DNA of 64,000 bases from a virus. Taxonomy: Duplodnaviria; Heunggongvirae; Uroviricota; Caudoviricetes. The translations under genes were made by a program, and so were the position numbers. The notes beneath the pieces were generated by a model that saw only the letters and a list, made by a program, of their open reading frames with translations, was not told where the DNA came from and searched no databases. Numbering within the stretch: the stretch's first letter is position 1; each line of letters opens with the position of its first letter. This document shows positions 1 to 64,000 of this stretch, piece by piece. The stretch lies in IMG/VR virus record IMGVR_UViG_3300031760_000027, positions 20,159-84,158 of that record. The stretch is one strand, 5' to 3'.

Positions 1-20
1 TTAATGCTTTAGAAAGAGAA

Positions 21-3000
21 ATGGCTCAATATTCAGCATTAACTTCTGCTTATAATCAATATGTTAATGCACAAGCTTCTGCCAATGAAAATGCCAAATA
101 TGAAAACATCCAAACTGGTTATGATACCGCTAAAGATTTAATTAAACGTGGATGGGGCGGTCAGGATGATGTTAGAGCATATGTAAATATGTTCACTCAA
201 GAAGATATGATGACTGCACCTGTTGATAAAGTTATAGCTAAATTTAATGAATTAGATGATAAAGTTGCTAATACTAGTTATTCAATGAAAGATTTCTTTA
301 CTGTAGATAGTGATGGTAAATCCACAAGTGAGGGTATTTTTAATTTCTTAGACGTTGTTAAAGCGAAAGCTAAACAAGAAATGCCTGAATTGGGAGATGC
401 TATTCTTGACCAATTGGTATCAGTTGATGAAGCAGGTATTTATTCGTTTGATTTTGATATTTTAGGTGGAGACCAAAAAGTAGCTGATATGCTTGGAGTG
501 GATTTATCACTTCTTCAAGCTATTATTCAAGCGGCTCAAGATGCAGGTTTTGAAGTTCAAATGTCTGATGCGTTGCCAGGATTGCAAGGTTTAACACAAG
601 AAATGGTCAATATGAGGGCAGAACTTATAAGACTTGGTGGGGATGCTGAAAAATTTGACTTTAATGTTTTATCTGTTGACGTTGAAGGGAAAAATGGGAA
701 AACACCTGAATTTGATAATAAAGTAAAAGAAATTCAAGAAACTATTGAAACGCTTAAAAATAGTGATTTAAATGACCCTCAAACTTTTGCGGCATTAAAC
801 TACGCTAATTCTCAGTTAGATGTTTTAATAGAAAAAAGGGCAAGATTTTTAGCTGACTCTCAAATGGGAGATATGGGTGTAGATTTGTCTACCGTATCAG
901 AAAAATATCAGCAAGTTGGAGTTCTTCTTGATGATTTTCTTTTAAAACAAAACAGATTAAATGAAGCTAGTCGATTAGGTTTGGATACTTCTGATTTCGA
1001 ATCTGAATTAGATAATGCACAACAAGATTTTTATAATGCTTTGGCTACTTTTTCTAGTGATGAATTAAATGAAATAGGATTACATTTTACTGCTGATTTT
1101 GATGAATTAACTCCCGAAGAAAAGGCTGAACAAATAAAACAACAATTTGAAGAAGAAAAGGTTACTTTACATCTTGACACTGAAACAGATACCCCACAAG
1201 ACCCTACAAAAGGTATGGACGGTCAACATATAGTAGTTGAAGTTCAATTTACTATGAACGGAGAAACGGTTGCTATTGAAGCAATTAATACCGTTACAGA
1301 AGCGGCTGAAGGTGTACCTAATGAAACAAATACTACAATGAACGTTAACAGCGAAGAAGCAGAAGCAGAAGCTAATGAATATGGGGAAGTATTAGGAGAA
1401 GCCACTAAAGATAGAGACACTCGTTTTATTACTAATTCAGATGGAGAGAAAAAACGAGTAAAAAGTTATATTAGTTCTTTAGACGCTATTCCTCCTTCTG
1501 TTCGTAGTAATGTTACAGTTAGTGGTTTATCTTCCGCTACTACAGGAGCTAAAGATTTGGCAAAGAATTTAGCAAATTTATCAGGAAAAACAATTAAAAC
1601 TTACATACAACAAATTACGGAAAAGAAAACTGTGTATACGGGTAGTAGAGCAGGTATGCCTAGTAATGTTCCTCGATATAACGGAACCGCTCATGCTTAT
1701 GGTACAATAACAAAATTTAGCCGAAATAACGCTTATGCTAACGGAAGATATTCAGGCGATTGGGGAGTTCCTCAAGATGAAGATGCTTTAATAAATGAAT
1801 TGGGTGAAGAACTTATTATTCATGATGGTAAATGGAGAATTGCCAATAATGGTAATATGGGATTTACACATTTAGAAAAAGGGGATATTGTTCTTAATCA
1901 TGAACAAACTGAGGAACTTCTTAAAAAAGGATATGTTTCTAATAGTAGAGGTGTATTAGTTGGTGGATTCTCACATGCAATGGGAACTACTGGAGATGCG
2001 TTTTCAGTAGGTAGTGGAGCAGGACGTACCACTAAAAAAACAACTACAAATAAGGCAAATAAATCTAGTGGAAATAAAAAATCTGGTGGAAATAATAATT
2101 CTAATAAGAAATCTAGTAATAATAACAACAATAACAATAATACAGCAGAAACTTTCGATTGGGTAGAAGTTAAAATTCAACGTATTGAAGAAGCTATTAC
2201 GCAACTTGACACTGTAATGGATAGTGTTTATAATACTTGGGGACAACGTAATAATGCTTTAGAAAATGATTTAAAAAAAGTTAAAGAAGAAGTTGATTTA
2301 CAAAGAAAAGCCATTACAACATATAATGATTATTTAAAAAAGATTGGATTGAAAGAAGACTATGCAAAAAAAATTAGAGAAGGTAAGTTACAAATTGAAG
2401 ATATTAAAGATGATAAACTGAAAGAAAAAATTCAGAAATATCAAGAATATTATAATAAAGTCGTTCAATGTCAAACCTCTATTACAGAATTAATAGAACG
2501 TGAAAAAGAATTGGCGGCACAAAGGTTTGATAATAAAGCTTCTCAATATGATAATCGACTGCAACAGTATGATACCAGAATAGAAGCGGCTGATGCTTTA
2601 TCTGATAAAGCGGAAGAAATGGGACGCTTAATGACAGGTTATTATGAAGGTATCATGAGAACGGCAGAGAATAAAAGGTTAGGGATTCTCAGAGAAGAAT
2701 ATGATGCCTTATTGAAAGAATTTAATAATGCCGTTGACAAAGGAAAGATTGCTAAATGGTCTGAACAATGGTATGAAATGGCTTCTACTATTGATGAAGT
2801 AAATCAATCTATTATTGAAGCAGAAGCGTCTGTTATAGAGCATGAAAATGCTATGAGACAATATAACTGGGATAGATTTGATAATAAACTTGAAAGAATT
2901 GAAGCTATCGCAGAAGAAGCAGAATGGATTGGTTCTTTACTTGAAGAAGGTAAATCTTTTGAAGAAGAAACTGGCGAATATACTAAATTAGGTAGTGCTA

Positions 3001-4844
3001 GAATGGGAATGCTTGCTATTCAATATGATACTTATTTAAATGAATCCGCTAGATATGCGGCTGAATTAAAGAATATTGAAAAAGATATAGCTCAAGACCC
3101 TTATAATCAGGATTTGCTTGACCGTAGGAAGGAACTTTTAGAAGCCCAAAGGGATGCTATTTCTAATGCGTTAAAAGAAAGAGATGCTATTAAGAGTCTT
3201 ATTGAAGAAGGAATAGAAGCCCAACTTAATGCTTTACAAAAATTAATTGATAAATATAAAGAAGCTTTACAGTCTCAAAAAGATTTATACGATTATCAAA
3301 ATAATGTCACTGAAAATGCAGATGAAATTAGTAGATTACAAAAATTAATTTCAGCTTATCAAGGAGATGATTCTGAAGAATCCAGACTTAAAGTTCAACA
3401 ATATCAAAAAGAATTAAAAGACGCTCAAAAAAGTTTATATGATACTCAATATGATAGAAATATATCTGATACTGAAGAAGCATTAGATAAATTATATGAA
3501 CAATATGAAGAAACTCTGAATAATGCTTTAGATGATGTTGATAAATTAATTAGTGATGTTATTGATGGTGTTAATTCTGGTTCTCAAAATATTGTCGATA
3601 CAATAAAAGAAGCTACAGATAAATATGGTTATACTTTAACTACTTCTATGGATACTATTGCAAATGCAATAGGTAATCTTGTGTCTGGTACAATTAAAAA
3701 AGATATAAGTTCTTCTGACACTGGACAAAATATTAGTCCCGAATCTGGAGTAGATACTGCATCTAATCAAACTGCTAAAGAGGTTAATAAAGCTGTCAAT
3801 AATGCTTATAATCAAGCCGCCGAAGAGTTTAAAAAAGGACAGGCTACAAGTGCTATAGAAAAATCCGCAGGTTTAAGTGGAGATGGAAAATCTTATACAT
3901 ATGGTGATGGTACATCTGTTCAATTTAAAACTGACGCTACAAAAGGTGGATTCGTTAATGGCACTGATGGCAAACAATATTATTTTGACAGTAGTGGTAT
4001 GGTAGGTATTGGTGGTGGATTACAAACTATTAAAGGTTTTAAATATTATACAGATGAAAAAGGTGCTTTACAAACTGGATGGCAACAAGTTGGAGATAAG
4101 TGGTATTATTTCTATAAATCTACTATTCCTGAATATACTGGTAAAAATGGAAACCATTATAAAGGTGTAGCCGCTACAGGTTGGCAAAATATCAAAGATG
4201 AAAAAGATGGTAAAACATATCTTTATTACTTTGATAAAAATGGTGTAATGCAAAGTAATAGATGGAAAGATAGGACGGTTGGAGGAAAAGTTTATCGTTA
4301 TTGGTTAAAGAAAAATGGTAGGGCTTTCCAAAATGGTTATTTCAGTTCTGGTAAAACGACTTATTATTTTAACAAAGATGGTTATCTTTTAGATAAAAAA
4401 GGTGGTAAACCTAAAGTATTCTCTAAAATACAATATAAGACAGGTGCATATGGTATTACTCAAGACCAATTAGCATGGACTCAGGAAAATAAAAAAGAAG
4501 AAGCTATTATCAGACCCTCTGATGGGGCTATTCTTACTCCACTGTCTCATGGAGATTCTGTTCTTAATGCTAAAGCCACTAAAGCATTATTTGAATTTGC
4601 TAATAATCCAGATGATTACTTTAAATCTTATACTGATGGAAGTAATTATAATGATGTTCCTACTATTAATAATACTATGAATGGCGATATGAATATTCAA
4701 TTTAATATCAATGGTGCTAATATAACTGATTATGACACATTTAAGAAACAACTTACGAGCGACCCTCAATTTGAACGACTGTTAAGGTCTATGACTACAG
4801 ACCGTTTATTTGGTGGTAGTTCACTGAAAAAATATAAAATTTAA
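21..4844 (+). CDS. tail tape measure protein, 5'-partial (frame open to window edge); C-terminal cell-wall-binding YG repeats (CW_binding_1-like)
   Basis: 1607 aa with long coiled-coil heptad-like stretches. Poly-N/K low-complexity tract. C-terminal repeats of the type TGWQ..DGKWYYFD..G.M. Position is immediately upstream of Dit/Tal-like genes. No in-frame stop between nt 3 and 21. Confidence 0.6.
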   Translation: MAQYSALTSAYNQYVNAQASANENAKYENIQTGYDTAKDLIKRGWGGQDDVRAYVNMFTQEDMMTAPVDKVIAKFNELDDKVANTSYSMKDFFTVDSDGKSTSEGIFNFLDVVKAKAKQEMPELGDAILDQLVSVDEAGIYSFDFDILGGDQKVADMLGVDLSLLQAIIQAAQDAGFEVQMSDALPGLQGLTQEMVNMRAELIRLGGDAEKFDFNVLSVDVEGKNGKTPEFDNKVKEIQETIETLKNSDLNDPQTFAALNYANSQLDVLIEKRARFLADSQMGDMGVDLSTVSEKYQQVGVLLDDFLLKQNRLNEASRLGLDTSDFESELDNAQQDFYNALATFSSDELNEIGLHFTADFDELTPEEKAEQIKQQFEEEKVTLHLDTETDTPQDPTKGMDGQHIVVEVQFTMNGETVAIEAINTVTEAAEGVPNETNTTMNVNSEEAEAEANEYGEVLGEATKDRDTRFITNSDGEKKRVKSYISSLDAIPPSVRSNVTVSGLSSATTGAKDLAKNLANLSGKTIKTYIQQITEKKTVYTGSRAGMPSNVPRYNGTAHAYGTITKFSRNNAYANGRYSGDWGVPQDEDALINELGEELIIHDGKWRIANNGNMGFTHLEKGDIVLNHEQTEELLKKGYVSNSRGVLVGGFSHAMGTTGDAFSVGSGAGRTTKKTTTNKANKSSGNKKSGGNNNSNKKSSNNNNNNNNTAETFDWVEVKIQRIEEAITQLDTVMDSVYNTWGQRNNALENDLKKVKEEVDLQRKAITTYNDYLKKIGLKEDYAKKIREGKLQIEDIKDDKLKEKIQKYQEYYNKVVQCQTSITELIEREKELAAQRFDNKASQYDNRLQQYDTRIEAADALSDKAEEMGRLMTGYYEGIMRTAENKRLGILREEYDALLKEFNNAVDKGKIAKWSEQWYEMASTIDEVNQSIIEAEASVIEHENAMRQYNWDRFDNKLERIEAIAEEAEWIGSLLEEGKSFEEETGEYTKLGSARMGMLAIQYDTYLNESARYAAELKNIEKDIAQDPYNQDLLDRRKELLEAQRDAISNALKERDAIKSLIEEGIEAQLNALQKLIDKYKEALQSQKDLYDYQNNVTENADEISRLQKLISAYQGDDSEESRLKVQQYQKELKDAQKSLYDTQYDRNISDTEEALDKLYEQYEETLNNALDDVDKLISDVIDGVNSGSQNIVDTIKEATDKYGYTLTTSMDTIANAIGNLVSGTIKKDISSSDTGQNISPESGVDTASNQTAKEVNKAVNNAYNQAAEEFKKGQATSAIEKSAGLSGDGKSYTYGDGTSVQFKTDATKGGFVNGTDGKQYYFDSSGMVGIGGGLQTIKGFKYYTDEKGALQTGWQQVGDKWYYFYKSTIPEYTGKNGNHYKGVAATGWQNIKDEKDGKTYLYYFDKNGVMQSNRWKDRTVGGKVYRYWLKKNGRAFQNGYFSSGKTTYYFNKDGYLLDKKGGKPKVFSKIQYKTGAYGITQDQLAWTQENKKEEAIIRPSDGAILTPLSHGDSVLNAKATKALFEFANNPDDYFKSYTDGSNYNDVPTINNTMNGDMNIQFNINGANITDYDTFKKQLTSDPQFERLLRSMTTDRLFGGSSLKKYKI

Positions 4845-4858
4845 TTTTATATATATTT

Positions 4859-4895
4859 AGAAGGGTGCGTGTAATAGCGCACTCTTCTATTTTAT
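4859..4895 (+). terminator. hairpin (11-bp stem incl. one G-U, 8-nt loop) followed by ATTTTAT; partial terminator/attenuator after TMP
   Basis: agaagggtgcg / cgcactcttct inverted repeat, then T-rich tract, directly after the TMP stop codon. Confidence 0.35.
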
Positions 4896-4907
4896 AGGAG
4901 TAATACA

Positions 4908-5099
4908 ATGGATATAAATGATAATACAGAAGAATTACTTAAAGAATTAGAAGAAAAAATTTTATTAAATAAAAAGTACCAAGTTGCTCTTGAAGCTGAA
5001 TTAGAAGAAGTAAGGAACATAAAACAAGAATTAGCTGATATGCTTGTGGCTTTTAGAGAATATAATGAAAAGGTACTTGATATTATTATAGAAGATTAA
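4908..5099 (+). CDS. hypothetical small coiled-coil protein
   Basis: 63-aa ORF with AGGAG RBS 9 nt upstream; E/K-rich helical sequence. Confidence 0.4.
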   Translation: MDINDNTEELLKELEEKILLNKKYQVALEAELEEVRNIKQELADMLVAFREYNEKVLDIIIED

Positions 5100-5122
5100 T
5101 AAGAAATAAAGGGGGTATCTTT

Positions 5123-5926
5123 GTGTTAGCTTATGATTTTATGTATGATAATGAAAAACTAAGTGATAAGGGTTTTATTATTTGTAGCTTTAATGGAGGG
5201 AAAAGCGATAATGTCTCAAGTGGCTCAGAGATAACCTTTAATACTGTTTCAACATTGAATGGGGCTAAATGGGAATTATCCAGTATTGAATATAAAGATT
5301 GTTTAACGGCTACAATTGAGATTATGAAGAACCCTTGTTTAGACATTAATAATTTAGAAATTACAACTGAAGAAATAAGAGGAATAATGAGATGGTTAAA
5401 CCGTAACACTTTTCATGAATTTAGAATTATAAATGATGAATATAGAGGTTTTTATTTTAATGGTAGTTTTGATAAAATAGAAAGAATTGAATTGAATGGT
5501 GTGACTTATGGATTAGAATTAAACTTAGTTACAGATAGACCTTTTGCAATCCAAGATTTTATAGAATTTGAAAATATTGGTGAAGAAAATGATTGGTCTT
5601 TTACTATTAATGATGTTTCAGATGCTGAAGGGTATATTTATCCTAATATGGAAATTACTTTGGCAGGAGATGGCGATTTAGAAATTACTAATTCTATTAA
5701 TGATGTAGATATGATTATTAAAGATTGTACATCTGGAGAGGTAATTACAATTAATTATCCAATTATTGTTTCTTCTAATTTAAATCATTTAATACAAAAT
5801 TCTTTTAATTGGCAATTTTTTAGAATAGAAAATAATTATCATGATAATGAAAATATTGTTACAGTATCATTACCATGCACAATAAAAATGAAGTATTCTC
5901 CTATCGTTAAGGTTGGTTTAATATAA
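5123..5926 (+). CDS. putative distal tail protein (Dit-like), call by position
   Basis: 267-aa ORF between TMP and Tal-like gene. GTG start 7 nt after a GGGGG RBS. Confidence 0.35.
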   Translation: MLAYDFMYDNEKLSDKGFIICSFNGGKSDNVSSGSEITFNTVSTLNGAKWELSSIEYKDCLTATIEIMKNPCLDINNLEITTEEIRGIMRWLNRNTFHEFRIINDEYRGFYFNGSFDKIERIELNGVTYGLELNLVTDRPFAIQDFIEFENIGEENDWSFTINDVSDAEGYIYPNMEITLAGDGDLEITNSINDVDMIIKDCTSGEVITINYPIIVSSNLNHLIQNSFNWQFFRIENNYHDNENIVTVSLPCTIKMKYSPIVKVGLI

Positions 5927-5938
5927 TGGGGGATTAAT

Positions 5939-8900
5939 ATGGCAATTAAAATAAAATTTGATAAATCTAATCGTCCATTACAACCGACTTTTATTTTAGC
6001 AACTAAAAGTGGAAAACGATTAGGTTTACTAAATGCACAAGGGGTTCATATTGTTGATTATTTAGAACAACCTTGTGAATTTACTTTTTCAGTAAATAAA
6101 TTTTTAAATAATGTTGAAGACCCTTTATGGGATGAAATAAAAAATTTTAGATTAGCTTATTGTATAGAATGGGATACGTGGTTCGAACTTGTTTTAAATA
6201 TAGAAGAAAGTACAGAAACTATTAAAAATTTATCTGCAACTGCATTGTGTGAAGCAGAATTATCTCAAACAAATTTATACAATATAGAAATTAATACCGA
6301 AAATGATATTGAAAGAGAAGATTATATTCCCAATATTATTTTTAATCCTGATAATCCAAAAGAATCTATATTACACAGAGTTTTATCGAAAGCATCGAAT
6401 TATAGTATAGGAACTGTATCTGAATCTATTCGTGGATTACAAAGAACTTTTACTTTTGATTCAACATCTATTCATGATGCGTTAAATAATATTGCCAGTG
6501 AAATAGGATGTATTTTTATATATGATAATAGTGCTGATGAAAATGGTAACCCTAAAAGAATGGTCAGTGCTTATGATTTAGAAAATAAATGCGTAGAATG
6601 TGGTTATCGTGGAGAATTTTCAGGTGTTTGTCCTAAATGTGGTTCTGGTGAAATTCAAGAGGGATATGGTCAAGATACAACAATTTTTGTAACTGCTGAT
6701 GAATTAACTGATAAAATTAATTTTTCAACAAATACAGATGCTGTAAAAAACGTATTTAAACTTGAAGGTGGAGATGATTTAATGACAGCTACCATTAGAA
6801 ATGCAAATCCTAATGGTGGAGACTATCTTTGGTATATCACAGATGATATGAAAATAGATATGTCTGATGAATTGGTTGGGAAATTAGAAGAATATGATAC
6901 AATATATAACTCTTATAATGAGGGCGAAAATATTGATTTAGATTCTTCTTTAGTAAGTTCTTATAATAATTTATATGAAAAGTATAAAGATGGTAATACT
7001 GAATTAGAAAAAATTACTACTCCTTTAACTGGCTTTTCTGAATTGATGACAATCTATTATTATACCATAGATTTTGATTCTTATTTATCTGATGAAATGA
7101 TGCCCACTTTTAAATTGGCAGATACAACAGCAGAAGAACAAGCTGAAAAATTAACTAATAATACCATGTCCCCTTGTGCGGTATCTAAATTAGATTCATT
7201 AGTTTTAACATCAGCAAATAATGTGGTTTTATCTAAAGCGAAATCTATTGTTGATGCTAGATATAAAATAGAAGTTGAATCAGCTACTTTTAATAAAAAT
7301 GAATTAACTTGGACAGGTACTTTAGTTATTACAAATTATGCAGATGAAGAAGATACTGCGACAACAGAAGAGTTAACAATTTTATTTAATGATGATTTAG
7401 CTACATATTTAAAACAACAAATAGATAATTATTTAGCAAAAAATACAGATAAAAATTTAAGTATTACTGAATTATTTGCTAAAGAACAAGCAGATTTAAT
7501 AGAAGAATTAAAAAAATATAATTTAAATAGTCTTTCGAATTTCCAAGATGCTGTTGAAGCTTGTAAATCAATTATGCAAGAAAGTGGTATTACAGGAGAT
7601 GAAAGGGCTTTAGTTTATCAAGAAATTTATACTCCTTATTTAGAAAAATCTGATGCTATATTAGATGCAATTGCAGAACGTGAATCTGAAATTAATCAAA
7701 TTAAAGCTTTAGAAGATAATATTGCTTCAATTAAAAATAGGATTCAATCGCAATTAGATTTAGAAAAATTTTTAGGGGAAACTTTATGGAAAGAATTAGC
7801 ACTTTACCGTAGAGAGGATAAATATTCAAATCCCAATTATACTTCAGAAGGACTTAATAATGATGAAGTTTTTGCAAGAGCATTAGAATTTCTTGAAACA
7901 GCTAAAAAAGAAATATATAAATCTTCAACGCAACAGCATTCTATTTCTTGTTCTTTAAATAATTTATTAACTATAGATAAGTTTAAACCTTTAACCAATT
8001 ATTTTGAAGTTGGAAATTGGATTAGAGTTCGTGTTGATGATAATATTTATAAATTAAGATTAGTTCAATATGAAATAGATTATGATAGTTTAGACACTAT
8101 TAGTGTTGAATTTTCTGATTTAACAACTACTATAGATGGTATAACAGACCAAGCATCTTTAATTTCTAAAGCTGTTGCTATGACTACTAGTTACGATTCT
8201 GTTAGAAGACAAGCAAATGCAGGAAGTGATACTTATACTGTTGTTAAAAATTGGCTATCTGATGGTATTTCTTCAGCTAATCTAAAAATGGCAAATGATG
8301 CAGATAGTCAAACACAAGTCTGGAATGAATCAGGAATGTTATTCAGAAGATTAGACCCTGAAACTCAGGAATATGATTCTGAACAAATGAAAATAATTAA
8401 TAATTCAATTGTTCTTACAAAAGATGGTTGGGATACAACTAGTGTAGCAATAGGTAGAATTTATTATGAAGAACCTGCTACAGGAGAAACTGTATTATCT
8501 TATGGTGTTAATGCCGAAACATTAGTTGGTCAATTAATTCTTGGTAATTATTTAGGAATATATAATTCCGCAGGTACTATGAAATTTGATGACGATGGTT
8601 TTATGGTAACGAATGGAATTAATACAGTTTCAATTAATCCTAATGACCCAGATTCTTTATTTACTATTACAAAAAATACAAGAGGGCAAGATGGCAGTAT
8701 TGTTACTACAGAAGTTATGTCATTAAATTCTGATGGGGATGGGAGTTTTAGTGGTAAAATTACTTCAGATGAAGCGCATATAGGTGATGATACTAATTAT
8801 GTAGATTTTACAGATGGAGTTTTAACCATTACTGCTAAAAACTTAACATTATTAGATGATGGCGATACTAATATTATGTTAAATAATTTATCAAATCTTA

Positions 8901-10078
8901 GTCAAGCTGATATTAGTCAAGCCGCTATAGATTTCTTAACTTCTGAAATGGTAACAGCAGGTACTATTTCAGCCGCATTAGTTCAGGCTGAACAAGGTGA
9001 TTTTGATAGTTTAACTGCTGATAATGCTTTTATTGATTTCTTAGAATCTAATTTAGTTGTTGCTTCAGAAATTAAAGTAAATGATTTAAAAGCTAAACTG
9101 GCACAAATTGATTCTTTAGAAGCTGATAGTGCTTTTATTAGGTATCTTGAATCTGAACTTGTAGTTGCCAGTGAGATTAAAGTAGATGATTTAAAAGCCA
9201 AATTAGCTACTATTGATACTTTAAATGCTGATACTGCTTTTGTTAGGTATTTGCAAGGATTATCAAATACTGTAATTGAAACTAAAGCCCAAACTGGTTA
9301 TTTTAGAGATTTAATTGCAGGTCAAATATCTGTAGATGATTTACAGGCAGGAGATATTGTTCTTTCAAATAATATGAGAATATTGTCTGAAAATGGAACA
9401 ATGGTAATGAATGGAAATGCCTTACAAATTTGGGGTAAGTATATAGATGATGAAGGTCAAGAACAAGATTATGTTGGTATTCAATTGGGATATGATAATA
9501 GCCATACTCCAAGTTTAATTTTAAGAAATGAAAATGGGGCTACAATTCTTACTCCTGATGGAATTACAAGTGATGCTATTGCTGACCAATTAATTATTAA
9601 TGATATGGTTAAAGATGGAACATTAGCTAAAACAAAATTAGGATTTGAAATCTTAGAACCTAATGAACAAGGTGGAATAGATATAACAAAAATATATGAT
9701 GGCGCACAAGAATTTGGAGCATCATATACCTCATTTAAAAATAATACTACCACAGCTTTAGAACAATTAGATGATAAAATAGATAATATAAATAATTATG
9801 ATTTATATATTGAATGTCCAAATGGCACGAATATTCATGGTGCTACATTAACTTTCAATGCAAAACTTTTTAATAATAATGTAGATGTAACAGATGAATA
9901 TGACCCATCATGTTTTATATGGACACGTTCATCACAAGATACATATGGAGATATATATTGGAATGATAGACATTCCACTGGAACAAAAACAATTCAAGTT
10001 ACGGCTAACGATGTAAGAATTAATGCTGACTTTCAATGCAAATTTGAGTATGAGGGTGTGACCGTAACTTCAGGTTAA
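5939..10078 (+). CDS. tail-associated/baseplate protein (Tal-like) with Zn-ribbon (CxxC..CxxC) and C-terminal tandem 35-aa repeats
   Basis: 1379 aa. N-terminal region follows Dit-like gene as in siphovirus TMP-Dit-Tal order. CVECG...CPKCG motif. Tandem repeats near the C-terminus. Confidence 0.45.
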   Translation: MAIKIKFDKSNRPLQPTFILATKSGKRLGLLNAQGVHIVDYLEQPCEFTFSVNKFLNNVEDPLWDEIKNFRLAYCIEWDTWFELVLNIEESTETIKNLSATALCEAELSQTNLYNIEINTENDIEREDYIPNIIFNPDNPKESILHRVLSKASNYSIGTVSESIRGLQRTFTFDSTSIHDALNNIASEIGCIFIYDNSADENGNPKRMVSAYDLENKCVECGYRGEFSGVCPKCGSGEIQEGYGQDTTIFVTADELTDKINFSTNTDAVKNVFKLEGGDDLMTATIRNANPNGGDYLWYITDDMKIDMSDELVGKLEEYDTIYNSYNEGENIDLDSSLVSSYNNLYEKYKDGNTELEKITTPLTGFSELMTIYYYTIDFDSYLSDEMMPTFKLADTTAEEQAEKLTNNTMSPCAVSKLDSLVLTSANNVVLSKAKSIVDARYKIEVESATFNKNELTWTGTLVITNYADEEDTATTEELTILFNDDLATYLKQQIDNYLAKNTDKNLSITELFAKEQADLIEELKKYNLNSLSNFQDAVEACKSIMQESGITGDERALVYQEIYTPYLEKSDAILDAIAERESEINQIKALEDNIASIKNRIQSQLDLEKFLGETLWKELALYRREDKYSNPNYTSEGLNNDEVFARALEFLETAKKEIYKSSTQQHSISCSLNNLLTIDKFKPLTNYFEVGNWIRVRVDDNIYKLRLVQYEIDYDSLDTISVEFSDLTTTIDGITDQASLISKAVAMTTSYDSVRRQANAGSDTYTVVKNWLSDGISSANLKMANDADSQTQVWNESGMLFRRLDPETQEYDSEQMKIINNSIVLTKDGWDTTSVAIGRIYYEEPATGETVLSYGVNAETLVGQLILGNYLGIYNSAGTMKFDDDGFMVTNGINTVSINPNDPDSLFTITKNTRGQDGSIVTTEVMSLNSDGDGSFSGKITSDEAHIGDDTNYVDFTDGVLTITAKNLTLLDDGDTNIMLNNLSNLSQADISQAAIDFLTSEMVTAGTISAALVQAEQGDFDSLTADNAFIDFLESNLVVASEIKVNDLKAKLAQIDSLEADSAFIRYLESELVVASEIKVDDLKAKLATIDTLNADTAFVRYLQGLSNTVIETKAQTGYFRDLIAGQISVDDLQAGDIVLSNNMRILSENGTMVMNGNALQIWGKYIDDEGQEQDYVGIQLGYDNSHTPSLILRNENGATILTPDGITSDAIADQLIINDMVKDGTLAKTKLGFEILEPNEQGGIDITKIYDGAQEFGASYTSFKNNTTTALEQLDDKIDNINNYDLYIECPNGTNIHGATLTFNAKLFNNNVDVTDEYDPSCFIWTRSSQDTYGDIYWNDRHSTGTKTIQVTANDVRINADFQCKFEYEGVTVTSG
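9005..9265. repeat. tandem direct repeat, period 105 nt (about 2.5 copies), in-frame coding repeat inside Tal-like gene
   Basis: DSLTADNAFIDFLESNLVVASEIKVNDLKAKLAQI / DSLEADSAFIRYLESELVVASEIKVDDLKAKLATI / DTLNADTAFVRYLQ... Confidence 0.7.
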
Positions 10079-10088
10079 GGAGGAAAAT

Positions 10089-12605
10089 ATGGCAAGAGTA
10101 CAAGCGTTTTCAAGCGTTTCTGTCGTTGATTTGACAGACGTTGGGGCGATAAATCTATACTGCACAAGTAATCAACCTTTGTCAGTAATTTACGACCCTA
10201 ATACAAATAATGGTACTTATACACCTAACTGGGCTTCTTCGAATTTGGTAATTACACCTGTAATATCATACAATGGTAATAATCTAGCATTAACAGCAAC
10301 AGGATTAGTTGTTAACTTTACTCGTAAAGAGGGGTCTGGTACAGCCACCGCTCTTGTAACAGGAGAAACTGTTACTAATGGTGTTTTAACTGTTAGTGCT
10401 AATCAATTAGCTTCTGTTACAAGTGGACAATTAACATATATTTGTAAAATTACTTATACAGACCCTAACACAGGTGTACCAATTTCTGCTGAAACAAGTA
10501 TAACTTATACATTAATTACACAAGCGTCTGAATTAAAAGATGCGGATATTATTGGCGAAACAGCTTTCTTATATGATACTGATAAAGTTATTGTAGGTAC
10601 TGGTATTATTACTTTAACAGCTTCATTAACTAATGTTAATATGGTACAATGGCAATATCAAAAATCAGATGGGACATATGGGGCTTATCCTTTAACAACA
10701 GGACATAATACTTCTATTACAGCCCCCACTTTAAAGGTTTATGCTGATGAAGCTAACATTTGGTTAAATAATAAATATGCAATAATTAAAGTTAAAACCA
10801 ATGATGATAGTGTTTATGATACTATTCAAATTAGTAAAATTTATGATGGTGCGGCAGGTTCAGCTACAGTTAGTGCGGTATTAACAAATGAAAGCTTTTT
10901 GTTACCTGTAGATAGTGATGGTAATGTAATGTCTGAAAGTGTATGGGGAGCAGGCGCAACTACAATTAAAATTTATGAAGGTGGTTCTGATGTTACCAGT
11001 TCTTGGACAGTAACAGCTTCAAGAGGTACAGGATTATCTGGTACTTATGATACAGCTACACATACATTTACTCCAAGTGGACTTACACAGGATGTCTCAA
11101 ATGTAGATTTTACATGTACTCGTACAGGTTATAATAATATTAGTAAAAGATATACTATTACAAAACAATATTCTGGTGCTGATGGTCAAAATGCTGTATT
11201 ATATAGTTTAGAGCCTGATTATTATGCCATGAATCGTGCTGAAAGTGGAACATTAACTCCCACTTCTGTTGTATTTAGGGCATATAAAAAATCTGGCGAA
11301 GATTTAACTAAAACAACTTATTCAGGAAGATTTATTATTTCTGAAACCACAGATGGTTCAACTTATACCGTAAAATATACAAGTGGTTCTGATGAATCCT
11401 CTAAATCTTATGCTCCATCAGCTAATACTGTTACAGGTATTAGATGTGTTTTATATGCTTCTGGTGGTACAACGACTGAACTGGATACTCAATCCGTTGT
11501 TATTACTGATGATGGTAAAACTGGTGCTTCTGGTGCAAATGGTAATAGCGGTATTTCTACTGGATTAGGAAACTATAATGATGTAATTCCTTGTGGGACA
11601 GATGGTAAAGCAAGCGCACAAAAAGATATAACTATTCCTTTCTTTGCTTATCAAGGTATCACTAGAGTGCCAGTAACGGCTACTGTGGGGACATTACCTA
11701 GTGGAGTGACAGTTAATTCTAATACAGCAGGTACAAGTAGTTCAAATGGTAATTTAGTATTAAGAGTTGCTAAAAATGCTACTTTTGGTAGTACAAGTCT
11801 TTTAACTGGTGATATTACAATTACATTAACAGCAACAACTACAGATGCTAATACAGGTACGACTTCAAGCGCATCTGTAGACCAAAAATATACATGGACT
11901 AAAAATATTAAAGCCATGGATGGTAATAATGCTGTAATTCTTCAATTATATTCTGAAGATGGTGGTACAGTTTCTACAACAAAAAGTACAACTACAATTA
12001 AAACTATGTTGACTTCTGGAACTGAAACTGTAGTGCCAAGTGCAGTTAAATGGTATAAGTTTTTTGGAAGTAGTTATGCTATTATTGATGGAGAAACTGG
12101 AGTTAATATTACTATTAGTGAATCAGATGTAGATGACCAAATGTGGTTAAAATGTGAAGCTACTTATAATAGTGTGACTTATACAGCATATTATACTATA
12201 GATGATACTACTGACCCTTATACTGCATATACTTTTGCAACTATAGAACAATTTAAAAATTCTCAAGGATATGGGGCTATCTATACAAGAGTATATCAAA
12301 ATGGTGTAGAAATTGACCCTATTAAATCTACGACTTTTAGTAATACAGCCCCTACAGGAGCATCTAATGGTGATTTTTATTATCATTTAAATACAACTAA
12401 TAAAACTTGTGTTTTAAAAAAATATAATGGAACAAGTTGGGCAGATGCTACAGAAAAAGATAGTTTAAGTTATAAATATTATAGATTAGATAATAATGGT
12501 AACGCACTTGATACTGGTTCTCCATATAAATCAACTAGATGTTTTTATATTGACCCTAGTATTATTAATGGTAGAATGCAGTTTATATGTAGCGTTACGG
12601 AATAA
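10089..12605 (+). CDS. Thr/Ser-rich beta-rich (Ig-like) structural protein; putative baseplate/fibre component
   Basis: 838 aa, very T/S/G-rich with repeated beta-strand-like segments. AGGAGG RBS. Confidence 0.35.
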   Translation: MARVQAFSSVSVVDLTDVGAINLYCTSNQPLSVIYDPNTNNGTYTPNWASSNLVITPVISYNGNNLALTATGLVVNFTRKEGSGTATALVTGETVTNGVLTVSANQLASVTSGQLTYICKITYTDPNTGVPISAETSITYTLITQASELKDADIIGETAFLYDTDKVIVGTGIITLTASLTNVNMVQWQYQKSDGTYGAYPLTTGHNTSITAPTLKVYADEANIWLNNKYAIIKVKTNDDSVYDTIQISKIYDGAAGSATVSAVLTNESFLLPVDSDGNVMSESVWGAGATTIKIYEGGSDVTSSWTVTASRGTGLSGTYDTATHTFTPSGLTQDVSNVDFTCTRTGYNNISKRYTITKQYSGADGQNAVLYSLEPDYYAMNRAESGTLTPTSVVFRAYKKSGEDLTKTTYSGRFIISETTDGSTYTVKYTSGSDESSKSYAPSANTVTGIRCVLYASGGTTTELDTQSVVITDDGKTGASGANGNSGISTGLGNYNDVIPCGTDGKASAQKDITIPFFAYQGITRVPVTATVGTLPSGVTVNSNTAGTSSSNGNLVLRVAKNATFGSTSLLTGDITITLTATTTDANTGTTSSASVDQKYTWTKNIKAMDGNNAVILQLYSEDGGTVSTTKSTTTIKTMLTSGTETVVPSAVKWYKFFGSSYAIIDGETGVNITISESDVDDQMWLKCEATYNSVTYTAYYTIDDTTDPYTAYTFATIEQFKNSQGYGAIYTRVYQNGVEIDPIKSTTFSNTAPTGASNGDFYYHLNTTNKTCVLKKYNGTSWADATEKDSLSYKYYRLDNNGNALDTGSPYKSTRCFYIDPSIINGRMQFICSVTE

Positions 12606-12654
12606 ACAAGGCAATCCTTAATGTCTTGTTATTTTTATGCTCAAATAGCAAGAC

Positions 12655-15600
12655 ATGAAAGGAGGTCATATGAGTATAAAAGCATACGGAACAGTAACTG
12701 TTTTAAATGTAGATGATGGGGAAAAGGGTGATATAGGTGTTAGTGTATCTTCCGTTACACCTATGTATTATCTTTCAACATCTGCAACTAAATTACAAGG
12801 TGGTTCGTGGTCAACTGCAAAACCAGAAATCACAACTGGTAAATATTTGTGGACTAAACAACGTACTACTTTTTCTGATAATACGACTAAAGATTCTACA
12901 GCTATTTATGACGCTACTATTACAGGAGTTGAAAGTAGAGTTAGTAGTGTTGAAAATACTATAACTAATAAAGTATGGTCATCAGATATAAGTTCTGCTA
13001 TACAAGCTTTTGATAATGGAACAGACACTACACATTCTACTATTAGAGATAGAATCACACAAACTGAAACAGATATTACTGGAATTAGGTCGTCTGTATC
13101 TGATATAGAAACTTCTTTAGATGGTAAAGCTGATGGTTCTACAGTTAGTGCTATATCTACAAGAGTATCAACTTTAGAACAAGATGTAAGTGGATTCCAT
13201 ACAACTGTAGAAAATACTTATGCTACAAAAACAGAAAATACAACTACTTTAAATACAGCTAAAACTTATGCAGAGCAATTATCTGATAGGTTTTATGCTT
13301 ATGTAGAAGGTGCAGGTGGGACTTCTTCAATTACATTAACAAATAAAGCTTTAGAAGCTATAACTAATCAATTTATAGTTAAAGACCCTAATGGAAATTC
13401 TACTATTATTTCTGGTGGTAGAATATATGCTAATTCTATCACTACAGCTATGCTTGCTACAGATGCGATTAAATCTACTAATTATACTAAAGTATCTGGG
13501 AATACATCAGCTTATTCAAATACTGGTAGCTATTTTAATTTATCAACTGGTAATATAGAAACTCCTAATTTTGCTGTAGATAATACAAATAGTAAAGCTT
13601 ATATTAATGGTGAGATTATTGCAACTTCTGGTTCAATAGGAGATAGTTCAACAAATTATTGGGAGATTGGTACAAAAACAGATTATAATATGGCTCAATC
13701 TGCCGCTCTTATAGCGCATGGCAGTTCATATATTCAATCTGGACAATTTATGATTCATGATGATAAAGTAAATACACAATCTTATGCACAGAATAGAACA
13801 ATAACTCACCCTCATTATGAATATTATTATAATTATACAACGAATGTTGATAATGCTATAGATACTTACTATGATTTTGGAATGCAAGCCCCACAATTAA
13901 ATACAACATCAAGTGGGTATGTTGCAGGAATTAGTGACCTTTTCTTATATGGTCGAAGACATAAAAATAATATTCCTGTATTAGAAACAGACTGGGAATA
14001 CTTTTTTAAAATAGATAAAAAAGGGGATGTATATACTCAAGGAACTATTTATGAAAAGGGTATTCCTCTTTCACAAAGATATGCTTCAATTAGTGATGTA
14101 GATGGTAGTTATTTACCGAAAACAGGTGGAACTATTACAGGAAATTTAACAGTTAATGGAACTTTAACAGCTACATTAGCTAGTTTATCTATTAATGGTA
14201 AAACTTATAATAATACAAATTCTGTTAATGTAGGAACAATAGGAGTAGCTTATGGCGGTACTGGTGCTACTACATTAACTTCTGGTCAAGTTCTGATAGG
14301 TAATGGAACTAGTGCTGTTACAACTAGAGTAATTAAAGATTACACAAGTGTTAGTAATCTTGGATGGACTAGTTCAACAGGTGGACAAATACTTGATGTA
14401 AATGCACTTGCATATTGGAATGGTAGATATAATGCTTCAGCTAGTAATTTACAATATTGGAAGGGTGGACAATTTGGTACAATGGCTAATGAATCCGCTA
14501 ATGATTATATCCAAACTACAGGTGGAACAGTATCAGGCGCATTAATTGTAAATGCTGAATTACAAGCTGACAGTATTAGTTCTGGCAATTTAATTGTAAA
14601 TGGTGTTGGTAGATTTAATAATGGTTTATATGGTAATTTAACAGGTAATGCTGATACAGCTACAAAAGCCACACAAGATAGTGCAGGTAATACAATTAAT
14701 ACTACTTATATTAAAGGATTATCAGTAAATGGTCAAACAATTACCATTACTAAAGGTGATAATACTACTACAACTATTACAACACAAGATACAAATACTG
14801 ATACTTTAGTTAAACAAGACTATAGTACAACAAATAATAGCTATCCAATTTTAATGTCTGCAACAGCAGGAATTTCAAGTACATCCTCAAGAGGAGCAAA
14901 AACAACAATAGTAAATAATGGATTATATGCTAATCCTAGCACAGGAAAAATCACGGCTACAGGTGGATTTGTTGGTAATTTAGAGGGTAATGCTAATACA
15001 GCTACACTTGCTACAACAGCAAATACTTGGACTAATAGTATAACTATTACAATAGGAAATACAGGTAAAAGTGTTAATGGTTCAGGAAATGTTACTTGGT
15101 CTAAAGCAAATATAAGTGGCAATGCTTCAACTTCAGATAGTGGATGGATGTCAAGTGACGATAAGGCTAAATTAGATGCGATTAAGATTAGCGATATTGA
15201 TGACGTTATTTCCGCAGATAGTATTATAGGTACAAGTGGTATAGACGTTTCTATTGTTTCTGGTGTAGCTACTATTAGTGGTTTATTTAAAGTCCCTACA
15301 GCTTCTGGAAATAATGGGCAAACTATTATTAGTAATGGTACTACAGGTGTATGGACAGATTTTAGTGCTTCATTAATTAAATCTGGAACATTACCTGTTG
15401 CAAGGGGTGGTACAGGACAAACAAGTGCTGTTAATGCGGCTAACGCTTTTCTTAATGCACTTGGCACAGGTTCAAGTACACCTGTAGATGCCGATTATTA
15501 TATTTCACAATTTGTAGGCGGTGGCACAACAACTACCACTTATCATAGAAGACCTATGTCCGCATTATGGACATATGTGAAAAATAAAATCAGTTCTGAT

Positions 15601-16866
15601 TTAGGACTAACAGCTTCTACCTATGAGGGTAAAGCGGCAAGTGCAGTAGATGATAGTCACAATCATACTCCTACTACTATAAAAGAAAATAACTATGTAG
15701 CAGCTGGAGATATGTTTTCTATTCCAAAGATAAACACTCTTAGAGCTAATCGTTTAGCATTTTTACCTGCTGACCAAATTATTATTGAAAAAACTACAGA
15801 TGGTGGAGTTACATGGGTAGATGCGGAAATTTCAGATACTGAAAAAAGGAATCTGTTTGCAGGTAATTTAACTAATGCCGGTGTTTATATACCTTTTAAG
15901 GATGGTGTTAGAAGTACTTTATGTGGTATTAGAATTACTATTACGGCTATGAAATATAATGTTCCTCAAGGGACTATCGAAACAGAAAAATATAATTATT
16001 GGAACTCTAATTATGTGACTGGAGTTGAACGTTATTGTAATTTATCTGGTCTATATATGTGGGTAAATGCAAAATCAGATAGAATGTCATTAAAAATAGA
16101 AAAAGCAACGGGTAAAAATTCTACAAACTGGATACAGATTCATAACTTTACATCAGTGGATAATGTATTAAGAGGGTGGGATGGTGGAAATGTAATTAAT
16201 AACTTAGGTAATGAAACTTTTGGTGGAGGTCTCACTCAGACATCTAATTATTGGAATTATAGATTTACATTTTTTACCGCTTCAACCACTGATGGTGGAA
16301 CAGTAGGTAGTGGTAGTCCTAACGATAAACAAGCTATTTCTAGAATATATGGTTATGGGCCTGGTATTTGGTATTCACCAAATAATTTAATGTCTATAGA
16401 CCATTTATATACTTGGGATATTAATCAGAATGCTCATTTTCCTGCCGCTATAACAGCAACAACCTTTAACGGAAATGCTACTTCTGCTACTACAGCTACT
16501 TCTGCTACTAAGGCTACACAAGACAGTGATGGCAATACTATAAGTTCAACTTATTTAAAATTATCTGGTGGTACAGTAACTGGTACTTTAGTTTTATCTA
16601 AAACTACTGATGCTAGTGGAACTAGTAATAATGCTTGTGCATTAAAAATTGGTAATACAGTTGGACAGCATTTAGAATTTGATGATAATGAGATAATGTC
16701 AAAATCTAGTGGAACTGCACCTAATATATTGTATCTTAATGCTGATGGTGGACTTATTTCTACTGGTTCTGGTGGCATTAATACGTCAGGTGAAATAACA
16801 ATTGGTAGTCATGCTAATTTAAAATATGATTCTACAATAGAAGCTTTATGTTTTAGTTTTGTTTAA
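12655..16866 (+). CDS. tail fibre protein with phage-fibre repeats
   Basis: 1403 aa. Motifs LPKTGGTITGNLTVNGTL, AYGGTGATT, ARGGTGQTSAVNAANAF, and a duplicated GN(A/L)..TATKATQDS(A/D)GNTI module typical of phage tail fibres. Confidence 0.55.
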   Translation: MKGGHMSIKAYGTVTVLNVDDGEKGDIGVSVSSVTPMYYLSTSATKLQGGSWSTAKPEITTGKYLWTKQRTTFSDNTTKDSTAIYDATITGVESRVSSVENTITNKVWSSDISSAIQAFDNGTDTTHSTIRDRITQTETDITGIRSSVSDIETSLDGKADGSTVSAISTRVSTLEQDVSGFHTTVENTYATKTENTTTLNTAKTYAEQLSDRFYAYVEGAGGTSSITLTNKALEAITNQFIVKDPNGNSTIISGGRIYANSITTAMLATDAIKSTNYTKVSGNTSAYSNTGSYFNLSTGNIETPNFAVDNTNSKAYINGEIIATSGSIGDSSTNYWEIGTKTDYNMAQSAALIAHGSSYIQSGQFMIHDDKVNTQSYAQNRTITHPHYEYYYNYTTNVDNAIDTYYDFGMQAPQLNTTSSGYVAGISDLFLYGRRHKNNIPVLETDWEYFFKIDKKGDVYTQGTIYEKGIPLSQRYASISDVDGSYLPKTGGTITGNLTVNGTLTATLASLSINGKTYNNTNSVNVGTIGVAYGGTGATTLTSGQVLIGNGTSAVTTRVIKDYTSVSNLGWTSSTGGQILDVNALAYWNGRYNASASNLQYWKGGQFGTMANESANDYIQTTGGTVSGALIVNAELQADSISSGNLIVNGVGRFNNGLYGNLTGNADTATKATQDSAGNTINTTYIKGLSVNGQTITITKGDNTTTTITTQDTNTDTLVKQDYSTTNNSYPILMSATAGISSTSSRGAKTTIVNNGLYANPSTGKITATGGFVGNLEGNANTATLATTANTWTNSITITIGNTGKSVNGSGNVTWSKANISGNASTSDSGWMSSDDKAKLDAIKISDIDDVISADSIIGTSGIDVSIVSGVATISGLFKVPTASGNNGQTIISNGTTGVWTDFSASLIKSGTLPVARGGTGQTSAVNAANAFLNALGTGSSTPVDADYYISQFVGGGTTTTTYHRRPMSALWTYVKNKISSDLGLTASTYEGKAASAVDDSHNHTPTTIKENNYVAAGDMFSIPKINTLRANRLAFLPADQIIIEKTTDGGVTWVDAEISDTEKRNLFAGNLTNAGVYIPFKDGVRSTLCGIRITITAMKYNVPQGTIETEKYNYWNSNYVTGVERYCNLSGLYMWVNAKSDRMSLKIEKATGKNSTNWIQIHNFTSVDNVLRGWDGGNVINNLGNETFGGGLTQTSNYWNYRFTFFTASTTDGGTVGSGSPNDKQAISRIYGYGPGIWYSPNNLMSIDHLYTWDINQNAHFPAAITATTFNGNATSATTATSATKATQDSDGNTISSTYLKLSGGTVTGTLVLSKTTDASGTSNNACALKIGNTVGQHLEFDDNEIMSKSSGTAPNILYLNADGGLISTGSGGINTSGEITIGSHANLKYDSTIEALCFSFV

Positions 16867-16869
16867 AAG

Positions 16870-18963
16870 GTGGTGATTAATATGGGATTACAAGTTTGGT
16901 TGCCACTTCAAGGTAATTTAGAAAATAAAGGACTTAGTAAAGTCACTTTAACAACATCTGGAACTCCAACTATAGAAAACGGTAAAATAGGTCAATGTTA
17001 TACTTTTAATGAAAATTCTTATTTACTTTCTACTGAATCATTTTTAGAGGGTGCTACAAAATATTCTTTGTGTTGTTGGTTTAAAAGTGATTATGATGGG
17101 ACAGCATGGAAAAGAATAATGTCTTTAGGAAATCATACAAGAGTACAATTAGATATTGTCCCAACAACTAAACACGTTCGATTCTTTATTAGTAAAGATG
17201 GGACAAGTTCAGTTTATTCAGGTGTTTATTCTACAACTTTATGTTATGATGGACAATGGCATCATGTGTGTGGAACTTTTAATAATGGAAAAATAAAATT
17301 ATATATAGATGGAGTTCTAGAAGATAGTGCAACAGGTGACGCTACAACTTATACTGAAACAAGTGGACAACGATTAGCAATAGGGGCTGTGACCACTGGG
17401 GACGGAATGTTTAAAGGCTCAATAAATGATGTTCGTATATATGATGAATGTCTTTCACCTATGCAAGTTAAATTAATATCTCAAGGTTTGGTAGCTCATT
17501 ATCTTTTAAATAGAAATGGTTTAGGTGTAACTAATTTATTAAAAAATGGATTTGGTGAATTAGGTGCAGAAAATTGGCAAAATGCTTCTAATATGTTTGA
17601 TGATGTTCCTGCTAATCATCCAGAAATATATCATAGTTATAAAAAAGTTGAAAGTAGTGAATTTATTCCTATTTATCAAAATCATGAATATAAATTTTCT
17701 ACTTGGATAAAAACTGCTGTAACTTCTGGAGATTCATATCCCAGTTTATGTCCTTATGATGTAGATAAAAATTTTATTTATTATTATAATTGCGCTAGTG
17801 GATTTAATCTTTCTACCATGACAACTTTGACTCAAGAATTAAAAAAAGGTGATACTAAAATATATGTTAATGATTTAAGTAAATGGAATGCCAATAGTGG
17901 ACATTATTTTAATTATGCGGCATTATTTGGTTATAAAGACAGTACTGGTTATACTTATCCAGATGGAATCTACACTAGAGATTTAGGAACTTTTGGTTCT
18001 GGAACTAATGCCAAAACTAACTTAGATAAAACAAATAATGTCATTACTTTAAATTCTGCTTATACGGGAGAGAATAAACCTGTAGGAACTAAAATATGTG
18101 CTTCTACAGCAGGTTCTAATTATTTCTATCCATTAGGAGCTATTGCCTATGCTTCTATAACTGATTGGGTTTATAAAGAAGTAACTTTTATTAATGATAA
18201 TCCTAGATTAGCTGTAGCAAAATATGTTAGAGTTTTTGCTTATGATAATTGTTATCAAGCAGGTATAACATTAACAGACTTAACTCTATTATCTACAGAA
18301 GATAATATAGAATATGACGTTTCTGGTTATTATAATAATGGAATAAAATATAATATTACTGATTATACTCCTGATACTCCAAGATACTCAGTCGCTACTA
18401 AATTTAATGGGACAAATAGTTATATTAATGTTGGTCGTGGGGGTATGGTTAGAGATGAAATTACTGTTAATATTTGGGGATATATGGATGATTGGACTAA
18501 ATATAATAGTAGATTAATATCATGCACTGAGGGAGGTGGATGGAATTTTGAACCTGCATCTGGTGGGAAAATCCATTTTGCTTTAGGAACTGGTAATACT
18601 TCTAATACATATAAAAGTCCAACTGGTTATACTTTATCGGAATTATCATCTGGATGGCATATGTTTACAGGAACATATGATGGATTTGTAACTAAACAAT
18701 ATGTAGATGGAATTTTAAACACTAGTAATAATGCTTATACAATTAAAACTCCAATCTTTTATCATGCTTCTAATCCTATTTTAATTGGTACAGAAGCTAG
18801 TTCCACTCAAAATCCTGCTAATTATTATTTTAATGGCTATATATCAGATGTAAGGATATATGCAACAGCATTATCAGAATCAGATATACAATCTTTATAC
18901 AATAACTCAGCTTTTCTAGATTCGTCTGGAAATATTTATGCAACTGAATATACAGAATCATAG
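16870..18963 (+). CDS. LamG/concanavalin-A-like lectin domain protein (two modules); putative receptor-binding protein
   Basis: YDGQWHHVCGTFNNGKIKLYIDGVL and GWHMFTGTYDGFVTKQYVDGIL are LamG-type motifs. Confidence 0.5.
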   Translation: MVINMGLQVWLPLQGNLENKGLSKVTLTTSGTPTIENGKIGQCYTFNENSYLLSTESFLEGATKYSLCCWFKSDYDGTAWKRIMSLGNHTRVQLDIVPTTKHVRFFISKDGTSSVYSGVYSTTLCYDGQWHHVCGTFNNGKIKLYIDGVLEDSATGDATTYTETSGQRLAIGAVTTGDGMFKGSINDVRIYDECLSPMQVKLISQGLVAHYLLNRNGLGVTNLLKNGFGELGAENWQNASNMFDDVPANHPEIYHSYKKVESSEFIPIYQNHEYKFSTWIKTAVTSGDSYPSLCPYDVDKNFIYYYNCASGFNLSTMTTLTQELKKGDTKIYVNDLSKWNANSGHYFNYAALFGYKDSTGYTYPDGIYTRDLGTFGSGTNAKTNLDKTNNVITLNSAYTGENKPVGTKICASTAGSNYFYPLGAIAYASITDWVYKEVTFINDNPRLAVAKYVRVFAYDNCYQAGITLTDLTLLSTEDNIEYDVSGYYNNGIKYNITDYTPDTPRYSVATKFNGTNSYINVGRGGMVRDEITVNIWGYMDDWTKYNSRLISCTEGGGWNFEPASGGKIHFALGTGNTSNTYKSPTGYTLSELSSGWHMFTGTYDGFVTKQYVDGILNTSNNAYTIKTPIFYHASNPILIGTEASSTQNPANYYFNGYISDVRIYATALSESDIQSLYNNSAFLDSSGNIYATEYTES

Positions 18964-18977
18964 AAAGTAGGTGTATT

Positions 18978-19166
18978 ATGAATAATATAAATAAAAAAGG
19001 AATTTGGACTACATCTGCTTTCTATGAATTGTATAATCTTAATATTACTGAATCAGAAGATATACCGTCTGATGTAATTACTGCAACAACAAATAGTAAA
19101 TCAAATGGTTCAGTAGCAATACAAACAAGCGATTATTTATCATGTAATGAAATCGTAGAATATTGA
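18978..19166 (+). CDS. hypothetical protein
   Basis: 62-aa ORF in structural operon. Confidence 0.3.
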   Translation: MNNINKKGIWTTSAFYELYNLNITESEDIPSDVITATTNSKSNGSVAIQTSDYLSCNEIVEY

Positions 19167-19173
19167 GGGACAT

Positions 19174-20058
19174 ATGGTAATTAAAGCACGTATAAATGGA
19201 AACGATAATTATACTTTTAAATTATGTTCTTGGGATGCCCCTAGTTTTGAAAGTTCCCAAGCTTTAGTTGTTCAATCAGATGACTTTAAATATTTAAAAG
19301 AAGCGTTTTCAACAATAACTAAAATAGAAATATTTGTTGCTGATAATATCGTGGCTGAATATACTACGTTTAATTCTTTTTCAGAAATGACTTATTTGGG
19401 TTCTGTGTTTGTAAAGCATGAAAATATTTTTGCAGATGCAATTCAAATTACTTTAACACAAGCTAATATTGCTGAACAGGTTAAACGTATTCAAGAACAA
19501 ATAAATAATGTCGTTGATATTGATGCAATGACAATCGAAGAGTATAGAACTTATTTATTAAATGTAATTAGTCAAAGATGTCAGCAAGAAATATTTGATG
19601 GGGCTGAAATAGAAATTTCAACAGGATTAAAAAGATTTACATATAAATCTGAAGACCAAGTAAATATACAGTCAGCAGTAAGTATATTAAGACTTGTTCC
19701 AGATTTAGAATATGTACCTTATCATGCCAGTAAAGATAATTGCTATTTAATGCCATCTAAAGATATGTTAAAAATATATATGGCATTACAGCTTAGATTA
19801 ACATATTTAACCACAAGATGTAATCAATTTAATATGTGGATTAAAGAAATTCCAACAAAAGAAGAACTTATGCAAATTACATGGGAATCAGAACTTCCTG
19901 AGTCCTTTCAAGAAAATTTAAATCAAATATATAACTATGCCCTTTATATTGTACAAAGAGTTTCTGAAGCTATTACAGGTGAAAATAACACACCTACAGT
20001 TATTACGAATGATTACGAAGAAAGTGATGAATCTGAAGATTCTTATAATGGTGAGTAA
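19174..20058 (+). CDS. hypothetical protein (acidic C-terminus; possible fibre assembly/chaperone)
   Basis: 294-aa ORF located between fibre genes. Confidence 0.35.
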   Translation: MVIKARINGNDNYTFKLCSWDAPSFESSQALVVQSDDFKYLKEAFSTITKIEIFVADNIVAEYTTFNSFSEMTYLGSVFVKHENIFADAIQITLTQANIAEQVKRIQEQINNVVDIDAMTIEEYRTYLLNVISQRCQQEIFDGAEIEISTGLKRFTYKSEDQVNIQSAVSILRLVPDLEYVPYHASKDNCYLMPSKDMLKIYMALQLRLTYLTTRCNQFNMWIKEIPTKEELMQITWESELPESFQENLNQIYNYALYIVQRVSEAITGENNTPTVITNDYEESDESEDSYNGE

Positions 20059-20060
20059 TA

Positions 20061-20549
20061 ATGAACCAGAAACAAATAGAAAATATTTTTTATATTTTAA
20101 TAAAAAGAATTATTCAATGTTTCTTTTTATTTTGTATTGGTGGATTAATATATACTACTTTAGAAACATGGTGGAGAGGATACACATTTGATTCAATGTA
20201 TATGTTAGCAGGTATCGTATCTATATTATTAATGATTCTAAATGATGTAGTTTTAGATTATGATACAGAATTTTTTATCCAATGTTTAACAGGTGGAATA
20301 ATGTGTACCTTTTTAGAAGGAATAACAGGTTTAATTGTTAATAGAGATTTTAGTCAATGGGATTATAGGAATTTACCATTCACTTTTTTCTGGGGGCAAT
20401 GTAATTTGTTATTTGTATTTGTTTGGATTATTATTTCATGTTTTGGAATTATTTTTACAGATTGGTATGAATGGAAAATAATGAAAATTGGTGAAAAACC
20501 TTATTATAGGTTAAAGATATTTAATATGAAAAAAATATATTTTTATTGA
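20061..20549 (+). CDS. polytopic membrane protein
   Basis: 162 aa with four hydrophobic segments. Weak resemblance to small putative-ABC-transporter-type membrane proteins. Confidence 0.35.
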   Translation: MNQKQIENIFYILIKRIIQCFFLFCIGGLIYTTLETWWRGYTFDSMYMLAGIVSILLMILNDVVLDYDTEFFIQCLTGGIMCTFLEGITGLIVNRDFSQWDYRNLPFTFFWGQCNLLFVFVWIIISCFGIIFTDWYEWKIMKIGEKPYYRLKIFNMKKIYFY

Positions 20550-21064
20550 TTAAAAAGGAGATTAGAATTATGAGTAATACTGTGACAAAGACTTTTACGA
20601 CAGCAGAAATTGTTAATATTGTAGGTTTTCTTAATCATATAATTGAAACTAAGGCGATTGACGAATTAAGTATTAAGTTTAAATGGGCGATTAAAAAATC
20701 TATGAAAGACCTTGTAGAAGTTGATTCTAAATTTAAAGAATTTAGAGAAGAATATATAAATGAACTTAGAACTAAATATTTTATGGATGACGAGAAATCT
20801 GAACCTACAACTTTAATTGAAAAAGATGAAAATGGTAATGACATTGAAGTTGATGGTAGGAAAGTAAAGCCTGAATATTTAGAAGAATATAATAAAGAAT
20901 TAAATGATATTAATGAAAAATTACATGAAATCTTAACAGAAGATAATGATGTAACTATTAGCGTAATTGATATTGATGCAGAAATTGACAAATTACCTGA
21001 TGATACTAAATTTACTTTTGAAGATTTAGAAATGTTATCAGTTTTTGATAAGGGGGATGCTTAA
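20546..21064 (+). CDS. hypothetical acidic protein
   Basis: 172-aa ORF with ATGA start/stop overlap with the upstream gene. Confidence 0.4.
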   Translation: MIKKEIRIMSNTVTKTFTTAEIVNIVGFLNHIIETKAIDELSIKFKWAIKKSMKDLVEVDSKFKEFREEYINELRTKYFMDDEKSEPTTLIEKDENGNDIEVDGRKVKPEYLEEYNKELNDINEKLHEILTEDNDVTISVIDIDAEIDKLPDDTKFTFEDLEMLSVFDKGDA

Positions 21065-21100
21065 TGGCATCTTCCTTTTATGAAAGGAAGGTGAGTAAAA

Positions 21101-24100
21101 TTGGCATATCTCTCTAATTTAATTGTTGCAGGTAATTCTAAATTCTTAAATAAAATATATGCAAAAGATTTAGAAGTCAGTGGAACTTTTGGAACAACTG
21201 GCAATGTAAGTGTAGGGGGAAGTTTAAGTGTAACTGGTGCATCTACTTGTACAGGTGGAATTACTATATCAGGAGAATCTACTTTTAATAATACAGTAAA
21301 TTTTAAGGGAAATGGTATAGAATTATATTATAATACTCCTTTTATAGATTTTCATTTTAAAAATTCTACAGCAGATTATACTTCCAGAATTATAGAAGAA
21401 AATAGTGGAATTATTACAATTAAACCTAATTTGGTAGTTGGTAGTTCTGCTACTATACCTACAGCAACAATCACTACAGGTACTATATCAAATGCTACTA
21501 TAGGTAGTGGAATAGTTGAAAATTTAAATGTTATGGATACTTTACGTGCTACTCATTATGATTTGCAAACAGTAGCACAATTAGGTGGGGCTTTTTATGT
21601 TTCCCCAACAGTTAAATTCCCTACAGCTTCTAATGCAAATATAGTTGTTACTAAAAGTGGTTCTACTTTAACTATGACTATAACTGATACGTCAACCATT
21701 ACATCTACAACTATGGCAGGTGTAGTCTGGCAAGCAAATGCAAAGATTAAAGTATCTGGTAAAATTGGAACAGTAACAACAGGGACAATGGATGGTACTG
21801 TTACGGCTGTCAATGTAAGTAGTCATTCAATGACAATAAGCGTATCAGGTGGTAATGCCGATGCTGTTCAAGCAGGAACTTACAATAAAGCTGATATTGA
21901 TAATTTTTGTGTAATGATGTATCACACAGGTAGTAATCCTGTTGGTATAATGATGAATAGTTATGGCACTAATGGATTAACTTATATTGATATATATGGT
22001 GGTTCTGCTACAAGCACATATACTACTCCTAATGTTAGAATTGGTAATTTAGGTGGATTAACTTTTAATGGAAGTACACTTTCCAATCAATGGGGTATAT
22101 ATACAAATAACGGTTATTTTTCAGGTAAAATTATAGCTAATGGTGGTACTATAGGTGGATTTACTATTGGTGATACAGCTATTTATACTGGCACATTAAC
22201 AAGTGCTACAGATAATTATATTGGATTATCGACAGCAGATTTTACAAGGTCGATTGGTGGAACAAGTAGAACTGGACTTAGAATGGCTATTGGCGATAAA
22301 TTTGGTGTAACTGGAGATGGTATTGTATATTCTAGTAATTTAGAAGCCACTGGTGGTAATATTGGTGGTTGGGTCATAGGAAGTAATACACTTTATAAAG
22401 GAACAATGGGTACAGCTAATGGTGTATTTTTAGTTCCTGATGGTTCTACAAACAGCTACTCTATAGGAGGTTCAAAAAGCATTAATGGATGGGCTATTAC
22501 TTCTGGAACTGATTTTGGAGTAACTAAAACAGGTGCGCTTTATTGTTCTAATATCCATGCAACAGGTGAAATTACAGCTACATCTGGTTCTATCAGTGGT
22601 TCATTAGTTACGTCTGGTATTAATGCAGATAATATTACAGCAGGTACTATTTCTATTGAAAGATTAACATCAATTAAAGTTGGTGGAAGAAATTTATTAC
22701 TTAATACTGCTATTTCTGAAGAGAATTTAGATAAAATTCATGCAACTGAAAATTATTGTTCAGTGGTAACAGAAGATAGCAAAACAGTTTATAAATTAAC
22801 AGGTTATAATACTATTCATCTTTTTAACCATACAAATAGTTGGGATTGTACATCTGAAAAATTAGAAGCAAATACTACATATACCTATAGTGCTATGATT
22901 AAATGTAATAAATCTGTTGATTTTAATTTTGGCTCATTAGGACATTTTAATGTAAGTAATCCAAATTCTACTCGAAATGATAAAACACATGAGGATATTG
23001 TTTCTGAAAGAATTTATACTCCTTCAACAATTACTGCTAATCAATGGACAAAAATATCTATAACTTTTACAACTAATAATTTATCAGAGTCATCTTTTGG
23101 AGTTTACCCCATATATAACACAGGGGCTGATACGATTTTATATATATATAATTGTAAACTTGAAAAGGGTAATAAAGCTACTGATTGGTCTCCTGCACCA
23201 GAAGATATAGATGCTGATATTCAACAAGTTCAAGATAATTTAGATAATCTTGAAGTTGGAGGAAGAAATTTAATTCCTTATTCTAAAAATTTAAAATCAT
23301 TTACTAATGAAAGTTCTGCTCGTGTTACGGTTACATATACTGAAGATTCTTGTACAATTAAGAATATATATGGCAGTACGAGATATGGTACATTTTATGA
23401 TATAGAAGTTGAGTCTAATGCAACTTATACCCTTTCTTTTTATGCTTCTGATATTTCTAGCACTTATACAAATTATGCAATAGGAAATAGAACCCCGGGA
23501 CAAACAGCTTCATGGAGTAACATAACAGGGGGATTTCAACAAATTGTAGAAGGAAAAACTATTTGTACTTTTATTGTTCCAGAAACTGTAACTTTAGTAA
23601 GGATTTATTTTTGTATAGGTATTTTAAATGGAACTTGTACTATAAAAAATGTTAAACTAGAAAAAGGTAATAAAGCAACAGATTGGACACCTGCTCCTGA
23701 AGATTTACAAACAGATATAAATCTTGCGCTTTCTCAAAGTGTTGAATATATAATTGGTACACAAACAGCTACTACTGGTTCATGGACAGGAAGGTCTTCT
23801 ACTCTTACTGAATTAAAAGATGGAACACAAATTAGATATTGGTTGCCATATGCAGGAAGTGGAAATGCTACATTAAATTTAACCTTAAAAGATGGTACAA
23901 CAACAGGTGCTATTAACGTATATAGGCAAGGTGGCTCTGCAAGTAGTAGTGGTGTAGTTACTGCAAATAGAGTCACTACACATTATCCCGCAGGAAGTTC
24001 AATATCTATGACATATGGAGTTAATAGAATTGTTTCAGCAGTTTATTCTGGAACAACATATACTGGTACATTTACAGGATGGTTTGTAGATGGTGCTTAT

Positions 24101-26239
24101 GATTCTGGAAACACATATAATAAGGTAAGAATGCAAAATGTTATTAAGGCTGTAACCGCTATTACTAGCGGTAGAATTATATGTGGTACTAATTCTGGTT
24201 ATAAAAATATTAGTGTGAATACTTCTTTTGATTTAAGTTATCCACTTTTATATGCCGCATCAAGCATTAATGCTAATGCAACTGGAGACGATAATTATTT
24301 ACAAATAAATGGGGTAAATGCGTCTAATAATGGCACTATTACCTCTGGTGCGGCTAATAAAATGTTATATCTTAAAGGCACTGTAAATGGTAATGAATTT
24401 ACAATCGCTCCTAGTCCTTTTCTGACTACTGTTACTCCTACTGCTATAGATAATTATGTTTATATTCCATTAGGTATAATGTACTCTGCTACAAATATTT
24501 ATTTTATTTCCAGTGATAAATTATATGCTTTTAAAGATGGTAGTTTTAGAGAATTATCTAGAGGTGAAGCATCTTTAGCCGCAAAAACAGCAACAAATTA
24601 TATTTATTATGACACTACCAATGGACTAATTATATCTGATACTGCACATTATCAAACATATGCAGGAGCAAGTACAGGGTATAATACACAATTAACTAAT
24701 AATGCACTTAATATCAGACATGGTACTACAGTTTTAGCAAGTTATGGAACAGATATTATTTTAGGGAATACAATTCCTACTACTGAAGTTTCAACTCCTA
24801 TTTATGCGAAATTTTCTCCTAAATCTATGGAATTTTACCAAGGTTCTACAGATTCAACCCAAATTAAAAAATTATTTAATATTGGGTATGGGGCAGGAAG
24901 TGGCAGAGTAATAGAATCTGGTAAAGATTCTAATACTTATGTTACTACAGATAATACAGGAACAATAACAGCTTCTTCTTATACAAGTAATTATGATATG
25001 GTAGCTTCAAATCCCCCTATAATTGTACAATTAAGAGCAGTTATTAAAGATACAGATGCCAGTACTGATGATGGGTCTACAGATGCTACAATAATTGAAC
25101 CAGTTAGTGACGATGATACAAATTATGAAGGATTATTAATATTGAATACGGATTATACTGTAGATTATATTGCTAATACGATTACTTTAAATACATCTGC
25201 TAAAAATGTAACAGATTTTGTATCAAAGTATTATGTAAAATATAATATATATATCTGGACAAGCTATTTGGCTAAAAATAGTGACCAAATAAATTATTAT
25301 GATTTAGGCATAAGAAATACAAGCGTTAGTTATGGCCCTTATTCTCTTGTTAGTGGTAATAATAATATTGCTTCTAATAGGTATGGAGTAAGCATGGGAT
25401 ATAATAATAGAAATGAAGGATTTAAAGCTATTACATGTGGAAGTGATAATTATATAACATATGGGGCTACCTGTTCTTCTGTTTTTGGAGAAGGTCTTAA
25501 AACAGTAAGGCAAGGTAGTATGGTTGTTGGTAGATATAATGCTTATGATAATGGTCTTTTTGTTGTAGGTAATGGAACAGACAACAACAATAGACAAGAT
25601 ACTTTTGTTATAAGAGATAAAGGTAAAGCATATTTATATGGTGAATATGCAGGATTTATTGTTACTCCTAATAATAATAATGCAAATGGAGCAAATGGGG
25701 GAGCATTAACTTTAAACCCCTCTTTACAATTTAATTCTTTAAAAGGATACTCATTAAAAAATAATGGTGGGAAACTTACCATTTATTCTACTCCTTCTAA
25801 AAGAAAACAAGGTACTGAAGAAAGTCATTATGGACAAAGTTTGTATATAGAATCTTATTATAGTCAAGTAAGCAATACAAATATTTATTCAGGACTCATT
25901 AATGGTGATTATGACATTCAAACTACAGGATACTCTATATCATCTTTAACCTCTGCTAACACATCATATGTTGCCACTCCTAGTTCTTCTTCTCCTAATA
26001 GAATAATTAGGAAAAATGGAATTGTTGTAGTTGAAATTGAATTTACGCCAAAAAAAGCTACAACAGCATGGCAAACTATTTTTACCGTTCCCTCTGGTTT
26101 TAGACCTATTATAACACATAGAAATACTGTTCAAGGTACAACTTTTCAAATTACAAATACAGGTAATGTGCAAGCATCTACGGCATTAACTACAACGGCT
26201 TATCATTTTTATATGGTATATCCTTGCAAGTTTGATTAA
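21101..26239 (+). CDS. large tail fibre / host-specificity protein with two tandem CBM-like modules each ending in the GNKATDW(S/T)PAPED motif
   Basis: 1712 aa. Duplicated about 165-aa module, nt ~22850-23215 and ~23350-23715. G/T/S-rich beta-helix-like N-terminal region. Confidence 0.5.
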   Translation: MAYLSNLIVAGNSKFLNKIYAKDLEVSGTFGTTGNVSVGGSLSVTGASTCTGGITISGESTFNNTVNFKGNGIELYYNTPFIDFHFKNSTADYTSRIIEENSGIITIKPNLVVGSSATIPTATITTGTISNATIGSGIVENLNVMDTLRATHYDLQTVAQLGGAFYVSPTVKFPTASNANIVVTKSGSTLTMTITDTSTITSTTMAGVVWQANAKIKVSGKIGTVTTGTMDGTVTAVNVSSHSMTISVSGGNADAVQAGTYNKADIDNFCVMMYHTGSNPVGIMMNSYGTNGLTYIDIYGGSATSTYTTPNVRIGNLGGLTFNGSTLSNQWGIYTNNGYFSGKIIANGGTIGGFTIGDTAIYTGTLTSATDNYIGLSTADFTRSIGGTSRTGLRMAIGDKFGVTGDGIVYSSNLEATGGNIGGWVIGSNTLYKGTMGTANGVFLVPDGSTNSYSIGGSKSINGWAITSGTDFGVTKTGALYCSNIHATGEITATSGSISGSLVTSGINADNITAGTISIERLTSIKVGGRNLLLNTAISEENLDKIHATENYCSVVTEDSKTVYKLTGYNTIHLFNHTNSWDCTSEKLEANTTYTYSAMIKCNKSVDFNFGSLGHFNVSNPNSTRNDKTHEDIVSERIYTPSTITANQWTKISITFTTNNLSESSFGVYPIYNTGADTILYIYNCKLEKGNKATDWSPAPEDIDADIQQVQDNLDNLEVGGRNLIPYSKNLKSFTNESSARVTVTYTEDSCTIKNIYGSTRYGTFYDIEVESNATYTLSFYASDISSTYTNYAIGNRTPGQTASWSNITGGFQQIVEGKTICTFIVPETVTLVRIYFCIGILNGTCTIKNVKLEKGNKATDWTPAPEDLQTDINLALSQSVEYIIGTQTATTGSWTGRSSTLTELKDGTQIRYWLPYAGSGNATLNLTLKDGTTTGAINVYRQGGSASSSGVVTANRVTTHYPAGSSISMTYGVNRIVSAVYSGTTYTGTFTGWFVDGAYDSGNTYNKVRMQNVIKAVTAITSGRIICGTNSGYKNISVNTSFDLSYPLLYAASSINANATGDDNYLQINGVNASNNGTITSGAANKMLYLKGTVNGNEFTIAPSPFLTTVTPTAIDNYVYIPLGIMYSATNIYFISSDKLYAFKDGSFRELSRGEASLAAKTATNYIYYDTTNGLIISDTAHYQTYAGASTGYNTQLTNNALNIRHGTTVLASYGTDIILGNTIPTTEVSTPIYAKFSPKSMEFYQGSTDSTQIKKLFNIGYGAGSGRVIESGKDSNTYVTTDNTGTITASSYTSNYDMVASNPPIIVQLRAVIKDTDASTDDGSTDATIIEPVSDDDTNYEGLLILNTDYTVDYIANTITLNTSAKNVTDFVSKYYVKYNIYIWTSYLAKNSDQINYYDLGIRNTSVSYGPYSLVSGNNNIASNRYGVSMGYNNRNEGFKAITCGSDNYITYGATCSSVFGEGLKTVRQGSMVVGRYNAYDNGLFVVGNGTDNNNRQDTFVIRDKGKAYLYGEYAGFIVTPNNNNANGANGGALTLNPSLQFNSLKGYSLKNNGGKLTIYSTPSKRKQGTEESHYGQSLYIESYYSQVSNTNIYSGLINGDYDIQTTGYSISSLTSANTSYVATPSSSSPNRIIRKNGIVVVEIEFTPKKATTAWQTIFTVPSGFRPIITHRNTVQGTTFQITNTGNVQASTALTTTAYHFYMVYPCKFD

Positions 26240-26257
26240 TTAAAAAGGAGAAACATT

Positions 26258-26638
26258 ATGAATATTTTAAATGGAATTATTAACTTTTTTACTTTTGTTG
26301 TTAATAACTGGACAGGCATTGCAGTTATTATTGGTCTTGCTATTGGTATTTTCCAAAAAGCTAAAGAATATGCAGGAAAAACTAAAGAAGAAAAAATTGC
26401 AATTGCTAAAAGACAAATTCATGAAATCGCACTTAGCCTTGTAACAAAGGCAGAAACTGATTATACTGATTGGAATAAAGCAGGTAAAATTAAACGTTCT
26501 GAAGTAATTACTCAGATTTATGATAAATATCCTGTTTTAAAAGAAGTTCTTAATCAGGAAGAATTAGTTGCATATATTGATGCTGAAATTGATAATGCAC
26601 TTAAAAATCTTGAAGAGGTAATTGCACAGGGAGAGTAA
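26258..26638 (+). CDS. putative holin (single N-terminal TM helix plus helical cytoplasmic domain, LL-H-like architecture)
   Basis: 126 aa. Hydrophobic segment FFTFVVNNWTGIAVIIGLAIGIF. Lies immediately upstream of a cell-wall-binding enzyme gene. Confidence 0.4.
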   Translation: MNILNGIINFFTFVVNNWTGIAVIIGLAIGIFQKAKEYAGKTKEEKIAIAKRQIHEIALSLVTKAETDYTDWNKAGKIKRSEVITQIYDKYPVLKEVLNQEELVAYIDAEIDNALKNLEEVIAQGE

Positions 26639-26646
26639 TATAAATA

Positions 26647-27885
26647 ATGGATAAATTAATAGTATATAAATTTTCACAAGATTTTGGAGACCAATTTATA
26701 TTTGAATCTTGTGGAGAAATCTGTATTTATGATACTTATTATGAAGGTAATTCTTTAACCCCTGTAAAAAATTTATTAAATGGTAGAAAAGCTACTTTAG
26801 TTTTAAGTCATATACATATTGACCATGTAGGTAATGCTAAAAGACTTATTAATGCTAATTTGATTAAAGAATTATATGTGTCCAAACAAGACCCTGTAAA
26901 TGAAAAACGTTCAGAAAAGACTATGTTAAAAGAAATAGTTAATCTTTGTAAATCTAAAGGAATACCAGTACATTATGTTGGAAAAGGTGATACTTTTTAT
27001 GTAGGTGCTACCAAACATGATGTACTGGTAGCACGTTCTTCTGGGGGAAATAATGCAAGGTCACTTATTACTTTAGTAGAAATTGGTGGTTGTAAGGTTT
27101 TAATGACAGGTGATGCTGAAACATCTACTTTTAATGAATTATTTAATAGTGGATATGATTTATCTAATATTACAATTATGAAGATTCCACATCATGGAGT
27201 TAAAGAAAATAATCCCCAAAGTATCTTTACTAAAATTGCTCCTACAATAGCAATTTGTAATTGTTGTGGAGAAAATAAAAACACTTACAAGTCTTGGGCT
27301 AAAGAAGCTTATAATAGAGCAGAAAATGCTAAGATAAATTGCTATTCTGTTATGTATAATGGAGATATGGAATTTATGTTTGACCAAGGTGTGTGTATAC
27401 CTATTAAACTTGAAAGGAATTATCAAACTGTTATGAATAATGGAATTAGTAGACTTGTAAATAAGAAAGCGAATGTATATTGGCATAAAAATTTTGTCAA
27501 AGATTTTTCTAAAATCAGTAGTGGTCATTTAGCCGCAGAAGTTTTACTTGGTAGATTGGGTTCAGGAAATATTCGTAAAATGATTTTAGGTAAAAAATAT
27601 GAAGAAGTCCAAAAATTAGTTAATGAATATGTTAATGATAGAGATGAATTAATCAGACAATTAACTGATTATGTGTTATCTGGTGAAGCAGGTAGGGCAA
27701 CTTTTAGAAAAATTATACTTCAAGATTATTATCAAGAAGTTCAAGATAAAATTAATTATGTAGTAAAAGTAGCGAATGAAATTATTTCTGGTAATAATCC
27801 TTATGGAGATAATGATATGCGTAAAGAAAATCTTGGTAAAGATTATCAAATTATACAAAACCAGATTAATAGACAATTAAAATAA
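26647..27885 (+). CDS. MBL-fold metallo-hydrolase (ComEC-like HHG motif) fused to two Cpl-7-type (CW_7) cell-wall-binding repeats
   Basis: HIHIDH, MTGDAE and IPHHG motifs. C-terminal repeats AAEVLLGRLGSGNIRKMILGKKYEEVQKLVNEYV and a second copy. Confidence 0.55.
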   Translation: MDKLIVYKFSQDFGDQFIFESCGEICIYDTYYEGNSLTPVKNLLNGRKATLVLSHIHIDHVGNAKRLINANLIKELYVSKQDPVNEKRSEKTMLKEIVNLCKSKGIPVHYVGKGDTFYVGATKHDVLVARSSGGNNARSLITLVEIGGCKVLMTGDAETSTFNELFNSGYDLSNITIMKIPHHGVKENNPQSIFTKIAPTIAICNCCGENKNTYKSWAKEAYNRAENAKINCYSVMYNGDMEFMFDQGVCIPIKLERNYQTVMNNGISRLVNKKANVYWHKNFVKDFSKISSGHLAAEVLLGRLGSGNIRKMILGKKYEEVQKLVNEYVNDRDELIRQLTDYVLSGEAGRATFRKIILQDYYQEVQDKINYVVKVANEIISGNNPYGDNDMRKENLGKDYQIIQNQINRQLK

Positions 27886-27899
27886 AATAAGAAAATGGA

Positions 27900-30065
27900 G
27901 TGATTGATATGATTACAGCAGTCTTTAATGATAAAATGGATTATACAATCGCCTACGGTTTGTGGCAATGGGATTATGGACAAGTTTTAAGAGTAAAAGG
28001 ACTTGATTTTAACCAAATATCTATAGAAGTCCATTTCTCATTAAGCCCTGACAATACTGATAGTTTAGTTACTATTGGTGTTGTAAAAGATATTGATTAT
28101 CAATCAACCATAGTGAGCGATGGAGAAGAATATACGGTTAATGAAACGGCAACTGTTTTAGATGTGGTTATTCCTAAAGACATGTTATGGAATAATATTA
28201 AAAAGAATTATACAATTTATGTATTTCTTCTTTCAACAAATGAGGAATCAGGTGAAACTTTAAAGAGAATAATAATGCCAGTAAAAGTTAAACCTAAACC
28301 TATCTATTCAGTTACTCCTGAAGATGAAGAACTGTTTCATGGGGTCGTTGAAGAAGTCAATACTTTTGCAGAAACAGCAAAAGAACATTCTAATATATCT
28401 AAATCTTATGCCGTAGGTAATACAGGAACAAGAGAGAATGAAGATATTGATAATGCTAAATATTATGCTGAACAATCAGCTTTATCTGCTGAAGCTTCTG
28501 AACAATCAGCTTCTAATGCTTTAGTGTCTGAAAATCATGCTTTAGATTCTGAGAATAGTGCTTTAGGGGCTGAATCAAGAGCAAGGACTTATGCTACTGA
28601 AGCTAAAGATTTAAAACAAGAATATGATAATACTTTAGCATTAGCAAAAGAGCATAGAGACTCTGCACAGGCATCAGCTATATCTGCATCTGCTAATTTA
28701 AGAGATACAGTTACAGCCAGAAATATTGCTACACAGGCTTCTGCTGATGCTAATAATTTTTTAAATCAAACACAAGCCGTATATGATTTAGCTGTAGAGG
28801 TTAAGCAAGAAGTCGATGAAACTAAAGCTGATATAACAGCAATAAGTACTGAAATTGCTACAACTGGGACAGAAATTAATACAGTTAAAAATGAAATTAT
28901 TGCTATTAAATCCGAAGTAGATGATATTAAATCTGAAATTGACGATGATAAAGCAATTATTGATACTAAAAAAACGGCTATAGATAATCAAGCTATTGCT
29001 GTAGCAGATAATATAGCACAATCGAATCAAATTAAAACAGATATTATTCATTTAAAAGATGATACAATTTTAATTAAGGAAGAGACTTCTGATATTAAAG
29101 ATGCAACTGATGAAATTAAAACAGATGTTATTAGTATCGCTAATAATTTAAGTAATTCTATAGATACTAAAATATCTGAACATAATGAATCCACCACAGC
29201 GCATCCAGATATAAGAAGTTTAATATCAAATTTAACAAATAAATTAAATACTTTTTTGGACACCGATGATGAATCATTAGACCAAATAAGTGAATTAATT
29301 ACTTTTATTCAAAATAATAGAACTTTAATTGAAGGAATTACTACCAGTAAAATAGATAAAAATCAAGGTATTGAAAATGCTTCTAAGGGCTTAATTGTAG
29401 GTGAAGATGGTTATGTAACATTAGGAGATATAGGTTATTATCCTGTAGAAATAACTTCTGTTAATTCTAATTATCAAGCAAATCACACTTGTAAAGAAAT
29501 TTCTGATGCTTTTAAAGATGGATTAATACCTTATGCTTTTATTCATGGAGTTGAACAGAATATATTTTATTTAATGACTTGTAGTGAATCCTTAGTAGGT
29601 TTTGTTTATTTAACAAAAGATAATATATCAATTATTACAATATCTCAAGATAATACTACAACAGTTAATACAAATAATCCTATTATCCATACTCACCAAG
29701 ATATTAGTCATAAAGCTGATAAAGCTACGACTTTATCAGGATATGGTATTACGAATGCTTATACTAAAGGCGAAGTAGATAATATTGTAAATAATCTTGA
29801 TATTGGAGTTACATCTGTTAATAATAAAACAGGTGATGTAACAATTACAGCACAAGAACTTGGGGCATTAACTGAGCATCAAGATATTAGTGGTAAAGCA
29901 GATAAATCAGAGATACCAACAGTTCCTACAAATGTATCAGCCTTTACTAATGATAGCGGTTATATTAATGATTTAAGTCCTTATATTTATTATTCTCAAA
30001 ATAGTAATACTGTATATATAAATAGTGCAACTGAAATAACTGATGCTGATGAAGCATCATTCTAA
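27900..30065 (+). CDS. tail fibre-like structural protein with coiled-coil stalk
   Basis: 721 aa. A/E/S-rich heptad region. C-terminal module KADKATTLSGYGITNAYTKGEVDN..VTSVNNKTGDVTITAQELGA is shared with the 32652..34016 protein. Confidence 0.45.
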   Translation: MIDMITAVFNDKMDYTIAYGLWQWDYGQVLRVKGLDFNQISIEVHFSLSPDNTDSLVTIGVVKDIDYQSTIVSDGEEYTVNETATVLDVVIPKDMLWNNIKKNYTIYVFLLSTNEESGETLKRIIMPVKVKPKPIYSVTPEDEELFHGVVEEVNTFAETAKEHSNISKSYAVGNTGTRENEDIDNAKYYAEQSALSAEASEQSASNALVSENHALDSENSALGAESRARTYATEAKDLKQEYDNTLALAKEHRDSAQASAISASANLRDTVTARNIATQASADANNFLNQTQAVYDLAVEVKQEVDETKADITAISTEIATTGTEINTVKNEIIAIKSEVDDIKSEIDDDKAIIDTKKTAIDNQAIAVADNIAQSNQIKTDIIHLKDDTILIKEETSDIKDATDEIKTDVISIANNLSNSIDTKISEHNESTTAHPDIRSLISNLTNKLNTFLDTDDESLDQISELITFIQNNRTLIEGITTSKIDKNQGIENASKGLIVGEDGYVTLGDIGYYPVEITSVNSNYQANHTCKEISDAFKDGLIPYAFIHGVEQNIFYLMTCSESLVGFVYLTKDNISIITISQDNTTTVNTNNPIIHTHQDISHKADKATTLSGYGITNAYTKGEVDNIVNNLDIGVTSVNNKTGDVTITAQELGALTEHQDISGKADKSEIPTVPTNVSAFTNDSGYINDLSPYIYYSQNSNTVYINSATEITDADEASF

Positions 30066-30077
30066 GGGGGTGGAAAT

Positions 30078-30758
30078 ATGAGTGTAATTAATAATGTTAA
30101 AGCTTTAATTTCTACTTCTAAATTAATTAATCTTGCAAATGCAATTAGGAATAAAACTGGCGAAGTAAAATCATATACTATTGATGAAATGATTGAAAAA
30201 ATTAATGGAATGAAGAGTAGTGTTCTTACTTCTTTAGATGTTACTACTAATGGAACTTATACTCCTGAGAGTGGAGTGGATGGCTTTAGTCAGGTGACCG
30301 TAGATGTCAATCCCGACCTGCGACCTTTATCCATATCAGAAAATGGCACTTATGAGCCTGATGGGTTTGATGGGTATGACAGTGTTACGGTGGATGTTAT
30401 CGTTAAAAGACTTATAGGGGAGTATGTCCTCTCTGTGGATAAGTTGGGCGTTTTAGACCACGAATCGTATTGGCTCGAAAACTACCTTCCCACTGAGCAA
30501 GACCCGACAGCAATTTATATTATTGAGTTTGAGCAAAATAATGCTTCAAACTACGCCGTTAAAAAAATAATTGTTCCTGGACTTATTGGCGGGACTTTTT
30601 CTATACACAATGTATGTATTGCTTATAGATACACTAATGGTGTCCTTATCAGATATGGCATATCTATTGATACTGACAGTCCTTCATCCCGTACATTAAA
30701 TGCAACTAAAGGGACTGTTATAAAAGTTTATGAAGCGTACAACAAGATTAGTATTTAG
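30078..30758 (+). CDS. putative fibre/receptor-binding protein; conserved N-terminal anchor with GC-rich C-terminal domain
   Basis: The N-terminus LINLANAIRNKTG is shared with the 31602..32540 N-terminus. GC content rises sharply after ~30280. Confidence 0.4.
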   Translation: MSVINNVKALISTSKLINLANAIRNKTGEVKSYTIDEMIEKINGMKSSVLTSLDVTTNGTYTPESGVDGFSQVTVDVNPDLRPLSISENGTYEPDGFDGYDSVTVDVIVKRLIGEYVLSVDKLGVLDHESYWLENYLPTEQDPTAIYIIEFEQNNASNYAVKKIIVPGLIGGTFSIHNVCIAYRYTNGVLIRYGISIDTDSPSSRTLNATKGTVIKVYEAYNKISI

Positions 30759-30870
30759 AAATTTGAGAACGCAATACGCATAACCCATCCCCACCTGACA
30801 TGTGGGTAGAGGAGACTATCAAGATATATAGTATTAAATTAATATAAAAAAATAGATGAGGTATAATAAA

Positions 30871-31260
30871 ATGTCTTTTATATTTTATAATCCTAATCTA
30901 TCTGGAAAAAGAACAGGTGATTGTGTAATTAGAGCAATTGCAAAAGCAACTGGACAAGATTGGGAAAGAGCCTATACTAATTTATGTGTGGAGGGTTATA
31001 CATTGTATGACCTTCCATCATCTAATAGAGTATGGGGAAGTTATTTACAATCAAGAAATTTTGAAAAAATTCAATTACCTAATACTTGCCCAGATTGTTA
31101 TACAGTTAAACAATTTTGTGAAGATAATCCTAAAGGGATATATGTATTAGCTTTAGGAAACCTTACAGCCGACCATGCTGTAACAGTAATTGACGGTAAT
31201 TATTTTGATGTGTGGGATTCAGGTGATGAAATCCCACTTTATTATTTTAAAAGGAAGTAA
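30871..31260 (+). CDS. small Cys/His/Asp protein, possible papain-like cysteine peptidase fold (speculative); moron-like
   Basis: ORF track gives 30856 as first ATG, but a GAGG RBS fits the ATG at 30871. Motifs GDCVIRAIA, ADHAVTVIDG and DVWDSGD. Followed by a strong intrinsic terminator. Confidence 0.3.
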   Translation: MSFIFYNPNLSGKRTGDCVIRAIAKATGQDWERAYTNLCVEGYTLYDLPSSNRVWGSYLQSRNFEKIQLPNTCPDCYTVKQFCEDNPKGIYVLALGNLTADHAVTVIDGNYFDVWDSGDEIPLYYFKRK

Positions 31261-31311
31261 TTAATTATGGCAACTTATAATGCTTATCAATCTCAACCTT
31301 ATCCATATAAC

Positions 31312-31350
31312 ACTACAGGAGTATTTTATACTCCTGTAGTATATTTTTTA
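31312..31350 (+). terminator. rho-independent terminator (perfect 12-bp stem, 5-nt loop, T-run)
   Basis: actacaggagta tttta tactcctgtagt followed by atatttttt. Confidence 0.6.
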
Positions 31351-31366
31351 AATAGGAGTAATCAAA

Positions 31367-31582
31367 ATGAAATTTATAATAAATAATAAAACAATTAATA
31401 TAGTCGATGCTCCTGCTACTGGCACAACAGGTCAAGTATTAGTTGCAAATGGAGATGAAACGACAGCTTGGAGAGATTTATACCAGTATACTATCACAGA
31501 TGATGATAATGGAGTCGTTTCTTTTAATCGACATTATATTACAGATATAGATATTGTTGATGGTAATAATACAGAATATTAA
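31367..31582 (+). CDS. hypothetical protein
   Basis: 71-aa ORF with AGGAG RBS. Confidence 0.3.
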   Translation: MKFIINNKTINIVDAPATGTTGQVLVANGDETTAWRDLYQYTITDDDNGVVSFNRHYITDIDIVDGNNTEY

Positions 31583-31601
31583 TTAAAGAAAGGAGATAAA
31601 T

Positions 31602-32540
31602 ATGAGTAATACAATAGCTTATGTAGATAACCAAACTTTAACTAATATTGCTGATGCTGTTAGATATAAAACAGGAACTAATGGGAAAATGTTATTAAGT
31701 GATATTCCTGATAAAATAAGAAATATTGAGGGTATTGTTCCCTCTGGTTCTATAGAAATTACTGAAAATGGGACTTATAATATTTCTGAATATGCGAATG
31801 CGGTGGTTGACGTTCCGTCTGCCGATTATACGATTGAAGATTTGGCAGAGGGTCTACAGCCGAGCGGTGCGGTGGATTTGGGCGATACGGAAACAGTAGC
31901 GCAATATGCTCTGTCTTACCGATTAGCCTTAACATCTGTGACAGGTTCGAACGTAACTGATGTTCAAGCAAGCGGTTTTGCGTTTAGTGGATTGGAATCA
32001 GTAATCTTGCCGTTTGTTACAATCGTAGGTCAGTATACTTTCCAAGGATGCAAAAGTTTGACAACTGTGCATTTGCCGAGAACTAACCTCCAAGCGTTTG
32101 TTTTTTTGGATGCGTCTGCTGTCGAGTTTTTGTTTTTGCCAAGTGCTACAAGTATTGGCATGGGCAGTTTCCAGAGATGCACAAACCTGCAAACTGTTAT
32201 TCTTCCTGCGATGCGCTCACTTAACGCAGGTAATGTATTTGTAGGAGATGCAAACTTGAAAATAATCGTACTTGGATATGATTCGGTTGTAGATTGCAAT
32301 GCGAGCATGTTCGGACAAACACCGTTCGCATCAGGTGGTTCTGGAGGTGATATTTATATTCCCAAAGTACTGTACGACCATTTAGGTGATGACAGTAATC
32401 TGGACTATCTCCACAACACCAGATGGAATACTTTCAACAGCTATGGAACAATCACTTGGCATCCTATCGAGGGGTCTGAATACGAGACATACATGCCAAA
32501 TGGTCAAAAATATAATGAAGAAATGAGTATTATAAAATAA
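31602..32540 (+). CDS. putative receptor-binding protein with BspA-type leucine-rich repeats (LRR_5-like); GC-rich C-terminal domain
   Basis: N-terminus LTNIADAVRYKTG (shared anchor). C-terminal repeats FQGCKSLTTVHLP / GSFQRCTNLQTVILP. GC content is about 50% from ~31790. Confidence 0.45.
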   Translation: MSNTIAYVDNQTLTNIADAVRYKTGTNGKMLLSDIPDKIRNIEGIVPSGSIEITENGTYNISEYANAVVDVPSADYTIEDLAEGLQPSGAVDLGDTETVAQYALSYRLALTSVTGSNVTDVQASGFAFSGLESVILPFVTIVGQYTFQGCKSLTTVHLPRTNLQAFVFLDASAVEFLFLPSATSIGMGSFQRCTNLQTVILPAMRSLNAGNVFVGDANLKIIVLGYDSVVDCNASMFGQTPFASGGSGGDIYIPKVLYDHLGDDSNLDYLHNTRWNTFNSYGTITWHPIEGSEYETYMPNGQKYNEEMSIIK

Positions 32541-32651
32541 AGAATACTTATCTATCATTTATCTATCATTGTATTTATATACTTTTGTTTTATGATAGAT
32601 AAATTATATAATATTTAAAAAATATATAAATAGAAGGATAGGTAAAGAAAT

Positions 32652-34016
32652 ATGGTTAATAAAGAAATGAAATTTTTAGATAACGGTGATATACGTTATG
32701 AAATTGTAGATGCTTCTGCAAGAAATAATATACAACAAATTAATATGACTTTAGACGGTAAAGCAGACGCATCAGATGTTCTCGCCCCCCTTGTTGGTGA
32801 CGCGGATGACATTACACCCCAAGATGTCATAAACGCTCTTGCTGAAGGAAGGAACGCCAGTGTAACAAAGGAATACACTTTCTCTGAAGTAGATTGGAAT
32901 CTGACATTCACAGCATGGAACAGGGTTGTAGATACGACATATAGCGGTAATGTTACAGACCTTGCCATCTCCCAGACTATTGCTATTTTTAATGGAAACT
33001 TCTATCTGTTCGAAATGGTCGGTGGAAAGTACAACGGAGACATGCCGTGGACAATTACATCGTCTCAGATTACAACAGCGCAGGAATTAACGTTCCATTA
33101 CTACGACAAGGACACCATCGATAACATGATGTCTGGAAAGTCTGATAAAGCCACTACACTGTCTGGGTACGGTATAGCTGATGCTTACACTAAGACAGAG
33201 GTGAACAACCTCGTAGAAGGAAGTGGTGTAACATCCGTAAACGGTCAGACTGGTACTGTGACTATAACAGCAAGCGACCTTGGTGCTATGACAGGGATGA
33301 CTATTCTTTCCTATGGTCATTCCACATGGGACGATTTCATAGAAGCATATAACGCAAATCGTATAGTTTACTGCAAAGCATCTACCGCTGCTGACCCTGC
33401 ATCTGGTGAACAGCGCAGAATGGCTTTTTTAGCGTATTTTGAAACAAACAAAACAGGCATGGTAGCTGAGTTTCAGTATTATCGAAGTGTTTCAAGCCAC
33501 ACCGATGCACAACAGGGTGACCAAGTTATTATCTATCAATTAAAGTCTAATAACACATGGTCTGTGACAACAAGGTCTGCTTCAAGCCGTGTGGTTGCGG
33601 GAAGTGGATTATCAAGTGCGTATGCAAGTGATACACTGACATTATCGCTTAACACCGATAATCAGAATAAGATTGACACGCTGTGGAATGACTATGCAAT
33701 TAATGCGGCAACTCCTACTCCTGAGAGTAATGTTCTTCTGGTCACGGTTACAATGTCAAACGAAATATCTGGCATGGCAGACAAGAGTTATGCAGAAGTC
33801 ATCGAAGCATGGAACGCAGGCAAAGTTGTAAGGCTTTACGCCAATGCGCTTGGCGGAGAAATTGACATAACGGCTCGTGGCAAAATCGGTACGACAGATG
33901 AATACTTCATGACAATGCTCCCGATGATAAGTGGAAGTCAGGTAGGATACATGGTTGTAACAATGACTAAAGGTGCAACGGACAGCGACATGATGAGTGT
34001 TGCTCTGCAATTTTAA
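32652..34016 (+). CDS. tail fibre-like protein; GC-rich body
   Basis: 454 aa. Module KSDKATTLSGYGIADAYTKTEVNNLVEGSGVTSVNGQTGTVTITASDLGA is shared with the 27900..30065 protein. GC-rich relative to the genome. Confidence 0.45.
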   Translation: MVNKEMKFLDNGDIRYEIVDASARNNIQQINMTLDGKADASDVLAPLVGDADDITPQDVINALAEGRNASVTKEYTFSEVDWNLTFTAWNRVVDTTYSGNVTDLAISQTIAIFNGNFYLFEMVGGKYNGDMPWTITSSQITTAQELTFHYYDKDTIDNMMSGKSDKATTLSGYGIADAYTKTEVNNLVEGSGVTSVNGQTGTVTITASDLGAMTGMTILSYGHSTWDDFIEAYNANRIVYCKASTAADPASGEQRRMAFLAYFETNKTGMVAEFQYYRSVSSHTDAQQGDQVIIYQLKSNNTWSVTTRSASSRVVAGSGLSSAYASDTLTLSLNTDNQNKIDTLWNDYAINAATPTPESNVLLVTVTMSNEISGMADKSYAEVIEAWNAGKVVRLYANALGGEIDITARGKIGTTDEYFMTMLPMISGSQVGYMVVTMTKGATDSDMMSVALQF

Positions 34017-34137
34017 GGGGGTGAGCGCATGGAAATGCTTAAATTTATAGCAATTTCTGGATGGTCATTATTCGTTATTTCACCTTTTATATAGAGATTC
34101 ATTTTTAACATCATTGATAATGACGATATGGACGCAT

Positions 34138-34158
34138 AAAAAAAAAAGGGGGGGGGGG
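34138..34158. repeat. homopolymeric tract A10 followed by G11
   Basis: aaaaaaaaaaggggggggggg read directly in the sequence, in the 375-nt non-coding gap between fibre gene and second MBL gene. Confidence 0.9.
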
Positions 34159-34165
34159 TAAGAGC

Positions 34166-34330
34166 ATGAACGACAAAATTATCCATAGAGGCGAGACAAT
34201 GCTTATCTCCATCTCCGCCGAAGATTTCCCGGTCACTGACCTATCTGATGTTGTGCTGACTATCAAACACGGACAGACAGAAACACAACTGCATCTGGAA
34301 GATTTTGACAATATTAGCAATTGTTATTAA
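34166..34330 (+). CDS. short GC-rich ORF (54 aa), possible remnant of a fibre/Ig-like gene
   Basis: An ATG lies 8 nt after the G-tract (which could act as an RBS). Sequence MNDKIIHRGETMLISISAEDFPVTDLSDVVLTIKHGQTETQLHLEDFDNISNCY. Composition matches the GC-rich fibre segments. Confidence 0.2.
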   Translation: MNDKIIHRGETMLISISAEDFPVTDLSDVVLTIKHGQTETQLHLEDFDNISNCY

Positions 34331-34392
34331 ATCTTTAAAAGTTTATAAATAATAATATATGATATTATTATAAAAAAGGAGTTAAATAAATT

Positions 34393-35562
34393 ATGGGAAT
34401 TGTAAGATTACATATTGTAGGAATGGATATTCCAACAGATAAAGGTACTAAAAGTGGTGATTATGCAGTTTTCTATGATGAACACGGTAACGCATTGGTA
34501 TTAGATGCAGGTCAAAGACCTGCATCTGCCAAATTGCGTGAATGGATAAAGAAACAAAATTTTAAAAGAATATGGGCAGTAGGTACACATGCACACACAG
34601 ACCATGTAAACGGAATTATTGATGGTATCAATGACCCTGATATTAAAATAGATAAAGTTTGGTGTGTAGATTATGAATATTTAAAGGTCTATATGTCTGA
34701 TAAATATAAATCTAAACCTTGGTATACACAATTATGCAATATGTATAATAGATGTGGAAAAGGTTTATATGATTTATGTAAAAAAAATAATATACCAGTA
34801 GGTATGTTAAAGACAGGTACACATATTAGATTAGGTGATATTCATTGTAAAGTATTATGGCAGAAATCAAGTTATGGTAGTCCTAATGATGATAATACAG
34901 CAGGTAGCTACATTAATAATAGTTCTCCTGTATTTTTATTTGATTTTGGATATTTTACAGCAGGAGATAATCATTTAACACATTCTGAAATTAGAAAAGT
35001 ATTACCTCAAGTTATTATTGCTCAAATACCGCATCATGGAAACTATGTAGATACAGAAGCTTTTAATAAATTAAATCCTAAAGCCGCATGGTATAATTAT
35101 GGTGAAGTGAATGGTGCTATTGGAAAAGACAAAGGATTTACTTCATGGACTATTCCTAAATTAACTAAAAAGGGAATAGATATTTGGAACAATTATGCTC
35201 ATGGTGAATTAGATATGATATTTACGGATAAGGAAGTAACTATCAAAAGTAAGAAAAATGGTAGTAAAACTTATTCTTTAGATAATTATAAAAACTGGCA
35301 AAGAACTGATACTGAATTAGCAGTAGAAGTTATGCTTGGAAAATGGAACAATGGTGATTATAGGAAAAATGCTCTTGGGACAAGATACACAGATGTTCAA
35401 AAAATAGTTGGTGAATTTGTGAATGATAGAAATAAAATGTTAAATGCAATGGCTGATTATACAATCCGTGGTCTTGCAGGAAATGGTGATATTCGAAAAG
35501 AAACTTTAAAAGGATATTACACAGAAGTACAAGGCATTATTAATGAAAGGTATAAAAAATAA
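34393..35562 (+). CDS. MBL-fold metallo-hydrolase (ComEC-like HHG motif) fused to two CW_7 repeats; paralogue of 26647..27885
   Basis: THAHTDHVNG, TAGDN and QIPHHGN motifs. C-terminal repeats LAVEVMLGKWNNGDYRKNALGTRYTDVQKIVGEFV and a second copy. Confidence 0.55.
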   Translation: MGIVRLHIVGMDIPTDKGTKSGDYAVFYDEHGNALVLDAGQRPASAKLREWIKKQNFKRIWAVGTHAHTDHVNGIIDGINDPDIKIDKVWCVDYEYLKVYMSDKYKSKPWYTQLCNMYNRCGKGLYDLCKKNNIPVGMLKTGTHIRLGDIHCKVLWQKSSYGSPNDDNTAGSYINNSSPVFLFDFGYFTAGDNHLTHSEIRKVLPQVIIAQIPHHGNYVDTEAFNKLNPKAAWYNYGEVNGAIGKDKGFTSWTIPKLTKKGIDIWNNYAHGELDMIFTDKEVTIKSKKNGSKTYSLDNYKNWQRTDTELAVEVMLGKWNNGDYRKNALGTRYTDVQKIVGEFVNDRNKMLNAMADYTIRGLAGNGDIRKETLKGYYTEVQGIINERYKK

Positions 35563-38213
35563 TGGCGAATAAAATAGTTTTTGATTTTTCAGAACATAAT
35601 ACAATTAAAAGTTCTGATTGGGATAATCTTAAAAAAATGTATGATGAAGGTAAATGTAGTGGTATTATTCTTAGAATTGGGTTAAGAGGCTCATTAAAAT
35701 CAAATCCTACATATTATGCTAAAATTCGTTATGATTTTAAATTTAAAGAATATTTAGCAGAAGTTAAAAAAAGGGGTCTGCCCTATAGTGTTTATTATTT
35801 TCCGACTTCTATTTCTGAAAATGAAGCACACGAAGAGGGTAAATGGTTAGTTCAAGCTTTAAAAGATAATGACATTAATCCATCTATTCCTATCTGTCAA
35901 GATTCTGAAATTGTAGATGTTAAAAATAAACAAGGAAGAGCAGATAATCTTTCAAAAGCAAATAGAACTAAATTTATCAATATTGTAAACCAACATCTTA
36001 AAGATGCAGGATATGATTATGGAATTTATGCTTCTACTTCTTGGTTTTATGATTGTTTAAATGATAATGATTTATTAGAGGGAACTTACAGGTGGGTTGC
36101 TCAATATGCTTCTAAATGTACCTATAAAGGTAAAATTGATATGTGGCAATATACGAGCAAATATCCTATGAGTTTTTCTAAAGATGGTGTTGATGCCAGT
36201 TATTGTTATTCTGAAATTAAAACAAAATCTAAACCAGAAGTAACAGAAGATAAAAAGAAAGAACCTAAAGAAGATTCTAAGAATACTGAAACTAATAAAA
36301 TAGAAGATAAAAAGGAAGAAAAAGTTATGATTACTGAAGCAGATTGTATTAATAAAATGATTGAAATTGCCAGTAATGAAGTTGGTTATCTTGAAAAGAA
36401 ATCTAATTCCAATTTATATAGTAAAACTGGAAATGCAGGTTATAATAATTATACTAAATACGGTTATGAAATGCACAAGATTCAGCCTAGCAATATGGAC
36501 TTTCCTGCGGCATGGTGTTTTCCTAAAGGAGTTTTAGTATTAACAGATAATGGGTATAAAGATATTTCTGAGATTCAAATAGGAGATAAAGTGTTGTCAG
36601 CAGATGGAACTCATTTTAATAATGTAATAAATATTTCTGAACACGAAGATAATCTTTATAAAACAACCTACATTGGTAATATTCCTCTTATATCTACAGG
36701 TGAACATCCTGTTTATTCTAAAAAAAGACTTCATATAAGAAAAGATGCAGGATTTACTGACCCTAATTTTAATCCTGTAAAAGAATTAAAAAAGGGAGAC
36801 AGTATCGGTATGACAATGACCAAAGTTGATAATAATATTAATCTATCTTATGATGAAGCTTGGCTTATTGGATATTATGTAGGTGATGGTTGGAAAAGTC
36901 GGAATGATTATTATATTTGTGGTAATGAGAAAAAAAGCATTGAAATAGAAATGCACACTATTGATTTATATAAGGAAGAAATGTATAAAACCAGAACATG
37001 CCAACAATATATATTAAAAAATAATTATAAAAAAATTTTTCCTATATTAGACCATTGTGGAAATGGGGCTTGGCACAAACATGTTCCTGTAGAAATTTTT
37101 TATGCTAATAATAATATCAAACGTGCTTTTTTAAATGGTTATTTGTCTGCTGATGGAAGTCGTAATCTTTCATCTAATATAATTAAATATAATTCTGTTT
37201 CTAAAGAATTGGCAATGGGAATAAATAAAATTGCTACAGATTTGGGATACGGTGTTACTCTTCGGTTGCAACATCGAAATTCAAATTATGAAGTTTTTGA
37301 TGAAAGATATAATCGTTATAGAAAGATTAAAACAAGTGATATTTATAATGGAACAATTAATTTACTTTCTACTGGTAGAAACAACTCCTGTGAGATATTA
37401 GATGGATATTCTTACCATACTATTAAATCAGTATCTGATTTAAATGAAACAAATATTGTTTATAATATGACTACAGATGGAGACCATACTTATACAGCAA
37501 ATAACGTTGCAGTTCATAATTGTGATGCTTTCGTAGATTGGATAATTTTAGAAACTTGCAAAGCTTTTGGTAAAGGAACTGTAGAAGCTAAGAAAGCCCT
37601 TTGTGGAGATTTTGATGATTATACAGTTTATTCATCTAATTACTATAAGAAAAAAGGTAGATGGTTTACGAGTAAGCCTAAAGCAGGAGACCAGATTTTC
37701 TTTAAAAATAATAATGGCATTTGTCATACTGGTATAGTTTATAGAGTAGATTCTTCTAAAGTTTATACTATAGAGGGTAATACTTCTAGTGCTTCAGGTG
37801 TTGTCGCAAATGGTGGATGTGTTGCCAAAAAGTCTTATAGTCTTAGTTATAGTAGAATTGCAGGATATGGAAGACCTGATTGGAGTGGTATCATAGGTAC
37901 TACTGTTATAGTTTCTAATGATGCTAATAACACTGATTCATTAAAAGGAAAATCTACCACTATATTTACAGTATCTGGTACTTTTTCTCCTAACAAAACA
38001 ACAAAATTTGTTGGAACAGTTACAGCGTCTTCTTTAAATATTAGAGAGTGGGCAGGAACTGAAAATGATAAAGTATCTTTTAGTCCTTTGACCAATGGTT
38101 CTAAAGTAAACGTCTGTGATGCTATCTTAGATAATAAAGGAACAACTTGGTATTACATTAGTTACTCTAATAAATTTGGATTTGTAAGTTCAGATTATAT
38201 TAAGAAAGGATAA
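35562..38213 (+). CDS. modular endolysin: GH25-like muramidase + CHAP (Cys-His peptidase) domain interrupted by an intein + C-terminal SH3b
   Basis: N-terminus KIVFDFSEHNTIKSSDWDNLK..GIILRIG (GH25-like). CHAP motifs AAWC|DAFVDW and GICHTGIVY..EGN. C-terminal SH3b-like domain. TAATG overlap with the upstream gene. Confidence 0.75.
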   Translation: MANKIVFDFSEHNTIKSSDWDNLKKMYDEGKCSGIILRIGLRGSLKSNPTYYAKIRYDFKFKEYLAEVKKRGLPYSVYYFPTSISENEAHEEGKWLVQALKDNDINPSIPICQDSEIVDVKNKQGRADNLSKANRTKFINIVNQHLKDAGYDYGIYASTSWFYDCLNDNDLLEGTYRWVAQYASKCTYKGKIDMWQYTSKYPMSFSKDGVDASYCYSEIKTKSKPEVTEDKKKEPKEDSKNTETNKIEDKKEEKVMITEADCINKMIEIASNEVGYLEKKSNSNLYSKTGNAGYNNYTKYGYEMHKIQPSNMDFPAAWCFPKGVLVLTDNGYKDISEIQIGDKVLSADGTHFNNVINISEHEDNLYKTTYIGNIPLISTGEHPVYSKKRLHIRKDAGFTDPNFNPVKELKKGDSIGMTMTKVDNNINLSYDEAWLIGYYVGDGWKSRNDYYICGNEKKSIEIEMHTIDLYKEEMYKTRTCQQYILKNNYKKIFPILDHCGNGAWHKHVPVEIFYANNNIKRAFLNGYLSADGSRNLSSNIIKYNSVSKELAMGINKIATDLGYGVTLRLQHRNSNYEVFDERYNRYRKIKTSDIYNGTINLLSTGRNNSCEILDGYSYHTIKSVSDLNETNIVYNMTTDGDHTYTANNVAVHNCDAFVDWIILETCKAFGKGTVEAKKALCGDFDDYTVYSSNYYKKKGRWFTSKPKAGDQIFFKNNNGICHTGIVYRVDSSKVYTIEGNTSSASGVVANGGCVAKKSYSLSYSRIAGYGRPDWSGIIGTTVIVSNDANNTDSLKGKSTTIFTVSGTFSPNKTTKFVGTVTASSLNIREWAGTENDKVSFSPLTNGSKVNVCDAILDNKGTTWYYISYSNKFGFVSSDYIKKG
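36516..37520 (+). mobile_element. intein (335 aa) with LAGLIDADG homing-endonuclease domain, inserted at the CHAP catalytic Cys
   Basis: Starts with Cys (CFPKGVLVLTDNGYKDISEIQIGDKVLSADG). TGEHP block B. LIGYYVGDGW and FLNGYLSADGS LAGLIDADG motifs. Ends VYNMTTDGDHTYTANNVAVHN followed by Cys+1. Exteins join to AAW-C-DAFVDW. Confidence 0.8.
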
Positions 38214-38231
38214 AGGATAAAGAAACTCGCT

Positions 38232-38735
38232 ATGTCTTTACAGGACTTATTTGAAATGATAAATATATCAGAGATGACAGGAGCAACAGGTCTTATAATA
38301 ACGTTAATTGTTGTTTTAATGACAATAATTCAAATAGCTCCTATCAAAATAAATCCTTGGGATTTCCTTTTAGGTTGGATAGGAGATAGATTAAATTCAC
38401 ATATCATAAAAAAAGTTGATAAATTAGATGCTAAATTAACGGAACACGTAGAAGAAAGCAGAGATGGTACTATAAAAAGAAAAAGAGCAAGAATATTACA
38501 ATTTGTTGAAGACGGTATGGGTGGAAAACGTTATACAAAAGAAGCTTTTGATTTTATGATAATGGAATGTGATGAATATGAAGAGTATATTAAAAAATAT
38601 AATAGGAAAAATGGTGTAATTGAAGCGTCAATTAAAGAAATTAGACGCAGATATTCTGACCATATTCATAATGCTGATTTTGCTGATTTAAGTGAAATGG
38701 AATTACAAAACCAATTAAATCAGAATCAGAAATAA
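38232..38735 (+). CDS. membrane protein downstream of endolysin (possible holin/lysis accessory)
   Basis: 167 aa with one strong TM segment (GLIITLIVVLMTIIQIAPI) and a charged C-terminal domain. Confidence 0.3.
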   Translation: MSLQDLFEMINISEMTGATGLIITLIVVLMTIIQIAPIKINPWDFLLGWIGDRLNSHIIKKVDKLDAKLTEHVEESRDGTIKRKRARILQFVEDGMGGKRYTKEAFDFMIMECDEYEEYIKKYNRKNGVIEASIKEIRRRYSDHIHNADFADLSEMELQNQLNQNQK

Positions 38736-38740
38736 AATTA

Positions 38741-38780
38741 GGGGGGTACTAGCCGAATAGGTTGGTATCCCCCTTTTTTG
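38741..38780. terminator. bidirectional rho-independent terminator between the convergent modules
   Basis: ggggggtac...gtatccccc stem followed by tttttt. A-rich on the other side for minus-strand transcripts. Confidence 0.6.
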
Positions 38781-38795
38781 TTTCATTCTATTTAT

Positions 38796-39701
38796 TTATT
38801 TATTATTAATACCATACATAATATCACTATCACTAACTACAGAAGGGGTTTTGCCATTCCATTTTTGAATCCATTCTCTCTGTAAGACTTCTGGAGTAAT
38901 AGATTTAGAAATCTTCTCATTAGCTTCAGCTTCAGCTTCAGCTTCAATTATTTTGGCTTCAGCCTTACCCTGTGCTTCAATCCTTTGTTTTTCAGCTTCT
39001 GCCTTTGCTTGGTCGATAGTTTTCTGATTCTCATAAGCCTGTTCTTCAGCAGAAAGTTTAGCCTGTGCCTTTTTCTCAATAGCATCGTTATAAGCATCAG
39101 AGAAGTTAATATTGCTAATTGTAACACTAATTACTGTGACAACTTGATTATTATATTTAGTATTTAAAGATTTCTGAATATATTCTTTAGCTGTTTTTTC
39201 AATCTTACTTCTATCAGTTACGTCTGTATCATTATATTGTTTAAAAGCCGCTTTAAGTCCAGATTCAACAGAAGTTCTTTTAACAAGATTAGTATCCCAT
39301 TCTTCAATGTTAGACCAAATCCAAGCACCATATTCAGCATTAATCTGATAGTCTACTACAATATTTTCAGCATATACTTCAGTACGTTCAGATGTTTCTG
39401 ACCAGATTTTATCTTTATCAAATACCATTTCCTGCTGTTTGCAATTCATTTTATGAATATTTTCTACAAAAGGAACATGGAAATGAATGCCTGTTGAAAC
39501 AGGACTACCTGAAATCTGACCATAAGCAGTTCTAATACCAATATACCCTGTAGGGACAAAAGTAATTGAACAACCTAAAATCAAAAGTATAAGTCCTAAA
39601 AAGACTGCTCCTACATTGAGAATTGTAGCCTTTTCTGCCATGCCCATAAAAATAAAACCAAAAGCAACAAAAATTATTCCTAAAACAATTAAAACAATCA
39701 T
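38796..39701 (-). CDS. SPFH/band-7 (HflK/C-, stomatin-, flotillin-like) membrane protein
   Basis: N-terminal TM helix, then SPFH core (GYIGIRTAYGQISGSPVSTGIHFHVPFVENIHKM...), then AEAEAEA coiled-coil tail. Confidence 0.65.
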   Translation of the reverse strand: MIVLIVLGIIFVAFGFIFMGMAEKATILNVGAVFLGLILLILGCSITFVPTGYIGIRTAYGQISGSPVSTGIHFHVPFVENIHKMNCKQQEMVFDKDKIWSETSERTEVYAENIVVDYQINAEYGAWIWSNIEEWDTNLVKRTSVESGLKAAFKQYNDTDVTDRSKIEKTAKEYIQKSLNTKYNNQVVTVISVTISNINFSDAYNDAIEKKAQAKLSAEEQAYENQKTIDQAKAEAEKQRIEAQGKAEAKIIEAEAEAEANEKISKSITPEVLQREWIQKWNGKTPSVVSDSDIMYGINNK

Positions 39702-39717
39702 TTATAAATCTCCTTTT

Positions 39718-39939
39718 TTAATCTTTATTTTTTTTAATATAAGTAATTGAATCTAAATATCCTTCTAGATATTCCAAAAGTTTATAATCTTCTAAATAAT
39801 AAATATCTATTTTATATTCTTCTAACCATGCTTGAAAGTTAGAAAATAATTGACCTATTCGCAAATCAGGGCAAGTAGTCATATGATAATGTCCTATAAT
39901 ATCATATATAGGTACTAATCTTTCTGGTAATCTTCTCAT
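39718..39939 (-). CDS. hypothetical protein
   Basis: 73-aa ORF. Confidence 0.35.
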   Translation of the reverse strand: MRRLPERLVPIYDIIGHYHMTTCPDLRIGQLFSNFQAWLEEYKIDIYYLEDYKLLEYLEGYLDSITYIKKNKD

Positions 39940-39965
39940 ATTATTTTACTCCTTTATTTAATATT

Positions 39966-40142
39966 CTAAGAAAGAATATTTGCAATCAAAGAAATCATAA
40001 GAAGAAACCATCCTACAATAAAATGTTTCTTAGTAAGATTTTCAAATACTTTAGCAAATGGAGTAAAAAGTAATACACCACTAAAAAATACAAAAATAGC
40101 AACAACAATAGCAACTAGATTTTTAATTTCAAGTACAATCAT
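39966..40142 (-). CDS. small hydrophobic membrane protein (58 aa), not in ORF track (<60 aa)
   Basis: MIVLEIKNLVAIVVAIFVFFSGVLLFTPFAKVFENLTKKHFIVGWFLLMISLIANILS. ATGA overlap with the upstream small ORF. Confidence 0.35.
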   Translation of the reverse strand: MIVLEIKNLVAIVVAIFVFFSGVLLFTPFAKVFENLTKKHFIVGWFLLMISLIANILS

Positions 40143-40306
40143 GTTTTCCTTCTCCTTTTCTTATATGCTTCACGTTCAATTTTAAAATCTATAAATAACC
40201 GATAACTGCTTTTAATAAAGAATAGTATTGCTAAAATACAAGAACCAACTATGCCAATAAGTAAAAAAATTAAAAAACTATAATTAATAATTTCTTCTAA
40301 ATTCAT
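40139..40306 (-). CDS. small membrane protein (55 aa), not in ORF track
   Basis: MNLEEIINYSFLIFLLIGIVGSCILAILFFIKSSYRLFIDFKIEREAYKKRRRKT. TAATG overlap with the dut stop codon. Confidence 0.35.
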   Translation of the reverse strand: MNLEEIINYSFLIFLLIGIVGSCILAILFFIKSSYRLFIDFKIEREAYKKRRRKT

Positions 40307-40728
40307 TAACTTACTCCTGTACTACCAAAACCGCCTTCACCTCTATCAGTATCCGTTAATTCATCAGTAACGTTTAGTTCAGTATAAATACAAGGAAGAA
40401 TGACAAGTTGACCAATTCTATCACCCTTTTTAAATACAATAGGTTCATTAGAATGATTATAAAGGACAATTCCAATTGCTCCTCTATAGTTTTCATCAAT
40501 TACTCCCTCACACTGAATCCCATAATTTTTATTAAGACCAGAACGTGACTTAACCATACCTACCGTATCAGGGGGAAGTTCCACATGAACTCCTGTATTA
40601 ATAAACATTCTACTATTCATAGCAACAGAAAAATCAAAAGGTGTCTTTAAATCATAACCTGCATCATTAGGATGCTTCTTTTCTGGAAGAAAAGCCCCTT
40701 TATCAAGTGAAATATTCATTTTAATCAT
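40306..40728 (-). CDS. dut: dUTP pyrophosphatase (trimeric dUTPase)
   Basis: All five dUTPase motifs are present: DAGYDL, KSRSGL, GVIDENYRG, DRIGQL and RGEGGFGSTG. Start placed at M28 of the tracked ORF (AGGAAG RBS upstream of ATG at 40728). Confidence 0.85.
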   Translation of the reverse strand: MIKMNISLDKGAFLPEKKHPNDAGYDLKTPFDFSVAMNSRMFINTGVHVELPPDTVGMVKSRSGLNKNYGIQCEGVIDENYRGAIGIVLYNHSNEPIVFKKGDRIGQLVILPCIYTELNVTDELTDTDRGEGGFGSTGVS

Positions 40729-40729
40729 A

Positions 40730-40999
40730 TTATTTACTTCCTTTCTTCTTATCTTCTCTTTCATAACAATCTTTAACATTGATAGATTTCCAGTAAAGCA
40801 TATCTTCATGTTTTACTACATCGTCAAGGTCGAAATAATCCTTATCAGGGAAGTTATTGTCAATATAATCAGCAATAAATCCATCATCTAACGTATCAAA
40901 AATTCCGTCTTCACCCATAGCTTCTACAAGATAATATGCTTTAGCATATTTTTCAAGCACACTTGCAGGAATCACATAAATTGTTTCTTTCTTTCTCAT
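40730..40999 (-). CDS. hypothetical acidic protein
   Basis: 89-aa ORF. Confidence 0.35.
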   Translation of the reverse strand: MRKKETIYVIPASVLEKYAKAYYLVEAMGEDGIFDTLDDGFIADYIDNNFPDKDYFDLDDVVKHEDMLYWKSINVKDCYEREDKKKGSK

Positions 41000-42246
41000 T
41001 TGTTCTCCTTTTCTAATTCTTCTTTATTGTATATTCTTACAGAGTCTCTGTATTTAGAATCAGATATATAAAAATTCCCATTATATTTATTTTTTTTCAA
41101 ATAGCCTATTTCCTGTATAATTTTTGATGCTAATTCCTCATGAATCTCTGGTTTTTCATTCCAATGTGTAACTAATATAGAACATGTATAATTATTTTTA
41201 TTAGAAATCAATATATTTTGATAAAAATCACCTCTAATCCTACCTAACATCTTTAAAATTAATGTTGTAACAAAATTGCTATATCTTAATTTTCCTTGGA
41301 ATGGATTATAAATATTGGTATAATCGAATAGAAAAATTGAGTTATCACTATTATATGCAATAAAATTACCATCAAAATTACCATCTCCATGTCTTGTCAA
41401 ATAAGTTCTAGTAACATAACATATTTCAACATTAGCCCCACAGAAATTCCTTTCAATGATTCTATAAGGTATTATAGCACCTGTGTTTGTAGAAGTCAAG
41501 TAAAAATTTTGAGAATTATATTCTTCATATGAATAACAGCTTAACGCTAGCCCTTGTCCATTCTCAAAAACTACTGTTTCAAAATTATTTAAAATTTCAG
41601 TATCTTTTACAACAAGTATGGCATTGTCTACTACAAAACAAATATCAAGTATAAAATGTTTTATTAAATTAGTAATATTAATACCAGTACAATATCCATC
41701 TATACTTTCATAATAATATAAAAATATATTATATAACTCTTGAAAAGCTTGCTCTTTATTACTTAAAATTAAATCAATCCATTCTTTGATAGTAAGATTT
41801 ACTTCTTTATCTTTTCTATATCTGTTAATAGTTCGCCATACTCCCATTCCACAAGAATTATGTAATTCTTCTTTCTTCATATCAACTTGATTACACATCA
41901 TATCAAAAGGTGTGACAACACGACAATCTGGATGAATATAATATTTAGGTTGAAAACCTTTAGCCATTAATTCATTATATTCTTTAACAAAAGCCATAGG
42001 ATTGATTAAAAAAGAATCAGTTATATAAGTGGGAATATTATTAAAAGTGCCTGAACTGAAATGATGGAATACATGATGATGTCCATCTTTTGTATCTACA
42101 GTGTGTCCTCTTTGTGCGCTACCATTTGTCAATACACCAATAGTAGATTCAGGGTTTAGGGAACAGAAATAATCTGTTCCCAGTCCCTTACCTTCGTCAC
42201 CGTAATTTGCACCAACTATTACTTTAACATTTTTTGTCATACCCAA
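40996..42246 (-). CDS. adenylosuccinate synthetase (PurA) family protein; candidate PurZ-type 2-aminoadenylosuccinate synthetase
   Basis: P-loop IVGANYGDEGKGLGTDYF. GSAQRGHTVDTKDGHHHVFHH. CGMGVWRTINRY. VVFENGQGLALS. 416 aa. Confidence 0.7.
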   Translation of the reverse strand: MGMTKNVKVIVGANYGDEGKGLGTDYFCSLNPESTIGVLTNGSAQRGHTVDTKDGHHHVFHHFSSGTFNNIPTYITDSFLINPMAFVKEYNELMAKGFQPKYYIHPDCRVVTPFDMMCNQVDMKKEELHNSCGMGVWRTINRYRKDKEVNLTIKEWIDLILSNKEQAFQELYNIFLYYYESIDGYCTGINITNLIKHFILDICFVVDNAILVVKDTEILNNFETVVFENGQGLALSCYSYEEYNSQNFYLTSTNTGAIIPYRIIERNFCGANVEICYVTRTYLTRHGDGNFDGNFIAYNSDNSIFLFDYTNIYNPFQGKLRYSNFVTTLILKMLGRIRGDFYQNILISNKNNYTCSILVTHWNEKPEIHEELASKIIQEIGYLKKNKYNGNFYISDSKYRDSVRIYNKEELEKENK

Positions 42247-43142
42247 GCGATACCTTCACTAGTTGTTTTTAAATTATTATCAAAAGTATTAGAATTATTA
42301 GAACTATTTTCACAAGTCCTTACAATAATATCTACAATTGTATCCGAAAGTGTTTCCAATGTAGCAACTTTAACATTATCTGCTCCAATAACATCACTAA
42401 AAGTAGCAATAGCATCTCTTTCTCTCATATTACTACTATAAGAATGGTTCACATGAATATGATAAATATCAAATTTCTTAGAAGCTTCTTCATAAAGGTC
42501 TTTTGTTTCAATTGTTCCTTGGACATCATCCCCCATATATCTTTCAATTGTAGTTTTATAACCTACTACTGGAATATAAGGATTAAGCTTTTCATCGCCA
42601 AGTGTGATAATAATACCTTTTTTATCACGTTTCCAACAATCCAGACTAGTATGATGTAATCCCATATACCATGCTAAAGAATAAGATTCATAAGAATTAC
42701 CACCACCACCATGTTCATGATAGATAGCATCTACATTTTCTGCAATACGAATATCAGATTCGAACTGAGACATTTGAACAGGGCAACGGTCATAAGCCAT
42801 ATCACCAATACCCATAATGCAAAATTCAATGTCTTTAATATTCTTATATAAATTTTCCATAATTACATTAAGACTTTTAGCTACTTCAAGAGAAGCAGAA
42901 CCCATAGAACCAGTAACATCAAGAGCAAGAATTACAGGAATTGTATTAGGATGCTCTTCCGTGTCACAACATTCACGCATAATGTTATAAGGATTTAATG
43001 CAGAAGAAAGACTAGTCTGTTTAAAAACATCTTGTTCAGAATAACTATTAGTAATCCTTCCTAAACTGTCAAAAGCTACATCTCGTTTTGTTGCACTACT
43101 ATAACTTATAAAATCATCTTTACTATAACTTCCGCTACCCAT
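42237..43142 (-). CDS. von Willebrand factor A (vWA) domain protein
   Basis: MIDAS-type motif VILALDVTGSMG with downstream acidic residues. Confidence 0.55.
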   Translation of the reverse strand: MGSGSYSKDDFISYSSATKRDVAFDSLGRITNSYSEQDVFKQTSLSSALNPYNIMRECCDTEEHPNTIPVILALDVTGSMGSASLEVAKSLNVIMENLYKNIKDIEFCIMGIGDMAYDRCPVQMSQFESDIRIAENVDAIYHEHGGGGNSYESYSLAWYMGLHHTSLDCWKRDKKGIIITLGDEKLNPYIPVVGYKTTIERYMGDDVQGTIETKDLYEEASKKFDIYHIHVNHSYSSNMRERDAIATFSDVIGADNVKVATLETLSDTIVDIIVRTCENSSNNSNTFDNNLKTTSEGIAWV

Positions 43143-43810
43143 TACTTGTCACCTCCGTCTACATCATTGTCTGTATCATCAGTATCATCAGTGTCATCAG
43201 TATCATTATCTAAGCCTACCATGGGCATATCTGCATCTTCAAAATCAAACAGACCGTCAAAGATATTCATACCCCCACCATTTCCAAACATAAACATAAA
43301 AGGCATCATACCACCAAACATATTGTTAGTATTATTACCACCATTACCCTTCATCATTTCAGAAAGCATCATGTATTTCATCATGTTATTCATACCATTC
43401 TTACCTTTAAAGTTTGTACCACCAAACAGAGATACAATTTTACCGTAGAAATAAGTATTACCCATAAATACATGCCTTTCAGGAAGAACAGTTTCTACTG
43501 TATTGTTTTCATAATTAACAACAGTAATCTGATTATTTTCTACCTTAACAACACATCTAGGCTGACCCTGAACAAGAATAATATCCCCTCTCTGGGCTTT
43601 ATTGGTAGGAATCACAAAGAAAAATTCATCCATACCATTAAATACAAAATTGTTACAGTTAGTAAGCCTATTCTTTTTAAGGTCATAAGTTTTATAACCA
43701 GTAGAAGTCTTTACTGCAATACGTCCATTCATAGCAAGTCTACACTGACCACTCTGAATTTTACCAAACATGCCATTAAACATATTATTGAATCCATCTG
43801 CCATATTCAT
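43142..43810 (-). CDS. hypothetical Met/Gly/Asn-rich protein with (DDT)n acidic C-terminal repeat
   Basis: Start overlaps the vWA gene stop. Low-complexity GNGGNNTNNMFGGMMPFMFMFGNGGG. 9-nt tandem repeat x4 at 43172-43207. Confidence 0.4.
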   Translation of the reverse strand: MNMADGFNNMFNGMFGKIQSGQCRLAMNGRIAVKTSTGYKTYDLKKNRLTNCNNFVFNGMDEFFFVIPTNKAQRGDIILVQGQPRCVVKVENNQITVVNYENNTVETVLPERHVFMGNTYFYGKIVSLFGGTNFKGKNGMNNMMKYMMLSEMMKGNGGNNTNNMFGGMMPFMFMFGNGGGMNIFDGLFDFEDADMPMVGLDNDTDDTDDTDDTDNDVDGGDK

Positions 43811-43829
43811 TTTTTAATCTCCTTTTCTA

Positions 43830-44225
43830 TTATTTAAAAATTTGTTTAGGGTTCTCATAATATTCAAAAATATTATCTTTCTTTTTACGTTTAATTTTAA
43901 ATCCCATTCTGCTCATTCGTCTATCAATAACTTTACATACTCTTTCTAAATAATTAATATATCCTTTATTTTCACATTTATAAAAAGCAGGATAAGGATT
44001 ATTTAAATTATTTACTACATTAATTCTAATGTCATGAGTGTAATCATTAATCACGATTCTTGCAAATAATGTTGGATTATTTTTATAAGTGTCTATTGGG
44101 AATTTTAATACATAACCATCATCCAAAAAACTATATCGAAATCCTCTTCTATATAGGTTTTCTTGTACTTTTTTAGGCATATAGTATTTATTCCTATACC
44201 GTTCACTGTAACTAATTGTTTTCAT
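43830..44225 (-). CDS. hypothetical basic protein
   Basis: 131-aa ORF with consensus promoter upstream. Confidence 0.4.
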   Translation of the reverse strand: MKTISYSERYRNKYYMPKKVQENLYRRGFRYSFLDDGYVLKFPIDTYKNNPTLFARIVINDYTHDIRINVVNNLNNPYPAFYKCENKGYINYLERVCKVIDRRMSRMGFKIKRKKKDNIFEYYENPKQIFK

Positions 44226-44307
44226 CCTTTCCTCTCTTTCTTATTTTATGAAAATGAAAGACAGTACCATGTTCAAGATACTGCCTTTCGAACTTTGGTA
44301 TATTCTT

Positions 44308-44336
44308 ATTATAGCTTATTATTATGGGTTTGTCAA
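44308..44336 (-). promoter_or_regulatory. consensus sigma70-type promoter (TTGACA-17-TATAAT) on minus strand
   Basis: Minus-strand TTGACA at 44331-44336, 17-nt spacer, TATAAT at 44308-44313. An imperfect hairpin lies just downstream. Confidence 0.5.
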
Positions 44337-44342
44337 GTGTTT

Positions 44343-44825
44343 TTAACAAATTTTTTTTGCATATTGATTATCCGATGCTAAATTAACTCCAAGTACAGGG
44401 TCAAAATGCGATTTTTGATTAGGTACATATCTTCCAAATTTAATTATAATATTTGAAAATATCTCTTTTAACGCATTTATTTCTTTAGGAATTTCATTTT
44501 CATTATAACCAGTATAAATTACTATATCATCTTGACTATAGTATTGATGTTGAAACCAAAGAAGAAAATTATTCATTTCTCCAAAAGAATCAAATGGTTC
44601 TAATCCTTGGAAAACAATTGCTTCAGTAATAGGATTATTTATATATCTAATAATAATATCTTCACAAGGAATATCAATATTAGGTTCTTTTACTAAAGAA
44701 CTATTTTGACATACTGGTTGACCACATTCTTTATCACATTTAAAATTACAATAAGGAAATTCAATCACCATTGAAGGCTTTTTATAATTTATAAAATCTT
44801 CATCAATTAATCCTTTAATTATCAT
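44343..44825 (-). CDS. nrdG: anaerobic ribonucleotide reductase activating protein (NrdG-like radical SAM)
   Basis: Cys cluster FPYCNFKCDKECGQPVC near the N-terminus. DIVIYTGYNENEI motif. Lies immediately downstream of nrdD with a 4-nt overlap. Confidence 0.6.
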   Translation of the reverse strand: MIIKGLIDEDFINYKKPSMVIEFPYCNFKCDKECGQPVCQNSSLVKEPNIDIPCEDIIIRYINNPITEAIVFQGLEPFDSFGEMNNFLLWFQHQYYSQDDIVIYTGYNENEIPKEINALKEIFSNIIIKFGRYVPNQKSHFDPVLGVNLASDNQYAKKIC

Positions 44826-45577
44826 GCTATATTCTCCGCTGTTTTATTAATTGATTCCCATCTTCTCATTTTAAATTCTTCTTTACGTTGTGAAGAATAA
44901 GTTCTGACAGGAGTATAAAAACCTACAATTCTTGTATATTCTGTTGCAACAGGTTTCCCACAAACAGGACATACTTTGCCATAAAAAGCATGATTAGATT
45001 CACAAGCTTGAATTTTTGTATTAAATGCAAAATAAGTCACACCTTGATTAGCAATATAATTTACCATTTTCCAAGCTTTCTCAAAACTATCAAATGGAGC
45101 ATCAATATTATAATGTAAAATACTACCACCATTACAATAGCTATCAAATTCTGAAGCAATTCTAACACGTTCTTGTCCTGTTGTTTTAATTCCTAATGGA
45201 ATAAATTGATTCCCATAAAGAGGAAGGTCATATATATCTGCTTCAGGATAGAAAAATTTATCTTTTAACATAAGTTTTGCGGCGGCACTTTCGCCGGGAA
45301 TTTGTTCAGTATTAATCATATAATCACAGTTATATTTTTTAATAAATTCATCTGCTGTCTGACGCATTATTTCAAAAATCTTTTTGCCAAAATTTGATGC
45401 TTCTGCTGTATAATATGTATTGCCAAATGAATCAATTTTAGTATAACCAAATTTTTTCATTGTTTCATAAATGCCAATAAAGCCAATAGTATTATAAAGA
45501 TGCTCAAAATCAATTAATCCATAAGAAAAATTAGGAAGAAGACCCTTTTCGACATTACGTTTAATAATATGACGCAC
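44822..45577 (-). CDS. nrdD: anaerobic ribonucleoside-triphosphate reductase NrdD, C-terminal exon
   Basis: Zn-ribbon CPVCG and glycyl-radical motif TRIVGFYTPV. Frame is open to 45766 and carries the NrdD TINLARLAL motif, so the real exon extends to ~45730. Tracked GTG start is an artefact. Confidence 0.6.
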   Translation of the reverse strand: MRHIIKRNVEKGLLPNFSYGLIDFEHLYNTIGFIGIYETMKKFGYTKIDSFGNTYYTAEASNFGKKIFEIMRQTADEFIKKYNCDYMINTEQIPGESAAAKLMLKDKFFYPEADIYDLPLYGNQFIPLGIKTTGQERVRIASEFDSYCNGGSILHYNIDAPFDSFEKAWKMVNYIANQGVTYFAFNTKIQACESNHAFYGKVCPVCGKPVATEYTRIVGFYTPVRTYSSQRKEEFKMRRWESINKTAENIA

Positions 45578-45729
45578 ACAATCTAAAGCCTGTAAATTAA
45601 GCCATACTCTATTTTTTAATTCTTTTAAATATTCTTCTTCTGAATTAGTATCTAATGCAAGTCTAGCAAGGTTAATTGTAGATACTTTTACAGAACCTAC
45701 TTTAAGTGCTGTTCCCCCGATTGAGTTAA

Positions 45730-46690
45730 AATCAGTTACCCTACACTTTCGTATAGGACTGGACTATTTCTTATACGCATCATAGCGCATATCCCCATTT
45801 CCAACTACGTATCAATAGTAGTCGTACTTCTCTTAGCGAGAATAGTCTCTACAGGTTTCAATTGTTTTTTACCCCTTTGTTTTCTTAAAGGGTAATCGCA
45901 ATTATCTTCATGATAATTCCGACCCATATTAATATGTTTTATAGTTGAAGTATTTACATGATAATAATCTGCAATTTGAGAACATGGATATAAAGTATTT
46001 TGTAATAACCATTTTATATCACCTACTTGTTCAAAAGTTAAATTATAAGGACAATTTTTCCTTATAGGATATGTTTCATTATTTCTTTTATGAGTAATTC
46101 CCCAATTTATATTATTAATTAAAGTTTGATTAAATGGGGGATTAAAAAGTTTACCTATTTGTGGTTCAGTTAATTCACCTTTTTTTAACTCATTAATTAT
46201 AATATCTACTTGTTCTTCAGTTATTATTGATTTATGATGTTGCTCACCATATTTATGAGGAGGTTCTTCTCCACCTTTAGCAATATTATAGCCAAATGGA
46301 GATAAAGAATTTAATTTTTGAATCCAATATCTTTCTCTATTATTATAATCTTCTGTCCACTCAATAATATCTAGAACAAAATTTTCTTTTCCATATTTTT
46401 TAATTGCAGTATGTATAGGAGAATTGTCCGAATCATTATTAGCACGACTACAATGCGAAATAAAACGATGATTAGGGTCAATACTTTGTCCTATATATAT
46501 TTTATTATTTATCATGTTTGTTATTTTATAAATTGCTTTCTTCAACGTATATAAAAAACAATTGACTTCCCACGAGATTGCCATATTAAGTAATCGGAAC
46601 TTAACTTAGGTTTCCTCGTTAGCATTCTTATTAATAGAATACCCCGCTGATTATGCGGCAAAGGGATAATAGGGCATTTTTACATACCCC
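45730..46690 (-). mobile_element. group I intron (approximate boundaries) interrupting nrdD and carrying a GIY-YIG homing endonuclease ORF
   Basis: NrdD N- and C-terminal halves flank a free-standing HEG. No start codon/RBS for a C-terminal piece containing TINLARLAL. GC-rich structured flanks at 45720-45850 and 46585-46690. Confidence 0.5.
45805..46584 (-). CDS. GIY-YIG homing endonuclease
   Basis: KKAIYKITNMINNKIYIGQS...R...H...E module (GIY-YIG), with a C-terminal DNA-binding region. Confidence 0.7.
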   Translation of the reverse strand: MAISWEVNCFLYTLKKAIYKITNMINNKIYIGQSIDPNHRFISHCSRANNDSDNSPIHTAIKKYGKENFVLDIIEWTEDYNNRERYWIQKLNSLSPFGYNIAKGGEEPPHKYGEQHHKSIITEEQVDIIINELKKGELTEPQIGKLFNPPFNQTLINNINWGITHKRNNETYPIRKNCPYNLTFEQVGDIKWLLQNTLYPCSQIADYYHVNTSTIKHINMGRNYHEDNCDYPLRKQRGKKQLKPVETILAKRSTTTIDT

Positions 46691-47727
46691 AAATCTTCAA
46701 TATTAGATTTTAAACGACAACAATTTGACAAACTATTTACACTTGTATCAACAAATAAATTACTATCAGACCATTTCATATTATGCCTAATTGCCCATTC
46801 AGCAAATTCTTTATCAACAAATTCCCCATTTAATCTAAGTAAGGAAATTGTACTTACAGGGAAAGTAAACATATTTGTCGAACGAATCTCAGACATTACT
46901 TCCATATACCACTTCTGAAATTCAATAATTTCTTCTTCGTAATCAATCATAAAAGTGCCATCAGGAAATTCTGCCCCACCAAATAATGCTTCAAAATAAG
47001 GACGGTCAAATACTGAAGTATTTGTAAAAGCTGATTGACTTCCATCTCTTACATAAGGTTGATTAACAGCATAAATAAATCTTTGAAAATTTTGTTTGGC
47101 ATAATATTCTGCAAATCCTGAACTGGCAACCCCTAAATAATTTTCATCAACATCTTTTTTCCAAAAATAATACATATAAGGAATAATATTAGGAAGTCCT
47201 ACTGCCCCAGAAGTTCTATTACAAGCGAAACTAACGTATTCTTTTACGAAATCTACAAAAGTAGTTAAATGTCGTGCAGGACAAGGATTTTGTCCATCAA
47301 TAAAATATAATCCTTTTTCTGCTAAATCTTTTAAATCGTATGCAAAACAATATGAACGGAAAGTTGCCGAATTAGCATCGTGCATATAAAGCTGTCCTAC
47401 CCATTCTGCTAAAAGCCAATCATTAGCTGATTTAAAACCAAACTTCTTTTGCATTTCATAATGAATTTTATTAAATGCTAATAACTTTTCGTGTGGTTTT
47501 GGCATTTCTCGTTCTAATGTAACAATATCTTTATGTCCTACATTGCTGTTACCATCAATGCTAGAATCTGCTACTGTCTCTTCATCAATAAAATTATTAA
47601 TGAAATCAGTATAACTTAATTGCCCATCATCAAAACCGTTTAAATGGGCTATCTGCGTTCCATAGTCATTTTGCATTCTATTATACGCAGTTGTAAAATT
47701 TTTATCTAAACGTATATTTATTCTCAT
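46651..47727 (-). CDS. nrdD: anaerobic ribonucleoside-triphosphate reductase NrdD, N-terminal exon
   Basis: Class III RNR N-terminal region ending ...SNCCRLKSNIEDLGY. The in-frame stop at 46651 probably lies in the intron. Confidence 0.65.
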   Translation of the reverse strand: MRINIRLDKNFTTAYNRMQNDYGTQIAHLNGFDDGQLSYTDFINNFIDEETVADSSIDGNSNVGHKDIVTLEREMPKPHEKLLAFNKIHYEMQKKFGFKSANDWLLAEWVGQLYMHDANSATFRSYCFAYDLKDLAEKGLYFIDGQNPCPARHLTTFVDFVKEYVSFACNRTSGAVGLPNIIPYMYYFWKKDVDENYLGVASSGFAEYYAKQNFQRFIYAVNQPYVRDGSQSAFTNTSVFDRPYFEALFGGAEFPDGTFMIDYEEEIIEFQKWYMEVMSEIRSTNMFTFPVSTISLLRLNGEFVDKEFAEWAIRHNMKWSDSNLFVDTSVNSLSNCCRLKSNIEDLGYVKMPYYPFAA

Positions 47728-47741
47728 TATAACACTACCTC

Positions 47742-47942
47742 TTAAAACTGATTAGCCCATTTATTACCCTCAATAAAACCCATTAACTTGCCATCGACTT
47801 CAAGCATAGGTGCTTCTAAAAAACCTTTATCTATCATCAATTGTTCATTGTCAATTAATGTATATTTAATATCTTTAGTATCTAATTTCTTTTTAAGAAC
47901 TTTGCATTTTGGACAGCCTGTTGAATATAAAACTACATCCAT
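47742..47942 (-). CDS. nrdH: glutaredoxin-like protein NrdH
   Basis: 66 aa with CPKC redox motif. Adjacent to the nrdD/nrdG genes. Confidence 0.55.
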   Translation of the reverse strand: MDVVLYSTGCPKCKVLKKKLDTKDIKYTLIDNEQLMIDKGFLEAPMLEVDGKLMGFIEGNKWANQF

Positions 47943-47955
47943 ATGCGACTCCTTT

Positions 47956-48543
47956 CTATGATTTCATCATTTTAATAATTGTGTTATATATATCTTCAGG
48001 AGTTCTATCTCCTATTCCATCACGAATATAAAATAAAGGAAATTGACTTTCTTCTCTATGTTTTAATTCCCATTCTTCAAAATCTTTGTTATCTGCTTCA
48101 ATTCTTCTATTAATCTCTTCTATATCATCTCCACGCTTAATTAAGCGTTCTCTTCGTATATCATCGGGTATGTCAATTTGTGCAGAAATATAGTCTATTC
48201 CTTTTACGGCGAATAACATTTTATTAAGCTTTTTATATTCAGTAGGAGTCATAATTATAATATAATTATTTTTTTTATCAGTAAACAAACTTCTATAAAG
48301 GTCTTCTGATGAAATCCCGTAATACCATGTATCTCCATTTGCTACAGTGAAACTTTCTTCAAAAAAGAAAGATTTTCCTATCATAACATCAATAGGAACA
48401 AAATGATAATCTATACCATCAATTTCTTCTTCTCTTTTAGGTCTATTAGTGTATTTAACAACTCTTTTCCAACCATTTTTTTCAAATTCTTTAACGACAC
48501 TATCTTTTCCAGAACCAGATTTTCCACCAATAATTAATAACAT
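47956..48543 (-). CDS. gmk: guanylate kinase-like nucleoside monophosphate kinase
   Basis: P-loop GGKSGSGKDS. YTNRPKREEEIDGIDYHFV matches the Gmk TTRxPRxGExxGxDYxFV motif. Lid region LIKRGDDIEEINRRIE. Confidence 0.65.
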   Translation of the reverse strand: MLLIIGGKSGSGKDSVVKEFEKNGWKRVVKYTNRPKREEEIDGIDYHFVPIDVMIGKSFFFEESFTVANGDTWYYGISSEDLYRSLFTDKKNNYIIIMTPTEYKKLNKMLFAVKGIDYISAQIDIPDDIRRERLIKRGDDIEEINRRIEADNKDFEEWELKHREESQFPLFYIRDGIGDRTPEDIYNTIIKMMKS

Positions 48544-48546
48544 ATC

Positions 48547-48819
48547 TTACTCCTTAGATTCATGACTTTCTCTACCTAATTTCATTATTTCTTGATTAAA
48601 TTGAAAATATTTAATCCTTGTTTCTTCATCCAGAATTTCTGGAAGAACAGGCACAATAGAAACAATATTTGGACACATTGAACAAACTCCTAAATAACTA
48701 CATCCATCAACTACATAATGTCCATGAATAATATCTACATTAAAGTAAGGTTTATATTTTTCACAAATATCAACTAAGGGTTTTACATTACTTAAATCAT
48801 TTAAATTATATGCTAACAT
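48547..48819 (-). CDS. hypothetical protein
   Basis: 90-aa ORF. Confidence 0.35.
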   Translation of the reverse strand: MLAYNLNDLSNVKPLVDICEKYKPYFNVDIIHGHYVVDGCSYLGVCSMCPNIVSIVPVLPEILDEETRIKYFQFNQEIMKLGRESHESKE

Positions 48820-48822
48820 CTT

Positions 48823-49173
48823 TTACTCCTCTATGTATGAACTAAAAATTTTTTTATTAAGTTTAATTAATTCTTTTTTATCTTCTGGTAAATCATATAT
48901 ATAAGCAAAATATGTCCAACTGCCATAATCAATTTCAATTAAATTGCCATAATAATTACAACGATAATAGTAAGGACACCTTTTCCCATTATCTTCTAAA
49001 TATTTTTTTAATAAATCCCAAGCTTCAGATTCTGTTTCACATTCACCAAGATAAACTGCATCAGGTAATCTAACTTCATCATAGTTAGATTGGTAGTAGT
49101 CATACTCGTCAGTGCCTTTTTTGACCATTTTCATATCTAAATTTGTGGGTCTTTTTGAATAATCAACCTTCAT
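48823..49173 (-). CDS. hypothetical protein
   Basis: 116-aa ORF. Confidence 0.35.
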   Translation of the reverse strand: MKVDYSKRPTNLDMKMVKKGTDEYDYYQSNYDEVRLPDAVYLGECETESEAWDLLKKYLEDNGKRCPYYYRCNYYGNLIEIDYGSWTYFAYIYDLPEDKKELIKLNKKIFSSYIEE

Positions 49174-49390
49174 TTGATACCTTATTCACCTCACTTTCAT
49201 CTTCATTTTTAATATCGTTTTTTTCATATAAAAATTCTTTATATAATAAACGACCATTTTCTTCTGTACAAGCTATTTTATATAAAGTTGCACAAGGATT
49301 CCCATCAGGATTATTATATCTATAACAACTATCCTTTTTAGGACAATCATTTTTATCTTTTGTACAACAATATATTCCATTATAACTCAT
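49163..49390 (-). CDS. hypothetical Cys-rich small protein
   Basis: 75 aa with eight Cys (CCTKDKNDCPKKDSCYRYNNPDGNPCATLYKIAC). Confidence 0.35.
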   Translation of the reverse strand: MSYNGIYCCTKDKNDCPKKDSCYRYNNPDGNPCATLYKIACTEENGRLLYKEFLYEKNDIKNEDESEVNKVSNEG

Positions 49391-49391
49391 T

Positions 49392-49697
49392 TCAATTCTC
49401 CTTTGTACTAATTAATTCTATCCAAGGTTCATCTTTATATACTTTTCTTTGAGAATCAAAATAACCTATTTGTTCTAATGTGTCAATGTCTATTTCAATA
49501 ATTCTTGATTCATTAGATAATCCCCAATCAGTCATTCGATGATTAACTATACAATGTATAATTTTTACAGGAGACCTAATATAATCTTCAATGAAACAAT
49601 AAGTCGTATCTGGATAAGCCATATAAAACCCCTCAACATAATAATCCTTATTTAATGCTTTGGCTCTAAAATAAGGTATAATAAATTTATTATCCAT
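49392..49697 (-). CDS. hypothetical protein
   Basis: 101-aa ORF with AGGAG RBS. Confidence 0.35.
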   Translation of the reverse strand: MDNKFIIPYFRAKALNKDYYVEGFYMAYPDTTYCFIEDYIRSPVKIIHCIVNHRMTDWGLSNESRIIEIDIDTLEQIGYFDSQRKVYKDEPWIELISTKEN

Positions 49698-49828
49698 TTA
49701 ATTCTCCTTTATTATATAAGTTCTTGTATAATTTGTATGATGTTTCGTATAATTTGTATAATTTCATATATAGCCATTATACCAATTATTAAAAGTAAAT
49801 CTCTCCCATTGTCCATTGCTTTTTTATA

Positions 49829-50443
49829 TTAAAATTCTGTCTTATTAATTGTTCCATGCTTAGAATAAAAATCTTGATTATAAGCATCATACCTTATTTG
49901 AATATCATGCACATCAATATTTTTATGTTCCTCAAGAAACTTTGCTAAGAACCCACAAGTTTTAAATTCTGGACAACCATCTCTATAAATACAATTAGGA
50001 ACTAATACATCAGCTTCAAAGGGATGCGTTTTATGAAGAGTAACCTTAAAATTCTCAGCATATTCTCTTGTCTCTGGACTAGCACAATAACAAAGACGTT
50101 TTCTCCAAGCATCAATAAGATTTTGCATGTTAGCATACCCATCAAGATTAACAGGTTCATCTTGTGGATTTTTTGTTCTGTCATGACCTGTCCTATCTGT
50201 TCTTTGCGTTGATTGGAATTTTTCGAATTTATGTCTAACCCAATGCGTAGCTACCCAATAGGGAATCCCTTTCCAAGACCAATCAAATTCAAGAAGCCTG
50301 ATAGGGCTATGTTCAGAAATAAGAAGTTTCTTTTTAAAAGTAGGAGTAGCTTCTTTTTCTGTAAAATCTTTATTATCAGTTGTCCGACAATGATTCTTCA
50401 CCCTTGTCCAATCATCAATAAAAGCATTAAATATCGTTTTCAT
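49829..50443 (-). CDS. ThyX-like (flavin-dependent thymidylate synthase family) protein with divergent active-site motif
   Basis: EHSPIRLLEFDWSWKGIPYWVATHWVRHKFEKFQSTQRT aligns to the ThyX consensus EH..FTF.I..SR.V..Q.VRHR....SQ.SQRY, with RHR>RHK and SQRY>TQRT. Confidence 0.4.
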   Translation of the reverse strand: MKTIFNAFIDDWTRVKNHCRTTDNKDFTEKEATPTFKKKLLISEHSPIRLLEFDWSWKGIPYWVATHWVRHKFEKFQSTQRTDRTGHDRTKNPQDEPVNLDGYANMQNLIDAWRKRLCYCASPETREYAENFKVTLHKTHPFEADVLVPNCIYRDGCPEFKTCGFLAKFLEEHKNIDVHDIQIRYDAYNQDFYSKHGTINKTEF

Positions 50444-50485
50444 ATTATCTCCTTTAACTACTATATATTGTTGTGTATAATATTA

Positions 50486-50514
50486 ATATTACCACATTTT
50501 GAGTCATTTGTCAA
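50486..50514 (-). promoter_or_regulatory. consensus-like sigma70 promoter (TTGACA-17-TAATAT) on minus strand
   Basis: Minus-strand TTGACA at 50509-50514, 17-nt spacer, TAATAT at 50486-50491. Lies upstream of the ThyX-like gene. Confidence 0.5.
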
Positions 50515-50552
50515 GTCTGTATATTTAAAATTTTTAATTAAATATACAGACT
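50514..50552. terminator. perfect 14-bp inverted repeat with 11-nt loop (AT-rich hairpin) downstream of helicase gene
   Basis: agtctgtatattta aaatttttaat taaatatacagact. Possible terminator or operator; it overlaps the -35 region. Confidence 0.4.
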
Positions 50553-50562
50553 TAACTGACAA

Positions 50563-52818
50563 TTAGAACACAAGTTTAGGATGCGCCACATCATGTAAAG
50601 CTTCAATCAAATGGGTCTGTTTTTGTGATAAAGCTTTATTACCAACAGCATAACGCAAAGCAGAATTTTGTGCAATCATAATACATTTTTTCTTTGCCCT
50701 TGTAATAGCAGTATATACAAGTTCTCTGGTCAATAAACTATAAGAAGAAAAATCAAGTCCAATAATAATATTATTATATTGTGAACCCTGATTTGAATGT
50801 ACTGTTCCACAATAGTTTAATTCTATTGTTCCCCAATATTTCTTAGGTAATTCTACAATACCAATTCCTTTAAAATCAATAATCCATACTTCGTCATCAA
50901 AATCATTATATGTAATTGCTTTTAAAATACCAGTGTTTCCATTAAAAATATTTGGTTCAACTTTATAATTATTTTTCTTACAAATGACTTTATCGCCTTC
51001 ACGAATAATCTGATTACGTCCATTTCTACGTACTGTTACTTGTACTTTTCTCCCATCAGATGGATTACACAACTCTTGTAAAATATTATTTAATTCACTT
51101 GTGCAAGCCATTCCTCTATTCTTAACAGGAACAATAATTTGTGTTTCCATAATATCAAAATCATCTTTCGCCCTGAGTTTCTGAAATTCTTCTATAACTT
51201 TATAATAAGTATTATTAGCATCAGAATAACAAATTAAATCGAAATCTTTTAATTCACCTCTTGTTTCTTTTCCTGCCCAATCTTTATTGATAAGTTGCGT
51301 ACCTTGTCTAACCTTAATACTTTCAGTAATAATAGCTGATTTTGATGCCTGTCTGTGTATTTTTGTTAAAATATTATGATGAATTTCAGGAGAATTAAGC
51401 ATATTATTAGCAACATTACCACAGCCAATACTTTCAAGCTGTCCATCATCACCTAACATAATTAATTTTGCACCAGATTTAATTGCACGAATTAAAAAAT
51501 AAAATAACCTTGCTCCAATCATAGAAATTTCATCTACAACAATAATATCATATGGAAGTTGATTTTCAGAATTATAACTAAATCCATCATTTCCAAATCC
51601 TAATAATCTATGAATGGTAGAACCCTCTTCTCCTGTATATTCACCTAAAATAGAAGAAGCTTTTCCAGATAAAGCACATAAGGCATGGGAATTATTTTTA
51701 AATATATTTAAAATTGCAGATACTGTTTGTGTTTTACCAGTTCCACCATAACCAGTAATAATAATAACATTATTATTAAAAGCAGATTTAATAGCATTTA
51801 ACTGTTCATCCGTATATTCCCATCCTTGTACATTTTCATTATGTTTTACTACTTCTTCCCAATTATCGTAAGAAAAATCACATTCAGCATCTCTTAAACG
51901 AATTAATTCAGTAGCAATATTAGTAGCCAAATCATAATAATAACGTAAACCTATTTTAGTTTTATCTTCATTATGCCATAATATTTTTTGTTCAATTAAT
52001 TCTCCTATTGTTACAGATATTTTTTCATCAGGTACATCATCTCCCAATGTTTCAAGAATTGCCCCTAATAAATGGTCAGGAGTAATCCATGATTGTCCAT
52101 TTTCTCCACAATTAGATAAATAATATTGAATAAAAGCCCCAATCCTTGCTGTGCTATAAATTCCAATTCCACCTTTTAAAGCAATTTCATCAGCTTTTTT
52201 AAAACCAATTCCATTAACTTCAGTACATAAAACATAAGGATTGTTTTTTACTTTATCTACAACAAGGTCTGGGGAGTTATATTTTTCAAGCAATTTATCC
52301 ACCATAGCGTTAGTTAAGTCATAATCTTTTAACTCAAGGAAAATTTTTGCTAAATTAATATTTTCTTTAAATCTTTCTACCCATGTAGAAGCTGTCTTTA
52401 AGCCACATCCTTTAATTTGTACAAGTTTATTATAATCTTCATTCTGAAGAGCATCAAATGGGTCATCTAAAGCTTCATACATAGCATCAATTTGGTATTC
52501 TGTAAAAATACTTGACAAAAATCTTTTTTTACCATCTGCGGTATCAAATGATACCGCAGTAAACATAGCTTTGATATTATATTGTCCACCCCACTTAGGG
52601 TCTTCAATATAATCTGCCGTAATATTATACATATTACCAACGATGGGAGTAGGCATAGTGCCTTTAAAAACAACTTCGTCTTCCCGAATATCTTTATCTA
52701 ATTCTCCTGAATCCATTCTATCAATAGAACAAACAATAATTCCAAAATTATCTTTGTAATATCTAATTCTTTCTACTGTAGCAATACAACTAATAGATTC
52801 ATTATTTGTGTTATTCAT
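50563..52818 (-). CDS. RecD-like SF1B DNA helicase
   Basis: Walker A IIITGYGGTGKTQTV. Walker B IIVVDEISMIG. GDDGQLESIG. C-terminal CGTVHSNQGSQY...YTAITRAKKKC. Confidence 0.7.
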   Translation of the reverse strand: MNNTNNESISCIATVERIRYYKDNFGIIVCSIDRMDSGELDKDIREDEVVFKGTMPTPIVGNMYNITADYIEDPKWGGQYNIKAMFTAVSFDTADGKKRFLSSIFTEYQIDAMYEALDDPFDALQNEDYNKLVQIKGCGLKTASTWVERFKENINLAKIFLELKDYDLTNAMVDKLLEKYNSPDLVVDKVKNNPYVLCTEVNGIGFKKADEIALKGGIGIYSTARIGAFIQYYLSNCGENGQSWITPDHLLGAILETLGDDVPDEKISVTIGELIEQKILWHNEDKTKIGLRYYYDLATNIATELIRLRDAECDFSYDNWEEVVKHNENVQGWEYTDEQLNAIKSAFNNNVIIITGYGGTGKTQTVSAILNIFKNNSHALCALSGKASSILGEYTGEEGSTIHRLLGFGNDGFSYNSENQLPYDIIVVDEISMIGARLFYFLIRAIKSGAKLIMLGDDGQLESIGCGNVANNMLNSPEIHHNILTKIHRQASKSAIITESIKVRQGTQLINKDWAGKETRGELKDFDLICYSDANNTYYKVIEEFQKLRAKDDFDIMETQIIVPVKNRGMACTSELNNILQELCNPSDGRKVQVTVRRNGRNQIIREGDKVICKKNNYKVEPNIFNGNTGILKAITYNDFDDEVWIIDFKGIGIVELPKKYWGTIELNYCGTVHSNQGSQYNNIIIGLDFSSYSLLTRELVYTAITRAKKKCIMIAQNSALRYAVGNKALSQKQTHLIEALHDVAHPKLVF

Positions 52819-55800
52819 TTATATTTTTGTCCTTTCATTTTGTAATAATAAAGTTCCATCTTTATTAACTTCTTTAATTAAACTGATTGTGTGTTTATAA
52901 ATTGTATCATTATAAATTCTAGGATAAAAAGTATCCCCCATTCTAATACCAGAAACAATAATCATTTGACCACGTTTAAGCCAACTATCCTCTATTTTAT
53001 GCTTTTTATTTTTATTATCTTCATCAATTTGAGAAATCTGTTTATTATAAAAAGCATAATGCCCTTTATTCATTTTCACATTAACTAATCCATATTTAGT
53101 TAATAAAGATACCATATGATGATTATTATCTGCATTAATTACTGTACCTGCTATACGGCTAATATTATATTTAGGAAATATTTTTCTTTCCCCATTAATC
53201 CATCTTGCATACCAGTCATACGCTACAGGCTCTTCAGGCAAATCAAAAAAGTTAACTATCCCATATAAAGATTCATTTACATTTTCTAATTCATGCTCTT
53301 CGTCATAATAAGTTAAGGATTCCATAGACCAATGTGCTTTATTTCCACTTGCATATTGTTCCCATACATCTAAGAAACAACTTAGATTATATCTATTAAT
53401 AGCATCAGCACTATTCATCCATTCCCTAAAAGGCTCTATAAATACTTTAGCTTCTTTATCAATTTGTTTTTCTGATACCAAATAATATTCCCCTTGTACT
53501 CCAACTATACAATTCTCAGAAAAATAATCTTTAAAAATAGGTTGACTATTATCATCTAAAATATAATACCTATCATGATAACCACGCTTTAAAGGTTTTT
53601 TATCAGGGTCAATATAATTAGAATAAAATCCTTCATCGTCTAAGATGTAATCTTTTAAAATTAATATTTTGACACATTTATCAAAAGCTTCTGGAATAAG
53701 TTTCTTCTCTCTTAAAGCAGATAATTGACTTAATGTTATTTTTTTAAGTGGATTATATTTGTAATTTCTTAAATACCATTCCATTGTAATCTCTTTATTA
53801 GGACTATGAAGCTCAGTAAAACAACCTGCTTTAATTAGTTTAATCATTTGAGCATTTTTAATAATTCCAGTATCTAGAAGTTTACTTGCAAAATCTTCCA
53901 TAGAACTATATGGACGATTTTGAATAATAGCTTGAGATACTTCTGTATTAATTCCATTAATACCCTTTAAGCCGAAAATAATTCTGTTATTAGTTTCGTC
54001 TGGTTCGAATCCAAATTCAGCTTTATTAATTAACGGAATTTCAACATTAACACCTTGTTTTCTAATTGTTGCTATAGCGATACCCATTTTACCATAATCC
54101 GTAGCATCATTTGAGTTATTATCTAATGAACCAGAATCTACGATAAGATTAGCAGTTTGCCAATAAATAGGATTCCATCTATAATTTAAATTTAATTCCT
54201 GTAAAAGAATCATTGAGTAAGCAAGTGTATGCGAAGAATTAAACGAATACCCTCTAGAAACAGATACCAATACATTCCATACATAACTGCAAAAAGCGGG
54301 GCTACATCCTTTTTGTTTTGTAATTTCAAAAAACTCTTTCGTTAAATTTTCAAATTCTTTTGGATTTTTTTTAGCTACACTTTTTCTTAATTTGTCACTC
54401 CAAGATAGTGAAAATCCGCCACATTCAGGTAATTGAACCAATTGCATAAATTTTTCTTGAGACTCGCAAATACCGAAGGAAGTTTTTAAAATAGGCTCCA
54501 ACATTTTTTGCTCTTTTTCTGTTAATCCATAATCTGTCATTTCTTGATACCATTCATTAATATCTTCATGGAATCTAGCAAATTTATTTAATGGAGTTTC
54601 AGCCCCTTTTTCTTGTGCCATAAGACGAATTACTGAATTTAAAACAGCTAAATCATCTACAGAATGTGGTTTAACTAAAGCTATTGCTTGTTTTCCTGAT
54701 TCTTTTTCCATTTGAAAAGCACTAATAACTTTATGCTCCCATAATAATTTCCACATATCTTCAGCATATCTTTCAAGATTATATACACCAATATATTTTT
54801 CATATGTATCACGAAGACTGCCTTGCCATTCAATCTTATTTTTATCTAATAACAATTCCAGACACTCTTGAATCTTAGATACTGCATCAGTGGCTAGAAG
54901 GTCAATTTTGATAAGACTCATTGCTTCATCTTCGTGGAGGTCATATTGAGTAATTACATCCCCAGATTTAGTTCGAATTAACGCACAAGTATCAATTAAC
55001 GATTTGTCACAAATAATAACTCCACCTGCATGAGAACCAATACCTGAACAAAGACCTTCCAGTTTTTGAGCAGTTTCCCAAAGGTCAGGATGATTGTTCA
55101 TTTCATTAACAAACTCTTGAACAGGTTTGTTATCTTCGTCACCATAGTACATTGTTTTTAATGAACGAGGATTACCTCTATCAAACACTACCAAAGAAGC
55201 AATATAAGAAGTCAAATCATTATCAAGCCCAATACCACGACCTGCCGTTAATATAGCACTTCTACTTTTTTCAGTAGAATAAGTAAGAACTTTAGATACT
55301 TTATCAGCACCGTAAATTTCTTTAAATCTATTTATAATCTTATCTCTAAAAATAGGATTAACATCTGTATCAATATCAAGTATACTAGCCCGTTCTGGAT
55401 TTAAAAAACGCCAAGGAAATGTAGCTGTATTTTCTCTTAAAGGATTAATCTGTGTAATCCCCATTTGGTTAGCAATACAAAACCCAATAACAGAACCACG
55501 ACCTACAGCTACAACACTACCACAATCCCAAATAATATTAACGTAATCTGCCATTTGGTCAAGATATGCTGACCATCTAACTCCCATTTTTTCAGAAGAT
55601 TGTTTTATATAAGATAAACATTCATTAGTAGCATTATACCCTCTTTCCGTTTGATACACTTCATCTTTTTCAATACCTTTGAGCATTTCACGAATCATAT
55701 GTCTATCAGATTCGTATTCAGATTCAGCAAATTCTCGTAATAAAGGAATATGTTTACTATATTTATCTATTAATTCTTTATCAGGTTCAGTCCTATCAAG

Positions 55801-56739
55801 CGGAAGAAAAGGAATTTCCAAATCCTTTTTCATGGAGTAATATTCAAGTCTATCATAAATAAGCATTGTATTATCAATACCCTTTTGAACAATATCATAA
55901 CCTAAATATTCGTCCATATAAGAATGAATTTCTTCTTCTGACATTACATAAGTAGTCTGATAAAAATAATCAACTTCTCTATCATCTTCTTTATTTGCTG
56001 TAATATAAGCCTTATGAATTGCTCTATCTTCTTTTTTAAGATAGTGAGCATCAGTAGAAATAATATAAGGAAGATTATATTCTTGTGCAAATTCAAGTAA
56101 TTTTTGATTACAAAAAACTTGTTCTTCGCTAGGATTGGGCTGAAGTTCAATAAAGAAATTTTCTTCTCCAAAAATATCAACTATAAATGCTAACCATTGA
56201 TGAATACGCACGATTATATCTTCTGAAGGATTTTCTTTATATTGAAGTAATTGCCTATTAATACTAGAACCAAGACAAGCTGTTGACCCAATAATATGTC
56301 CTCTATACGTATCTAATATTTCAGCCAAATCATTATAATAAGTAGGAACTCTATTCCATTTAGAATAAAAACAATTTTCAGTCCATGCTTTTGTACTTAA
56401 TTCACGCAATCCTTTATGCCCAAAAGCATCAAGAGCAATTAAAATAAAATGAGGATAAAAATTATTCCCTATATTTTCTGCTGTAATAAATTCAGGACAT
56501 AAATAAATTTCATTTCCTAATCCAATTTTAAAATCTTTCCAATCATCTTCGCCCATTTTAGACTCATAATAATCTAAAGCTTTAAAATGGGCAGATAAAG
56601 ATTCATGGTCAGTTATGCAAATTCCTTTATGCCCAAGTGAATGCGCATAATTAATCAAATCTTTTACTTTATTTATTGAATCACGAAATTCATGATTACT
56701 ACCAATATCTGTATGATTATGTATCCCAATATAACTCAT
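52819..56739 (-). CDS. dnaE: DNA polymerase III alpha subunit (DnaE-family replicase) with N-terminal PHP domain
   Basis: MSYIGIHNHTDIGSNHEFRDS...GHKGICITDHESLSAHFKA PHP motifs. 1306 aa. Confidence 0.8.
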   Translation of the reverse strand: MSYIGIHNHTDIGSNHEFRDSINKVKDLINYAHSLGHKGICITDHESLSAHFKALDYYESKMGEDDWKDFKIGLGNEIYLCPEFITAENIGNNFYPHFILIALDAFGHKGLRELSTKAWTENCFYSKWNRVPTYYNDLAEILDTYRGHIIGSTACLGSSINRQLLQYKENPSEDIIVRIHQWLAFIVDIFGEENFFIELQPNPSEEQVFCNQKLLEFAQEYNLPYIISTDAHYLKKEDRAIHKAYITANKEDDREVDYFYQTTYVMSEEEIHSYMDEYLGYDIVQKGIDNTMLIYDRLEYYSMKKDLEIPFLPLDRTEPDKELIDKYSKHIPLLREFAESEYESDRHMIREMLKGIEKDEVYQTERGYNATNECLSYIKQSSEKMGVRWSAYLDQMADYVNIIWDCGSVVAVGRGSVIGFCIANQMGITQINPLRENTATFPWRFLNPERASILDIDTDVNPIFRDKIINRFKEIYGADKVSKVLTYSTEKSRSAILTAGRGIGLDNDLTSYIASLVVFDRGNPRSLKTMYYGDEDNKPVQEFVNEMNNHPDLWETAQKLEGLCSGIGSHAGGVIICDKSLIDTCALIRTKSGDVITQYDLHEDEAMSLIKIDLLATDAVSKIQECLELLLDKNKIEWQGSLRDTYEKYIGVYNLERYAEDMWKLLWEHKVISAFQMEKESGKQAIALVKPHSVDDLAVLNSVIRLMAQEKGAETPLNKFARFHEDINEWYQEMTDYGLTEKEQKMLEPILKTSFGICESQEKFMQLVQLPECGGFSLSWSDKLRKSVAKKNPKEFENLTKEFFEITKQKGCSPAFCSYVWNVLVSVSRGYSFNSSHTLAYSMILLQELNLNYRWNPIYWQTANLIVDSGSLDNNSNDATDYGKMGIAIATIRKQGVNVEIPLINKAEFGFEPDETNNRIIFGLKGINGINTEVSQAIIQNRPYSSMEDFASKLLDTGIIKNAQMIKLIKAGCFTELHSPNKEITMEWYLRNYKYNPLKKITLSQLSALREKKLIPEAFDKCVKILILKDYILDDEGFYSNYIDPDKKPLKRGYHDRYYILDDNSQPIFKDYFSENCIVGVQGEYYLVSEKQIDKEAKVFIEPFREWMNSADAINRYNLSCFLDVWEQYASGNKAHWSMESLTYYDEEHELENVNESLYGIVNFFDLPEEPVAYDWYARWINGERKIFPKYNISRIAGTVINADNNHHMVSLLTKYGLVNVKMNKGHYAFYNKQISQIDEDNKNKKHKIEDSWLKRGQMIIVSGIRMGDTFYPRIYNDTIYKHTISLIKEVNKDGTLLLQNERTKI

Positions 56740-56742
56740 AAA

Positions 56743-57180
56743 TCACCACCACATTGCAGGAAGAACTAAAGCCCAAATTTCACCGATTTCTTTAATGGGT
56801 TCATAAGCCTTATTATCAGCTTCAACTATACTCATTCCCTGTTTTCTATATTCATCTATTTTACTATCACGAGCATCTTCGTTAAAATAATATTCAAGTT
56901 TTTCAATCATCATATTAATTAATTCAAGCTGAGTATATTCTTTCCCCTTAAAATCAAATTTGTTATAATTAAGGTCTACTACTTGTCCACCAATTTCCAC
57001 AAACATTTTTAATCTTTCGTATAACCACATATAAAAAACACAATCTAAATTCCAAGTTTCACGGCTATCAAAACCATAAATCTCACGTTCTTTTTCAAAT
57101 GTTTCATCTCTTTCAGACCCTTCAGGTTTCCAAACCCATGAATAATCTTCTCCAATATCATCTAAGTATTTTCTACCCAT
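56743..57180 (-). CDS. hypothetical protein
   Basis: 145-aa ORF. Confidence 0.35.
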   Translation of the reverse strand: MGRKYLDDIGEDYSWVWKPEGSERDETFEKEREIYGFDSRETWNLDCVFYMWLYERLKMFVEIGGQVVDLNYNKFDFKGKEYTQLELINMMIEKLEYYFNEDARDSKIDEYRKQGMSIVEADNKAYEPIKEIGEIWALVLPAMWW

Positions 57181-57196
57181 TTTAACTCCTTATAAA

Positions 57197-57655
57197 TTAA
57201 TTTAATACAGCTTTATATTTTTCTAATCTATCAATAACTTCCTTTATTTCTTCAAAAATTTCTTCTGTTGTCCATTTTTTACAGGTATCATCATTGGGAA
57301 TAGAATCATAAGGAACATAATCACAACAATGAGCATAATCCCATCCTAACCATTTTTTATTATTTTTATTTTCTTTAGGTAAACCATATACACGATTTGA
57401 TTCCCATGTAATACCACCATGACAAAGCATCACATTTTCTAATACATCACTATAAAAATGGTATAATTTATTATCATTAGGAATCCTTATATATGCACAA
57501 GGATGCGTACCACGATTAATAATACAAAATTCATAACCACAATATGTATCATGCGCAAGAATTTCACATGTACTTTTGATTGAATAATTCATAGGTTTTA
57601 ATTCATACTGTTTTGTCTTTTCCATAATTATTCCTTTCTTAAATTTAAAAAACAA
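57197..57655 (-). CDS. hypothetical Cys/His-rich protein
   Basis: 152-aa ORF. Confidence 0.35.
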   Translation of the reverse strand: MFFKFKKGIIMEKTKQYELKPMNYSIKSTCEILAHDTYCGYEFCIINRGTHPCAYIRIPNDNKLYHFYSDVLENVMLCHGGITWESNRVYGLPKENKNNKKWLGWDYAHCCDYVPYDSIPNDDTCKKWTTEEIFEEIKEVIDRLEKYKAVLN

Positions 57656-58640
57656 TTTTACGTTTCTCTTTAGGTTTTTCTTTTTGTTTTTTATATTCTA
57701 AAATATTAAATTCTTTATTCACAGAAAACTTCTTTTCTGTCGGTGTCCACAAACTATAATAATCACATTCATTTTTATATTCTTTAGCATTAGGATTCGT
57801 AGCACAATAATTACACCAATAACATAAAGGACAGGGTTTAGGATTAAATACTTTAGTAGCATTACTTTTATCAATACTATCTAAAGCTTTCTCAATTTTC
57901 TTAATAAAACGCTTTTCCCAACCTTTTGACATAGCTTGCTGTGTTTGATTTAAAAGAATAAAATCATATTCATATTCTATAGGCAATTTCCCAAACATAT
58001 TTAAAATAGCGCAAGCATAAATACCAAACTGTTGACTGGTTTTAACCTTTGCGTCATCAAAAATCTTTTTACTTGTTTTATAATCTACAACTCTAAACTC
58101 ACCATCCTTTATATCAACACGGTCTATAAAACCATGTATAATACATCTGTCATTCCAGACAAATTCAAATGGAAGTTCAAAATAAACTGGTCTCCATTTA
58201 CTGTTTGCCATTTCATTTTTAAGAACAGTTGCTTTAAATAATTTTATTTTATCTTCATATGTCATTCCTGACGCATTATCTTTTGTATACCAATCGTCAA
58301 AATAAGAACGTTTTAAAGCTTTAATCCCTCTTAATTTTTCTTGCGTCTTTTCATCTTTCTCTTCGTAACCGACTTCTATTGTATTATACAACATATCATA
58401 GTCAATGTCAATACCTAAATGTACCCAATGACCTTTAATTTCTAAAATCTTATGTAACAATGAGCCTAACTCTAAGGCTAATGTTGTATCATCCGTCTTT
58501 TTATCTTCATTATATTTTAAATTAAAAGCATAAGGACAATTCAAATACTGTTCAATTCCACTATGAGAATAAACTGGTAAGTCTTTATCTTTTTTTGGGT
58601 CTACTGCCCTTATATATGGTTTTAAAATTGCTTCATTCAT
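57645..58640 (-). CDS. PD-(D/E)XK nuclease, Cas4/RecB-like with Fe-S cluster cysteines
   Basis: N-terminal CPYAF. VVDYKTSKK (DYK) motif. C-terminal CPLCYWCNYC. Confidence 0.6.
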   Translation of the reverse strand: MNEAILKPYIRAVDPKKDKDLPVYSHSGIEQYLNCPYAFNLKYNEDKKTDDTTLALELGSLLHKILEIKGHWVHLGIDIDYDMLYNTIEVGYEEKDEKTQEKLRGIKALKRSYFDDWYTKDNASGMTYEDKIKLFKATVLKNEMANSKWRPVYFELPFEFVWNDRCIIHGFIDRVDIKDGEFRVVDYKTSKKIFDDAKVKTSQQFGIYACAILNMFGKLPIEYEYDFILLNQTQQAMSKGWEKRFIKKIEKALDSIDKSNATKVFNPKPCPLCYWCNYCATNPNAKEYKNECDYYSLWTPTEKKFSVNKEFNILEYKKQKEKPKEKRKIVF

Positions 58641-58645
58641 ATATA

Positions 58646-58804
58646 TTATCCTTTCTTAATTAATTTTTTTGCAGTATCATATCCTTCATTATATCCTTTT
58701 AAAAATCCCTGATAACTACCAATCCAATATCCACATATAATTAAAAGTATAGCACTAATAACAAAAAGTATGTTAAAAAATATATTTAAAAACGCATAAT
58801 TCAT
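58646..58804 (-). CDS. small membrane protein (52 aa), not in ORF track
   Basis: AGGAG RBS. MNYAFLNIFFNILFVISAILLIICGYWIGSYQGF... Stop codon abuts the nuclease gene RBS. Confidence 0.3.
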   Translation of the reverse strand: MNYAFLNIFFNILFVISAILLIICGYWIGSYQGFLKGYNEGYDTAKKLIKKG

Positions 58805-58817
58805 TATTTTTCTCCTA

Positions 58818-59978
58818 TTATTTTAATATTTCTTCTTTAACTCTTTTTACATCTTCCATTGTTATTTCTATTTTTTCTTCATATAACTCTAAAAATATAT
58901 CTTTGCCACAATCTAATGGACTGTCTTTATATCCAATTCTATTCTTACTATCTGCAACTAAAAATACTTGACAATAAGGAACAAAAGGGGCTAATTTTTT
59001 AATTTGTTTATTTAACCAAACTTCAGCTTCATAAGAATCAGCTTCTTCATAATCTCTATCAGGAGCATATATGATTTTAGAAACCTTTAAATCATTTAAT
59101 AATATTTTTTGTTGTGTTAATGTAATAGCTGAACCACATGTAGCTACAACATAAGAATTATCTTTAAAATATGTATAAGCAAGCAAGCAAGATTTTTCAG
59201 CTTCAACTAGCATTACTTTTTTATTTTGTTTTATTTTATCTTGTGTTACCCAAATACCATATAAAGTTGAACCAGTTGAATATCTTAATTTTTGCCCATT
59301 AATATACATGTTATCATACTTAGCTACAGCTACATCTTCTGGATTTAAATTTCTACATCTAATTCCTACTAAATTTTCATTCCTATCTCTTACTGGAATG
59401 GTAATTTGATTCGTTAGACCATACCAACCAATCTCATATCTTGATAAGGCTTCTTTACTAATACCATCATTCAACCATGGTTGTAAAGGGTCAGGGTCAT
59501 ACCAAAAAAGTTCAAGATTATTTTCATTCACTGTTTTCAAATTTGGAACAGCATAAACTCTTTTATTTTTTAAATTTTTAATTCGATTCATCCACGTTAA
59601 ATCTGTATTAATGGTTTTTGTTTTTATATCTTCTGGATTTGATTCAATAAGTTTGTTAGTAGTTTTAGCTAAAAAATATAATGCTTTATACCAAGTTAAT
59701 GTTTTACCCTGTTGTCTATGCGCACGTATTATTAACTCAATAATACCATAAGTATCTCCACAAGTATAACATCTAAATCTACCAGTACCGTTTCCATCGG
59801 CATCATGAGGATAATATACTAACTTATCAGGCGAATCGCCACCATGACATAAACATGTGTTAAAACATAAACTATCATGACTTCCTTTCGTATATTCTCC
59901 ATGTCCAAGGGCTGTACAAACTTTTATTATATCTTCTTCGGTAAGGGAATTTATTATTGCTTTATAGTTTAAGTACAT
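58818..59978 (-). CDS. dnaG: DNA primase (DnaG-like: zinc-binding + TOPRIM)
   Basis: Cys/His zinc-binding region CFNTCLCHGGDSPDKLVYYP...RFRCYTCGDTYG. TOPRIM motifs VMLVEAEKS and IIYAPDRDYEEAD. Confidence 0.7.
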   Translation of the reverse strand: MYLNYKAIINSLTEEDIIKVCTALGHGEYTKGSHDSLCFNTCLCHGGDSPDKLVYYPHDADGNGTGRFRCYTCGDTYGIIELIIRAHRQQGKTLTWYKALYFLAKTTNKLIESNPEDIKTKTINTDLTWMNRIKNLKNKRVYAVPNLKTVNENNLELFWYDPDPLQPWLNDGISKEALSRYEIGWYGLTNQITIPVRDRNENLVGIRCRNLNPEDVAVAKYDNMYINGQKLRYSTGSTLYGIWVTQDKIKQNKKVMLVEAEKSCLLAYTYFKDNSYVVATCGSAITLTQQKILLNDLKVSKIIYAPDRDYEEADSYEAEVWLNKQIKKLAPFVPYCQVFLVADSKNRIGYKDSPLDCGKDIFLELYEEKIEITMEDVKRVKEEILK

Positions 59979-59992
59979 AATTTATTGCTCCT

Positions 59993-61678
59993 TTACCAAT
60001 CAAATTTTCTTTTTTTAGTTCCATTCTCTTCTTCAGAAGAAATTTCTTCTTTAATTTTATTTTCTTTAATCTTATTAGAAGAAATATTGTTTTCTTCTGG
60101 ATTGTCTGATAATTGTGCTTCGACAACTTTAGCATCTACACTATGTTCCTTAATCATTTTATCTACAGCTTTTATATCTGTAAAATCCATGTTGATAACT
60201 TCATCCAAATCAAAATTAGTAACAAAACAATCTTTAATTCTCATTGTTCCTAAATCTATATGAGAAGCTATGACTACTCTTGTATATTCTCCTCTACGAC
60301 ATTTATATATCCATTGTAATAAATTAATAGTAGGCATTCCTACCATATTTCTTGTTAAAGTTTCAAGTTTACTTTGTTCTGCTCGATTTGGTTCGGAAAT
60401 AATAAGACAAACATCGCATTTTTGAGGGATGCTTTTTGACCCTTGAATCACGGAAGAATCTTTATACCTTGCTTCTTTTGCTTCATTGGAAAGCTGAGTG
60501 CCAGTTAAGATACAAATCTGTAATCTTTCTGCTAAAGCTTTTAACCTTGTTACAAATACAATTAGGATTTGATACTCTTGCATTCTAACTGCTGTTTTAT
60601 TCCGCATTTCTGTCATCAATCTTAAACTTGTTTGCAAATAATCAAAAATAAAAATTTCTATTTTATATTGTAGAACATATTTTTTAGCAATGTTTTCTAT
60701 ATCTGTAATATTATAATCGTCACAATATACAAGGTATAAAGGACATTCTTGAATATATTTTGAAGCTTGTCTAACTCTTTCCAATTCACCTTTTTTATAT
60801 TCACCTTTTATAATATGAGATTCATTTACACCAGATACACAAGCTAAACAAATAGTCTGAAACTCTTGCAAAGAACCTTCTGTTCCTAAAAATAGAGTAG
60901 GAACTGAATTACCTGTATAAATAAACTCTCCTTTTTTTAAATCATATGTATATGGACAGGCAAATTTCAAAGCGTCCATTAAAAAATTTCTTGTTTTACC
61001 TACACCAGTTGAAGCAGAACGCAAAATTAAGCGTCCTGCTTTAGCACCACGACTAACAGTATTTAATGCTAATGATGCGAAAGAATATCCAAAATCAGGA
61101 GTTTGTAATAAACTGCTAATTAGTTCATCCATTCCATCACCTGCTTGAATATTATCTGTTAATGTATTAGTACAATACATCGTTTTTGCATCAATGATTA
61201 ACTTGTTTTCAATTTCATCAACTATATCTTGTTCAGTATAATTATCAAATTTAATATTTTCTTCGTCTAAAGCTTTATCAACCATGCTTGGGTCATAAAT
61301 AAAGCTCGTATTTAATCCATTTTTTTCATAATAACGCAGTAAAGAGTATTTACGCAGTCTATGATAATAATAATCATAGTTACCTAAATCAGCAATGGCT
61401 TTTGCGCTATTTACATATTCTAATCCATTATTTTCTTGAAAAATACTATATTGCTTTTTATAATCTTTTAAATAAGAATCAATAGAAAATTCATCAATAG
61501 TTTGACAACCATTCATATATAGATTATAAATCGCAACATATATTAATTCATAAAAAGCTTCTGTATTGAAGTCTGTTCTATCTAATGGTCTATCTATGTC
61601 ATCTATTAATGTTGTATCTAACATTAGACAACCTAACGTATTGGAATATGCTCTCTTATCTGATAAATTTTCATACAT
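59993..61678 (-). CDS. dnaB: replicative DNA helicase (DnaB-like)
   Basis: Walker A LILRSASTGVGKT. RecA-like C-terminal domain. N-terminal DnaB-type helical domain. Confidence 0.7.
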   Translation of the reverse strand: MYENLSDKRAYSNTLGCLMLDTTLIDDIDRPLDRTDFNTEAFYELIYVAIYNLYMNGCQTIDEFSIDSYLKDYKKQYSIFQENNGLEYVNSAKAIADLGNYDYYYHRLRKYSLLRYYEKNGLNTSFIYDPSMVDKALDEENIKFDNYTEQDIVDEIENKLIIDAKTMYCTNTLTDNIQAGDGMDELISSLLQTPDFGYSFASLALNTVSRGAKAGRLILRSASTGVGKTRNFLMDALKFACPYTYDLKKGEFIYTGNSVPTLFLGTEGSLQEFQTICLACVSGVNESHIIKGEYKKGELERVRQASKYIQECPLYLVYCDDYNITDIENIAKKYVLQYKIEIFIFDYLQTSLRLMTEMRNKTAVRMQEYQILIVFVTRLKALAERLQICILTGTQLSNEAKEARYKDSSVIQGSKSIPQKCDVCLIISEPNRAEQSKLETLTRNMVGMPTINLLQWIYKCRRGEYTRVVIASHIDLGTMRIKDCFVTNFDLDEVINMDFTDIKAVDKMIKEHSVDAKVVEAQLSDNPEENNISSNKIKENKIKEEISSEEENGTKKRKFDW

Positions 61679-61699
61679 ATATTTACTCCTTTAATTTAA

Positions 61700-62167
61700 T
61701 TAATTTAAGAAGCATTCATCTTCATCTGTCCATTCACTTTTTGGCATTTTTTCAACTAATAAAGTACAACATTCTTTATATTCTTCTTTCGTTAAAGGAT
61801 AAATTTCTAAATTATCAAGAAAGAAAAGTGAATGAAAAATTTTCGTTATCCCAGAAAAACTACTGTTTTCATAGCCAGAAAGTTCAATCTGTGCAGTTGG
61901 AGTTGGTTTTGTTAATGTTGTATAACGATAACCTGTAATCCGTCCATAAGCTTCTACAATTGCCTTACGATAAGTCTTATCTCTTATTTTTACATATGTT
62001 CCTATAGGATAAGGGATGTAAAGAAAATTCTCATTAACAGACGGAAGTTCGTCAATATAATCTAATGTATCTGAAACACCAAGAGCATAAGCTGTTGTTT
62101 CTTCTGGAGTATTGAAACTATCACAAGTAGCATGAAAATTAATTTTATTTCTATTAATCAAATCCAT
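61700..62167 (-). CDS. hypothetical protein
   Basis: 155-aa ORF. Confidence 0.35.
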   Translation of the reverse strand: MDLINRNKINFHATCDSFNTPEETTAYALGVSDTLDYIDELPSVNENFLYIPYPIGTYVKIRDKTYRKAIVEAYGRITGYRYTTLTKPTPTAQIELSGYENSSFSGITKIFHSLFFLDNLEIYPLTKEEYKECCTLLVEKMPKSEWTDEDECFLN

Positions 62168-62779
62168 TTATTCTTCTCCTATATCTTCAATACTTAATTG
62201 TTTTACTGTCCTTTGTTGTGGATTAATATAAATAATTTTTTCTTTAAAAGTATTAGTTATATCTAAATCTTTATTTTGATTCTCTATTTTTTCAAGTTCA
62301 AGATAAAATTTTTTGGCTGAAGAATAATAATAAGGTATTAAACCTATTATTCCTTTTTCTTTATCAAAATCAAATTCTAAAATTTCATTTAAGTAGACTA
62401 AAGTCTGATACATTCCTTTCCAAGTCATTCCATATTTCTCATAATAACTATTTGAAATAACATATATTTTTGCATCTAACTTTTCACCTATAGGAACACC
62501 CATTAACTCCCTGATGTAATTATAATATGCCTTTTTTTCGGTATATTCTTCTTCAGAAAGGGCATCCTTGAGTTCCGCTTTAGGAGTTTTTTTTGACTCT
62601 TTTTTAGATTCTTTATCTTTATCTTTGTCTTTTAATTGTTTACGTTTATCATCAGCTAATACTTTTATGGCTATATTTAAACAAGCTGAATGAACAAATT
62701 TATTTTTAAACGGAACAGGCTCTTCACCTTTGATTGGATTCCCACATACACAACATTTTTTAGGTCTACCTCTTGCCAT
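62168..62779 (-). CDS. hypothetical protein with N-terminal zinc-ribbon (CCVCG...HSAC) and K/E-rich linker
   Basis: 203-aa ORF. Confidence 0.35.
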   Translation of the reverse strand: MARGRPKKCCVCGNPIKGEEPVPFKNKFVHSACLNIAIKVLADDKRKQLKDKDKDKESKKESKKTPKAELKDALSEEEYTEKKAYYNYIRELMGVPIGEKLDAKIYVISNSYYEKYGMTWKGMYQTLVYLNEILEFDFDKEKGIIGLIPYYYSSAKKFYLELEKIENQNKDLDITNTFKEKIIYINPQQRTVKQLSIEDIGEE

Positions 62780-62795
62780 GATTATTGATTACTCC

Positions 62796-63545
62796 TTATC
62801 TACTTATCACATAAATTGTAGTTCCAATGCCACAATTATTATATATCCAATCTGCAAGCCAATTTTCGGTACGAATACAAGCAGGTGAATTATGCGCTCC
62901 TAATTGTCCACCCCAAAGATATTTACGTTCATACTTTGACGCTTTTAAAGCATAAGTTAGCGAATGAATCCCCCATCCTTGCCATGTCATTGAACATGAC
63001 CAATATTGCCATTTTTTCCCATCTTTATTAGTATAAACCAATCTAGGAGTTTTCCAATTGATATGATGTTTTCCACTAGGTGTACTAGAAATTTTTGTTC
63101 CTGCTATATTTTTAGCTGAACTACAAGGGGCTTTTTTGATTAATTGTCTATGTCCTTTTCTACCCTGAAAAACAAAAACGCACATATCTCCATTTCTAAT
63201 ATCAGCAATAATACAATGATTAGTTGGACTATCTAAAGTTTGTCCTTTATCTTTTACATCCGCTTTTGGTTTAGTATTAAACTTACCATGTTTAAATTCT
63301 AAATTTACTTTTGTTCCATCCGATTCTTCGCACATAATTTTTTCTTCATTCTCTGCAACCCAAATTTTATACGATTCATCGTCAATAGGATATTTTTTTT
63401 CATTCTCGTATTTTTCATATTTGTTTTTATTTTTATCTTTATCTTTATTTTTTGTATCTGCATATACAGAAATTGGAGTTGTAAAAATAATTGTAAATAT
63501 TAATAAAACAATTATGTTTTTTAAAAGCTTTTTATTCTTCCTCAT
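62796..63545 (-). CDS. secreted L,D-transpeptidase-like (YkuD-domain) protein
   Basis: Signal peptide MRKNKKLLKNIIVLLIFTIIFTTPISVYA. QGWGIHSL and LGAHNSPACIRT match the YkuD catalytic His/Cys motifs (GIHGT ... SxGCIR). Confidence 0.5.
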   Translation of the reverse strand: MRKNKKLLKNIIVLLIFTIIFTTPISVYADTKNKDKDKNKNKYEKYENEKKYPIDDESYKIWVAENEEKIMCEESDGTKVNLEFKHGKFNTKPKADVKDKGQTLDSPTNHCIIADIRNGDMCVFVFQGRKGHRQLIKKAPCSSAKNIAGTKISSTPSGKHHINWKTPRLVYTNKDGKKWQYWSCSMTWQGWGIHSLTYALKASKYERKYLWGGQLGAHNSPACIRTENWLADWIYNNCGIGTTIYVISR

Positions 63546-63732
63546 TAATACACCTTTCTTTTATTGCGGTTAATAATTTTACATACCATTTTTCTTTAGA
63601 ATCATCAGTATCTTCTCTAATATTATAACTAATTAAATTATCAGAAATAATAATATAATTAAGCTGATTAGTTTCAAATAAATCTTTTGCTTTTTGCATT
63701 GTAGATTTTTCTTTAAAATCTTGTGTAATCAT
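63532..63732 (-). CDS. hypothetical protein
   Basis: 66 aa with AGGTGG RBS; first gene after the leader terminator. Confidence 0.3.
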   Translation of the reverse strand: MITQDFKEKSTMQKAKDLFETNQLNYIIISDNLISYNIREDTDDSKEKWYVKLLTAIKERCINEEE

Positions 63733-63754
63733 AATACCACCTTTCTTTATTAAA

Positions 63755-63810
63755 TCTTAGATTAAAAAAGGAAGAAAGATTAACAGTATTCTGTTGTCTT
63801 TCTTCCTTTC
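63755..63810 (-). terminator. rho-independent terminator/attenuator (14-bp stem, 17-nt loop, U-run) on minus strand
   Basis: Minus-strand RNA GAAAGGAAGAAAGA...UCUUUCUUCCUUUUUUAAUCU. Confidence 0.5.
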
Positions 63811-63823
63811 AGAAGCTATCTTT

Positions 63824-63852
63824 ATTATAACATTATATTTTATTTATGTCAA
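63824..63852 (-). promoter_or_regulatory. consensus sigma70 promoter (TTGACA-17-TATAAT) on minus strand
   Basis: Minus-strand TTGACA at 63847-63852, 17-nt spacer, TATAAT at 63824-63829. Directly upstream of the hairpin at 63755-63810. Confidence 0.5.
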
Positions 63853-63870
63853 GTGTTTATTATAGCCATT

Positions 63871-64000
63871 TCAATTTTCAACTTCGGCTCTTGTGTTCCA
63901 ATCTTTAGTTACTTCTGACATTAAATTTATTATATTTAAAAAAGTAGGTTCTTCCACAACGATATTCATATCTTTATATTTTTGTATATGACATTTTTCA
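63871..64000 (-). CDS. 3' end of a minus-strand ORF running in from beyond the window
   Basis: Open frame ...MNIVVEEPTFLNIINLMSEVTKDWNTRAEVEN ends with a stop at 63871. Confidence 0.3.
   Translation of the reverse strand, partial: EKCHIQKYKDMNIVVEEPTFLNIINLMSEVTKDWNTRAEVEN

Follow-up and report, generated by a model that had tools for sequence, protein, structure and literature searches.

The 64-kb window, by which we mean the whole stretch of DNA analysed here, and all of its relatives are metagenome assemblies. It carries an endolysin gene in which the CHAP domain is split by an intein (Table 1). The encoded protein matches the endolysin families phrog_291 and phrog_9589 in PHROG. The true start of its GH25 domain probably lies near aa 1, ahead of the Pfam match, and the D8 and D114-S-E116 motif is readable in the sequence; these residues are presumably catalytic, as in GH25 enzymes such as Cpl-1. 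The SH3_3 match at the C-terminus falls short of its gathering score (22.9 bits against 27), and the same precomputed annotation is also present on lysin homologues. By hydropathy, no export signal or transmembrane segment was found in the 883-aa protein (maximum KD19 0.79). A signal or SAR-type lysin, for which cytoplasmic splicing would be relevant to export, was considered and is ruled out by this lack of a hydrophobic segment. The precursor has a computed mass of 100.1 kDa, the spliced lysin one of 61.8 kDa and the intein one of 38.3 kDa; the initial annotation gave ~97, ~60 and ~38 kDa, respectively.

Two neighbouring genes flank the lysin gene. The downstream protein has one strong hydrophobic segment (aa 20-38, KD19 2.53) and matches phrog_37604, for which the function is given as unknown; a gene of 167-176 aa also follows the lysin gene in the related contigs L001, L002 and L015-L018. 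The upstream protein matches CW_7 (PF08230, E 1.9e-15) and, weakly, Lactamase_B (E 0.012), while PHROG endolysin and amidase families match it in the C-terminal repeats only. A module of this protein is fused to lysins in the homologues P0019, P0025 and P0026.

Table 1. Features of the endolysin locus, in coordinates of the window
Feature	Position (nt)	Strand	Description	Basis
389-aa protein	34393..35562	+	Directly upstream, one-base overlap with lysin start	Two CW_7 repeats, weak metallo-beta-lactamase-like N-terminal part
Endolysin precursor gene	35562..38213	+	883 aa; GH25, Lys/Glu-rich linker, CHAP N-terminal half, intein, CHAP C-terminal half, SH3b	ORF list, Pfam, PHROG
GH25 muramidase domain	35730..36167	+	Wholly within the N-extein	PF01183 Glyco_hydro_25, aa 57-202, E 8e-17, 62.5 bits
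CHAP N-terminal half	36324..36515	+	aa 255-318; last residue is the invariant Trp at position -1	CHAP profile
Intein	36516..37520	+	335 aa, residues 319-653, class 1 type (Cys1 ... His-Asn)	1005-bp indel relative to L001, Pfam, model
N-terminal Hint part	36516..36848	+	Block A Cys319; block B TGEH (T379, H382; nt 36696-36707)	Boundary with endonuclease approximate
LAGLIDADG homing endonuclease domain	36849..37361	+	Two motifs; boundaries approximate	PF14528, fold matches
C-terminal Hint part	37362..37520	+	Block F VYNMTTDGDHTY; block G ANNVAVHN; terminal His652-Asn653	
Cys654	37521..37523	+	Intein +1 nucleophile and predicted catalytic Cys of CHAP	
CHAP C-terminal half	37521..37886	+	aa 654-775; His722 (nt 37725), Glu738-Gly-Asn740 (nt 37773-37781)	
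SH3b cell-wall-binding domain	38028..38204	+	aa 823-881	PF08239 SH3_3, E 1e-4
Putative holin	38232..38735	+	167-aa membrane protein directly downstream of lysin	Position and one transmembrane segment

Anatomy of the intein

The insertion reads ...MDFPAAW/CFPKGVLVLT... at its upstream edge and ...NNVAVHN/CDAFVDW... at its downstream edge, matching to the base the coordinates and boundaries proposed in the initial annotation. The hallmarks of a full-size LAGLIDADG intein named there are likewise all present, i.e. Cys1, TxxH, two LAGLIDADG motifs, the terminal His-Asn and Cys+1. The first LAGLIDADG motif is LIGYYVGDGW (nt 36864-36893, Asp442) and the second FLNGYLSADGS (nt 37128-37160, Asp531). 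A Pfam scan, which had been proposed as a check, returned LAGLIDADG_3 (PF14528, aa 519-577, E 1.6e-8) and CHAP above their gathering scores, while the splicing models Intein_splicing (aa 326-653) and Hom_end_hint (aa 319-370, a Hint match in the N-terminal part as well) gave significant E-values just under theirs (28.9 against the 35.8 needed, and 25.7 against 32.1). Such a set of matches lies far outside what chance would give.

The fold search compensates for these low scores. An AlphaFold model of the intein (pLDDT 86.6) had as its best Foldseek match the TliVMA intein (7qsu, E 8.6e-19, TM 0.65-0.69); PI-SceI, PI-PfuI and PI-PkoII were also matched, and the endonuclease fold was matched to PI-SceI and I-DmoI. 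Foldseek probabilities of 1.00 to the TliVMA, PI-SceI, gp41-1, Prp8 and GyrA inteins support a Hint fold, and in a sequence search of the PDB the endonuclease region matched PI-PkoII. At two positions the intein is less typical: block F, where inteins usually have Asp, has Asn (VYNM), and the -1 residue is the bulky Trp. Either residue could slow splicing, and CHAP activation might then be affected kinetically.

An HMM of the intein family matched the lysin intein at E 4e-155 and no further member in the 64-kb window. A composition that would mark the intein as foreign was not seen, the GC content being 0.26-0.31 within the intein and its flanks alike. A bacterial intein-like (BIL) domain was considered as well. 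BIL domains need no +1 nucleophile and occur in variable secreted proteins, and this identity was rejected for an element that has an endonuclease and an invariant Cys+1 and lies in a lysin lacking an export signal.

The interrupted CHAP domain

The Pfam CHAP match (aa 646-740) lies above the cutoff of 26 bits, at 30.2 bits in the precursor and 31.1 bits in the spliced protein. Because the Pfam CHAP model begins almost at the catalytic Cys, it cannot by itself establish that both halves belong to a single domain; the proof rests on intein-less homologues and on a structural model. The homologues P0004, P0005, P0007 and P0009, which naturally lack the intein, have an unbroken CHAP domain, in line with the earlier proposal that removal of the intein recreates a contiguous domain; the opposite outcome, i.e. 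flanking segments that do not make up one CHAP domain in such homologues, was looked for and is not the case. In a scan of the fetched lysins, with the window's own protein left out, 33 intein-bearing lysins matched positions 3-66 of a CHAP profile, derived from homologues that lack the intein, directly ahead of their inteins. The spliced CHAP domain had no real sequence match in the PDB, and structure prediction and a fold search were used instead. The spliced model is papain-like in fold, its Cys lying at the N-terminal end of the core helix (model residues 65-80), and the N-terminal half supplies the helices at residues 6-19 and 46-54 (pLDDT > 90).

Cys654, previously proposed to be both Cys+1 of the intein and the CHAP nucleophile, is indeed the invariant CHAP Cys, and its catalytic role is predicted. 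It is present in all 19 intein-less or spliced CHAP sequences and in all 23 intein-bearing ones. C654, H722 and E738-G-N740 are in the right catalytic order and are invariant in the CHAP alignment (A3) as well as in the 23 intein-bearing alleles.

Alleles with and without the intein

The intein-less contig L001 aligns to window positions 34513-36518 and 37521-39693. As these alignment blocks end at the intein edges, L001 lacks exactly the 1005 bp of the intein. The empty insertion site in the lysin gene reads ...CCTGCGGCATGG/TGTGATGCTTTCGTAGATTGG..., with TGTAATACTTTTACAGAT in L001 and TGTGATGCTTTCGTAGAT as the consensus. In total, three pairs of alleles with and without the intein were found (the window and L002 versus L001, L015 versus L016, and L017 versus L018), and in these pairs the DNA alignments break at the intein edges. 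The intein-bearing contigs L002, L015 and L017 come from the Logan runs SRR16020867, SRR28623929 and SRR30827585, respectively, and related genes lie on three IMG/VR contigs. Because the intein is present in some and absent from other closely related phages, it is, judged from these alleles, dispensable to them.

The same arrangement recurs in 35 further metagenomic lysins of varied domain layouts, where an intein divides the CHAP profile at the same Cys (Cys66 of the profile in the 31 with both halves matched; in the others the site was placed from the junction sequence or the offset). A search for homologues of the intein by itself yielded only three proteins and was uninformative on how widely the family is distributed. 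C1, T61, H64, H334, N335 and C+1 of the intein, and the His and Glu-Gly-Asn of CHAP, are invariant in all 23 family members, and the Asp of the LAGLIDADG motifs is conserved in 22/22 members for motif 1 and in 21/23 for motif 2. Compared with L002, the intein has a dN/dS of 0.08 and its endonuclease domain one of 0.11; the exteins stand at 0.10 and 0.18, and the C-terminal Hint part shows zero non-synonymous changes. By these ratios purifying selection acts on the endonuclease, as one would predict for a selfish element that is actively homing. P0027 and P0140 are derivatives with a degenerate endonuclease, as the homing cycle predicts. The inteins of P0020 and P0024 are 76% identical and their CHAP domains 45%; this excess of intein identity over CHAP identity points to horizontal movement of the intein.

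Megablast of the lysin gene against GenBank phages gave no match. In GTDB representative genomes, searched with two intein peptide patterns only, no CHAP intein was found; there was one weak match to an unrelated intein in an Acidimicrobiia MAG.

A probably selfish, mobile intein in a lysis enzyme

The anatomy of the insertion, its exact presence/absence polymorphism, the two folds, the residue conservation and the purifying selection are established here; that the intein splices, that its endonuclease is active and that it has no regulatory role is what we infer. In the explanation that we favor, with a probability of roughly 0.8, a canonical, probably splicing-competent class 1 intein with an active-looking double-motif LAGLIDADG endonuclease sits in frame immediately ahead of the CHAP catalytic Cys, and its host protein is a cytoplasmic GH25-CHAP-SH3b phage endolysin. 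The lysin intein is thus most likely a selfish mobile element and not a lysis timer.

In this model, which follows established intein chemistry, a 100-kDa precursor would be made late in infection. Cys319 would undergo an N-S acyl shift, and Cys654 would attack the resulting thioester (trans-thioesterification). Cyclisation of Asn653 would then release the 38-kDa intein, and an S-N shift would link Trp318 with Cys654. The product would be a 62-kDa lysin whose CHAP domain is contiguous and has the former +1 Cys as its nucleophile. The endonuclease, either free or still borne by the precursor, would cut intein-less lysin alleles of co-infecting related phages, and repair after the cut would copy the intein in (homing). 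The intein would persist by occupying a conserved, selectable site with a required Cys. Intein insertion needs a +1 nucleophile and the DNA target is conserved. Thus, insertion at a catalytic Cys is expected from intein biology anyway.

It is unlikely, in our view, that the intein is regulatory, with conditional or slow splicing gating CHAP and so adding a layer of lysis timing or averting premature damage to the wall. The candidate handles would be redox control via the Cys1/Cys+1 pair, or tuning through the -1 Trp and the block F Asn. An intein on the catalytic nucleophile means that CHAP must be inactive before splicing, and within lysins this is an old family of much diversity, its inteins being only 40-50% identical across members. 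Moreover, Kelley et al. propose tuned splicing rates in phages (PMC5050341), and conditional splicing is documented for the RadA, DnaB and RecA inteins (PMC5790916, PMC6195587, PMC11377839). However, closely related phages do without the intein, which is not fixed in three lineages, as a feature that benefits its host should be; purifying selection on the endonuclease serves mobility and not the host; and nothing specific to regulation is seen in the sequence, conditional splicing having no sequence signature of its own. With a membrane protein in the holin position and a lysin without export signal, the usual holin clock is available. For these reasons the post-translational control of lysis timing suggested in the initial annotation finds no support here. 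Its suggestion that host lysis depends on splicing is not supported either: GH25 lies wholly in the N-extein, looks intact and is already linked to SH3b before splicing, so that at most the CHAP activity would be splicing-dependent. We regard it as quite unlikely that the intein at the CHAP Cys is a conditional switch, slow or gated by redox or temperature, through which the second catalytic domain is armed late or in certain cell states. Such a switch would be a holin-independent, post-translational lysis checkpoint, and the intein would be the first for which control of a lysis or virulence enzyme is shown.

The sub-gathering scores of the Pfam splicing models, the Asn in place of Asp in block F and the presence of another catalytic domain, intact and possibly sufficient for lysis, would also fit a decayed Hint insertion that no longer ligates, leaving CHAP permanently disrupted and lysis to GH25, or that cleaves itself in a BIL-like manner to free GH25 and CHAP-C/SH3b fragments. 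This is very improbable given that the splicing residues checked are intact in 23/23 members, with the C-terminal splicing part free of non-synonymous changes, and that the CHAP halves and the His and Glu-Gly-Asn residues are invariant in intein-bearing alleles with an extein dN/dS of 0.10-0.18, which is unexpected for a dead domain. BIL domains, moreover, lack an endonuclease, whereas the lysin element matches full-length homing-endonuclease inteins. An assembly artefact, i.e. a mis-join of unrelated metagenome reads, has to be considered for a window and relatives that all derive from metagenomes. Its probability is close to nil, the same in-frame architecture being found in independent samples (the three Logan runs and three IMG/VR contigs) and again in the 35 further distinct proteins, with the reading frame kept and selection purifying.

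The preferred reading, a selfish splicing intein, has implications beyond this phage. Known inteins are concentrated in proteins of DNA replication, repair, packaging and nucleotide metabolism, and the lysin family widens this range of host proteins. In the open-access papers searched, no endolysin was described as carrying an intein. With close phages that have or lack the intein, an easy lysis read-out and a +1 splice nucleophile that is predicted to double as the catalytic Cys of the enzyme, the lysin inteins offer a clean natural system for the debate on selfish versus regulatory inteins. The family provides ~36 natural variants that are predicted to tolerate Trp at -1 and Cys-Asp/Ala at +1/+2, and a ready template for lysins that activate themselves or are activated conditionally. 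Annotation pipelines would give intein-bearing lysins a wrong size and a wrong annotation; Pfam here detects only the C-terminal part of CHAP.

Comparison with known systems

Post-translational processing of an endolysin has a precedent in the clostridial endolysins CD27L and CTP1L, which undergo intrinsic autoproteolysis that has been proposed to serve as a trigger (PMC4110038). In these proteins, however, a linker is cleaved with neither a Hint domain nor ligation, and they are unrelated to the lysin intein in sequence and chemistry. Group I introns in lysin genes, as in lysK of Staphylococcus phage K-like phages, resemble the lysin intein in being self-splicing, mobile and variably present in close phages. 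They also occur in lysin genes of Streptococcus thermophilus phages. By contrast to lysK-type introns, which leave at the mRNA level, the lysin intein is translated and would be removed from the protein, so that an inactive precursor protein would exist. Introns have been described in the endolysin genes of phages K, G1, ISP and A5W (PMC5526547), while Payne and Hatfull found none of 224 Lysin A genes to be interrupted by an intron or intein (PMC3314691).

Mycobacteriophage inteins are, like the lysin intein, phage-borne and located at catalytic motifs; for several of them, splicing and an active homing endonuclease have been demonstrated, and a part in regulation is discussed as well (PMC5050341). 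Their hosts are TerL, a RecB-like nuclease, RDF, a nucleotidyltransferase, DNA methyltransferases, ThyX, a helicase, TOPRIM and portal proteins, with no lysin among them (PMC5050341). The earlier statement that phage inteins reside mostly in DNA-metabolism and packaging genes agrees with Kelley et al. 2016 (PMC5050341).

In overall design, the lysin intein is similar to the full-length LAGLIDADG inteins PI-SceI (VMA1), TliVMA, PI-PfuI and PI-PkoII, in which Hint is interrupted by a double-motif endonuclease and which share with it Cys1, TxxH, the terminal His-Asn and the +1 Cys. However, its identity to inteins of the TliVMA/PI-SceI type is only 14-18%, it is shorter at 335 aa than the matched PI-SceI, PI-PfuI and PI-PkoII chains (394-537 aa), and its extein is a peptidoglycan hydrolase instead of an ATPase, polymerase or ribonucleotide reductase. 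The closest relatives outside lysins, of the same size and layout, are inteins of phage DNA cytosine methyltransferases and of the anaerobic ribonucleotide reductase NrdD, carried by, among others, Escherichia phages A4 and P1 (Dmt), Lactobacillus phage Nyseid and Lactococcus phage 949. By tblastn, they are 24-28% identical to the lysin intein over the whole intein (E down to 1e-24), and the C5-methyltransferase intein P0121 is 30% identical. These relatives reside in classical exteins of nucleic-acid and nucleotide metabolism, while the lysin intein resides in a lysis enzyme and is a new allele family of a known kind of intein.

Results

The window comes from the genome of a large, AT-rich tailed phage (about 30% GC). 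No tRNA genes were found. The plus strand carries a tail gene block ending in the lysis cassette, and the minus strand a replication block with PolIII alpha, a RecD/Dda-like helicase, DnaB and primase; the GC skew changes sign at ~38.7 kb, where one transcription block gives way to the other. No hydrophobic segment was found in the lysin. The 167-aa product of the following gene has a single strong TM segment, and we take this protein to be a putative holin based on its position and topology. The gene directly upstream shares one base with the lysin start codon. Its 389-aa product has an N-terminal part that weakly resembles metallo-beta-lactamases and two CW_7 cell-wall-binding repeats, a module also fused to the N-terminus of the giant lysins P0019, P0025 and P0026 (P-numbers denote homologous proteins fetched by searches). 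Just ahead of the cassette, a GC-rich island (0.41-0.46 vs about 0.30 elsewhere) spans an ORF with weak matches to tail-protein PHROGs and could represent a receptor-binding module that was exchanged recently. Right behind the cassette, the convergent gene for an SPFH/Band_7-family membrane protein has a position conserved in the related metagenome contigs L002, L017 and L018.

Coordinates of the lysin, its intein and neighbouring features (nt, positions in the window; aa, residues of the lysin precursor)
Feature	nt	aa	Strand	Details
GC-rich island	32000-34050
454-aa ORF	32652-34016		+
389-aa protein	34393-35562		+
Lysin ORF	35562..38213		+	883 aa
Glyco_hydro_25		57-202		Pfam, E 8e-17
Intein	36516-37520	319-653	+	335 aa; N-terminus CFPKGVLVLT, C-terminus NNVAVHN
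Hom_end_hint		319-370		Pfam, significant E-value, slightly below gathering score
Intein_splicing		326-653		Pfam, significant E-value, slightly below gathering score
LAGLIDADG_3		519-577		Pfam, E 1.6e-8
CHAP		646-740		Pfam, 30.2 bits vs cutoff 26
SH3_3		823-881		Pfam
18 nt 3' of insertion site	37521-37538			L001 2007-2024
SPFH/Band_7-family protein	38796-39701		-

The position, ends and flanking residues of the intein in the initial annotation match the ORF translation exactly, with ...MDFPAAW on the N side and CDAFVDWIILE on the C side. The HMM scan that it had proposed matched the splicing domains, LAGLIDADG_3 and CHAP, the two splicing-domain models just below gathering score, and the only NCBIfam models matching the lysin were intein-containing (GyrA_w_intein, RpoA'', DnaB and VMA). 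The computed masses are 100.1 kDa for the precursor, 61.8 kDa for the spliced lysin and 38.3 kDa for the intein.

Natural empty alleles exist. In the homologue search, P0001 (95% identity) and P0002 and P0003 (60-64%) bear the intein, while P0004 (549 aa, 94% identical) is intein-less, as are P0007 and P0009, the counterparts of P0002 and P0003. The P0004 contig, L001, aligns with the window DNA over 34513-36518 at 94.9% and over 37521-39693 at 84.5%, and lacks exactly the 1005 bp, the sole ambiguity being the shared TG(T) of the Cys codon. The intein-bearing contig L002 is colinear with the window at 94%, and DNA alignments of the intein-bearing contigs L015 and L017 with the intein-less L016 and L018, respectively, break at the same place as that of the window with L001. 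Gene order around the lysin is shared by all these contigs: upstream is either a CW_7 protein or a set of small ORFs, and downstream a 167-176 aa membrane protein followed by a Band_7 protein or an integrase. In GenBank, the exteins are closest to MT835469.1, a human faecal phage genome that lacks annotation, and to the endolysin of Blautia phage Montmirail; the alignment with each is in two parts and leaves out the intein. Thus, the intein is a discrete insertion, and its recurrence in independent samples excludes an assembly artefact.

Immediately 3' of the insertion site, 18 nt have an excess of substitutions in all three pairs compared (window/L001, L015/L016 and L017/L018), with counts of 5, 6 and 8 against backgrounds of 5.5-11.5% (binomial P 0.002-0.0005); the following 15 nt are identical in the first two pairs. 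At the site, the window encodes CDAFVDW and the empty allele L001 CNTFTDW. Target variants that resist the endonuclease could explain this, as could co-conversion tracts or a co-adaptation of extein and intein at +2 to +5.

The initial annotation had also claimed that intein removal rebuilds a contiguous CHAP domain with Cys+1 as its catalytic Cys. When 18 CHAP regions that naturally lack an intein were aligned with the spliced sequence of the window, the columns W65-C66, H134-T-G and E150-G-N152 were invariant, corresponding in the window to W318 and C654 on either side of the intein, H722 and E738-G-N740. Modelling of the spliced domain gave a high-confidence prediction (pLDDT 92.5, pTM 0.90) that puts the Cys at the N-terminal end of the core helix (model residues 65-80), with His and Glu/Asn on the strands that follow; a Foldseek search with this model agrees with the CHAP reading. 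A CHAP profile built solely from intein-less sequences matches intein-bearing proteins at positions 3-66 immediately before the intein and about 62-180 immediately after it. The Pfam CHAP model starts almost at the Cys and, therefore, alone detects just the C-terminal part. Alignment, split profile and model thus agree with both claims, and the two exteins are predicted to form one CHAP domain with Cys+1 as its nucleophile.

Modelled together with short flanking segments (pLDDT 86.6, pTM 0.84), the intein has TliVMA as its best fold match (7qsu; E 8.6e-19, TM 0.65-0.69), with further matches to the endonuclease-containing PI-SceI, PI-PfuI and PI-PkoII; the Hint part matches the mini-inteins gp41-1, Prp8 and GyrA, and the endonuclease part I-DmoI. 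Cys1, Thr61 and His64 (block B), His334-Asn335 and Cys+1 are kept in 23/23 family members, and the LAGLIDADG aspartates in 22/22 and 21/23. Fold, splicing residues and both conserved motifs bear out a full-size LAGLIDADG intein. In the comparison with L002, the intein has a dN/dS of 0.08 (0.11 in its endonuclease part) and the exteins have values of 0.10 and 0.18; splicing and endonuclease functions are therefore probably both being maintained. Asn at the block F position (VYNM) and the invariant Trp at -1 depart from the usual consensus, and either could influence the splicing rate.

Besides the window's lysin, 35 of 266 fetched proteins have an intein at the catalytic Cys of CHAP; both profile halves flank it in 31, and the other four were placed by junction sequence or profile offset. 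Their layouts vary widely (GH25-CHAP-SH3b; CHAP-PG_binding_1; CHAP-CW_7-GH25; PF18013 with CHAP; metallo-beta-lactamase with choline-binding repeats, glucosaminidase and CHAP). When 1.84 billion cluster representatives were searched with a profile, a distinct top group emerged with matches extending into the extein flanks, and three additional examples are on the IMG/VR viral contigs L004-L006. Every intein-bearing lysin from the homologue search has a metagenome source (lgn, ena) and none is from NCBI; likewise, none was found among the GenBank phage records searched or in a GTDB scan with two intein patterns.

Judged by its sequences, this family looks mobile. Presence/absence polymorphism is a sign of mobility and of a homing cycle; P0020 and P0024 share 76% identity in their inteins and just 45% in their CHAP domains, and intein and CHAP identity correlate weakly across the family (Spearman 0.20). 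The inteins of P0027 (aa 64-299, 236 aa) and P0140 (aa 62-355, 294 aa) retain all splicing residues and have a deleted or degenerate endonuclease domain, LAGLIDADG motif 1 being deleted and motif 2 reading SING in P0027; their sequences identify them as probable natural mini-intein derivatives, in line with the homing-cycle prediction. A second, divergent lineage (..FIADGVVVHN followed by Cys) at the same CHAP Cys in P0157, P0158, P0181, P0196 and P0225 suggests repeated invasion of one site or very old residence. These five hosts are more distant CHAP proteins, and the motifs of their inteins look closer to those in the radical-SAM activase-like proteins P0128 and P0185 from the same match list. 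The nearest non-lysin relatives of the family are inteins of phage DNA cytosine methyltransferases and NrdD (24-30% identity). In the P0002/P0007 lineage, a phage integrase gene is 3' of the lysis cassette (L015 5406-6574, L016 3397-4578); therefore, intein-bearing CHAP lysins are not confined to phages such as the large replication-competent one of the window, and temperate phages have them too.

Discussion

We suggest that ordinary class 1 protein splicing, together with spread by LAGLIDADG-mediated homing, best explains this element, with a probability of about 0.8. In this model, which builds on the anatomy, polymorphism, folds and selection shown above and for which we infer the splicing chemistry and DNA cleavage, splicing would generate a 62-kDa lysin with the previous +1 Cys as CHAP nucleophile, and homing would spread the element among co-infecting related phages. 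A dead or cleavage-only Hint domain would leave the lysin unspliced, and is unlikely because all splicing and CHAP catalytic residues are invariant in intein-bearing alleles.

The initial annotation had proposed that the intein might be regulatory, with splicing as a possible control of lysis timing. This idea lacks support and is unlikely. The intein is dispensable, as closely related phages do without it; GH25 is intact upstream of it and, thus, at most CHAP activity needs splicing; and a holin-type gene is present. Moreover, the endonuclease is maintained, which benefits the element and not the phage. The position at a catalytic Cys is no argument for regulation either, because any intein requires Cys, Ser or Thr directly after it, and conserved catalytic sites are favoured for selfish reasons.

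While the splicing and homing mechanism is that of a textbook intein and nothing new, the host protein appears new. The phage intein hosts in Kelley et al. include no lysin (PMC5050341), and Payne and Hatfull found an intron or intein in 0/224 mycobacteriophage Lysin A genes (PMC3314691). Full-text searches of an open-access collection, and the candidate papers that they gave, revealed no endolysin with an intein. We regard the lysin inteins as a new allele family that represents a real extension of the intein host range and provides a convenient test system. Among genes, the nearest precedents are lysin genes interrupted by group I introns, such as those of S. thermophilus phages. Staphylococcus K-like phages likewise have group I introns in their lysin genes (PMC5526547).
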